Origin: an uncultured Anaerolineaceae bacterium | GTDB taxonomy: Bacteria > Chloroflexota > Limnocylindria > Limnocylindrales > CSP1-4 | Length of the DNA stretch: 45,754 nucleotides | Assembly (NCBI GenBank): GCA_964477545.1 | Contig: CAYZEJ010000003.1 | Location: 1-45,754 of the forward strand | Direction: 5' to 3' | Shown: positions 1 to 45,754 of the stretch, piece after piece | Layout of the letters: every line of letters starts with the position of its first letter | How positions within the stretch are numbered: the stretch's first letter is position 1 | The notes under the pieces: generated by a model | Database searches by the model: none | The model's input: the letters and a program-made list of their open reading frames with translations, nothing else | What the model was told of the DNA's origin: nothing | Program-made: the position numbers and the translations under genes

Positions 1-1160
1 TGCCGCTGCTCGATCTGGCTGACCTCTCGACCGCGCTCAAGTTCCTTTCGTCCGACGAGGGCAAGCCCGTCCTGGCCGATTACGGGGGAATGTCCAGCGC
101 CTCGGTCGGAGTGCTGCTCCGCTCGATCGTCGTGCTCGAGCAGGAAGGCGCCGACACCTTTTTCGGCGAGCCCGAGTTCGAGGTGCTCGATCTCCTGCGC
201 ACGACCGCACAGGGCCAGGGAATCATCAGCCTGCTCGAGCTGTCGGACGTCATGGAGAAGCCGCGCCTCTTCTCCACGTTCATGCTCTGGATCCTCGCTC
301 AGCTTTATGCGGCGTTGCCTGAGATCGGCGACGTTGCGCAGCCCAAGCTCTGTTTCTTCTTCGACGAGGCGCACCTGCTGTTCCACGACGCGTCGGACGC
401 ACTGCTGGAGCAGATCGAGCGCACCGCGCGCCTGATCCGCTCCAAGGGCGTGGGCATCTACTTCGTCACTCACGCGCCGACAGACGTCGCCCCCGTGGTG
501 CTTTCCCAGTTGGGCCATCGCGTCCAGCACGCCCTGCGCGCCTTCACTCCCGACGACGCGGATGCGCTGCGCAAGACAGTGCGTACCTTCCCGACGACCG
601 AGTTCTACGACGTCGACAAGCTGCTCACCTCACTCGGCATCGGCGAGGCGGCAGTAACGGTGCTGTCTGCTCGCGGCGTTCCCACGCCGCTTGCGGCCAC
701 GCGCCTGCCTGCGCCCGATTCGAGCATGGAGCCGCTCGACGAAACCGAGTTCCAGCGACGGATCGCGGCCAGCGCCCTGACCGTCAAGTACGGCGCGACC
801 CTCGACCGCGAGAGCGCCCATGAACGAATCACTGCGCGCCAGATCAATGCGCGCGCGGCCGCCGCCCAGGAGGCGGCCCGGGAGCAGATGTCGCCGACGA
901 CGAACTCGGGCCTGAACACGATGACTCCGGCTCAGCAGCGGCGCGAGGTCCAGCGCCAGGTCCGTGAGGCGAAAGCTGCCCAGAAGGCGGCCGAGAGGGA
1001 GGCAAAGGCACGCGCGGCCGAACAACGCCGCGCCGAGCGCGACCGACAACGCTCGATCGACAACGCCATTCGAACCGGCGGCCGAGTCATCACCTCGCGT
1101 GCTACCGGGAGTATCGTGCGCAGAGTGTTAGACGCGATCCTCGGAGGCGGCCGCCGCTGA
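1..1160 (+). CDS. DUF853/YjgR helicase HerA-like ATPase (5' truncated by window edge)
   Basis: Walker B 'FFFDEAHLLF', 'RLIRSKGVGIYFVTH', 'RVQHALRAFTP', 'LGIGEAAVTVL'; reading frame is open back to the window start. Confidence 0.9.
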   Translation, partial: PLLDLADLSTALKFLSSDEGKPVLADYGGMSSASVGVLLRSIVVLEQEGADTFFGEPEFEVLDLLRTTAQGQGIISLLELSDVMEKPRLFSTFMLWILAQLYAALPEIGDVAQPKLCFFFDEAHLLFHDASDALLEQIERTARLIRSKGVGIYFVTHAPTDVAPVVLSQLGHRVQHALRAFTPDDADALRKTVRTFPTTEFYDVDKLLTSLGIGEAAVTVLSARGVPTPLAATRLPAPDSSMEPLDETEFQRRIAASALTVKYGATLDRESAHERITARQINARAAAAQEAAREQMSPTTNSGLNTMTPAQQRREVQRQVREAKAAQKAAEREAKARAAEQRRAERDRQRSIDNAIRTGGRVITSRATGSIVRRVLDAILGGGRR

Positions 1161-1781
1161 ACCCAACGCCGTTGCCGGATGGCTGCTGGCTCGGATGGAG
1201 GACCATCCCTCGCGCACAAGAATCGCGGCGACGGCCAGAGCGCCGATCGCATCCGCCCACGTCAGGCCAAAGATCTCAGCGAGACCCAGGCTCGCCAGGC
1301 TTATCAGCGCCAGCAACGCTGCGACGCCCGTCAGGACGCTGTCGGCGCGCAGCGCGCCGCTCCCCAGATTTGCCGCGACGCGGTACTTCGCCAGCGCGAG
1401 CGGTGGGAGCGCCGCGATTGAGAAGAGCAGCAACGTCGCGCCGACTGCCGTGAACTCCGGATGCGCGTTGTCGGCCAGCGCCCGGACGGCGCTGACGGCG
1501 AGGTAGATCGCCAGGAGGAGGAGCACCCCACCCACGATCCTCTCGGCGATGGTCTCCACTCGCTCGGCGCGATGAGGCTGACGCGCCTCGATTCGAAACG
1601 GCCAGAAGAGAGCAACCGACGCGGCCGAATCCACCGCGGCGTCGCAACCGAAGCCGAGTAGCGAAAGGCTGCCGCTCGAAAGCGCGACAACTACTGCGAC
1701 TCCGCCCACCACGGCACTCATACCGATGCTCAGCAGCGAGAGACCGACCGCGCGACGGACCAGCCCGTCGCGGTCGCGCAA
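1128..1781 (-). CDS. Cation diffusion facilitator-like (cation efflux) membrane protein, TM domain only
   Basis: About 6 hydrophobic segments; 'SGSLSLLGFGCDAAVDS', 'LGSGALRADS', 'WADAIGALAVAAILVREGW'. Confidence 0.75.
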   Translation of the reverse strand: MRDRDGLVRRAVGLSLLSIGMSAVVGGVAVVVALSSGSLSLLGFGCDAAVDSAASVALFWPFRIEARQPHRAERVETIAERIVGGVLLLLAIYLAVSAVRALADNAHPEFTAVGATLLLFSIAALPPLALAKYRVAANLGSGALRADSVLTGVAALLALISLASLGLAEIFGLTWADAIGALAVAAILVREGWSSIRASSHPATALGSAAAASEDRV

Positions 1782-1786
1782 AGCGG

Positions 1787-2605
1787 CTACCTGACGACGA
1801 GGTCCTTGGGCAGGTCGGCCGGCGCCGGGTAGTCGGGCTTCAGGTCAGCGATCGTGTCGGCCAGGATGCTCGATATCGCGAGGTCGCGGAACCAGTTTCG
1901 GTTGGACGGGATGACGTACCAGGGCGCATCTGCCGTGGAGGTTTCCGCAAGCGCGTCCTCATAGGCGGCCGTGTAGTCGTCCCAAAGCTTGCGTTCCTCG
2001 ATGTCCCCCGGAGAGAACTTCCAGCGCTTCTTCGGGTTGTCGTAGCGCTCCTGGAGCCGCTCGCGCTGCTCCTCCTTGCTGATGTGCAGGAAGAACTTGA
2101 CGATCGTCGTCCCGCTCTGTGTGAGCAGCTCCTCGAACTCCCGGATCGTCTTGTACCGGCCCGACCAGACGGCCTTGGGCACGAGCTCGTGCACGCGCAC
2201 GATCAAAACCTCTTCGTAGTGAGATCGATTGAAAACTCCTATCTCGCCCTTGCCCGGGACTCGCTTGTGCACGCGCCACAGGAAATCGTGAGCGGCCTCT
2301 TCCGCGGTCGGCACCTTGAAGCTCGCGACGTAACAGCCCTGTGGATTGAATGCAGTCATCACCTGGCGGATCGCGCCGTCCTTGCCTGACGCGTCGATCC
2401 CCTGGAGGACGACCAACACGGCGTGCTTGCCTTCCGCCCACAGCCGGTCCTGGAGGTCTTCGAGCCGCCGCAGGTTCTCCTCGGTGGCCTCCTCGGCGTC
2501 CTTCCTTTTCCAGCCGCGGAAGTCGGCCGGATCACGTTCCGACAGATCGACGCGCGTCGCCGGCTTGACTCGCAGCACCGTGCGCAGATCTGACTCGCGG
2601 GCCAT
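1787..2605 (-). CDS. ppk2: Polyphosphate kinase 2 family (class III, polyphosphate:AMP/ADP phosphotransferase-like)
   Basis: Walker A 'QGIDASGKDG', 'FKVPTAEEAAHDFLWR', 'FNRSHYEEVL', 'APWYVIPSNRNWFR'; TAGTCT -10 box 6 nt upstream of ATG. Confidence 0.93.
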   Translation of the reverse strand: MARESDLRTVLRVKPATRVDLSERDPADFRGWKRKDAEEATEENLRRLEDLQDRLWAEGKHAVLVVLQGIDASGKDGAIRQVMTAFNPQGCYVASFKVPTAEEAAHDFLWRVHKRVPGKGEIGVFNRSHYEEVLIVRVHELVPKAVWSGRYKTIREFEELLTQSGTTIVKFFLHISKEEQRERLQERYDNPKKRWKFSPGDIEERKLWDDYTAAYEDALAETSTADAPWYVIPSNRNWFRDLAISSILADTIADLKPDYPAPADLPKDLVVR

Positions 2606-2701
2606 CGGCGGAGACTATCGGCTCGGGCTGTGCATCCGCAGCGCGATGGCTATTGTTGTCGCGCCGTATCGGCCAGAGACGTTTCAGCGGAGGATCGCCA
2701 A

Positions 2702-2815
2702 GTGTCACACCACGAGAAGAAGGGCGCGGCGGGCGCCGACGTGAAGAAGGCGTCAACCAGCAAGGCGGGCGCTTCAAAGTCGGGCGCAGCGAAGAAGACG
2801 TCGAAGGGCAAGTAG
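2702..2815 (+). CDS. Small Lys/Ala/Ser-rich basic peptide (37 aa)
   Basis: GGAGG RBS before GTG 2702; MSHHEKKGAAGADVKKASTSKAGASKSGAAKKTSKGK; followed by an intrinsic terminator. Confidence 0.55.
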   Translation: MSHHEKKGAAGADVKKASTSKAGASKSGAAKKTSKGK

Positions 2816-2834
2816 CCCCCGCTCGACTCGATAC

Positions 2835-2875
2835 GAGGGCCCAGATGCGGCGCATCCGGGCCCTCTTCTTTGTTT
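2835..2875 (+). terminator. Rho-independent terminator
   Basis: GAGGGCCCAGATGC-ggc-GCATCCGGGCCCTC hairpin followed by TTCTTTGTTT. Confidence 0.8.
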
Positions 2876-3027
2876 GTCGTGGTAGCGCGAGTGTCAGCCG
2901 CGCGTAGTACTTCTGTGGTACCTCCGTCACGGTGCGCGGGGCGGGGGCGGGTGGCAGCCTTGCGCTGACATTCGCGCGAATTGGGATCGAGGTGCATCGC
3001 CTGGTCGCGCGCGACGAGCTTGAGGCT

Positions 3028-3486
3028 ATGGCGCAACTCGAATTGCTACGTCGCACCGCGAAAGCGGGCAGCCGTCGGCGACGCCGCCAGCGCACGCGCG
3101 GCCAGTCGCTGGTCGAGTTCGCGATCGTCCTGCCCGTCTTCCTGCTCATCGCCTTCGCAATATTCGACTTCGGCCTGGCGTTCGATGCCTCGATCGGCAT
3201 CAGCAACGCGGCTCGAGAGGGAGCGCGGCAGGGGGCGACACAGCCCAACGCCGCGGCGATCACGGCGCGTGTCCGGACCGTCGCCGGCAGGCTCAACGAT
3301 TCCCGACTGACCGTCACCGTCACCTGCAAGACGACAACCGGCGCGGCCTGTCCGGGCGGCATCGCGGGGGCCACGACCGGCGGATCTGTCGTCGTCCGCG
3401 TGGGCTACTCGTACTCGATGCTCACTCCGATCGCGTTTGGCACGGCGATTCCGCTCAGCTCGACGGCCGAGATGCGCGTCGAATGA
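3028..3486 (+). CDS. tadE: TadE/TadG family pseudopilin
   Basis: Class III signal 'RGQSLVEFAIVLPVFLLIAFAIFDFG' and 'SNAAREGAR'; GAGG upstream of ATG 3028. Confidence 0.88.
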   Translation: MAQLELLRRTAKAGSRRRRRQRTRGQSLVEFAIVLPVFLLIAFAIFDFGLAFDASIGISNAAREGARQGATQPNAAAITARVRTVAGRLNDSRLTVTVTCKTTTGAACPGGIAGATTGGSVVVRVGYSYSMLTPIAFGTAIPLSSTAEMRVE

Positions 3487-4811
3487 TCGCCCGGCTGCGC
3501 TCGCGCCGCTCTGAAGGGGAACGCGGCCAGGCACTGGTCCTGTTCGTCGTCGCCCTGGTCATGTTGCTGACGGTGCTTGCCCTGGTGATCAACGGTGGCA
3601 TCCTGCGTCGCTCGGACCAGGAGCTGTGGAACGCGCTCGACGCAGGGGCACTCGCCGGGGCTGCCAGCTTGCCCGCCAACGCGGCCGGTGCGAGGAGCGA
3701 TGCCGTGAAGTTCGCCCGGATCAACCATCCGGCGCTCTCGGCTGCGTCAGTCAACGTCACCTTCCGGTGTCTCGTCGGCGACCGCAACTCGGACGGCCGG
3801 CCCGACGCGGCCGACATTCCGGCCACCTGCAACCCGGGCGCCGGCGCCCGTTGGGTATGTGCCAACGGCAAGTGTGTGGCGGCGTGCGACCCGACCCGCG
3901 GCGGAGTGTGCAATACCGTCGTCCTCGGCGGAACTGTGCCCACGAACTACCGTCTGGGCGAGGTCACGGGGGTCCCCGGCGCGAGCACCACGCTGGAGTC
4001 GGCCGCGTGCAGCGGCCTCTGCGGCAGCGACCCGACGGCGCCTCTCGACATCGCCTTCATCATCGACCGCACCAGCAGCATGAGCGCTGCGGACCTCATC
4101 AACGTAAAGAACGCCACGCTTTCGACCCTGCGCATCCTCGACCCCACCAGGCAGCACGTGGCGATGGGTGTGCTGGGCCGCAGCCAGACGTCGGCGTCGT
4201 GCGGCGGCACGGGCAATCCCTTCGGCATCGCGAGCCTGGTTACCAACGTGGGCACCTGGGTGACCGTTCCCTACCCGTCGTCGCGCTCACTGAGCAATAA
4301 CTACCAGAATCGAGACGGCTCGCTCAACTCCAGAAGCCAGCTGGTGCGCACGATCAACTGTCTCAACCACTCGCAGACGATGACCAACCTGGGCGATCCG
4401 CTGCGTGCGGTCGCGAACGCGATGATCCTGCGCGGCCGGCCCGGGGTCACGAAGGGGATCATCCTGATGACCGACGGCGCGGCCAACCAGCCCAACCTGC
4501 GATCGTGCAAATACGCCAACGACAATGCGACCGCGGTCAAGCAGATGGGCATCGAGGTCTTCACCATCGGCTTCGGCGTCGTCGGCGATCGCTGCATCGA
4601 CGTCGACGGGACATATCGCAATGCCTCGGCGGCAAACCTGCTCGCCGACATGGCCACGGGACCGACTGACAACGACGGCTGCACGGACGCCGAGAACACA
4701 GACGGCGACCATTTCTTCTGCGAGCCGCGCTCCGACAGCCTCACCTCGGTGTTCCGCGCGGCGACCTCGGCGCTCGTCGCCGGGAGCGTTCGGTTGGTCG
4801 ACCTGCCCTGA
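3483..4811 (+). CDS. TadG-like pseudopilin with von Willebrand A domain
   Basis: 'ERGQALVLFVVALVMLL', 'NALDAGALAGA', MIDAS 'IIDRTSSMS', 'ILMTDG', 'IEVFTIGFG'; Cys-rich; ATGA overlap with tadE. Confidence 0.85.
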   Translation: MIARLRSRRSEGERGQALVLFVVALVMLLTVLALVINGGILRRSDQELWNALDAGALAGAASLPANAAGARSDAVKFARINHPALSAASVNVTFRCLVGDRNSDGRPDAADIPATCNPGAGARWVCANGKCVAACDPTRGGVCNTVVLGGTVPTNYRLGEVTGVPGASTTLESAACSGLCGSDPTAPLDIAFIIDRTSSMSAADLINVKNATLSTLRILDPTRQHVAMGVLGRSQTSASCGGTGNPFGIASLVTNVGTWVTVPYPSSRSLSNNYQNRDGSLNSRSQLVRTINCLNHSQTMTNLGDPLRAVANAMILRGRPGVTKGIILMTDGAANQPNLRSCKYANDNATAVKQMGIEVFTIGFGVVGDRCIDVDGTYRNASAANLLADMATGPTDNDGCTDAENTDGDHFFCEPRSDSLTSVFRAATSALVAGSVRLVDLP

Positions 4812-4865
4812 GTTCCGCGGCCACGCGAAAGCTCGCGCTGCCGGCGCGTAGAATCCGCGCTCGCC

Positions 4866-6329
4866 ATGGCCGTCGCTGTCAAGCCGCATCCGATCTTCCT
4901 GGCTGGCCGCTGGGTCGATTCGCCCGACACGCTCGAGGTGACCAACCCGGCGCGGCCCGACGAACCGGCCGGCGCGACCTATCACGCGACCGGGGAGCAG
5001 TACGAGGAGGCCGTTCAGGCCGCCGTGACCGCATTCGAGGTCACGCGCCGCCTGCCTGCGTACGAGCGCGGCGCCATCCTGCGCAGCATCAGCGCGGGGA
5101 TCCGCGAGCGGCGTGAGGAGCTGGGCCGCCTGATAACGCTCGAGTCCGGCAAGCCGATTCGCGACTCACTGGTCGAGGTGGATCGGGCGACACTGACGTT
5201 CCGCCTGGGCGCCGAGGAGGCCGAGCGCATCCACGGCGAGTTGATCCCGCTCGACATCATGCCGAGCTCCAAGGGACGAGTCGGCATCACGCGACGCTTC
5301 CCACTCGGCCCGATCGCGGCTATCAGTCCGTTCAACTTCCCGCTCAACCTGGCTGCGCACAAGCTGGCGCCCGCGATCGCGGCGGGTAACTCGATCGTGC
5401 TCAAGCCGCCTTCCAAGGACCCACTCACGATGCTCACCGTCGCGGAGATCGTCGAGAAGTCCGGCGTGCCCGAGGGCGCCGTGAGCATCCTGCCCATGAG
5501 TCGCAGCCTTGGCGACCGGATGGTCCAGGACGACCGCTTCAAGCTGCTCAGCTTCACCGGCTCACCGTCAGTTGGCTGGAGGATGAAGGAGCGAGCCGGC
5601 AAGAAGCGGGTGGTGCTCGAGCTGGGCGGCAACGCGGGCGTGATCGTCGACGCCTCGGCCGACCTTGACTGGGCCGTCAAGCGGACGCTGGTCGGGGCCT
5701 TCAGCTACGCCGGACAGGTGTGCATAAGCGTCCAGCGGATCTTCATCCACCGCTCTCTCTACGACGCATTTCTCGAGCGCCTGGTCGCGGGCGCACGCGA
5801 GCTGGTCGTCGGCGACCCTCTCGATCCCGAGACCCAGCTTGGTCCGATGGTCGACGTACAGGCGGCGCAGCGGACGGAGCGCTGGGTGCGCGAGGCCGAG
5901 GAAATGGGCGGACGAGTCCTCACCGGCGGCCGTGCCGACGGCTCGTACTTTCCGCCAACGGTGCTGGTCGACACGCCGCCTCAGGCGCAGGTGTGCAGCA
6001 ACGAGGCCTTCGCCCCACTCGTTGTTGCCTTTCCGTTCGACGATTTCGACCAGGCGATCCGAGGCGTGAACGACAGCTTCTACGGCCTTCAGACCGGTGT
6101 CTTCACAAACGATCTACAGCACTCGTGGCAGGCGTTCAACGAGCTCGAGGTCGGTGGCGTGATCGTCAATGACGTCCCCACGTACCGCATCGACCACATG
6201 CCCTATGGCGGCGTGAAGGATTCGGGCCTTGGCCGCGAAGGACTGCGTTGGTCGATCGAGGACATGACCGAGATCCGGCTGATGGTCGTCGCCGAACCGG
6301 AGGGCCCCGCTCCGGCACCAGCGAGCTAG
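4866..6329 (+). CDS. Aldehyde dehydrogenase family protein
   Basis: 'ISPFNFPLNL', 'FTGS', 'LELGGN', catalytic Cys in 'AGQVCIS', 'PYGGVKDSGLGREG'. Confidence 0.95.
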   Translation: MAVAVKPHPIFLAGRWVDSPDTLEVTNPARPDEPAGATYHATGEQYEEAVQAAVTAFEVTRRLPAYERGAILRSISAGIRERREELGRLITLESGKPIRDSLVEVDRATLTFRLGAEEAERIHGELIPLDIMPSSKGRVGITRRFPLGPIAAISPFNFPLNLAAHKLAPAIAAGNSIVLKPPSKDPLTMLTVAEIVEKSGVPEGAVSILPMSRSLGDRMVQDDRFKLLSFTGSPSVGWRMKERAGKKRVVLELGGNAGVIVDASADLDWAVKRTLVGAFSYAGQVCISVQRIFIHRSLYDAFLERLVAGARELVVGDPLDPETQLGPMVDVQAAQRTERWVREAEEMGGRVLTGGRADGSYFPPTVLVDTPPQAQVCSNEAFAPLVVAFPFDDFDQAIRGVNDSFYGLQTGVFTNDLQHSWQAFNELEVGGVIVNDVPTYRIDHMPYGGVKDSGLGREGLRWSIEDMTEIRLMVVAEPEGPAPAPAS

Positions 6330-6584
6330 CGCCGCCCGCGAATGGTCCCAGCGAATTTCAAACTCATGACAGGGGGTCATTTTGGGCTGCCTGCCCTTAC
6401 CAGGTCGACCCACCGTGGCACCGCACTTCACCAGCCCCTTGGCCAACGGTTGCCACTCATCCGACACGACGGCCGTGACGAATGTACGGGGCTCATTACC
6501 CCTCCCGGTCCATGGCCGCGTTCGAACGCGAATGGTTCGCTTCGCAGTGCACGGAAATTAATTACACAGGTAGAAGGGAAATTG

Positions 6585-7205
6585 ATGATGAAGCGAAAGA
6601 ACGGGAATCGCCGAAGGCGGCTCCTCATCGCCGGACTCTCGTCGCTCGCGATCGTCGGATTGGCGGCCGGAACGATGGTGTCCATGGCGCTGTTCACTGA
6701 CCAGGAGACAGACGACTCGACCTTCACCACGGGCACGATCATCCTCGACTCCACGAAGGTCTCGGCCCTCAACCTGACGACCAGTGCGCTGATGCCCGGC
6801 GACGCGGTGTCCAGCTCAGTGACGGTCGAGAACGACGGGACCGCGCAACTGCGCTACGCCGTCAGCCAGACGAGCACGAACGCGGACTCGAAGGACCTGC
6901 GTGACTCACTGCTGCTCGTCATCCGCACCGAGGACACCGGGGCCGGCGCCTTCGGTACCGACGGCAACTACTGCGACGACGCCAATGGCACGGTCCTGCG
7001 CGCGTCAGCCGCGATAGGCACAAGTGGAAACCTCGTCGGCGATCCGACGCAGGGTTCGCACGGCGGCGACCGCACGCTGAACGCGTCGGCGAACGAGGTG
7101 CTCTGCTTCTACGTCAGCCTGAGCATCGACGCCCCGGACACGTCGCAAGGCGCATCCACGACCACGACGTTCACGTTCTCCGCCGAGCAGACGGCGAACA
7201 ACTAG
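6585..7205 (+). CDS. TasA/CalY (camelysin)-like SipW-processed fibre subunit
   Basis: Basic N-region and hydrophobic core, then 'SMA|LFTDQET...FTTGTIIL'; 'ALMPGDAVSSSVTVENDGTAQLRY'; C-terminal 'FTFSAEQ'; adjacent to sipW. Confidence 0.85.
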   Translation: MMKRKNGNRRRRLLIAGLSSLAIVGLAAGTMVSMALFTDQETDDSTFTTGTIILDSTKVSALNLTTSALMPGDAVSSSVTVENDGTAQLRYAVSQTSTNADSKDLRDSLLLVIRTEDTGAGAFGTDGNYCDDANGTVLRASAAIGTSGNLVGDPTQGSHGGDRTLNASANEVLCFYVSLSIDAPDTSQGASTTTTFTFSAEQTANN

Positions 7206-7229
7206 GCATCGCCCCCTTCTATCAAGGTC

Positions 7230-7270
7230 GCGGCGGTCCGGTCGAAAGACCGGGCCGCCGTACTCCGTTT
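7230..7270 (+). terminator. Strong GAAA-capped hairpin between the tasA-like gene and sipW (leaky terminator or stability element)
   Basis: CGGCGGTCCGGTC-GAAA-GACCGGGCCGCCG, poor U-tract (TACTCCGTTT). Confidence 0.65.
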
Positions 7271-7282
7271 CACGAGGAAAAC

Positions 7283-7828
7283 ATGTCAGTCAAGGCGATA
7301 AAGATCGTTCGAGCCTCGTTCAAGGTGACCTGGCTTGCAGCGATCTTTGCGCTGGTTGGGCTGGTCTCGCTGCCTCATCTGCTTCCGCCGCTCCAGCGTG
7401 AGCTCTATGTCGTTCGAGGCGGCTCCATGGAGCCACAGATCCCGGTGGGTGCCGCGGTGATCGTCCGACACGTGGGCGCCGGTGATCTCCACGTTGGTGA
7501 CGTGATCACCTTCCGTGGCGTCAACGGGACGGTTATCACGCACCGCATCGTGGACGTTCCAGCCGCCGGGGGCGGCCTGCGCACCAAGGGCGACGCGAGC
7601 AGCGCCGCCGATACGTCCATGGTTGCGCCCACGGATGTCATCGGCATGGTCGAAGTAGTCATCCCAGCGGCTGGCGCCGTCCTGACCACCCTCGGTTCCA
7701 CGATCGGGATCGTTGCCACGCTCGGGCTGCTCGGTGGGCTGCTGGTCGCAGTCTGGTTCATGGACGAGCTGCTCCGCAGCGTCCAACGGCCTATTCGGCG
7801 CGGCACGGCCGCCATCAGGGCGGACTGA
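7283..7828 (+). CDS. sipW: Signal peptidase I, SipW (ER-type, Ser/His)
   Basis: 'VRGGSMEPQIPVG', 'VGDVITF', 'VITHRIV', 'RTKGDA'; N- and C-terminal TM segments; GAGGA RBS. Confidence 0.9.
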   Translation: MSVKAIKIVRASFKVTWLAAIFALVGLVSLPHLLPPLQRELYVVRGGSMEPQIPVGAAVIVRHVGAGDLHVGDVITFRGVNGTVITHRIVDVPAAGGGLRTKGDASSAADTSMVAPTDVIGMVEVVIPAAGAVLTTLGSTIGIVATLGLLGGLLVAVWFMDELLRSVQRPIRRGTAAIRAD

Positions 7829-7829
7829 G

Positions 7830-8573
7830 ATGTTGGCTCTGCGCACCGTACGGCGAGCCTCGCTCCTCGCGATCGCCGTTCTGACGGTCCTCAACGTCGG
7901 TGTGCTCGTGGCCGGCCTCATCCTGAACGGCCTGGGCGGAACCAGCGCGCTGTTCACCAGCACGCAGCCGGTCAACGCCGCGCTTGGCGCCGCGCGCATC
8001 TTCAGTGACGAGCGGGTCACGACAGGCTTTGCCGTCGGCGATCACTCGTCCGGATCCGCCGTCGATGGTTCGAGCACGACCGCGTTTGGCAGCGACGGCC
8101 GCTACTTCCTCACGCGCACGTGGCCGACTTCCTTCGCGACCGATCGATACGTCGACCTGGACTTCAACGCCCCTCTGCCGGCAGGGCTGACCGCGCAGAG
8201 CGTCGCGCTGAACATTCGTCTGGCGAGCGATGCCGGGACCGGAAGCGTCTGCATCTACGTTGAAGCGCGGCGCGCGTCGACGGGCTCTCTTCTGTCGAGC
8301 CACGGCAGCTCGGGCAGCCCGCTCGCGTGCACCAGCGGCGCGACCTACTCGACGGTCAACGTGACGTTGACCTCTGTCGACGCGACGGACTTGGCCAACG
8401 ACGTCCGGGTGCGCATCTTCGCCCGCGACAGCGCCGCCAGCGCCATCCGCCTGGACGAGGCGACGGTTGCCGGCAGCACCCCATACAGCACCTTCACGCT
8501 GTATCCGGTCCAGACGAGCGAGCTGTATAGCGGTCAGACCGAGCTCATTCGCTGGGGGCTGGCGGGCCCATGA
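7830..8573 (+). CDS. Second SipW-dependent secreted protein (minor fibre subunit/adaptor candidate)
   Basis: Signal peptide ending 'GGTSA|LFTSTQ'; beta-rich body containing 'SHGSSGSPLAC'; ATGA coupling to the downstream gene. Confidence 0.75.
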   Translation: MLALRTVRRASLLAIAVLTVLNVGVLVAGLILNGLGGTSALFTSTQPVNAALGAARIFSDERVTTGFAVGDHSSGSAVDGSSTTAFGSDGRYFLTRTWPTSFATDRYVDLDFNAPLPAGLTAQSVALNIRLASDAGTGSVCIYVEARRASTGSLLSSHGSSGSPLACTSGATYSTVNVTLTSVDATDLANDVRVRIFARDSAASAIRLDEATVAGSTPYSTFTLYPVQTSELYSGQTELIRWGLAGP

Positions 8574-11500
8574 TCAGCCGCACGTCCCGGGACCTCCAGC
8601 GTTCGATCCTGATCGCCCTGCTCGCCTGCGTCACGGTGCTCGTGCCGCTTCAGATCACGGCTACCGGTCCCCCGCCCGATGGCGCCCCAACGCCCTCCGC
8701 CGACGTTCCGTCGCCCACACCCGAGGCTTCCGGGGATGAGCCGCCGCCGACCGTCGCTCCAGACGCCGAGGCGAGTGCGTCGCCTGCGCCCGAGACCACC
8801 GCCGAACCCTCGCCCACCGGTCCAGATGCGGGCCACTCGCCGCCGCCGGCGAGCGATCCGCCCTTCGCCGAGGAAACGCCAGCTCCGACGCCCGCCGACG
8901 ACCCGGCGGGTGCCTCGCCGTCTCCGGAGCCGTCTCCGGAGCCGTCAGTGGACCCGTCGCCCGGGGCGTCGCCGACGGTATCGCCGACGGCGGCCCCGGC
9001 CGCTCCATCGATGCCGTTCGTGGTCACATTCGTATCGAGCGACGCGTTCGCGGCCCGCGCCGATCTCCTCGCGGCCGTCGGCGCGACGGAAACCTCGGCG
9101 ATCGCCTCGCTTTCGCTGGCGACGATCGACGTGCCGGTCGACGGCGCGGTCGACCTGCTGGCCGCCCTGCAGGCCAGCCCGCTCGTGTCAGGCGTGGACG
9201 TGGATCGGGAGCGACAGATCGAGGCCGCGCCGGACGACACGTACTACGACGACCAGTGGGCTCTGCCGCGCATCGGATGGACTACCGCACGTGAAAGCAT
9301 GTCGCCAACGGGCAGCGCGGTCGTCGCCATCCTGGACACGGGTATCGACGCGGCTCACCCGGACCTCGCGGGGCAGCTCGTCGACGGAACCTCGTTCGTC
9401 GACGGCACCGACGTGGGCACCGATCCGAACGGTCACGGCACGTGGATGGCGGGCATCGTCGCCGCGGCGACAAACAACGGCGTCGGAGTCGCCGGCGTCG
9501 GAATGGACTCCGTCAAGGTGATGCCCGTGACCGTCATCGGCGCCGACGGCACCGGACGTGACAGCGACATCATCGCCGGCATCGTCTACGCCACCGAGCA
9601 CGGCGCCGACGTCATCCTGATGGCGTTTTCGAGTCGTGGCTACTCGGCCGCACTCCAGCAGGCCGTCGACTACGCCTGGGAAAGCGACGTCGTCCTGGTC
9701 GCGGCGGTCGGCAATGACGGCGCGGAGCGGGCAACGTATCCGGCCGGCGACGCCGGCGTGATGGGCGTCTCGGCGACCGACTTCGACGACTCCCTCTGGA
9801 CACAGAGCAACCACGGGGATGCAGTCTTCCTCGGCGCGCCGGGGGCCGGCATCATGACTACCGCCCCAACGGGTGAATACGTCGCCATCAGCGGAACTTC
9901 AGCTGCGGCCGCCTACGTTGCCGGCTCGGCGGCGCTGGTCCGGGCCGCGGATCAGCCGGCGTTGAACGCCGTGATCGTCGGCCGCCTGGCGCGATCGGCC
10001 GCTCCCGCCGGAACGCGGCCGGAGACGGGCAACGGCCGTCTGGATCTCGCCCGCGCCCTGGCCGACGAAAGCACCGAGGGCTTGATGCCGGCCGGTGTGA
10101 CCGGCGCCGCAAGCGGCGGGCCGATCGTGGGTCCCTTCGGTGATCCTGAAGATCCGCCCATCTACACCGTCGCCGCCTGGTACAGCGGCTCCTGGGCGTA
10201 CCGCAAGACGATCACCATCGATCACACGAAGGTCGGCGCCACGCTCACGAGCTTCCCGTTCCTGGTGACCTATGCGTCCGATACCGACCTGGCCGCGGAC
10301 GCCCAGGACGACGGTGACGACATCCTGTTCACGTCGGCAGACGGGTCGACCAAGCTCGACCATGAGATCGAGACGTTCAGCGGGAGCACCGGCGCGCTCG
10401 TGGCATGGGTCGAGGTGCCCAGCCTCTCGAGCACGGTGGACACCGTTCTCTACCTGTACTACGGGAACGGCTCGGCCGCCAGCCAGCAGAACGTGACGGG
10501 CGTGTGGGACTCGAACTTCAAGGGCGTGTGGCACCTGGACGAGACCGTCACCGACGAGCAGTTGACGGGAACGCACAACGACTCGACTTCGAACGTCAAC
10601 AACATGACCCAGGGCGGCAACGTGACCGTGACCGGCAAGATCGGCTCCGCCCAGGACCTCGACGGAACCAACGACTACATCAAGCGCGCCAACGCGGCCA
10701 GCCTCCAGGTCACATCGACTTTCACGCTCTCGGGCTGGGTGCAGATGGACGCGTTCGGGGCGGGCAACGAGATCGACCCCATCCTGCGCAAAGGCGAAGG
10801 CAGCCCCAACAACTACCAGCTCGCGTTGCACGACGGTAAATCCTCGCTGTACGTCAACGGCAGCGACGACACCCCAACCGTCGGAAGCTCGACGGTCCTC
10901 TCGACCGGTACCTGGTACTACGTCGTGGCGACGCACAACAGCGCCGGAACGAGCTACGTGTACCTGAACGGCGCTCAGAGCGCATCCGGGGTCGCAGCCT
11001 ATGTTGCCGCCACCGACACCCGCGAGCTCTTCATCGGCGGACGCGACGACGCGCTGGACGTCTCGAACGGGCGGTTCGACGAGGTCCGCATCTCCAATAC
11101 CGCGCGCTCCGCCACCTGGATCTCGACCGAGTACAACAACCAGAACACGCCGTCCACGTTCTCCTCGACCGGGTCGGAGGGGACCAACGACTCGACCGCG
11201 CCGACGCTCAGCCCGACGGTCACCGAGGGCTCCAATCCAGGTCTCCAGCATTTCGCCTCGAACACCCTCTACTACAACCCCGGCGGAACGGGCACTTTCA
11301 CGGTCCAATCCGGGGCGTCTGACACGGGTGGCTCCGGCCTCGACACGGTCACCTTCCCCGGCCGCTCGACGTACCAGGAAGTCGTCGCGGATTCGGCCGC
11401 GAGCTACTGGCGGTTGGGCGAGACGAGCGGCACAAGCGCAGTCGACGCCCGGGGTGTCGTCAACGGCACGTACACCAATGGCGTCACGCTCAACCAGACG

Positions 11501-13831
11501 GGCGCCCTGTCGGGGGACGCCGACAAGGCCGCATCCTTCGACGGCGTAGACGACTACGTCAACGTCGGCGACGTGTACGACTTCGCGGGCACCGCTTCGT
11601 TCTCGGTCGAGGCGTGGTTCAAGAAGGACGTTAACGCCGCTTCCACGTACATGCGCGTTGTGGATAAGAACAACTGGAATTCTCCGCGCAACGGCTGGCA
11701 GCTGGAGATCCAGCCGGAAAGCGAGGGAGCCGACGCGAGGAAGATCGGCTTCTCGCGCTGGGCGGGTGGATCGACCAACTACGCGATGAGCACGACACTC
11801 ACCGGGACCGGCACGTGGTACCACGTCGTTGGGACCTACGACGGTACGAACCTCCGGATCTACGTCAACGGTGTCTTGGAGGCGACGACAGCGTCAAGCC
11901 TCTCGATGCCGGGTAATGCGCTCCCGTTGCGCATCGGGCAGTCTGCTGCCGGGTACGAGTTTTTCGACGGCACGATCGACGACGTCGCCATCTACAGCTC
12001 GGCGCTTGGAGCATCAGCGATCCAGGAGCACTACTGGGCGCGTTCGTCCGCCGCTATGCCGACTGGGTTCACGCACACCGCCATCGAGCGCAGCACGACG
12101 CCCTGGGATTCCAACACCTACACGTTCGATGCCACCAACACCACAGCGCCCTCCGCTCACACCATCACGGCGCTGGACGGCTCAGGTAACCAGGGGACGT
12201 CGACGATCACCTTCGTGCGTGACGTGACAGCTCCCACCGGCCACTCGGTCTCGCTCGTTGGCGGCCCCTACTACAGCAGCCTGTCCGTGCCACTAAACCT
12301 CGGGAATGGGACCGACAGCCAGTCCGGCGTGAACACCTCCAGCGGCGTCGTCCAGCGCGCGTCCGCAACGCTGACCACAGGCACGTGCGGGACGTTCGGT
12401 TCCTATTCGACCGTCACGCTCTCGGGCGGGGCGGACACGACCGTGACCACCGGCAACTGCTACCGCTATACGTACCGGGTCTCGGACAACGTCGGCAACC
12501 AGAGCGCCGCCTCGGCCGCCAGCGCCGACGCCAAGGTGGACACGACCGCTCCGAGCGCGCCAACGCTGAGCTACTCGGCGATGACGAACGTCGTCGCTTC
12601 AGGCAATGTCCTGCGCTACCTGCCCGGCAGCGCCGGCGGATTGACCGTCACTGCCTCGTCGACGGATGCACAGTCAGCTATCGCGAGCTATGGCTTCCCG
12701 ACGCTCCCCGCAGGCTGGACCGTGTCAGGCAGCGGAGCCTCACGCAGCTGGACGTACACGATCAACCCGACGGCTCCGTCCGGCAACCAGAACGTGTCGG
12801 CCAACAACAACAGCGGCCTCAGCGCAACCTCTGCCTTCACGCTGGCGCCCGACACCCGTCCCGTCGCCGTCGCCAACAGCTACAGCGTCAACGAGGACGC
12901 GACCCTCGCCCCTAACGCGGCGACCGGAGTGTTGGCAAACGACACGGACGCCGAGAGTGACACGCTAACGGCCATGCTGGTCACCAACGTCACCTACGGC
13001 TCACTCACGCTCTATGCCGATGGCTCGTTCAGCTACACACCGACGGCCAACTACAACGGAAGCGACTCGTTCACGTACAAGGCCAACGACGGCTGGTTCG
13101 ACTCTGCCTCCAACGCCACCGTCTCGATCACCGTCAACCCGGTCAACGACCCGCCCGTCGGCGTGGCCGACAGCTATTCGATGTACCAGGGCAACACGCT
13201 GGTCGTGGCCGCAGCCGGCGTACTCGCCAACGACACCGACGTCGACCTTCAGGCGCTCACGGTCCAGACGCCACGGCCGCTGAGCGGTCCGTCCAACGGG
13301 AGCCTCACGCTCAACGCCGACGGCTCATTCAGCTACACGCCTTCATCAGGGTTCAGCGGCGCGGACAGCTTCACCTACAAGGCCACTGACGGAGCGGCCG
13401 ATTCGCTGGCGGCCACGGTGACGATCACCGTCACCAGCACGGCATATATCTCGAGCTCCACCTGGACATCGAGCTTCAGCGGGACACGCTATCTGGACAT
13501 CACCTATCCGGGATACCTGCCCTCGGGTGCGACGGTCGTGGGCGCGACTTTCCGCCACTCGTACCGATCGTTTGCCGGTGGAACGACCTGCTACTACGTC
13601 GAGGCCTGGAGTGGCGGGGTGTTGATCGGCTCGCACGGCAGCAGCGGATCGCCGCTGTCGTGCAACGCGGGCACGACCTACGTCACGGACACCGTCGCGC
13701 TGCCCGAGGTGAACAGCGTTGCCCGGGCGAACTCGCTCACCCTGCGGCTCTTCGTACGGAACAGCGCAAGCGGCAAGTCGGAGCACAGCATGGCCACGCT
13801 CGGCGTCGACTACTGGCTGGGCAACCCCTGA
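8570..13831 (+). CDS. Giant secreted S8 subtilase with Pro-rich linker, DUF2341, two LamG domains, Ig-like/Big_9 (cadherin-like) repeats and a novel C-terminal domain
   Basis: Triad 'VAILDTGID', 'NGHGTWMAG', 'ISGTSAAA'; DUF2341 'WAYRKTITIDH...DDILFTSADG..KLDHEIE'; LamG 'GTWYHVVGTYDG..LRIYVNG'; Big_9 'PVAVANSYSVNED...GVLANDTD...DGSFSYTP' twice. Confidence 0.9.
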   Translation: MISRTSRDLQRSILIALLACVTVLVPLQITATGPPPDGAPTPSADVPSPTPEASGDEPPPTVAPDAEASASPAPETTAEPSPTGPDAGHSPPPASDPPFAEETPAPTPADDPAGASPSPEPSPEPSVDPSPGASPTVSPTAAPAAPSMPFVVTFVSSDAFAARADLLAAVGATETSAIASLSLATIDVPVDGAVDLLAALQASPLVSGVDVDRERQIEAAPDDTYYDDQWALPRIGWTTARESMSPTGSAVVAILDTGIDAAHPDLAGQLVDGTSFVDGTDVGTDPNGHGTWMAGIVAAATNNGVGVAGVGMDSVKVMPVTVIGADGTGRDSDIIAGIVYATEHGADVILMAFSSRGYSAALQQAVDYAWESDVVLVAAVGNDGAERATYPAGDAGVMGVSATDFDDSLWTQSNHGDAVFLGAPGAGIMTTAPTGEYVAISGTSAAAAYVAGSAALVRAADQPALNAVIVGRLARSAAPAGTRPETGNGRLDLARALADESTEGLMPAGVTGAASGGPIVGPFGDPEDPPIYTVAAWYSGSWAYRKTITIDHTKVGATLTSFPFLVTYASDTDLAADAQDDGDDILFTSADGSTKLDHEIETFSGSTGALVAWVEVPSLSSTVDTVLYLYYGNGSAASQQNVTGVWDSNFKGVWHLDETVTDEQLTGTHNDSTSNVNNMTQGGNVTVTGKIGSAQDLDGTNDYIKRANAASLQVTSTFTLSGWVQMDAFGAGNEIDPILRKGEGSPNNYQLALHDGKSSLYVNGSDDTPTVGSSTVLSTGTWYYVVATHNSAGTSYVYLNGAQSASGVAAYVAATDTRELFIGGRDDALDVSNGRFDEVRISNTARSATWISTEYNNQNTPSTFSSTGSEGTNDSTAPTLSPTVTEGSNPGLQHFASNTLYYNPGGTGTFTVQSGASDTGGSGLDTVTFPGRSTYQEVVADSAASYWRLGETSGTSAVDARGVVNGTYTNGVTLNQTGALSGDADKAASFDGVDDYVNVGDVYDFAGTASFSVEAWFKKDVNAASTYMRVVDKNNWNSPRNGWQLEIQPESEGADARKIGFSRWAGGSTNYAMSTTLTGTGTWYHVVGTYDGTNLRIYVNGVLEATTASSLSMPGNALPLRIGQSAAGYEFFDGTIDDVAIYSSALGASAIQEHYWARSSAAMPTGFTHTAIERSTTPWDSNTYTFDATNTTAPSAHTITALDGSGNQGTSTITFVRDVTAPTGHSVSLVGGPYYSSLSVPLNLGNGTDSQSGVNTSSGVVQRASATLTTGTCGTFGSYSTVTLSGGADTTVTTGNCYRYTYRVSDNVGNQSAASAASADAKVDTTAPSAPTLSYSAMTNVVASGNVLRYLPGSAGGLTVTASSTDAQSAIASYGFPTLPAGWTVSGSGASRSWTYTINPTAPSGNQNVSANNNSGLSATSAFTLAPDTRPVAVANSYSVNEDATLAPNAATGVLANDTDAESDTLTAMLVTNVTYGSLTLYADGSFSYTPTANYNGSDSFTYKANDGWFDSASNATVSITVNPVNDPPVGVADSYSMYQGNTLVVAAAGVLANDTDVDLQALTVQTPRPLSGPSNGSLTLNADGSFSYTPSSGFSGADSFTYKATDGAADSLAATVTITVTSTAYISSSTWTSSFSGTRYLDITYPGYLPSGATVVGATFRHSYRSFAGGTTCYYVEAWSGGVLIGSHGSSGSPLSCNAGTTYVTDTVALPEVNSVARANSLTLRLFVRNSASGKSEHSMATLGVDYWLGNP

Positions 13832-14163
13832 CCTGACGCTTTATCAATCTCGCGGCGGGCCGGCCACCGGTTGAGGCGACGGCCGTCACGGGATCGAACA
13901 GGAGAATCTCCATCGTCTTGCCGGCGTGGCCGCGAATTCCATAGCCCAGCCAACGACCGGCGACCGTACCTTCTGCCTACGCCCAGCCGCCCTTCACAGC
14001 CCGCTTTCACCCTCGACCCGCCCACCTGAAGACTGACGTCGACGGGTGATTCGACGCCCTGAGCGAGTCTTCGGAATGCACTGCGCGCCGGTCGTGTGAG
14101 GTCTGGTGCGGTGACAGCAGCGAGTCGTTGCCGAGCGGATAGCCCGATCGTCATGGAGGGCGA

Positions 14164-15870
14164 GTGCCCAATGGACCGCTAACGTCTGTGCGGCGGCGCT
14201 GGCATATCTGGCGCACACCAACTGGAGAGCCCGGCTTGCAAGACTCACGTACGACGTCTGCCGATCCGATTGAGCCACGCGCCGAAGTCGGGCTCCTGCG
14301 GATGCGTCTGCGCCTGGCCTTGCTGGCGGTTGGCATCGTTCCCCTAGTCGCTGCGAGCGCGCTGCTCTACGCCATCTCGCCCGGCCCGCTGCCGATCCAG
14401 TTCCTCACGCTGTTCCCGATCCTTGGTTTGGTGCTCCTGCCGATCGTCCTGTGGCTGCCGCGACAAATCCTTCGCACCACCGAGGCCCTGGACAGGTCCC
14501 GGGCCGAGATCAGTCGGCTGTACGAGGTCGCACGCGCGGACGCGTTACGGGACTCTCTTACCGGGCTTGGCAACCACCGCGCATTCCAGGAAGAGCTCGA
14601 TCGACAGCTGGAGTGGTACAGCCGCTACAAGGTACCGGTCGCGCTGCTGCTGATCGACCTCGACGATCTCAAGCTGGTCAACGACGGTGACGGGCACGCC
14701 GCTGGCGACGAGCTGCTGCGCGACTTCGGGCGCCTGATCGGCGAAACCGGCCGATACGCGGATCGTTCGTTTCGCATCGGCGGCGACGAATTCGCCGTGC
14801 TGATGCCGCACACCGATGCCGAGGGCGCCCTTCAGATCGCGACGCGCCTGCAGGATCAGGCCGCAAAGAGAACCGCCCGATCGTTCTCTTTTTCAGGCGG
14901 CATCTCGGCCTGTCCGCAGTTGGCGACCACGCGCGCCCAGTTGTATTCGCAGGCGGACGCGGCGCTCTATTGGTGCAAACGGCATGGCCGGGCATCGATC
15001 GACCTGTTCCATCCCGCCCGTGACCGGGCCGCAAGCCTCGAGGCCAGCAAGGAGCTATCGGCGGCGATCTCCCGGGTGGTGACCGACCGACTCCTGCGGC
15101 CCGTGTACCAGCCGATCGTCGACCTCGCAACGGGCCGGGTGATCGGCTTCGAAGGCCTCATCAGGCCCACCCCGGAGTCGGGCTTTGCCGACCCCGGCAG
15201 CATGTTCGTCGCGGCCGAAACCGTAGGTCGAACGGTGGAACTCGATCACGCCTGCCTCAGCGCTGTGGTCGCCGGCGCACGAAGCATGTCGGTCGACCAG
15301 TTGCTGACCGTCAACATCTCGCCGCGCACGGCGGAGGCGCCACAGTTCTCGGCCGAGTCGCTCCTCGTCGTCCTGGCGCGCTACGGGATCGACCCCGGCC
15401 GCGTCGTGGTCGAGCTCACGGAGCGCGAGAAGGTGGAGGACAGCCTCCGCCTTCAGACGAACCTCGTCGCGTTGCAGCGCGCTGGCGTGCGCATCGCGGC
15501 AGATGACGTGGGCGCGGGCAACGCAGGCCTGCGCCTGCTCAGTCAGATCCGTTTCGACATCGTCAAGATCGACCTGACCCTGGTTCAGGAGGGCGCCGAG
15601 CGCGACTCATCACGTGCGGTGCTGCGCTCGCTGCGCGATCTCGCCAATCGCTGGGGCGCGTCAGTCATCGCCGAGGGCCTGGAAACCGTGAGCCAGCTGC
15701 GCACCGTGCGCGAACTGGGTATTGCCGCAGGCCAGGGCTACCTGTTGGGCCGTCCGATGGCCGACACCTCGCTGAAGTTTGTCGACCTCGCCATCATCGA
15801 GGCCGGGGGCATGGTGCTCGATCGCCGGCCGCAACCGTCTCCCGGCGCGCTGATAGCCCCGATCGCATAG
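14164..15870 (+). CDS. Membrane-anchored GGDEF-EAL diguanylate cyclase/phosphodiesterase
   Basis: Two TM helices, 'DSLTGLGNHR', 'NDGDGHAAGD', I-site RYAD, 'RIGGDEF'; EAL domain 'VYQPIV..FEGLIR', 'ADDVGAG', 'KIDL', 'IAEGLET', 'GQGYLLGRP'. Confidence 0.93.
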   Translation: MPNGPLTSVRRRWHIWRTPTGEPGLQDSRTTSADPIEPRAEVGLLRMRLRLALLAVGIVPLVAASALLYAISPGPLPIQFLTLFPILGLVLLPIVLWLPRQILRTTEALDRSRAEISRLYEVARADALRDSLTGLGNHRAFQEELDRQLEWYSRYKVPVALLLIDLDDLKLVNDGDGHAAGDELLRDFGRLIGETGRYADRSFRIGGDEFAVLMPHTDAEGALQIATRLQDQAAKRTARSFSFSGGISACPQLATTRAQLYSQADAALYWCKRHGRASIDLFHPARDRAASLEASKELSAAISRVVTDRLLRPVYQPIVDLATGRVIGFEGLIRPTPESGFADPGSMFVAAETVGRTVELDHACLSAVVAGARSMSVDQLLTVNISPRTAEAPQFSAESLLVVLARYGIDPGRVVVELTEREKVEDSLRLQTNLVALQRAGVRIAADDVGAGNAGLRLLSQIRFDIVKIDLTLVQEGAERDSSRAVLRSLRDLANRWGASVIAEGLETVSQLRTVRELGIAAGQGYLLGRPMADTSLKFVDLAIIEAGGMVLDRRPQPSPGALIAPIA

Positions 15871-15878
15871 TCACATCG

Positions 15879-17561
15879 TCAGGTGCCCGTGACGCGCCGG
15901 CGCAGACCGCGAACGATGGCCTGTGTCTCGGCTGAGCTGACGCCCAGCCGGCCGAGGGTGTAGCGCGCGATCTCCAGCGCAACCTCGGTCTCGGCCACGA
16001 CGATCTCGCTGACGCCCTCACGCTCCAGGAACGCCCGCTCCGCCGCGGTGCGGGCGCGGGCGATGATCGGCAACCGGGGATGGTCGGCCCGGACGTGGTG
16101 CACGACCTGCTGGAGGGCGAACGGATCGGGCAGGGTGACGATCAGCACCTGGGCCCGCTCGAGGTTGGCCCTGTCCCGGATGTAGGAAGTCTCGGCCAGG
16201 CCCTGGACGACGGGGATGCCACGCTCGCGTAGCGCGCGGCAGGTTCGCGGGTCGACCTCGATCACCAGGAACGGCAGGCCACGGCGCTCGAGCGCTTCGG
16301 CGACGAGCTGGCCGACCCGCCCGTAGCCGCATAGGACCGCGTAGCGTCCCGGAGCCGGGCTGTCTTCCGGCGGGGCAGGGGGGACCTCGCGTTCTCCACG
16401 CACCAGATCGATCCGGCGCAGGACGGCCGGTGCGTAACGGTGGAGTGTCGGCGCGATCGCGATGCTCACGCCGGCCGAGGCGAGCATCAGGCTGAACATC
16501 TGCTGGCCGACAACGCCCGCGTCGACGCCCAGGCGTGCGAGCAGGAACGAGAACTCGCCGGACTGGGCCAGCGCGATCCCGGCCAGCGCCGCCGTGCGAC
16601 CTGGCATGCCCAGCAGCCGGCTCAGAGCGGCGATCATCGCGCCCTTGACTGCCACGACAAGCAGCACGGCCAGCGCGACGAGGCCGAACGCCACGACAAC
16701 GAACACTGGGTCGACGAGCATCCCGATGGACACGAAGAAGATTCCCGCGAACACGTCACGCAGCGGCGCCAGCTCACCCAGGATGTGGTGGCTGATCTCC
16801 GATTCGCTGACCAGCAATCCGGCGAGGAAGGCACCCAGCGCCAGCGACAGGCCGAAGAACTCCGAGGCGTAGGCAGTGCCCAGTGCCACGGCGACGACGC
16901 TCAGCACGAACACTTCCCGGTTATGCAGGCGCGCGACGTGCTCCAGCGCCCACGGCAGCACCTTCAACCCGACCGGCAGCAGGATCGCGACGAATAGGAC
17001 GGCTTTGCCAATCGCCAACCCGATGTTGGCGCCGAGATCGCCGCCCAGGGCGAGGCTGCCCAACAACACGACGAGCACGACGGTCGAGATGTCCTGCAGC
17101 GTTGCCCAGCCCAGTACCAGGTGGCCGTGCCGGGTATCCAGCTCGCCCCGCTCGCCCAGGATCTTGGCCATGACCATGCTCGACGATTGCGAGATGAAGG
17201 CGCCGAAGAACAGCGACTCGAGGTGCCCGAAGCCAAGCGCCACGCCGACCGCGTAGCCGATCCCCACGAGCGCGACGACCTGGATCGATCCGCCGACGAC
17301 GGCCACCCGGCCGACGCGCACCAGGTCGCCCACCGACAGCTCGAGCCCGATCGCGAACATCAGGAACACCAGGCCGATGTCGGCCAGGGCCGCGACGGTC
17401 CCGGGCTCGGCTACCGGTCCGGCCGTGTACGGGCCGATGAGCACGCCCGCGACGACATAGCCCAGGATGGCCGACTGGCCAAGCCGAACAGCGACCGCGG
17501 CGCCGATCGTTGCCGCGATCAGCGCCAGGGCCAGCGTTACCAGGAGTCCGGTGTCGGTCAT
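15879..17561 (-). CDS. CPA2/Kef-type cation:proton antiporter with TrkA-N (KTN) domain
   Basis: 'GLVFLMFAIGLEL', 'LQD', 'LGAFLAGL', 'FFVSIGM', 'LAQSGEFSF'; 'CGYGRVG' KTN domain. Confidence 0.93.
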   Translation of the reverse strand: MTDTGLLVTLALALIAATIGAAVAVRLGQSAILGYVVAGVLIGPYTAGPVAEPGTVAALADIGLVFLMFAIGLELSVGDLVRVGRVAVVGGSIQVVALVGIGYAVGVALGFGHLESLFFGAFISQSSSMVMAKILGERGELDTRHGHLVLGWATLQDISTVVLVVLLGSLALGGDLGANIGLAIGKAVLFVAILLPVGLKVLPWALEHVARLHNREVFVLSVVAVALGTAYASEFFGLSLALGAFLAGLLVSESEISHHILGELAPLRDVFAGIFFVSIGMLVDPVFVVVAFGLVALAVLLVVAVKGAMIAALSRLLGMPGRTAALAGIALAQSGEFSFLLARLGVDAGVVGQQMFSLMLASAGVSIAIAPTLHRYAPAVLRRIDLVRGEREVPPAPPEDSPAPGRYAVLCGYGRVGQLVAEALERRGLPFLVIEVDPRTCRALRERGIPVVQGLAETSYIRDRANLERAQVLIVTLPDPFALQQVVHHVRADHPRLPIIARARTAAERAFLEREGVSEIVVAETEVALEIARYTLGRLGVSSAETQAIVRGLRRRVTGT

Positions 17562-17783
17562 GGATACCTTCGGAAGGCCGGCACCGCGCCGTTGCTGCCC
17601 ATCCTACTGTGAGCCCGCAGACACGAGAAGCGCTCCCGGTGTTGCCACCAGTCAACGCATCGACGGGCGTGACCTCGTGGCATGGCATTCAGCAGCGTAG
17701 CGGCGTCAGGTTCGGTCGCTCGCGCTGGACGGCGACAGCGCGTGAGCCTGCGCGTGCCCTCCGCGGGCAGGCGCGGGCCGGAC

Positions 17784-18683
17784 TCAGCCTGCGGTCAGTG
17801 CCTGCTCGGCCTCGGGCATCATCGCTGCGGCGTAGCCTTCGTACAGGTAAACCGGGGAGGACGCGCGGCGGCGTTCGACCGCGACGGGTATGGCCACCTG
17901 CCGGCGTTCGATCAGGACCGGGATCAGATTCGGTGTTGCCGCCGCGATCAGCGCGGCATCGGTGGCGTACGACGGGGCCGCCGGCACGAACACCGGCCCT
18001 GGCAGCGAGCGGAAGCGTTCGCCGACGATCGCGACCAGGATGGTCCAGCCGGCGGAGAACGTCCGGAGCTTGGCTTGGCCCGCGACCCGTGGCGCCTCGC
18101 AGCTGGCGACCTCGACGACTCGCAGCCCGCGGCGCAGCGCGCGGATGTTGGCCACGATCTCGTGGGCCCAGCCGTCGATCTCGGGTGCCAGCAATGACTG
18201 GTGCCTGCGCCACACGGCGTTGTAGCCATACGTGATGTCGGTGAAGCGGCCGCCGAAGAGCAGGTTTGAGAGCGTTACGAAGGCCCAGTTGCCGAGCCTC
18301 CGGAGGGGCGTCATGTCATCGGTGCGCGCGCCCTGGATGAAGCGGCTGCCTTTGGCGTAATCGGCGCCGGCGACGAGGCAGCCAACGAAAGACGGAATCT
18401 CGCCCGGATCGGTGGAGCCGTCGGCGTCGAGGTGTACGACGATCTCACCCGTCGCTGCTTCGAACCCGGCTCGGAGAGCGGCGCCCTTCCCGGGGGCGTC
18501 CTGGCGGACGATGCGGATGGTCGGCATGAGCCGGCGCGCGACCTCGATCGTGCCGTCGGTCGAGGTGCCGTCGACGAGGATGACCTCGTGGACGTCGCGT
18601 GGTATGCGCGGCAGCACGTAGGGCAGGCTCTCGGCTTCATTGAGAGCCGGGATGACGACGCTGACGGTCACGTCGCGGAACAC
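17784..18683 (-). CDS. Glycosyltransferase family 2 (DPM1/polyprenyl-phosphate glycosyltransferase-like)
   Basis: 'VSVVIPALNEA', 'VDGTSTDGT', 'GKGAALRAG', 'HLDADGS', 'KGSRF'. Confidence 0.92.
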   Translation of the reverse strand: MFRDVTVSVVIPALNEAESLPYVLPRIPRDVHEVILVDGTSTDGTIEVARRLMPTIRIVRQDAPGKGAALRAGFEAATGEIVVHLDADGSTDPGEIPSFVGCLVAGADYAKGSRFIQGARTDDMTPLRRLGNWAFVTLSNLLFGGRFTDITYGYNAVWRRHQSLLAPEIDGWAHEIVANIRALRRGLRVVEVASCEAPRVAGQAKLRTFSAGWTILVAIVGERFRSLPGPVFVPAAPSYATDAALIAAATPNLIPVLIERRQVAIPVAVERRRASSPVYLYEGYAAAMMPEAEQALTAG

Positions 18684-18749
18684 TGGAGCCCTCTACCCTC
18701 CATGACGGCGGTGCGATGCGCCGAAGCGATTTCCCGTTCGGAACGAGGC

Positions 18750-18780
18750 CGACGGTAGTACTAAGGTACTGGAGCGTCAA
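18750..18780 (-). promoter_or_regulatory. Sigma70-like promoter TTGACG-N17-TACCGT with an overlapping 7-2-7 inverted repeat
   Basis: Minus strand TTGACG ctccagtaccttagtac TACCGT; repeat TAGTACT-AA-GGTACTG at 18756-18771. Confidence 0.55.
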
Positions 18781-18841
18781 TACATCTGGGCCATGCGGTG
18801 TTGACGCCCGGCAACGGGTCGCGACGCGGTTCCAGACCCGT

Positions 18842-20008
18842 TCAGGCGGGGTCGATGCGCTCGAACAGGCCCTCGTAGGCGGCCACTGTCTGGGCCCACG
18901 AATGCGGGTGGGCGAATCGGGTGCCCGCGAGCTCTGCCAGCCGGCGCAGCGCCTGCGCCAGTTGGTCGGGGTCTGCGGGCGGCACCAGGACGACGCCCCC
19001 ATACCCCTGTGCCGCTTCCGCGTTGCCGCCGACGTCGGTCATCACCACCGGCAGGCCGTAGCCCATCGCGACATGCAGCGGCCCACTCAGAGAGGAGCGC
19101 AGGTAGGGGAGAACCACTGCGTCGGCGCCGCGCATGTAGCCGTCGAGCTCTTCATCGGTCAGGTATCGATTGACGAAGGTGATCCGGCTGCGGCGGGGGC
19201 TCTTCTCGATCATCTCGGCCGGCAGCGTCCAGCCCTCCCACGTCTCGCCCACGACCGTCAGCCAGTAGCGGTCGATCTCCGCGTCGGGGATCGCCTCGAA
19301 CGCAGCGACCAGGTGCTCGAGGCCCTTGTAGGGGCGGATGACGCCGAAGAACAGCAGGTTGCAGGTCCCGGCCGGGGCCTCGCGCACCGGCGCACCCTCG
19401 CGCTCCTTCGTCTGGTAGTGATCGTGCGGGCCGTGCGGCAGCACCTCGATCGGCCGGCGGCTGCCGAGGCGCCATGTCTGGAGCGCCAGGTCGCGGTCGA
19501 AGGCCGAGTGCACTGCGAAGCCGTGTGCCAGGCGCATCAGGATCGGGCCGACCGCGTGTACGTAGCGCTTGGCAAAGGGGATGTTCGCCTCGCCGGTCTC
19601 GATCACCTCGTGGAACTCGACTACCACGCGCGCGCCGGTCAGCCGCGCAAGCAGCGCCAGCGCGATGTAGCTGTGGAGGACGGTCCCCGTCCACCACTCC
19701 AGGATCACGAACTGCGGCCGATGGCGGAGAAAGAAAAGGACGGCGCGGATGATGCTCGGCAGCCAGTACCAGTCGATGCCGTCGAACACAGCCACGCGTT
19801 CGTCGTGGGGGAGGTCTGCCAGATCCGTGCCCACCCGCTGCCGGCCCGGATAGAAGCGCGCCGGCAACAGGCGACTCATCGTGACCATGGATACCCGATG
19901 GGTTTCCGCCAGCGCGTTGGCGAGCCGAACGGTATAGACGCTGATCCCGCTGAGGAAGCGCGTGCCGGAGCCGACGACCATGACGCGGCGCACAGGATTA
20001 GTCGTCAT
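18842..20008 (-). CDS. Glycosyltransferase family 4
   Basis: 'LFFGVIRPYKGLEHL', 'ADAVVLPY', 'AMGYGLPVVMTDVGG'. Confidence 0.92.
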   Translation of the reverse strand: MTTNPVRRVMVVGSGTRFLSGISVYTVRLANALAETHRVSMVTMSRLLPARFYPGRQRVGTDLADLPHDERVAVFDGIDWYWLPSIIRAVLFFLRHRPQFVILEWWTGTVLHSYIALALLARLTGARVVVEFHEVIETGEANIPFAKRYVHAVGPILMRLAHGFAVHSAFDRDLALQTWRLGSRRPIEVLPHGPHDHYQTKEREGAPVREAPAGTCNLLFFGVIRPYKGLEHLVAAFEAIPDAEIDRYWLTVVGETWEGWTLPAEMIEKSPRRSRITFVNRYLTDEELDGYMRGADAVVLPYLRSSLSGPLHVAMGYGLPVVMTDVGGNAEAAQGYGGVVLVPPADPDQLAQALRRLAELAGTRFAHPHSWAQTVAAYEGLFERIDPA

Positions 20009-20604
20009 CGGCTTGCCCCGTCGGCGGCGATCGCCCTGATAAGTGAGCCCTCGTCGACGAGCTCGCGGATCGACGGGGCGATCGCCTCGAGCCTGATTCC
20101 GCGGCCGTAGGCCTCGGCCGCCACCACCTCGGCACTGTCACCGACGACCCACAGGCGCATTCCCAGCCGCTGCCCGGCCTCGACGTCGCTCATCGAGTCG
20201 CCGATGAGGTGGCTGCGCTCGAACCTGATCCAGGGATGAGCCGACTGCGCCTGCTTGAAGAGACCCACGCCGGGCTTGCGACAGTCGCAGACCCCGATCT
20301 CGTGCGGGCAGGTGTAGATGCCGCCGAGCGGAACGCCGGCCGCGGCGAGGGTATCGACCAGGCGCGTGTGAATCTCGTCCAGGTCAGCCTCATCGACGAG
20401 CCCGCGGGCAACGCCACGCTGGTTCGTGACGATGAATAGCACGGCGCCTGCCTCGTGGAGCGCCGAGAGCGCCTCCACGGCGCCCTGCGTCAGCTCGAAC
20501 TCGGACCAGTCCCGGATGTAGGCGCCGGCCGGTGCGCGTCGGTTGATCACCCCGTCGCGGTCGAGAAAAACCGCTACCCGCGCGGGCCCCGACTCAGCGA
20601 CCAA
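20005..20604 (-). CDS. gmhB: D-glycero-D-manno-heptose 1,7-bisphosphate phosphatase (HAD IIIA)
   Basis: 'AVFLDRDGVIN', 'VTNQRGVARG', 'CPHE..VCDCRKPG', 'IGDSMSD'; probable TTG start overlapping the hddA stop. Confidence 0.9.
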   Translation of the reverse strand: MVAESGPARVAVFLDRDGVINRRAPAGAYIRDWSEFELTQGAVEALSALHEAGAVLFIVTNQRGVARGLVDEADLDEIHTRLVDTLAAAGVPLGGIYTCPHEIGVCDCRKPGVGLFKQAQSAHPWIRFERSHLIGDSMSDVEAGQRLGMRLWVVGDSAEVVAAEAYGRGIRLEAIAPSIRELVDEGSLIRAIAADGASR

Positions 20605-21640
20605 CGGTGCCGTTGACCCGCCAGGTCTGGAGCCCGAGCGGCTCGAGAGCGACCTCGTGGATCTGGCAGCCCATTCCGGCAAGGACCTGGGCAATCTCGT
20701 GCTTTCGTTCGAAACCGCAGTAGAGCAGCATGTATCCGCCTCCGCCCGCCCCCGTGATCTTGCCGCCCAGCGCACCTTCCCGGCGCGCTACTGAGTACAG
20801 CTCATCGAGCTCGGGACTCGAGATCTTCGGCGACATCCGCTTCTTGTGCTGCCATTCCTCGTCCAGGAGCGTGCCGAACTCATCCATCTTCCGGCGCAGG
20901 AGCGAGTTCTTCATCTCGGTCGCGAGTGCCTTGAGCTCCTTCAGCGCGTCGGTCGTGTCGGCTTCGCGCTCCTCATATCGGCGTACCTGGTCCTCGATGA
21001 TGTTCTCGGACAGGCGAATCCGGCCGGTGTGGACGAGAAGCAGGTTGTACTCGAGCTCGTTCCTGATGTCGTCGCTGATCTTGAGTGAGTTGACCACGAC
21101 TCGGTCGCCCAGGAACTCGATGAAGTTGAAGCCGCCGAATGCGGCCGCGTACTGATCCTGCATGCCTCCGGGAATGGAGAGATCCACTCGCTCGATGCTG
21201 TAGGCCAGCTCGGCCACCTCGTAGTCGGTCAACGTCAGGCCGTGGTACTCCTTCAGCAGGCCGACGAGCACGACCATCATGGCCGAGGAAGACCCCAGGC
21301 CTGAGCCCGGCGGGGCATCGGTGTGCAGAAACAGGTCGTAGCCGCCGTTGTGGTCGCCGGCCAGGCGATTGATCGCCGCCTTGGCCAGGTCCATCTGGCC
21401 GTCATAGGTCAGGCTGTCGCGGGACGCGTACGTGAGCGACACGCCGAAGTCGCGCGAGCTGATGCATATCTGACCGTCATCGCGCGGGCGCAACGTGCCC
21501 CAGGCGTAGCGGTTGATGGTCGAGCTCAACACGCAGCCGCCCTCGCGCTCGGGGAACGGCGGCACGTCGGTTCCGCCGCCGGCAAAGCTGATGCGGAGCG
21601 GTGCCTTGGCGCGCACGAGAGAAGTCATCGGGTGCTCCAC
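20594..21640 (-). CDS. hddA: D-glycero-alpha-D-manno-heptose 7-phosphate kinase (GHMP)
   Basis: 'KAPLRISFAGGGTDV', 'PPGSGLGSS', 'GGMQDQYAAAFGGFN', 'GGKITGAGGGG'. Confidence 0.92.
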   Translation of the reverse strand: MEHPMTSLVRAKAPLRISFAGGGTDVPPFPEREGGCVLSSTINRYAWGTLRPRDDGQICISSRDFGVSLTYASRDSLTYDGQMDLAKAAINRLAGDHNGGYDLFLHTDAPPGSGLGSSSAMMVVLVGLLKEYHGLTLTDYEVAELAYSIERVDLSIPGGMQDQYAAAFGGFNFIEFLGDRVVVNSLKISDDIRNELEYNLLLVHTGRIRLSENIIEDQVRRYEEREADTTDALKELKALATEMKNSLLRRKMDEFGTLLDEEWQHKKRMSPKISSPELDELYSVARREGALGGKITGAGGGGYMLLYCGFERKHEIAQVLAGMGCQIHEVALEPLGLQTWRVNGTVGR

Positions 21641-21986
21641 ATGGTGGCACGGCTTACTTGCGATCTCACGGGCGCTGGACGGTACGGACGCGCCGAGTAC
21701 CAGTCAAGGCGTAGTACCTCTCTCCTATGCACCGAACTGACCATTCGTTGCCCGCAGGCGACGCTGTTTGGCGGTGGACCCCAGATTCACGCTCAGAAAA
21801 GCCATCGTCCGTCTGTAGACTCGGCGTCGACATGAAGCGGCCTCTCTCAATTTGCGCCACACCGCGTTTCAGGCGGGCAGGGGTTGCCGGCCCGGTACTG
21901 GTACGAATGGCGTGCCAGGCCAGCGAGTGGGAGTTCATTCCCATTGCCGTCCATACCGTCACACACCGAGTATCGGCCAGCTGACG

Positions 21987-22286
21987 TTGAGCGAGGAAAC
22001 CGAGATCGATGACCCAATTACGACTGGCCAGCCCGACTCCCGCGAGGCGAGCCCACCAACCGAGCCCGCGACAGCCGGTGCGCCGCATGCAGTCCGCCTT
22101 CCAAGCCGCCGACACGAATCGCCTTGGTCCAGCCGCGCCGTCTTCTTCATTGCCGTGGTCGGCGCAGTCACCGTCGCGCCACTCCTGCTCGACCCGGTTC
22201 CCCTTGACGAGCGGCCGCAGATGACTCCGGCATCGACAGGCTCCCCTGTGCCCTCGTCGACGCTTAGCGTGAGCTTCCCCGAATGA
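21987..22286 (+). CDS. Small hypothetical protein with one hydrophobic segment (start uncertain)
   Basis: 'AVFFIAVVGAVTVAPLLL'; stop overlaps the next ATG (ATGA). Confidence 0.35.
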   Translation: MSEETEIDDPITTGQPDSREASPPTEPATAGAPHAVRLPSRRHESPWSSRAVFFIAVVGAVTVAPLLLDPVPLDERPQMTPASTGSPVPSSTLSVSFPE

Positions 22287-23383
22287 CAGCCGTGATGCCA
22301 GACCGCGCACGGCCGACGCCTTCGGACGCCGCCGGAATGGCGACCGCGGTGGCTGGCGACACCGTCGTTCCGGCTCGACGTCTTTACGTCGTCGGTGGCC
22401 GACAGCGCACGCTGCGTCCGCTTGCTGCGGGGATGACCGATTGGTACGAATACGAGAGCGCGGTAATCGTCGAGCTGGATACCGCGAGCGGTTCCGCATC
22501 GGTGTCGGTCGACTACGTTTCGCCCGCTGACGTCTGCCCGCCGGAGGATCCCGCCATCCTGTTCAAGTCGGGAACCCTGGAAGGCGACGAGCTCTATGTC
22601 TGCACGCAGACCGAGGTGCTGATCTATCGAGTCCCGTCCTTCGAGCGCATCGGCTACGTCTCGTTGCCGCTGTTCAATGACGTCCACCACGTCCGCCCAA
22701 CGCCCGACGGAAATCTCCTCATCGCGAACACCGGCCTGGACATGGTCGTCGAGACGACTCGCGCGGGCGACGTGATCAATCTCTGGAATGTCCTGGGCGA
22801 GGACGCATGGGCACGTTTCTCTCGCGACATCGATTACCGCCTCGTGCCAACGACCAAGCCTCATCTGGCACATCCGAATCACGTCTTCTTTGTCGGCGAC
22901 GAGCCGTGGGCCACCCGTTTCCAGCAGAAGGACGCCATCTCGCTCATCGACCCGGGCAGGCGCATCGACATCGGCCTCGAGCGCGTCCATGACGGCGTCG
23001 TGGGCGACGACGGTCACGTGTACTTCACGACTGTCGACGGCAAGATCGCGATCGCGGACACCCACAGCCTCGCGGTTGTCGAAGTGATCGACCTGACGGC
23101 CTCGCATCCCAGGGACTCGCTCCTCGGATGGGCGCGTAGCCTGCTGATCGACGGCAACTATCTGTGGGTTGGCTTCTCGCGAATCCGGCCCACGAAGTTC
23201 CGCGAGAACGTCGGCTGGGTGCTGCGCGGCCTGAAACGGGACTTCGGGACGCACGTCGGCTGCTACGACCTGCGCACCAGACGTTCGGTCGCGCAGATCC
23301 CCGTCGAACAGGCGGGGCTGAGCGCGATCTTTGGCATCTACCGCGCGCCCGAGGCAGCCGGACAGCCAGCGCCGTCTCGATGA
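22283..23383 (+). CDS. Hypothetical beta-propeller-like protein of the glycan cluster
   Basis: Repeated short beta strands; His motifs 'FNDVHHV', 'AHPNHVF', 'RVHDG'. Confidence 0.7.
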   Translation: MTAVMPDRARPTPSDAAGMATAVAGDTVVPARRLYVVGGRQRTLRPLAAGMTDWYEYESAVIVELDTASGSASVSVDYVSPADVCPPEDPAILFKSGTLEGDELYVCTQTEVLIYRVPSFERIGYVSLPLFNDVHHVRPTPDGNLLIANTGLDMVVETTRAGDVINLWNVLGEDAWARFSRDIDYRLVPTTKPHLAHPNHVFFVGDEPWATRFQQKDAISLIDPGRRIDIGLERVHDGVVGDDGHVYFTTVDGKIAIADTHSLAVVEVIDLTASHPRDSLLGWARSLLIDGNYLWVGFSRIRPTKFRENVGWVLRGLKRDFGTHVGCYDLRTRRSVAQIPVEQAGLSAIFGIYRAPEAAGQPAPSR

Positions 23384-23426
23384 CTCACGCCTGCGAGTCC
23401 GGCCGCGCCATCACGCGAGGCATGCG

Positions 23427-24350
23427 CTGACGAACCGATACCTCGTGACCGGCGGAGCCGGCTTCGTGGGCACGGGCGTGGTCCTCGCGTTGCTCGAGCG
23501 GGGCGACGAGGTTGTCGTGTTCGACTCGGGGGTCGCAGTCGGATTCGAATACCTCGCCTCTACCAGAGCGCAGATCGTCCGTGCCGACATCCGCGACACC
23601 ATCGCGCTCTCCGCTGCCCTCCAGGGCTGCACGGCAGTCGTCCATCTGGCTGCCCAGACGAGTGTGCCTGATTCCATCGCCAGGCCGATCGACGACCTCG
23701 AGATCAACGTCGCGGCCAGCCTGGGAATGCTCGAAGCCGCGAGGAGCGTTGGCGGAGTCCGCGTCGTCTTTGCATCATCCAACGCGGTCGTCGGCGGCCA
23801 CCCACCGCCAGCGCACGAGGGACTCGTGCCGTTCCCCGTCTCACCGTACGGTGCGGCCAAGGCGGCGATCGAGGCGTACCTGCGCGCCTACGGCGAAGCC
23901 TACGGGCTGGAAACCGTGGCACTCCGATTTGCCAACGCCTATGGACCATGGTCGGCGCACAAGGCGAGCGCCGTCTCGGCCTTCGTCAAGGCCTACCTGG
24001 CCGGTGGCCCGCTGACTATCCGCGGCACAGGTGCGCAGACGCGCGACTTCGTCTATCTCGACGACGTCGTCGCCGCCGTCGTGGCCTGCCTTGACGCCGA
24101 AGCGACCGTGATCGGCGGCGAAGTCTTCCAGGTCGGCACCGGGCGCGAGACCAGCATCAACGAGCTGGTGAGGCTCTTGTTCGAGGTCGGCGGAGGAGCC
24201 GTCGAGACCACTCATCTGGAACCGTCGCCGGGTGACGTGCCGCGGAACGTGAGTGACATCTCTAAGGCGCGACTTGTGCTCGGCTGCGAGCCGACGACCA
24301 CACTCGCCGAGGGCCTGACGCGCACTGTGGAGTGGTTCCGCAGCCATTGA
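23427..24350 (+). CDS. NAD-dependent epimerase/dehydratase (extended SDR); start codon uncertain
   Basis: 'YLVTGGAGFVG', 'HLAA', 'FASSNAV', 'SPYGAAK', 'RFANAYGP', 'QTRDFVY'. Confidence 0.9.
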   Translation: MTNRYLVTGGAGFVGTGVVLALLERGDEVVVFDSGVAVGFEYLASTRAQIVRADIRDTIALSAALQGCTAVVHLAAQTSVPDSIARPIDDLEINVAASLGMLEAARSVGGVRVVFASSNAVVGGHPPPAHEGLVPFPVSPYGAAKAAIEAYLRAYGEAYGLETVALRFANAYGPWSAHKASAVSAFVKAYLAGGPLTIRGTGAQTRDFVYLDDVVAAVVACLDAEATVIGGEVFQVGTGRETSINELVRLLFEVGGGAVETTHLEPSPGDVPRNVSDISKARLVLGCEPTTTLAEGLTRTVEWFRSH

Positions 24351-24409
24351 GCCTGTCGGCACCCCCGTGCCGTGGCGCACCACTATCGGTGCCACAAGTA
24401 CCAGAGCAC

Positions 24410-24425
24410 CTTGACTTTGGTACTA
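24410..24425 (+). promoter_or_regulatory. Conserved upstream element CTTGACTTTGGTACTA (operator and/or -35)
   Basis: 15/16 identical to 28508-28523, upstream of the paralogous gene. Confidence 0.55.
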
Positions 24426-24508
24426 GTCACGTAGAGGATCGATCCAGGCGGGGGACCCTTTTCGACCCGACTCCTTATGTACGGCGTTTGGGTGTCTCAG
24501 AGGTACGC

Positions 24509-27500
24509 ATGGTTCGCTTGGTCGTCGCGTTGGTCCTGGTCCTGACCGTGCTTGGCGGTGCGTTCCAGGCATTGGCCGGCCGGTCATCGAACCAGGGGCT
24601 GAGCCTGGTAGTGCCGGCGAAGGTTGACCCCGACGCCTCGTTCTCATTCGAATTCCGGTTGCCGGCGAGGGTTGCCGCCGTCGACGGCCGTGTCCTGCTC
24701 GACACGAGCGTCGCCGAGGTCGTGGGGCTCGCGCCGGTCAGTGGCGGCACCGCGCTCGCGCCGGTCCAGATTCCAGGCGGCGTCGCCTTCGGTGCGTATG
24801 GCCTCAACGCGCGTCATGGTCGGACGACCATGCGCGTCGTGGTTGCGCCCCAGGCCGAGGCGCAGCTCAAGTTTCGCGTGATCATCGATGCCATCTCCGA
24901 TGCGACCGGCAACCGCGTCGCACTACGAAAAGGCAAGGCGGTTGGGTCGCTGCGCGTCGGACGCGGTACGCACCGACCAGCCGTGCCGGGTGACGCTGCT
25001 CGCCGGTTACCCACCCGTGCGGCGGTTCCGCTGCGTCCCCCCGTCGACGACGGCACGATCGACGTCAAGGATCTCGACGTCGTCCGAGCGGAGTGGGCGA
25101 TGGCGCGCGCGAACGATGCGGCATGTGGTGACGAGCGCTATCGCGCTGCCGACGCGAACGGCGACGGCTGTGTCGATATCGCCGACATCCAGGCCGTGTT
25201 CGCCGCGATCCGGAATCGTCCCACGGCCGAGCGCAACGACGCTAACCGCACGAACGCCACCGCGTCCGTTGCCGGCGCCGGCCCGATCCTGGCCCTCGCA
25301 TCCGCCGCCGGGGAGCCTGGGCTGACTTTCATCGTCGACAGCACGGCAGATGCCCCGGACGCCAACAACGGCGATGGGTCATGCGCCGACAGCCTCGGCC
25401 GCTGTACGTTCCGAGCGGCGATCACCGAAGCCAATTGGCATACTGGTGCTGACCGCATCGAGTTCGACCTGGCAGGATCGGCGCCGGCCGCGATCCAGCT
25501 GAGCAGCAGCCTGCCGCAACTGATGATCCAGGATCGATCAGGCGGACTGGTCATCGATGGCTATAGCCAGCCGGGCAGCCGCGTCAACGACGCCACAGTC
25601 GGTTCGAATGCCATACCCGGCGTGGAGTTGCGCGGCAACGGCAATTCGCCGCGCACCAACGGCCTGTTCATGACCAGTGCGGACAACACGATCCGCGGAC
25701 TGCTGATCAACAACTTCTACCGTGGCATTTTCATCGACGGCGCAGACGCCCACGACAACTCGATCGTCGGCAACCTGTTCGGTTACACCGCGGCCGGGGC
25801 CGTTCACAGCTACAAGGCATACACGGGCGTAATCATCGACTCCGCCAACCACAACAGCGTTGGCACGCCGGCGCTGGCCGATCGCAACGTCTCCACGGCC
25901 GGTAAGGGCTTCTATCTGTACGGGCCGCCCGCGGAGCACAACGTCCTCCAGAACAACGTCATCTGCCTGACACCGACTGGGATGGCTGGCGCAACGTGCA
26001 GCACCGGCATCGATCACGACTTCGGCGCGAAGAACAACCTCATCGGCGGAACGGGGCTCGGGGAACGCAACGTGATCGGCCCTTCGTTCCTGCAGGGCAT
26101 CGAGATCTCGCATGGCTGGGATCCAAGCGGAAACGATACGAGCGGCCGGTGGCTGCTCAGCAACAACCGCATCGTTGGTAACTGGGTCGGCTTTCGCGGC
26201 GATGGCAGCTACAGCGCCGCGTTCCGGTCCGGCCAGAGCAATCCCGGCAGCGGCGACAACGGCAACGGCATCAACGTCTACGACGGCTCGAGCTTCAACC
26301 TGGTCGAGAGCAACTGGGTTGCCTCGGTCTACGACGGGATCCAGACCATGTCGTCCAACTCGACCGGCAACATCATCCGCAACAACATCATCGGCGAGTC
26401 GCCGCTTGGCCAGCCGGCCCCGCTCATTCGAGACGGAATCGTTGCCCGCCTGAATACCCGCACGCATACCATCGAAGGCAACATCGTCCGCAACGCCGGC
26501 CGGTACGGAATCGGGCTGACCCAGCCAGACGTCCTGTGGGTGCGGATCAGCCGCAACATCGTCACCGACATGTCGGGCCCGGCGATCTTCCTCGCTCCAA
26601 ACCCGAACGATCCTTCGGAGGGCGCGAACGACGTGCTCGCGTCACCGGTGATCACATCGGCCACGACCATCGAGGTCACCGGAACGGGCATCGCCGGCGC
26701 AACGGTGGAGGTCTACCGCGCTTCGCGACCCGCCGGGCAGAGCGGCCTGCCGGTCGAGTATCTCGGTTCGGCCATGGTGGCCGGCGATGGCACATGGACC
26801 CTGCCGGCGATTCTCCAGGCCGGCGATCGCGCGACGGCCCTGCAGATCGACCCGAGCAACAACACTTCGATGTTGGGGCTCAACGTGACCGCTGTCTTCG
26901 AGCAGCCGCCCGCGGCGCCGGTGGCTGACTTCTCGTGGACGCAGCTCGCGGGCAGCACGGCTATCGGTTTCACTGACACCTCCACCGGATCGCCTGCGTC
27001 ATGGAACTGGGAGTTCGGCGACGGCAGCACGTCCACCGAGCAGAACCCCAATCACACCTACGGCGCGACCGGCGACTTCAGCGTCAAGCTGACCGCCTCG
27101 AGTGCCGGCGGATCGAGCAGCATCACCAAGACGGTCACCGTCAGCCCGCCCTCGCAGGGCTTCTTCGCGGCCGACGCCTTCGCGCGCAGTGCGAGCAGCG
27201 GCTGGGGCACGGCCGACATCGGCGGGCCGTACACGGTCGAGGGCACGGCAGCCAACTACAGCGTCGATGGCACCGCCGGCAACATCGTGGTGCCTGGGCC
27301 GGGGCGGACCCGCTCGGCATTGCTCAACGAGGTCTCGCAGGCGAACATCGACATCCGCTTCCGGGTGGCGGCCGACAAGGTCGCGACCGGCAGCCGCTAC
27401 TTCGCCTACGCCGTCGCGCGCCGCAACTCGAACAACGAGTACCGGCCGCAGCTGATCTTCAACACCAACGGGACCTTCTCGGTCCACGCCGGCGCGCTGG

Positions 27501-28444
27501 TCGGTGGCAGCGAGAGCTCCCTGGGCAGCCCGGTCGTGGTGCCCGGCGTCACCCAGTCGGCCGGTGCGTACGTCTGGGTCCGCGCCCAGCTCACGGGTAC
27601 CAACCCGACCACGATCCGCATCAAGGCCTGGGCCGAAGGCCAGCCCGAACCCGGTGCCTGGCTGTTCACGGTCACCAACTCGGCCGCAGCGCTCCAATCC
27701 CCCGGTTCGGTAGGCATGCGCACGTATGTCTCTTCGGCCGCGACCAACGCGCCGGTTACGCTCAGCTTCGACGACTACGAGGTGACCGCGGCCGCGCTGT
27801 CCACGACCATCGCCGACGACCTCTTCGCGCGCACCGTCAGCAGCGGCTGGGGCAGCGCCGACATCGGCGGGCTGTATACGCTCGAGGGCACGACGGCCAA
27901 CTACAGCGTCGATGGCAACGCCGGCAGCATCCTCATGCCCGCGCCGGGCCGGACGCGCACGGCGCTGCTCAACGAGCTGTCGCAGGCCAACGTCGACATG
28001 CGCGTCCGGGTGGCCGCCGACAAGGTCGCCGCCGGGGGCCGTTTCTTTGTCTACGTGGTCGGTCGCCACAACGCCAACAACGAGTACCGGGCGCAGCTCA
28101 TCCTCAACAGCAACGGTAGCCTGTCGGTCCAGGGCAGCGCACTCATCGCCGGCAGCGAGAGCTCGTTGGGCAGCGCGGTCGCGGTGCCCGGTGTGACCCA
28201 ATCACCGGGCGCGTATGTCTGGGTCCGGGCGCAGCTCACCGGCGCGAACCCGACGACGATCCGCATCAAGGCGTGGGCTGATGGTCAGCCCGAGCCCGAC
28301 GGGTGGCTGTTCACTGCGACCAGCTCGGCCGCCGCGCTGCAGTCGGGCGGCTCGGTCGGCGTGCGCGCCTACGTCTCGTCCGCGGTGACCAACGCGCCGG
28401 TGACCCTCACCTTCGACGACTACGCGGTGACCGCGAGCCAGTGA
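24509..28444 (+). CDS. Secreted multidomain protein: cohesin-like, dockerin-like, CSLREA, right-handed beta-helix, PKD, two lectin-like beta-sandwich repeats
   Basis: Signal peptide '[17 protein letters not shown]'; 'DDGTIDVKD...[12 protein letters not shown]'; '[9 protein letters not shown]..GDGSC...[11 protein letters not shown]'; 'NNLIGG...RNVIG'; PKD '[20 protein letters not shown]'. Confidence 0.88.
   Translation: [1311 protein letters not shown]
27161..28441 (+). repeat. Intragenic tandem duplication of an approximately 215-aa domain (27161-27786 and 27809-28441); third copy at 31270-31905
   Basis: '[28 protein letters not shown]...[26 protein letters not shown]..W...FDDY.VTA' repeated. 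Confidence 0.9.
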
Positions 28445-28507
28445 GCGCGGGCTGCCGCGCCGCCGTGCGCGCGGGCAACGGATTCGGGCGCTGGCCCAGT
28501 CCGGCGC

Positions 28508-28523
28508 CTTGACTTTAGTACTA
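28508..28523 (+). promoter_or_regulatory. Conserved upstream element CTTGACTTTAGTACTA
   Basis: Matches 24410-24425; contains the TAGTACTA palindrome. Confidence 0.55.
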
Positions 28524-28611
28524 CTCGACCCGACGATCGGGGGAGGGGGATCCCACCTTTGAACGACCCCTGGCAAGAGTTCAGGCACCGCTTGCACCAG
28601 AGAGGTCCGCA

Positions 28612-31600
28612 TTGTCCCGACTGCTGATCGCCGGATCGATGATTGCCACGCTTGCCCTGGGCGCGGGCGGCAGCGGCGTGCTAGCGCGCGGCGCGGCCGC
28701 TGACGGCCTTGTTTTCTCCGTGCCGAGTCGCGCGAACACCGATACGAGCTTCGCAGTCGAGATCAGACTGCCCGCCCGCGTGGCGGCCGTCGACGGCCGG
28801 CTCTTCTTCGATACGGCCGCGGCAGAGGTGATCGGCGTGGCGCCGGACCGCGGCGGCGTCGGCATGACACCAATGGACATCGCCGGCGGCGTCGCGTTCG
28901 GCGCCTACGGCTTGACGTCCAGTCGCAGCGGTACCGTCCTGCGCATCGTTGTCGCTCCGCTTGCCGCCGGCCGCCTCCAGTTCCGCGCCGTCATCGACGC
29001 CGCCGCGGACGCTGCCGGGCGTCGTGTCACCGTCAAACGAAGCAGCGGCATCGGAGCTGTGACCATGGGCGCGGAGGCACGGACCTTTGCGAAGCCACGC
29101 AACTCTGGCCCGCGACGGCCGCTCCGTGTTCCAACGGGCACGCGCGACCTCGTCGCCGACGGCCGCCTGCGAGTGACCGATGTCGACCTCGTTCGCGCTG
29201 CCTGGGAGCAGGCACATCTGGGCGCACCCTGCGCTGCCCTGCGCAAGTCAGATGACGCCAACGGCGATGGGTGCGTCGACATCGTCGACGTCCAGGCTGT
29301 TGTCGCCGCGCAGGGCTGGCCCACGATCCGCGGTCTCGCGGTCGACCCTCGGCGCGCCGCCGTAACTTCACTGGACAGCGATGCTTCGGCGGTCGATGGG
29401 TATCGGGCAGGAGCGGTCGCTGCAGCGATCGGCTCGACTTTCACGGTGACGAGCGCGGCCGACACCGGGGACGCTGTCTACGGTGACGGCAAATGCGCCG
29501 ATTCGAACGGCCGCTGCACGCTGCGCGCGGCGCTGACGGAGGCAAACTGGCAGCGAGGCGAGAATCGCATCCAGTTCAACCTGCCCGGCACGGCGCCTGT
29601 GCCCATCCAGCTCGGCACACCCCGACTGACCATCCAGGATCGGACCGGCGGCGTTGTGATCGACGGCTACTCACAGCCCGGAAGCCGGGTCAACACCGCC
29701 AGCGTCGGCTCCAACGCCGTGCCCGGTATCGAGCTTCGCGGTACGCAGAGCTCGCCGCGCAGCAATACCTTCCGCATCACCAGCGCCAACAACACGATCC
29801 GCGGTTTCCTGTTCAACCGCAGCGACGTGACGATCACGCTCGATGGCGTGGATGCCCATCACAACCTGCTCGCCGGCAACCTGATGGGCTTTGAGCGCAA
29901 CGGCACCCCCGAGACTTATCGCGGCCACGACAACGTGTACCTGCAGAACGGTGCCCACCACAACCAGATCGGCGCGCCGAGCCTCGCCGGTCGGAACGTC
30001 ATGGGTCGTTCCGTGAAAGCGATCTACCTGTACGGACCAGGGACGGACTACAACGTCATCCAGAACAACTTCCTGTGCATGACCCCGAGTGGCATGGCGA
30101 CTGCCAAATGCTCGACTGGGATCGACCACGACTTCGGGCCGAAGCACAACGAAGAGGGAGGCACAGGGCCGCTCGAACGAAACGTCATCGGCACAACCAC
30201 CCTTAACGGGATCGAGATATCGCACGGCTGGAACCGGAGCGGAGCTGACACCGACGACACGTGGCACAACGACCACAACCGCATCGTTGGCAACTGGATC
30301 GGGTTCCGCGGGGATGGCAGCTACAGCGCCGGCTTCCGTTCTGGCCAGAACTCGCCCAACAGCAACGACGCGAACGGCGTCAACGTCTACGACGGATCGA
30401 ACTTCAACGTCGTCGAGGGCAACTGGATCGCATCCGTCTGGGATGGCATCAACACGATGATGCCCAACTCGACCGGCAACATCATCCGCAACAACATCAT
30501 CGGCGAATCGCCGCTCGGACAGCCGGCACCGCTGGGGCGCATCGGTATCAACGTGCGAACGCATACCAAGACCGGCGTCATCGAGGGCAACACGATCCGC
30601 AACGCGGCCGTGTACGGGATCGGCCTGACCCAGAGCGACGTGCTCTATTTCCGGCTCAGCCGCAACATCATGTCCGACATGTCCGGTGCGGCGATCTACC
30701 TCGCGCCAAATCCGAACGACCCGAACGAAGGCGCCAACGACCTGACGCCGGCGCCGGTCATAACGTCGGCGACCACCGCGCGCGTGACCGGCACCGGCAT
30801 TCCCGGCGCAACGGTGGAGATCTATCGCGCGTCGCGGCGGGCCGGCCAGAGCGGGCTGCCCACGCAATACCTCGCGTCGACCATGGTGGCCGGCAATGGG
30901 ACCTGGAGCGCGCCGGTCATCCTTCAGACAGGGCAGCGCGCGACGGCCCTCCAGATAGCAGAGGGCAACAACACGTCGGCGCTCGGGCGCAATGTCAGCG
31001 CCGTGTTCGAGCAGGCACCCCAGGAGCCCGTCGCCGGGTTCTCGTGGACGCAGCTCGCGGGCAACATGACGGTGGGATTCACCGATACGTCGGCTGGGGC
31101 ACCTGCGGCGTGGAGCTGGGACTTCGGCGACGGGACGAGTTCGAGCCAGCAGAATCCGAACCACAGCTATGCCACGACCGGCACTTTCACCGTCAAGCTG
31201 ACAGCCACCAACGCCGGCGGATCGAGCTCTGTCACGAAGACCGTCACGGTCAGCCCCCCATCGCAGGCATTCCTTGCCGCCGATGCGTTCGCGCGCAGCA
31301 GGGGCAGTGGCTGGGGCAGCGCCGATATCGGCGGCGCGTACACGATCCAGGGGGCGACCGCCAACTACAGCGTGGCCGGCGGTGTCGGGCGCATCGTCGT
31401 GCCGTCCGCTCGGCGCACCCGCTCGGCGATCCTCAATGGCGTAAACCAGAGAAACGTCGACATCAGCTTCCGAGTGGCGGTCGACAAGATTCCCGCCGGA
31501 GGGCGTTTCTTCGTCTACGCCACCGCGCGCCGCAACTCGAACAACGAGTACCGGCCACAGCTGGTCTTCCACGCCAACGGCAGCGTTTCGGTCCATGCCG

Positions 31601-31908
31601 GCGTGGTGCTCGGGGGGAGCGAGACCCCGATCGGCCGCGCCGTCGTCGTCCCCGGACTGACCCATTCGCCCGGGACGTACATATGGGTCCGGGCGCAGCT
31701 CAGCGGCGCCAGCCCGACGACGATCCGGATCAAGGCGTGGGCCGATGGACAATCGGAGCCCCAGGCGTGGCAGTACACGGCGACGAACTCCGCCGCCGCG
31801 GTACAGTCCGCTGGCGCGCTTGGCCTCCGCAGCTATGTCTCGTCCGCTGTGGCCAACGCGCCGGTGACTTTCAGCTTCAACGATTACGCGGTGGCCGCGA
31901 GCCAGTGA
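28612..31908 (+). CDS. Paralogous secreted protein: cohesin-like, dockerin-like, CSLREA, beta-helix, PKD, one lectin-like domain
   Basis: AGAGAGG RBS and TTG start; colinear with 24509-28444 ('[12 protein letters not shown]', '[10 protein letters not shown]', '[12 protein letters not shown]', '[11 protein letters not shown]', '[16 protein letters not shown]'). Confidence 0.88.
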   Translation: [1098 protein letters not shown]

Positions 31909-33293
31909 GCGCGGCCGTTGGCGCCGCCGTCGAAATAGATCCGCCTCAGCCCGACCCGGGCGTCAGCGTGTCCGGCGCGGCTCTCCGCGACACCGGCCGC
32001 CACCTGGCCCGCGCCGCTTCGGGCGGGTTGGCGCTGAGCGTCTTCAACACCGGCGCCACCGTGCTCGCCACGGTTCTGCTGGCGCGGGTCATGGATCTCG
32101 CACAGTTCGGGACCTACTCATGGGTGGTGGCCACAGTAGTGCTGCTGACCGTCCCCGCAGTGCTCGGCATAGACCGTCTGCTGGTGCGCGACATAGCGAT
32201 CTACGCGAGCCGCGCCGCGCACGGCCATGTCCGTGGGTTGATTCGGCGGTCGGCGCAGCTCATCGCGGTGAGCTGCGTGCTGATCGCGGCTGGTGTCGGG
32301 CTGGCTGTGTGGCTGGCGGGCGGAGCCGCCGACGCCGCGACTGTCGTGGCGCTCGCAGTTGGTATTGTCGCTTTGCCGCTGCTGGCTTACGGGCGCGCCG
32401 CGCAGTCGGCGTTGATGGGCATTCAGCACGTCGTTCTTGCCCAGCTGGCGGATCTCCTGTTGCGGCCCGCAGCGCTGCTGCTCATGGTCGGCGCCATCTT
32501 CCTTGCCGGTATCCGCCTGGATGCGGCACAGGCCGTCACACTCTTCACCGCGAGTGCCGCGCCGAGCCTCGTACTCGCGCTCATCCTCCTGCGGCGCCGG
32601 ATGCGCACCGCGGTTCCAATGGCGGAGCCTGCTTACGACTCGCGCCGCTGGCTGGGCGCCGCATTTGCACTCGCGTTGCTGAGTGGCGGCCAACTGATCA
32701 ACTCGCAGCTCGGGATCGTCCTGCTGGGACTGCTCGACGAGCCCGAGTCGGCGGGGTTGTACGCCGTCGCTCAGCGCGGGGCGCTGCTCATCGCCTTTCC
32801 ACTCATGGCGGCCGGCGCGGCCCTGGCCCCGACAGCCGCCCGGCTGTGGGCGGCTCGCCAGACGACTCAGCTGCAACGACTTGTCACGTTCGCCGCTCGC
32901 GGCGTCCTGATCGCGTCCGTCCCGATCGCGCTCGTGTTCATCTTCGCCGGCGACCGCGTGCTCGAGCTCGTGTTCGGGCCAGGCTTTGCTCCCGCCGGCG
33001 GCGCGTTGGCCGTGCTCAGCGTCGGCCAGCTCGTGAACGCCGCCACCGGATCCGTCGCAACCCTTCTCGTGATGACCGGCAACACCTGGCGCGCCGGCCT
33101 GGGCATAATCGCCGGGACAGTGCTCAACCTCGTCTTGGCTCCGGTGCTGATTCCAGCCCATCAAACCGTCGGGGCAGCTGTGGCGGCCTCGGCCGCACTG
33201 GTTGTTTCCAACGTCATCCTGGTAGTCATGGCGCGTCGGACGCTCGGGATCGACACCACGGCGATCGGCCTACCCGCCCGATTGCGACGATGA
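31905..33293 (+). CDS. wzx: Oligosaccharide flippase (Wzx/MOP superfamily)
   Basis: 'LLARVMDLAQFGTYS', 'AGLYAVAQR', 'LVFGPGFAPAGGALAVL'; about 12-14 TM segments; GTG overlaps the upstream TGA. Confidence 0.88.
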   Translation: MSAAVGAAVEIDPPQPDPGVSVSGAALRDTGRHLARAASGGLALSVFNTGATVLATVLLARVMDLAQFGTYSWVVATVVLLTVPAVLGIDRLLVRDIAIYASRAAHGHVRGLIRRSAQLIAVSCVLIAAGVGLAVWLAGGAADAATVVALAVGIVALPLLAYGRAAQSALMGIQHVVLAQLADLLLRPAALLLMVGAIFLAGIRLDAAQAVTLFTASAAPSLVLALILLRRRMRTAVPMAEPAYDSRRWLGAAFALALLSGGQLINSQLGIVLLGLLDEPESAGLYAVAQRGALLIAFPLMAAGAALAPTAARLWAARQTTQLQRLVTFAARGVLIASVPIALVFIFAGDRVLELVFGPGFAPAGGALAVLSVGQLVNAATGSVATLLVMTGNTWRAGLGIIAGTVLNLVLAPVLIPAHQTVGAAVAASAALVVSNVILVVMARRTLGIDTTAIGLPARLRR

Positions 33294-35149
33294 CGGTCGC
33301 CGCTCAGGCGAGTCCGGCCCGGGCGCTGGCCGCGGGACCGTCGACCTGGTCATGGGGCGCCCTGCCGCTGTTGGCGCTCACAGCAGCGCTCGGTCTGCTG
33401 GCTGTCGCCGCCGGCAACCGTGCCGCGCAGGTCGACGCGTGGTGGGCCCAGATCGCGTTCTACGGCGGCCTCTTGCTGCTGGTGCTGCCGATTGGCATAC
33501 GTCTCGTGCTGCCCGGCGCGGAGGGCACCGAGCGCGTGAGCCTGGTTACGCTGCTCGGCCTCGGGCTCTTCGCGGCTAAGGTTCTACATGACCCTCTCCG
33601 AGTGGGCGGCTACGACGAGTTCCTGCACCTGCGAACAGCGCAGGACATCCTGTCCAGCGGCACCGTGTTCACGCCCAACACGCTGCTTGGCGTGAGTCCC
33701 TTCTATCCCGGACTGGAACTGACCACGACTGCGTTATCGAGCATTTCCGGCCTCGCGATCCATGAGTCGGGCATCATCGTCCTCGCCGCGGCCAGGCTCG
33801 TGTTCATGGTGAGCCTGTTCTTCTTGTTCGCGATGGTGTCGGGCAGCACGCGAGTGGCTGGCATCGCGTGCCTGGTCTACATGACCAATCCGATGTTCCT
33901 GTACTTCAACGCCGGCTTCTCGTACGAGTCGCTCGCCCTGCCGCTCGCAGCATTCGTCGTCTATCTGCTGCTTCGACGCGGCCACTCCGGTCCGGCACGC
34001 TGGACGGGGCTGACGACCATCGCGTTCGTGTCCCTCGGCGCCGTCGTCGCGACCCACCACGTCACCTCGATCATGCTCGCCGGGTTCCTGGGCCTGTGGG
34101 CGCTCGTCGGGTGGCAGATCGGGCGTCGCGATCGGTCCAGGCCTGGCCGAATGGCGGTAGCGAGCGTGCTTCTGATCACCGGCTGGACATTGCTCGTGGC
34201 GACGGCCACGATCGGCTACCTCGCGCCCGCGCTGACCGCCACATTCACCGAGCTGTTCCGGCTGATAGCGGGCGAAGTCGAGCCGCGTGCGCTGTTCGTG
34301 TCGCGGATCGGGCAGGTGGCGCCGGCGTGGGAGCGACTCGTTGGCGCCGCGTCCGGCGGCCTCATCGTGTTCCTGCTGCCGTTCGGGCTGTTCGTCGTGT
34401 GGCGCCGATTCCGGTCCAACACGGCGATGATCGCCCTGGCGCTGGCGGCCGCCGTCTACCCGCTGACACTCGTGGCGCGCCTTACCCGGGCGGGAGCCGA
34501 CCTGTCCGGTCGGACGCCTGAATTCCTGTTCATCGGCATCGGCATCGTCATCGCCCTGGCCGTTGTCCGGTTGTCATTCGACGGCAGCCTGGGGCGATTG
34601 AAACTCGGTGCCGTAGCGGCCGGGCTGGCCGTCCTGCTCGTCGGCGGGATCATCGTCGGCATGCCTGGATGGGCGAGGCTGCCCGGTCCATACCTGGTTT
34701 CGGCCGACGGCAGATCCGTTGAGACCGAAGGGATCGAGGCCGCGGAATGGGCCCGCAGCGTGCTCGGTCCGGACAACCTGATGGTGGCCGATCGTGTCAA
34801 CACCATCCTGATGTCAACCTACGGCCAGCAGGAGATGGTCACGACATACGAGACGCGGCTTCCGATACGGCGCCTCTACCTGACCCCCGATGTTGGTCCC
34901 GTACAGCGGCAGATCGTGCGCGACGGTGGCATCAGATACCTGGTCATCGATCGACGCCTGAGCACCGGCCCACCGGCTGTCGGACATTATTTCGACCGCG
35001 GCGAGGGGCGCCTCCGCCAGTCGCTCGACGAGCCCATCGAGGCCGAGCTTCTCGCCAAATGGGATGCCCAGCTCGACATCAGCCGCGTCTACGACAGCGG
35101 GAACATCCAGCTGTACGACGTTTCGGGCCTGGCGGCTACAACCGACTAA
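33290..35149 (+). CDS. Polytopic membrane protein, putative glycan polymerase/GT-C transferase (DUF2206/DUF6541-like)
   Basis: Many TM segments; first-loop 'GGYDEFLH', 'FYPGLE', 'FSYESLAL', 'THHVTS'; C-terminal soluble 'IRYLVID...RVYDSGNIQLY'. Confidence 0.7.
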   Translation: MTVAAQASPARALAAGPSTWSWGALPLLALTAALGLLAVAAGNRAAQVDAWWAQIAFYGGLLLLVLPIGIRLVLPGAEGTERVSLVTLLGLGLFAAKVLHDPLRVGGYDEFLHLRTAQDILSSGTVFTPNTLLGVSPFYPGLELTTTALSSISGLAIHESGIIVLAAARLVFMVSLFFLFAMVSGSTRVAGIACLVYMTNPMFLYFNAGFSYESLALPLAAFVVYLLLRRGHSGPARWTGLTTIAFVSLGAVVATHHVTSIMLAGFLGLWALVGWQIGRRDRSRPGRMAVASVLLITGWTLLVATATIGYLAPALTATFTELFRLIAGEVEPRALFVSRIGQVAPAWERLVGAASGGLIVFLLPFGLFVVWRRFRSNTAMIALALAAAVYPLTLVARLTRAGADLSGRTPEFLFIGIGIVIALAVVRLSFDGSLGRLKLGAVAAGLAVLLVGGIIVGMPGWARLPGPYLVSADGRSVETEGIEAAEWARSVLGPDNLMVADRVNTILMSTYGQQEMVTTYETRLPIRRLYLTPDVGPVQRQIVRDGGIRYLVIDRRLSTGPPAVGHYFDRGEGRLRQSLDEPIEAELLAKWDAQLDISRVYDSGNIQLYDVSGLAATTD

Positions 35150-35295
35150 ACCGGTCGACTGGCTCTCCGGTCGGCTCGTCGGCGCAGCGAGTGCGTGTTT
35201 CCGGCGGTCCATTCGGGGGACATCTACAGGGACCTTCAGGCGCTGGTGCGGCCACGCCCTGGGTGCGATTCTCCGCACACCGGTAGTCCGGTGAA

Positions 35296-35372
35296 CCGAA
35301 AAGGCACAGCCGTCGCGAGGCGGCGTCGCAAAGCCACGGGTCTGCGCGAGCAGGCAGCCGGGCCGTCGAAAT
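35296..35372 (+). ncRNA. c-di-GMP-I (GEMM) riboswitch, apparent U92 variant
   Basis: CCGAAAA-GGCACA-GCCGTC-GCGA-GGCGGC-GTCGCAAAGCCACGGGTCT...GCAGCCGGGCCGTCGAA matches the GEMM-I layout (P2 with GNRA loop, CGCAAAGC junction, P3, P1); about 100 nt upstream of a CDS. Confidence 0.82.
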
Positions 35373-35470
35373 CGCAGGACGCTTCTGGGTCGTCTGGAGA
35401 CGCGTTCCTCAGGTGCTGACGCCCGACCGTCCTCACGCCTTCCCGCGGAGAGGAGAAGGCGGTCGATATC

Positions 35471-37642
35471 GTGGTTTCCCAGAGGCAACGAGGCGGGGCC
35501 AGTCGGTCACCGGCCGAGCGCATCGCGGTCCGGTCACTGGCGATCACGGCGCTCATCCTCTCCCTTGTTGTTCCGTGGGTAACTCTCCCGCCGCCTGCGG
35601 CCCTGGCGGGTGGCCAGCGCAGCGGCATCGATATCGGCCCCGCGGGCTCTGCGGGCTCCGTTGTGTTCGAACGCCGGCGCACATGGGGCGAGCTCCAGCT
35701 CGCGGACAGCGGCCAGGACGTCGACCTCAAGCTCAACGTCGAGACAGACAGGGTCTCAACCGGCCGCGGCCAGACGGTCGTTCTCATAGCGCGCCGCGTG
35801 GAGCGCGGGACGGAGTATCGAGTTCGGCTCCGGTTCCTGGCCGATGGCGGCGTCGTGGCTGCCGTCACTCGGTTCGTCGGCGGCGCAAAGACGCTCATCG
35901 CGCGCGGCGCCCGGATCGCCAATCTCGTCCGCCGGCCCGGGCAACCATTGGCCGTGCACCTGAGCGTCACCGGCCGCCGGCCGACGCGCATCAAGCTACG
36001 CGTGTGGCCTGCCGATCAGAAGGAGCCAACGGCGTGGTCGCGAGCCGTGACCGATTCGGTCGCGCGGCTCGCCGGCTCGGGCTGGACGGGGATCCGCTTT
36101 GGTGTCACAGCCGCCGAGACCAATCTGCCGGTCCGTTTCACCTACGACGGCGTTCGGCTCTCGGTCACGGAACCCGTGAGCGAACCGGCTCCTCCATCTC
36201 CGCCCGCGACGCCGAGCGCCACCGCGACGCCGACGCCGACCGTCGCCCCGACGCCGACGCCGACCGTCGTCCCGACGCCGACGCCGAGCCCCACCCCGAC
36301 ACCCACGTCGTCCTCGCCAACGATTCCCACGAACGCCTATGTGGTTGCCCCCGACGGGAACGACGCCTGGGCCGGGTCATCAGCGGCGCCATGGCGCACG
36401 CTTCAGAAGGCGGCCAACGCGGTGCCTCAAGGCGGCACCGTCCTGATCCGCGACGGCACGTATGCCGGCTTCACCCTCACCCGCTCCGGCAGGCCGGGCG
36501 CGCCAATCACCTTCGCCGCATATCCCGGCGAGGAGCCGCTCGTCGACGGCCGCAAAGCCGTCAAGTTCACCGTCCGCCTCAGCGGAGTGAGCCACGTTCG
36601 ACTCGTCGGCTTGACCATCGTCGGCGGCTTTGCCGAGGGGCATGACGGCGGCGGCGTGCTCGTCGTCGACAGCTCGCATGTGGAGGTGCGCGACAGTCTT
36701 GTGCGCGACAACAAGTCGTTCGGCATCCGCTCGTACAACTCGACCTATGTCGTGATCGACGGCAACGATGTGACCGGCAACGCCAATGGCATCCGCGTCG
36801 AACGTGCCGGCGAAGGGACGCGGGTGACCAACAACTTCATCTACGACAACGACCAGATGATGGTGAACACGTCGAGTGTCGCCAACGACGACGTGGGCGC
36901 CGAGGGGGTGTCGCTGGTGAGGTCGACTGGGAACGTGCTGGTCAGCGGGAACCACATCTGGGGCAATCGAGCGCGGAGCTACGACTACGGCTACGACGGC
37001 GGCGCGTTTTCGATATATGCCGCCAGCAACTGGACGATCAGCGACAACATCACATGGGACAACGAGAACGTCCTCGAGACGGGCACGGACTCCGCGAAGA
37101 CACCGTGCGATGGCAACACGTTCACTCGCAATCTCAACTACGGCGCGACGACGACCGGCCGCACGCACGGCATGGTCCTGCGGTGCGGCTCGAACATGCT
37201 CGTGGCCAACAACACGTTCTCCGGCATCCAGTATTTCGTGTTCGCGATCTCGCACAACAAGGGCGGATGGGGCGGCTCTGTCGACGGTCTTCGGGTCGTC
37301 AACAACATCGTGTCGATCTCGACGGGAGAGGTCTACAGGATCGAGAACACCATGCCGTCATCGATCACGATCGACTACAACCTCTCCCACGTCACCGGCA
37401 GCGCGGTGATCGCCACCGGGGTTCCCAACGTCGGCAGCACTACCAGCCTCGCGACGTTCCGAAACTGGATGGGTTACGACGTGCATGGCATCCAGGCCGA
37501 TCCGCGCTTCGCCGACACGACGGCGAACGACTACCGGGTGGGCGGCGATTCCCCGGCTGTCGACACGGCCATGCCGATCCCCGGTGTGAACGACGGGTAT
37601 GGCGGATCGGGGCCGGACATCGGCCACTTCGAGCGCGACTAG
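35471..37642 (+). CDS. Secreted lectin-like + Pro/Thr linker + DUF1565/right-handed beta-helix protein (polysaccharide lyase/hydrolase-like)
   Basis: GAGGAG RBS and GTG; 'YVVAPDGNDAWAGSSAAPWRTLQKAA..VPQGGTVLIRDGTY'; PbH1-type repeats; 'DYRVGGDSPAVD...GPDIGHFE'. Confidence 0.85.
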   Translation: MVSQRQRGGASRSPAERIAVRSLAITALILSLVVPWVTLPPPAALAGGQRSGIDIGPAGSAGSVVFERRRTWGELQLADSGQDVDLKLNVETDRVSTGRGQTVVLIARRVERGTEYRVRLRFLADGGVVAAVTRFVGGAKTLIARGARIANLVRRPGQPLAVHLSVTGRRPTRIKLRVWPADQKEPTAWSRAVTDSVARLAGSGWTGIRFGVTAAETNLPVRFTYDGVRLSVTEPVSEPAPPSPPATPSATATPTPTVAPTPTPTVVPTPTPSPTPTPTSSSPTIPTNAYVVAPDGNDAWAGSSAAPWRTLQKAANAVPQGGTVLIRDGTYAGFTLTRSGRPGAPITFAAYPGEEPLVDGRKAVKFTVRLSGVSHVRLVGLTIVGGFAEGHDGGGVLVVDSSHVEVRDSLVRDNKSFGIRSYNSTYVVIDGNDVTGNANGIRVERAGEGTRVTNNFIYDNDQMMVNTSSVANDDVGAEGVSLVRSTGNVLVSGNHIWGNRARSYDYGYDGGAFSIYAASNWTISDNITWDNENVLETGTDSAKTPCDGNTFTRNLNYGATTTGRTHGMVLRCGSNMLVANNTFSGIQYFVFAISHNKGGWGGSVDGLRVVNNIVSISTGEVYRIENTMPSSITIDYNLSHVTGSAVIATGVPNVGSTTSLATFRNWMGYDVHGIQADPRFADTTANDYRVGGDSPAVDTAMPIPGVNDGYGGSGPDIGHFERD
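36225..36305 (+). repeat. 24-bp tandem repeats encoding a (TP)n linker
   Basis: CGACGCCGACGCCGACCGTCG(C/T)CC about 2.6 copies; TPTPTVAPTPTPTVVPTPTPSPTPTPT. Confidence 0.8.
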
Positions 37643-38235
37643 GCGTCGAACCCGGACAGGATCCTCTCGACTGCGGCGTCGATGTCGGCCGAGCTATGGC
37701 AGTGGAACACCTTCCGCTGGTATCGCGACAGGGCTGCCGCGGTAGCCGCGCGCGTGACGGCCGGCGTACCGGCGGCCTTCCCGCCAGCCGGCGGCCGTTG
37801 ATACTCGCGCGACTCCGGAATGGCGCCGGCGAGCTCGCGCAGCCGGCGACCGTAGTCGCGCAGCCGTAGGAACCGCCGCCAGCCACGCTGCCGGCGCGCC
37901 TCGCCGAGCGCCTGACTGACGAAGCGCTTCACGATCCGGCCGCTCGAGCGGTGCCAGGGGACGTGATCCAGCCAGATGATGGCGTCCGCCGCCGCCAGCA
38001 GTTCATCCGTCCACCCGAGATGCACTCCTTCGGCCACCCAGCGACCAGAAGCGATGATCTCGGACACCAATGCCGACCTCTCGTCCGCGGAGCGCTCGGG
38101 CCCCGTGCCGCCGCCGACGCGAGCGACCTCGTCGAGGTTGTGTACCGGCAGTACGAGCCGGCGGCCGATCTCCGCAGCAAGCGTTGTCTTGCCGCTGCCC
38201 GGGCCGCCGATCACGTAGACGCGCTCAGCCGCCAT
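37639..38235 (-). CDS. Adenylate kinase-like P-loop protein (FlaR/topology-modulation-like)
   Basis: 'RVYVIGGPGSGKTTLA', 'HNLDEV', 'WVAEG', 'ADAIIWLD'. Confidence 0.8.
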   Translation of the reverse strand: MAAERVYVIGGPGSGKTTLAAEIGRRLVLPVHNLDEVARVGGGTGPERSADERSALVSEIIASGRWVAEGVHLGWTDELLAAADAIIWLDHVPWHRSSGRIVKRFVSQALGEARRQRGWRRFLRLRDYGRRLRELAGAIPESREYQRPPAGGKAAGTPAVTRAATAAALSRYQRKVFHCHSSADIDAAVERILSGFDA

Positions 38236-39031
38236 CTGTCGAGGAGGCCGGTTCGCCAACGGTCCGTGGCTGGAGGACGACGAAGCGAAGCTGGCTGTTG
38301 CTCGTTCCGGCGTACAGCCGGGCGACGATGGGCTGGGCACGGATGTTGCCTGCGAAGGTGACGAGTCGCTCCCACGTCTGCTCCGGGCGTAGGCTGATCT
38401 TGAATTCCTGGAGGACCGAGCCGGCAGCCGAAAGCTCGATCCTGAAGCTTCCGCCCTCCTCGCCGGCACGCATGCCCAGCCGGGCGTCGTTCGCCTGGTC
38501 ATCGACCGGCACCATCCACAGCTGGGTAGGTGAAGCGGTCTGCTGGTCGCGCGCGATGAGGTGATTGCCGAGCAGGACGTCGGCGATGAGGAACCCCGCG
38601 ATGAGGACCATCACGGCGCCGATTCGCGGCATGGTGGCGAAAGCCACGCCGGGCCCTACCACACCATGCTGTAGCCGGCGCTGCCAGGCAACGACGGTCC
38701 CGGTGATTGTCGCCACTGCCAGAGCTGCGGCCCACGTCGTGGGCGTCAGTCCCGGGCCGATCGCTGTCAGCAAAAGGCTGATCAGGATGGTTAGCCCGAT
38801 GCTCGAACCGATCGACATCAGCAGCCGCTCCACCGCGGGGATGACCGGCGAGGGAAACAGCGCGTGGACGACGGCATACCCGGGCAGGAAAAGCACCAGG
38901 GGGACGGCGAGGACCGCCCGCACCAATGGCGACGCCTCGGTGACCACTGCCGCGAGGGCCCCGAGCGCCGCAACCAGGCAGATCCACAGATCGACGTGGT
39001 CGATCAGCTGGCGGACCGTGGCCAAACTCAT
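38225..39031 (-). CDS. DUF1616-like membrane protein
   Basis: 'RAVLAVPLVLFLPGYAVVHALFP...ERLLMSIGSSI'; about 5 TM segments plus a C-terminal beta domain. Confidence 0.75.
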   Translation of the reverse strand: MSLATVRQLIDHVDLWICLVAALGALAAVVTEASPLVRAVLAVPLVLFLPGYAVVHALFPSPVIPAVERLLMSIGSSIGLTILISLLLTAIGPGLTPTTWAAALAVATITGTVVAWQRRLQHGVVGPGVAFATMPRIGAVMVLIAGFLIADVLLGNHLIARDQQTASPTQLWMVPVDDQANDARLGMRAGEEGGSFRIELSAAGSVLQEFKISLRPEQTWERLVTFAGNIRAQPIVARLYAGTSNSQLRFVVLQPRTVGEPASSTDGG

Positions 39032-40245
39032 GCCAGGACCTCGCCGTAGAGAGACTCGAGGCGCTCGATGACGCGGCTGGCCATGAACTCCGGCGCGCGC
39101 CTGCGGGCGGCCTCACCCATCCGCTCGCGATCGGCGTCAGCGTTCAGGATCTGGACCATCGCCGCGTGCAGCGCGGACACATCGCCTGGCTCTACCAGGA
39201 CGCCAGTCTGGCCGTCGACCACCAGCTCAGGCAGGCCGCCGATGCGCGAAGCGATGACCGGTACCCCGCAAGCCATCGCCTCGATCGCCACCGTCGGGCA
39301 CGCTTCCGGCAACAGCGAAGGGATGAAGCCGACGGAACTGCGCCGCCAGGCGCTCATCACCGCGTCATGCGGTAGGTCGCGCAGGACGATGACGTTGGGT
39401 GGGAGGTGCTGCGGCGTGTCGGCCGTCACTAGCCCGATGACCACCAGCGGCGGCGCACCTGCAACCTGACGATATGCATCGAGCAGGACATGCATCCCCT
39501 TGTGTCGTGACAGCGTTCCGACGTACAGCCAGAACGGTCCGTCGGGCAGATCGTGGAGGGCAGGGTGGTCGTCGTCCGCCTGGTCGGCGATGTTGTCCGG
39601 CGCGAAGTTTGGCACGACCTGGAAGGGGAATTCCTGCCGCTCGAGCTCGTTGCCCCGAGCGACGGCCTGGCTGACGGGCACGAACATGTCCACGGCCGCG
39701 CGGAGCGGCCGAGCCATTGCCCAATTCCCGACCGTGATGACGACGCCTCGGCCTGTTCCGTAATGCGCTGCCGCGCAGCGCAGGCATTTGCTCACGCCAG
39801 GTCCAGTGCATTGCCCGTCGTCACGGAACAACAGCGTGCGTTTTGCGCAGACAACGCCGTAGTCGTGGAGTGTGACCACCAACCGCGCGCGACTGCCCCG
39901 CTTGAGCGGGACGAATGAGTGAACCATCCAATTGTGCGCATGGACGATCGTCGGTTGCTCCTGCCGGACGACGCGCCGCAACGCACGTACCAGTAGCGGA
40001 TCGGGAAAGGGTGGCGCGTATGGCCGGCCACTGGGCATCAGCGCGGGCACTCGCTGAAGCGTGCTGTGCAGGCGGTGGACGCGGACCCCGCCATCGTCCT
40101 CGAGCGCGGGGCTGTCGGGAGTTCCGATCGTCGCCACCGCGACCTCATGGCCACGTTGGACCAGGCCACGCCCGAGGTTGCGCACGTGCTCCTCGATGCC
40201 ACCGATGAATGGCGGGTACTGATCGGTCAGCATCAGCACGCGCAT
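39028..40245 (-). CDS. Glycosyltransferase family 4
   Basis: 'MRVLMLTDQYPPFIGGIE', 'VTLHDY', 'HKGMHVL', 'EAMACGVPVIASRIGGLPE'. Confidence 0.92.
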   Translation of the reverse strand: MRVLMLTDQYPPFIGGIEEHVRNLGRGLVQRGHEVAVATIGTPDSPALEDDGGVRVHRLHSTLQRVPALMPSGRPYAPPFPDPLLVRALRRVVRQEQPTIVHAHNWMVHSFVPLKRGSRARLVVTLHDYGVVCAKRTLLFRDDGQCTGPGVSKCLRCAAAHYGTGRGVVITVGNWAMARPLRAAVDMFVPVSQAVARGNELERQEFPFQVVPNFAPDNIADQADDDHPALHDLPDGPFWLYVGTLSRHKGMHVLLDAYRQVAGAPPLVVIGLVTADTPQHLPPNVIVLRDLPHDAVMSAWRRSSVGFIPSLLPEACPTVAIEAMACGVPVIASRIGGLPELVVDGQTGVLVEPGDVSALHAAMVQILNADADRERMGEAARRRAPEFMASRVIERLESLYGEVLA

Positions 40246-41366
40246 CAGGCGGCGAGGACCTCGGAGTACAGCCCGGCGAGAGCGGTGGCGCACTGATCCC
40301 AGGTTTGCATCTCAACCCGGGGTGGTGGCGGCGCGGCGATGTAGTCGCGGATCTCGCGCGCCAGGTCCTCAGGGCTCGAGTCCAGGGCAACCGCGCGAGC
40401 GACCCCCTGGTCCGCGAACTCGCGCAGAGCGGTCGTGTCGGCCACGATCAGGCGGCGGCCGAGAGCGAGCGCCTCGAGCGCGGCGATGCCGTGCGATTCG
40501 TATTCGCTCATCAGCACGACGGCCGCAGCGCTGCCGACGAGGTTGGCCATTCCCGTTCGGTCGGCGGGGTCGACGCCACTGATCTCGATCCTGTCGCCGA
40601 CGCCGGATTCGCGGGCCATGCGCCGCAGTTTGTCCTCATACGTGCCACTGCCGCAGATCCGCAGCCGCACGTCGGGCAGCATCTTCACCAGGTGAGGCAT
40701 TGCCGCCAGCACCCGCTGGTGGCCCTTGTACTTCTCAAGGCGGCCGACCGAGACGATCAGGTGCCCACCATGGGAATCACCGCGAAGCGGATCGTCGGCT
40801 GACGTGCCGTCCAGCTCGTTCAGCCGCACGCCGTTCGGGATCGTCGCGAAACGAGCCGGCGAGAACCTGAGCTCCCGCGCGAAGTGGTTCGCCTCCCAGC
40901 GCGAGACCGCGATCAGCCGCGCAGCGCGTGCAAGCAGCGGACGAAGCAGCAGATGCTGGATCCCGCGCGTGCCGAGGCGGATGCGGGAGTCATGGCCGCC
41001 GCTGTGGAAGGTCACGAAATAGGGGATGCGCTCGCGCCTCGCTGCGATCATCGCCAAGGGCGCGACGAGGGTGTGATAGCCCTGGCAGTGGACGATGTCC
41101 CAGCGCTCCTCGCGGATCATTCGGGGCACGCGCGGCGCCCAGTAGTAGTCGCGTGTCTTGGGCCAGGCCGGCACGCGCCTGACGGGGACGCCACGCATCT
41201 CATCGGTCGGGCTCAGGTCGCCACTGCGGTCGGTCGTGAGAATCGTCACGTCGAACCCGTCGGCAGCCAGTCGCGGGGCCACTTCGTAGATGTGCGTCTC
41301 CACCCCGCCCATCACCGGATACGCGTTGGCGGAAACCATCACCACGCGCGGCTTCCCCTCGGTCAT
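40245..41366 (-). CDS. Glycosyltransferase family 4
   Basis: 'YPVMGGVETH', 'VGRLEKYKG', 'YESHGIAALEALALG'; TACGCT 6 nt before ATG. Confidence 0.92.
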   Translation of the reverse strand: MTEGKPRVVMVSANAYPVMGGVETHIYEVAPRLAADGFDVTILTTDRSGDLSPTDEMRGVPVRRVPAWPKTRDYYWAPRVPRMIREERWDIVHCQGYHTLVAPLAMIAARRERIPYFVTFHSGGHDSRIRLGTRGIQHLLLRPLLARAARLIAVSRWEANHFARELRFSPARFATIPNGVRLNELDGTSADDPLRGDSHGGHLIVSVGRLEKYKGHQRVLAAMPHLVKMLPDVRLRICGSGTYEDKLRRMARESGVGDRIEISGVDPADRTGMANLVGSAAAVVLMSEYESHGIAALEALALGRRLIVADTTALREFADQGVARAVALDSSPEDLAREIRDYIAAPPPPRVEMQTWDQCATALAGLYSEVLAA

Positions 41367-41411
41367 GCTGTCAGCGTACTTTCGCGAGCGATCGGAGGAG
41401 CGGGCGACTCG

Positions 41412-42120
41412 ATGCAGGCGATCATCCTTGCCGGCGGTTTAGGCAGTCGGCTGCGCCCGGTTGTGAATGATGCGCCGAAGTCGATGGCCCGGGTCGCTGG
41501 CCGGCCGTTCCTCGAATACCTGCTGGCCCAGTTACGGTCCAACGGTTGGACCCGAGCACTGGTCTGCGCCGGCTTCCTGGCTGAGGCAATCGAGAGCCAT
41601 TTCGGGGATGGGCGTCGATGGGACATGGAGCTCGAGTACTCGACCGAGTCAGAGCCGCGCGGCACCGCGGGCGCACTCAAGCTCGCCGAACCGATGCTGG
41701 TCGGCGACAGGTGGCTGCTCATGAACGGCGACTCGCTTTTCGACATATCTCTCCAGGAGCTGGTGGATGCCCACATTCAGAAGCCGTCGCTCATCACGAT
41801 CGCTCTTGCCCGTGTCGCGGATGGACAGAGGTACGGTCGAGTGACGTGCGCCCCAGATGGCATGATCACCGCTTTCGCCGAGAAGACCGATGCTGCGACC
41901 CCTGCACTGATCAATAGTGGTCTTTACATCATCGAACGACCGCTGCTCGACCTGATACCCGCCGATCGTCCTGTATCGCTCGAGCGCGAGGTGATCCCGG
42001 CCCTCGTCGGCGAGGGTGTTCGCGGTGTTCCGTTCGACGGCTACTTCATCGACATCGGCGTACCGAAGGATTACGCCCGGGCACAGGACGAACCAGCGCT
42101 GTTCGAGCGGCTGGCGGGCC

Positions 42121-42137
<17 letters not shown>
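41412..42137 (+). CDS. hddC: D-glycero-alpha-D-manno-heptose 1-phosphate guanylyltransferase (nucleotidyltransferase)
   Basis: 'MQAIILAGGLGSRLRPVV..APKSMA...GRPFLEY', 'GTAGAL', 'MNGDS', 'GYFIDIGVPKDY'; heptose gene context; GGAGGAG RBS. Confidence 0.82.
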
Positions 42138-44781
<2,644 letters not shown>

Positions 44782-44927
44782 TGCCCGAGTCTAGCGGCCG
44801 GCGCCGGTCTGTCAGGCCCACGCGGGTCGCGACCAGCGGGCCGGTTGCGTCCCAGTGGCAATGGGGACTATGGTGATCCTTAACCGTCGCATCTACGTGG
44901 CGGGGGGCGTAGAGGAGGAGTTCCCGA

Positions 44928-45191
44928 ATGAAGAGATTGAAGCGAATAGTGCTGCCATTCGTTGCAGCAGCGGCACTGACGTTGGCCGCCACCGCGACCA
45001 CTTTGGCCGGCCAGCCGGCAAACCCGGGCTGTTTCGGCCAGGATCGGGCCGCTGGCGTCGAGACAATCCGAAACCTCGGCAACGCGCCGGGCGCATCGGA
45101 ATGGGGCCACATTGCCGCAGACCGCGGCAGCACCAACGGTGCCCAGAACCAGGCCTACAAGACGAGCTGTGGCGGAGACCCCGCCCCCTAA
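44928..45191 (+). CDS. Small secreted protein with two Cys (87 aa)
   Basis: GAGGAG RBS; Sec signal 'MKRLKRIVLPFVAAAALTLAATATTLA'; followed by a terminator. Confidence 0.75.
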   Translation: MKRLKRIVLPFVAAAALTLAATATTLAGQPANPGCFGQDRAAGVETIRNLGNAPGASEWGHIAADRGSTNGAQNQAYKTSCGGDPAP

Positions 45192-45214
45192 GTTTGCAAT
45201 TCGTCACTGAAGCG

Positions 45215-45247
45215 AGAGGCCGGACGGAAACGCCCGGCCTCTTCATT
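45215..45247 (+). terminator. Intrinsic terminator hairpin
   Basis: AGAGGCCGGACG-GAAA-CGCCCGGCCTCT followed by TCATT. Confidence 0.65.
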
Positions 45248-45258
45248 AGACTGCCGAA

Positions 45259-45754
45259 ATGGATCGTCGACGCCCGCTGAAGGTCGGAGTCCAGCTGCCC
45301 GAGGTCGAGCGCGAGGTTAGCTGGGCCGAGGTGCGCGAGATGGCCAGGACCGCCGAACAGGTTGGCTTTGACTCGCTGTGGGTCGGCGACCATCTGCTCT
45401 ATCGCAGGCCGCTCGACGTGGTCGGGCCGTGGGAGGCCTGGTCGAGCCTCGCCGCGCTTGCCGAGGCCACGACCAGGGTCGAGATCGGCCCGCTCGTGGC
45501 GTGCACGAGCTTTCACAACCCGGCGATGCTGGCCAAGAAGGCGGCGACGGTCGACGAGATCAGCGGCGGACGGCTGATCCTGGGCCTCGGCGCCGGCTGG
45601 AACGAGCCCGAGTACACCGCCTACGGCTTCCCATTCGATCGTCGCGCCAGCCGCTTCGAGGAGGCCTTCACGATCATCCGCTCGCTGCTGCGCGAGGGTC
45701 ACGTCGACTTCGACGGCCAGTTCTACCAGGCCCGCGACCTGGAGCTCACGCCGC
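45259..45754 (+). CDS. LLM-class flavin-dependent oxidoreductase (3' truncated; absent from the ORF track)
   Basis: 'LKVGVQLPE...AEQVGFDSLWVGDHL', 'LAALAEATTRVEIGPLV', 'NPAMLAKKAATVDEISGGRLILGLGAGW'; TAGACT 6 nt before ATG. Confidence 0.92.
   Translation, partial: MDRRRPLKVGVQLPEVEREVSWAEVREMARTAEQVGFDSLWVGDHLLYRRPLDVVGPWEAWSSLAALAEATTRVEIGPLVACTSFHNPAMLAKKAATVDEISGGRLILGLGAGWNEPEYTAYGFPFDRRASRFEEAFTIIRSLLREGHVDFDGQFYQARDLELTP

Follow-up and report, generated by a model that had tools for sequence, protein, structure and literature searches.

A jelly-roll domain pair split over two genes may dock a giant subtilase on an accessory protein of a TasA-type fibre operon

In the stretch of DNA analysed here (45,754 nucleotides; hereafter the window), positions 6585-13831 hold four genes in one orientation, which encode a TasA/camelysin-like protein (P0001), a SipW-type signal peptidase (P0003), a small protein (P0002) and an S8 subtilase (P0004, the giant). 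Structure models and complex prediction indicate that P0002 probably docks the giant's C-terminal jelly-roll domain, of subtype B, mainly by β-strand complementation. Whether P0002 in turn joins a TasA-like fibre is evenly balanced, and the full chain from docking through to fibre attachment, all support for which is computational, could equally go either way.

Organisation of the gene cluster

An earlier note on this DNA described co-oriented tasA/calY-like, sipW, second-substrate and subtilase genes, which the gene coordinates bear out, as they do the tight coupling of the last three: the ATG of P0002 lies one base past the sipW stop codon, and P0002 and P0004 share 4 nt at the stop of the former and the start of the latter. 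The genes and their parts are as follows.

6585..7205, +: P0001, 206 aa, TasA/camelysin-like, candidate major subunit, with a SipW-type signal (..GTMVSMALFTDQ..)
7283..7828, +: P0003, 181 aa, SipW-type (archaeal-type) signal peptidase I (TIGR02228)
7830-8573, +: P0002, 247 aa, matching no known family
7830..7949, +: P0002 residues 1-40, hydrophobic helix with C-terminal GLGGTSA, putative SipW signal
7950..7991, +: P0002 residues 41-54 (LFTSTQPVNAALGA), free peptide of the N-terminal region that may be a donor strand of TasA type
7992..8054, +: P0002 residues 55-75 (RIFSDERVTTGFAVGDHSSGS), β-strand that, by prediction, complements the B domain of the giant in trans
8097..8570, +: P0002 residues 90-247, A-type jelly-roll domain, then a conserved C-terminal tail (FTLYP...WGLAGP)
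8570-13831, +: P0004, 1753 aa, S8 subtilase with LamG and cadherin-like domains
8570..9316, +: P0004 residues 1-249, signal/TM segment, Pro-rich linker of about 115 aa and propeptide-like segment
9317..9991, +: Peptidase S8 (subtilase) domain (PF00082, 126.7 bits against 21.8)
10310..12025, +: DUF2341 (residues 581-647) and two Laminin_G_3 domains (698-852, 991-1152), by Pfam
12857..13429, +: two Big_9/cadherin-like domains (residues about 1430-1620), by Pfam
13439..13828, +: P0004 residues 1624-1753, jelly-roll domain of subtype B, where P0002 is predicted to dock; it appears to need a strand that in fused relatives comes from their own N-terminus

P0001 matches Peptidase_M73 (Pfam PF12389; 31.6 bits, gathering cut-off 22.5) over residues 24-100 only, the TIGR04088 cognate_SipW model (28.8 bits, cut-off 19) and, weakly in sequence, the TasA fibre chain 8aur (E 0.012). 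Its orthologues were aligned from 12 loci, and on sequence it is a candidate TasA-type fibre subunit; it is not an equivalog of TasA (NF046066; 25 bits against 450). P0003 is the sole above-cut-off match to TIGR02228 in the window's genome (78.4 bits, curated cut-off 51.85), and misses the cut-off of the Bacillus SipW equivalog NF046067 (68.9 against 190).

The N-terminal segments of P0004 were assigned from a sequence pattern kept in ten orthologues; Pfam gives no match for residues 1-240, and the propeptide-like segment may serve as a propeptide. Assignment of the protein to the Peptidase S8 subtilases follows from the Pfam match together with the catalytic motifs DTG (D256), HGT (H289), GNDG (N382) and GTS (S443), which are kept in 10/10 orthologues. 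Comparison with the T7SS mycosin model TIGR03921 (166.6 bits, equivalog cut-off 278.75) and with the TafC model NF052521 (80.8 bits against 410, with only the LamG region 939-1155 aligned) did not place P0004 in either group. The chain ends directly past the B domain and, in agreement with the earlier description, no C-terminal TM segment or LPXTG motif is visible on inspection of the sequence and no SLH domain is matched by Pfam. The second Big_9/cadherin-like domain adjoins the B domain in most orthologous loci; at nine of the ten other giant-bearing loci, L040 being the exception, the window's last cadherin-like domain was matched just upstream of the C-terminal domain.

A rare domain family with two fixed subtypes

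The homology proposed earlier between the body of P0002 and the C-terminal part of the subtilase was recovered, within its last ~130 aa, by BLASTP (P0002 residues 106-213 against P0004 residues 1640-1744; 42% identity, E 4e-18), and P0002 and P0004 are the only proteins of the window's genome that carry the shared domain (second match E 1.7e-19). The Cys pair described as conserved is invariant, both as C141/C167 in 35 small-protein relatives and as domain positions C51/C75 in 22 sequences. The family is unannotated and rare (325 clusters among 1.84 billion representatives) and falls into two fixed subtypes, A and B. Among its best 149 representatives, 111 are of A-then-B architecture, one is ABB, 33 contain B only and four are A-only small proteins, with no BA, AA or BB orders. 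A profile of the N-terminal strand matches 86/111 of the AB proteins (12 of the 25 missed are N-terminally truncated) and 4/4 A-only proteins. In the B-only proteins, B lies at the extreme C-terminus in 33/33 cases, and the strand motif and profile match are found in 0/33; the strand thus travels with A. In the window's lineage A and B are encoded apart: the N-terminal strand and A lie in the small protein, and a lone B ends the giant. The fused A-B relatives are ~370 aa long, and their nearest ESM Atlas clusters are labelled Actinomycetota.

The small protein or domain was present in 16/61 related genomes, and in 13 of these 16 a second domain match closes a long reading frame 5-13 kb off on the same contig and strand. 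The order tasA-sipW-small protein-S8 giant ending in B is found in the window and at all ten other split-type loci, and the split pair occurs in two further genera; an S8 giant lies downstream of the small gene at 13/13 split loci. TasA-like and sipW genes stand directly upstream at 14 of the 15 loci examined, and on another contig in the fifteenth genome (G630), so that the linkage of the domain to sipW/tasA, which the earlier note had singled out as a check, is upheld. Both fused loci seen (L041, L054) have tasA-sipW neighbours, and an S8 giant beside the fused gene was found in 0/2 of them in the available flanks. An Acidimicrobiia MAG encodes a tasA-like gene followed by a 702-aa ORF in which a SipW domain leads through the ALFT motif into A-B.

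It is improbable that A and B independently bind the same glycan or cell-wall polymer, co-localising accessory protein and protease without contact between them. The best structural neighbours of the A/B fold are indeed CBM families (4mgq, CBM4, CBM22, CBM15; the P0002 jelly roll aligns with 4mgq over 141 residues at Z 9.1, rmsd 4.2), and Foldseek returned a tandem CBM22 match (E 8e-6), though with a TM of about 0.2. However, Z values of 7-10, into which these matches fall, are usual for unrelated jelly rolls, and the domain has no Pfam or PDB sequence match. The fixed A-then-B order, the strictly C-terminal position of strand-less B-only proteins, the rarity of the family, whose members were on no glycoside hydrolases among the proteins examined, and the complex prediction below all likewise speak against such contact-free co-localisation. 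Given the likeness of the fold to carbohydrate-binding modules, the domains may still bind glycans. A common stand-alone carbohydrate-binding module lacking sipW linkage, which had been named earlier as the case that would count against docking, was not found; the domain instead belongs to a rare unannotated family with tasA/sipW neighbours.

Predicted pairing of P0002 with the B domain

The AF2 model of P0002 alone is confident for residues 90-247 (pLDDT about 85-94), and residues 55-75 are disordered (pLDDT 31-43). In the model of the fused A-B relative P0087 (pLDDT 91.2, pTM 0.82), the corresponding N-strand (residues 54-68) is ordered, with a pLDDT of 93-96. Single CBM-type jelly rolls span about residues 57-375 of the P0087 model with only 110-150 residues aligned, which suggests that the N-terminal strand and B make one sandwich; from these alignment ranges and the contact list, the strand appears to be part of the β-sandwich of B.

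Complex prediction was performed with P0002 residues 41-247 and the P0004 B domain, in three runs and with three controls. The runs scored 0.83, 0.79 and 0.15, one of the three thus being low, with a median of 0.79 against 0.01 for the best control; in the calibration, which is approximate for the alignments used here, the mark was reached by 58/80 solved complexes and 2/110 mismatched pairs. The runs share at least 43% of contacts, with a partner pLDDT of at least 84. No solved structural relative of the shared domain was found in a PDB sequence search, and the model is therefore unlikely to recall a known complex. The interface is centred on P0002 residues 55-75. These form a strand that pairs with both the first and the last strand of B, and A and B pack on each other as well. 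The contacts of lowest error link P0002 residues 61-64 to residues 120-125 of the partner, and P0002 residues 67-72 to its residues 17-22; the interface residues of the B domain are 1-9, 14, 16-31, 37, 39, 41, 106 and 113-129.

The proposal of the earlier note that the small protein docks the giant is thus backed by the A-B fusions and by the complex score, and of the AlphaFold-type check suggested there the P0002/B-domain pair gave the median above. The proposed route is modified: like-with-like contact of the shared domains is not the main contact, which is pairing of strand 55-75, with A/B packing in addition. The LFTSTQ... segment (residues 41-54), which the note had called donor-like, is absent from the predicted interface and stays free; it is disordered in the monomer model.

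The P0002 strand could conceivably be a chaperone-like one, protecting the incomplete B temporarily until the N-terminal arm of the TasA-like protein displaces it by donor-strand exchange, in which case the giant would cap the fibre directly and P0002 would be a chaperone or TapA-like primer. This is improbable. The arms share a layout (ALFT, about 9 residues and FTTGTI.L in the TasA-like protein; ALFT, about 9 residues and AGRIF in P0002), and for TapA a chaperone role through strand complementation has been described (PMC10151520). Against such a hand-over, the fused relatives hold the strand permanently in cis with B, with A packed on B (pTM 0.82), which argues for a stable rather than a transient arrangement. 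Under stable docking, the pairing of the P0002 strand with the edge strands of B after export, with A packed on B, would hold the giant non-covalently on the adaptor, given that it has no other visible C-terminal anchor.

Export, proposed fibre attachment and related systems

The operon would comprise a TasA-type fibre system and a two-piece accessory unit. In most relatives, one secreted protein carries a SipW-like signal, a short free peptide and a long β-strand ahead of A and then B; in the split form, P0002 would retain signal, peptide, strand and A, with B ending the giant S8 protease/adhesin. SipW would cut P0002 before L41, by analogy with TasA, and the freed peptide 41-54 would insert into the TasA-like subunit as the TapA N-terminus does, placing the protease/adhesin at one fibre end. 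Residues 41-54 occupy the position of the TasA donor strand (residues 28-38 of TasA; PMC9674648) and may share its function. The G(L)PGT.ALFT motif is kept across the 35 P0002 relatives, with A40 invariant, and a weak profile alignment relates the P0002 and TasA-like N-termini (26 columns, probability 48%); the two only suggest that the P0002 N-terminus works like a SipW-dependent signal. The N-terminal likeness is in part just the signal motif common to both proteins. The identification of P0002 as a second SipW substrate was not confirmed, as P0002 has no match to the curated SipW-signal model TIGR04088 (34 positions) even at E<=1. The model matches one of the 35 small-protein relatives (E 0.071) and is the family most often matched by A-B relatives, yet in just 6/50 of them (best 4.5e-4). 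A-then-B tandems are often preceded by a SipW-like signal.

The absence of a TIGR04088 match in P0002, and the helix at its residues 3-32 in the AF2 model, would also suit an uncleaved signal-anchor. P0002 would then complement the giant through the same strand but keep its C-terminus at the cytoplasmic membrane; after removal of the propeptide the S8/LamG end would point outward, and the TasA-like fibre would be a separate product of the operon. The complex prediction fits this arrangement equally well, and in G630 the small-giant pair lies beside sigma/anti-sigma-like ORFs (named by sequence only), with no adjacent tasA-sipW. Membrane docking is nevertheless unlikely: the motif kept in the small-protein family is that of the TasA-like proteins of the same operons, a single base separates sipW from P0002, in one MAG the A-B protein is joined to a SipW domain by fusion or read-through, and G630 still has tasA-sipW on another contig.

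Fibre attachment by P0002 has published precedent in donor-strand minor subunits, namely TapA/TasA (PMC9674648; PMC10151520) and the TafC-TafE-TafA model (PMC11821415). As in Bacillus subtilis tapA-sipW-tasA, one operon encodes a subunit of the TasA/camelysin family together with its own SipW-type peptidase, and a further secreted protein, free of low complexity, combines an N-terminus like the donor arm of the major subunit with a β-sandwich body. In contrast, the gene order differs, P0002 has just one half of a two-domain module that is split, and an S8 protease/adhesin of 1,100-3,600 aa is translationally coupled to it. P0002 has no family match among Pfam and NCBIfam models, hence none to a TapA-like NCBIfam model, and no TapA chains are among its listed structural matches; it may nonetheless be related to TapA. 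No S8-type protease linked to SipW was found in the literature searched.

The haloarchaeal Tat-fimbriae (tafi), as described in PMC11821415, comprise a TafC tip adhesin with a laminin-G-like domain, a TafE adaptor, a TafA core and a TafD signal peptidase. Their tip adhesin, adaptor, major subunit and dedicated signal peptidase I, with modelled donor-strand links, resemble the arrangement proposed here, as does the LamG-type domain on an accessory protein. However, the described system is archaeal and Tat-exported, and TafC is a 37.8 kDa protein with its own N-terminal donor strand (PMC11821415). In the window, LamG resides in a giant protease without its own donor strand, whose C-terminal domain would be attached by the strand of the adaptor. 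In chaperone-usher pili (FimH-FimG-FimF-FimA), the tip protein combines a functional head with a pilin-like domain that is incomplete until the next subunit supplies a strand, and an adaptor subunit stands between tip and rod. Here, there is no chaperone or usher, the proteins belong to families unrelated to those of the pili, jelly rolls take the place of Ig-like folds, and the proposed tip is an enzyme of >1,700 aa. The fused A-B proteins share the N-terminal strand, the A/B subtypes and their order, the SipW-like signal and the tasA-sipW neighbours (L041, L054), and differ in that A and B are in one chain.

TasA-type fibres are structural scaffolds, of which small minor subunits prime assembly. 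If the proposed arrangement is true, very large enzymes and adhesins can be borne by these fibres or, at a minimum, by the accessory proteins, and donor-strand complementation reaches from fibre building to cargo attachment. Cells that have no outer membrane, LPXTG sorting or SLH domains would thereby gain a means of retaining a protease at the surface, through a jelly-roll domain split over two genes and completed in trans. Omp85 is absent from three congeners, and the host therefore seems monoderm. An unannotated protein family would gain a function, and possibly a protein-display tool, with a testable binding pair of about 21 kDa and 14 kDa. A more tentative extension is that any large B-ended passenger clips onto a TasA-type fibre adaptor by trans strand complementation, so that a monoderm bacterium would have a biofilm fibre that bears enzymes. 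The giant passengers (1,100-3,600 aa; S8 with LamG, beta-helix or cadherin stalks) are highly variable between species. At six of the 13 split loci, the giant is spread over at least two overlapping ORFs, either from errors of assembly or because the gene is truly decaying.

Organisation of the operon and the shared domain

The four genes between positions 6585 and 13831 share one orientation, and encode a TasA/camelysin-like protein (P0001), a SipW-type peptidase (P0003), a small protein (P0002) and a giant subtilase (P0004):

6585-7205, + strand: P0001, TasA-like protein of 206 aa, Pfam Peptidase_M73/camelysin
7283-7828, + strand: P0003, archaeal-type/SipW-type signal peptidase I, TIGR02228
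7830-8573, + strand: P0002, small protein of 247 aa, its ATG one base past the sipW stop codon
8570-13831, + strand: P0004, giant protein of 1753 aa, with a 4-nt overlap with the P0002 stop codon

P0001 scores above the cut-offs of both the Pfam Peptidase_M73 model (31.6 bits; cut-off 22.5) and the SipW-dependent signal model TIGR04088 (28.8 bits; cut-off 19), and has a weak match (E 0.012) to chain 8aur of the TasA fibre. P0003 (78.4 bits; cut-off 51.85) is the single gene in the window's genome to exceed the TIGR02228 cut-off. P0004 commences with a signal/TM segment, a Pro-rich linker of ~115 aa and a propeptide-like stretch without a Pfam match, followed by the S8 domain, DUF2341, two Laminin_G_3 domains, ~270 aa without a Pfam match, two Big_9/cadherin-like domains and a final ~130 aa without an assigned family. 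The S8 motifs at D256, H289, N382 and S443 are kept in 10/10 P0004 orthologues. A scan of positions 6200-14300 revealed no promoter-like sites on either strand and no terminator-like sites on the operon's (+) strand, with the two terminator-like sites on the - strand at chance level (mean of 3.4 in shuffled sequences).

No family matches were obtained for P0002 in Pfam or NCBIfam. Its body had been claimed in the earlier note to be homologous to the C-terminus of the giant, and this is borne out by 42 % identity between P0002 residues 106-213 and P0004 residues 1640-1744 (E 4e-18), while both members of the cysteine pair described there as conserved are invariant in 22 aligned domains. Within the window's genome (2.64 Mb, 69.9 % complete) this domain is limited to P0002 (subtype A) and P0004 (subtype B). 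A simple TasA paralogue was considered as its origin and rejected at the sequence level, since profile-profile comparison of the TasA-like family (alignment A3) with the domain (alignment A2) gave a probability of 0.4 %. The best match of the domain profile in a PDB sequence search had an E-value of 1.1. In an AF2 model of P0002 alone (35 relatives), a helix (residues 3-32) and a disordered region (34-90; pLDDT 31-43) precede a confident beta-sandwich (90-243), the neighbours of which are jelly rolls of the carbohydrate-binding module (CBM) type (4mgq, Z 9.1, rmsd 4.2, 141 aligned; others Z 7-8). Foldseek retrieved no matches to this model at E<=0.001, and the likeness to CBM-type jelly rolls is best read as a generic fold match.

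Conservation of the A and B domains

The relatives of P0002 number 81, span 221-378 aa (mostly 240-255 aa) and are all unnamed or annotated as hypothetical. Matches occur in 16/61 related genomes, and thirteen of these have a further match that shares contig and strand with the first at a distance of 5-13 kb and ends a reading frame of 193-3622 aa. When the four window proteins were mapped onto eleven fetched loci, the window and ten of these loci displayed a tasA-like gene, sipW, the small protein and an S8 giant with the domain at its end. The giant ranges from 1,136 to 3,606 aa across species, with a highly variable middle that comprises LamG domains in some and autotransporter-like beta-helix repeats in others. 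What stays constant is the S8 head together with the C-terminal domain; a match to the last cadherin-like domain is present in 9/10. The eleventh locus (L041), from another genus, carries a tasA-like gene and sipW together with a gene for a 377-aa fusion of the small protein with a second domain copy. The split pair is also found in two more genera of the same family, represented by G782, which has an extra tasA-like gene, and G630, where the pair neighbours ORFs that are sigma/anti-sigma-like on sequence alone and tasA-sipW lies on a separate contig. The linkage of the domain to sipW/tasA, which the earlier note proposed to test, is evident in 14/15 loci, where both genes are located immediately upstream. 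Furthermore, within the available flanks the gene immediately after the small one encodes an S8 giant in 13/13 split loci, where A and B are encoded by two genes, and in 0/2 fused loci, where they form one chain. Strong TasA-like orthologues (E<=1e-50) are present in 15/60 genomes, one genome flagged as unpublished having been left out of this count; fourteen of the fifteen also encode the small protein, and in the remaining one (G033) the contig stops within sipW. From gene order and sequence comparison, an A-B module split over two translationally coupled genes can be shown to be conserved across four genera.

In 6/13 split loci, overlapping ORFs take the place of an intact giant gene, which may reflect assembly error. 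Overlapping giant ORFs in different frames are seen in L033 (G002:C1), L032, L034, L035, L036, L066 and L067, and the small gene of G002 is likewise split. These loci derive from single-contig or few-contig assemblies, and either assembly indel errors or real decay could account for the split ORFs. L067 (G782:C2) further includes, at 5934-6485 between sipW and the small gene, an additional tasA-like gene that is divergent (29 % identity with P0001; one genus), and another tasA-sipW pair is located on contig C3 of G782.

The A/B family is rare: of 1.84 billion cluster representatives, a profile of the shared domain retrieved 325 (E<=0.001). The 149 best-scoring of these were typed with subtype-specific HMMs; this ranking favours two-copy proteins, and the subtype shares therefore do not extend to the family as a whole. 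A-then-B tandems make up 111/149 (and ABB one), B-only proteins 33/149 and A-only proteins, all of them small, 4/149, while BA, AA and BB orders do not occur among these 149. The B-only domain is always at the extreme C-terminus, in 20/33 cases behind >330 aa. At the N-terminus of the tandems, a SipW-like motif (..AAFS..) is separated by ~12 variable residues from a conserved KRIFPG..R...AW...DAS.G segment; TIGR04088 is their most frequently matched NCBIfam model, yet with only 6/50 matches. A profile of the KRIFPG segment matches 86/111 AB, 4/4 A-only and 0/33 B-only proteins, and twelve of the 25 AB proteins it misses are N-terminally truncated. P0110, a 702-aa ORF in an Acidimicrobiia MAG with a tasA-like gene just upstream, has a SipW domain at its front, followed by an ALFT motif, then an FN3-like stretch and finally A-B; a locus search with it returned one relevant locus (L054) and nine SipW-only matches. 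The nearest ESM Atlas clusters comprise unnamed proteins, 376 and 390 aa long, with the label Actinomycetota. The domain was found in 1/401 sampled genomes of the window's phylum (the window's own), 5/401 of its class (one family only) and 1/301 of the class of the Acidimicrobiia MAG (the MAG itself), where absence means not found in the searched genomes, with 9-12 first-look candidates scored per genome. One or two extra C-terminal domains, DNRLRE-like by eye, occur in the family members P0086, P0097, P0099 and P0146, and one small-protein relative matches NF033679 DNRLRE (E 0.011).

Predicted docking of the small protein on the giant

In this entirely computational analysis, a complex of P0002 residues 41-247 (alignment A1) with the last 130 aa of the giant (alignment A5) was predicted in three runs with a median ipSAE of 0.79 (single values 0.83, 0.79 and 0.15), against 0.01 for the best of three controls. 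The score mark is reached by 58/80 solved complexes and 2/110 mismatched pairs, counts that are rough with own alignments. Contact agreement between runs is at least 43 %, and the pLDDT of the partner at least 84. The confident interface includes P0002 residues 55-75, 78, 80, 113, 115-117, 120, 217, 219-220, 222-223, 225 and 240-247, and residues 1-3, 5-9, 14, 16-31, 37, 39, 41, 106, 113-114 and 116-129 of the giant's domain. The lowest-error pairs place P0002 61-64 against partner 120-125 (last strand) and P0002 67-72 against partner 17-22 (first strand). Since no solved relative exists, the prediction probably does not reproduce a known complex, and it supports binding of P0002 to the B domain of the giant. 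Docking of the giant on the small protein, as proposed in the earlier note, agrees with the predicted complex, in which the strand 55-75 of P0002 makes the main contact, but the segment put forward there as the donor-like strand (41-54) lies outside the interface. What had been observed stands, and the interpretation holds in part and has become more specific.

The fused relative P0087 was modelled with 50 relatives (pLDDT 91.2, pTM 0.82), and its N-terminal segment includes an ordered 15-residue strand (54-68; pLDDT 93-96). In a search other than Foldseek, single-domain CBMs of 130-160 residues matched this model over a range of ~57-375, with only 110-150 residues aligned. From these alignment ranges we infer that the N-terminal strand and domain B would form one jelly roll, and domain A with the tail (86-237) the other.

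By the mechanism proposed here, the strand of P0002, as adaptor, would complete the B domain of the giant, with A predicted to pack on B. This strand docking would hold the giant, which, as the earlier note had stated, bears no C-terminal TM segment, LPXTG motif or SLH domain. The S8 propeptide of subtilases is removed; if this holds here, the mature giant would be without an N-terminal anchor and docking would therefore be its sole tether. SipW would cut P0002 before L41, since the conserved G(L)PGT.ALFT motif of the small proteins recurs in the TasA-like proteins encoded alongside them and hhalign aligned P0002 with the TasA-like N-terminus (26 columns, probability 48 %). Residues 41-54 may then serve as a TasA-type donor strand, as their position equals that of TasA residues 28-38 (PMC9674648). 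TapA has been proposed to supply the first donor strand (PMC9674648; PMC10151520).

Comparison with known systems and neighbouring genes

The closest described logic is that of the haloarchaeal tafi model (PMC11821415), in which TafC forms the LamG tip, TafE the adaptor, TafA the core and TafD the signal peptidase. Also close is the proposal, for TapA/AbpB, of a minor subunit that donates a strand and carries distal adhesin domains (PMC9245690). Unlike both, the accessory unit here consists of two proteins and the cargo is a giant subtilase/adhesin, which is predicted to be attached C-terminally by a strand from the adaptor. No subtilisin-like protease tied to SipW, TasA-like proteins or an adhesin was found in the full texts searched. 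Nothing on the present arrangement was found there either, and Supplementary Data 1 of PMC9245690 (TasA-like proteins across phyla) might include the lineage. WhiB is absent from the window's genome (69.9 % complete) and three congeners, for which reason the organism is not assigned to the actinobacteria here, and Omp85 from the tested genomes of the lineage, which is probably monoderm.

Further genes of note lie near the operon:

2932-3486, + strand: TadE-like, pseudopilin-type, upstream of the operon
3483-4811, + strand: TadG-like/VWA, pseudopilin-type, upstream of the operon
14164-15870, + strand: GGDEF-EAL protein (GGDEF 114 bits, EAL 165 bits), immediately after the giant gene

L032 likewise has a GGDEF-like ORF behind the cluster, and c-di-GMP may be linked to the fibre operon. 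An aldehyde dehydrogenase gene separates the TadE/TadG-like genes from the operon; VWA and dehydrogenase genes are also found upstream in L032, which argues for a second surface-filament system nearby. Between 24332 and 37642 (+ strand) lies a series of genes for large, secreted-looking proteins that bear right-handed beta-helix and PKD domains (1370, 1098 and 723 aa), along with a 1009-aa ORF without a Pfam match. A front end of beta-helix and PKD domains also occurs in P0093, an A-B family member from elsewhere, and the A/B domain is absent from the beta-helix/PKD proteins of the window when its genome is searched. In several congeners, tandem SipW-like peptidase paralogues, two or three per cluster, are located away from the studied operon:

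G006:C3:511025-514538, SipW-like paralogue cluster
G016:C10:713644-718188, SipW-like paralogue cluster
G013:C2:214401-216548, SipW-like paralogue cluster
G022:C95:882-2880, SipW-like paralogue cluster

These clusters look like a different SipW-based system.
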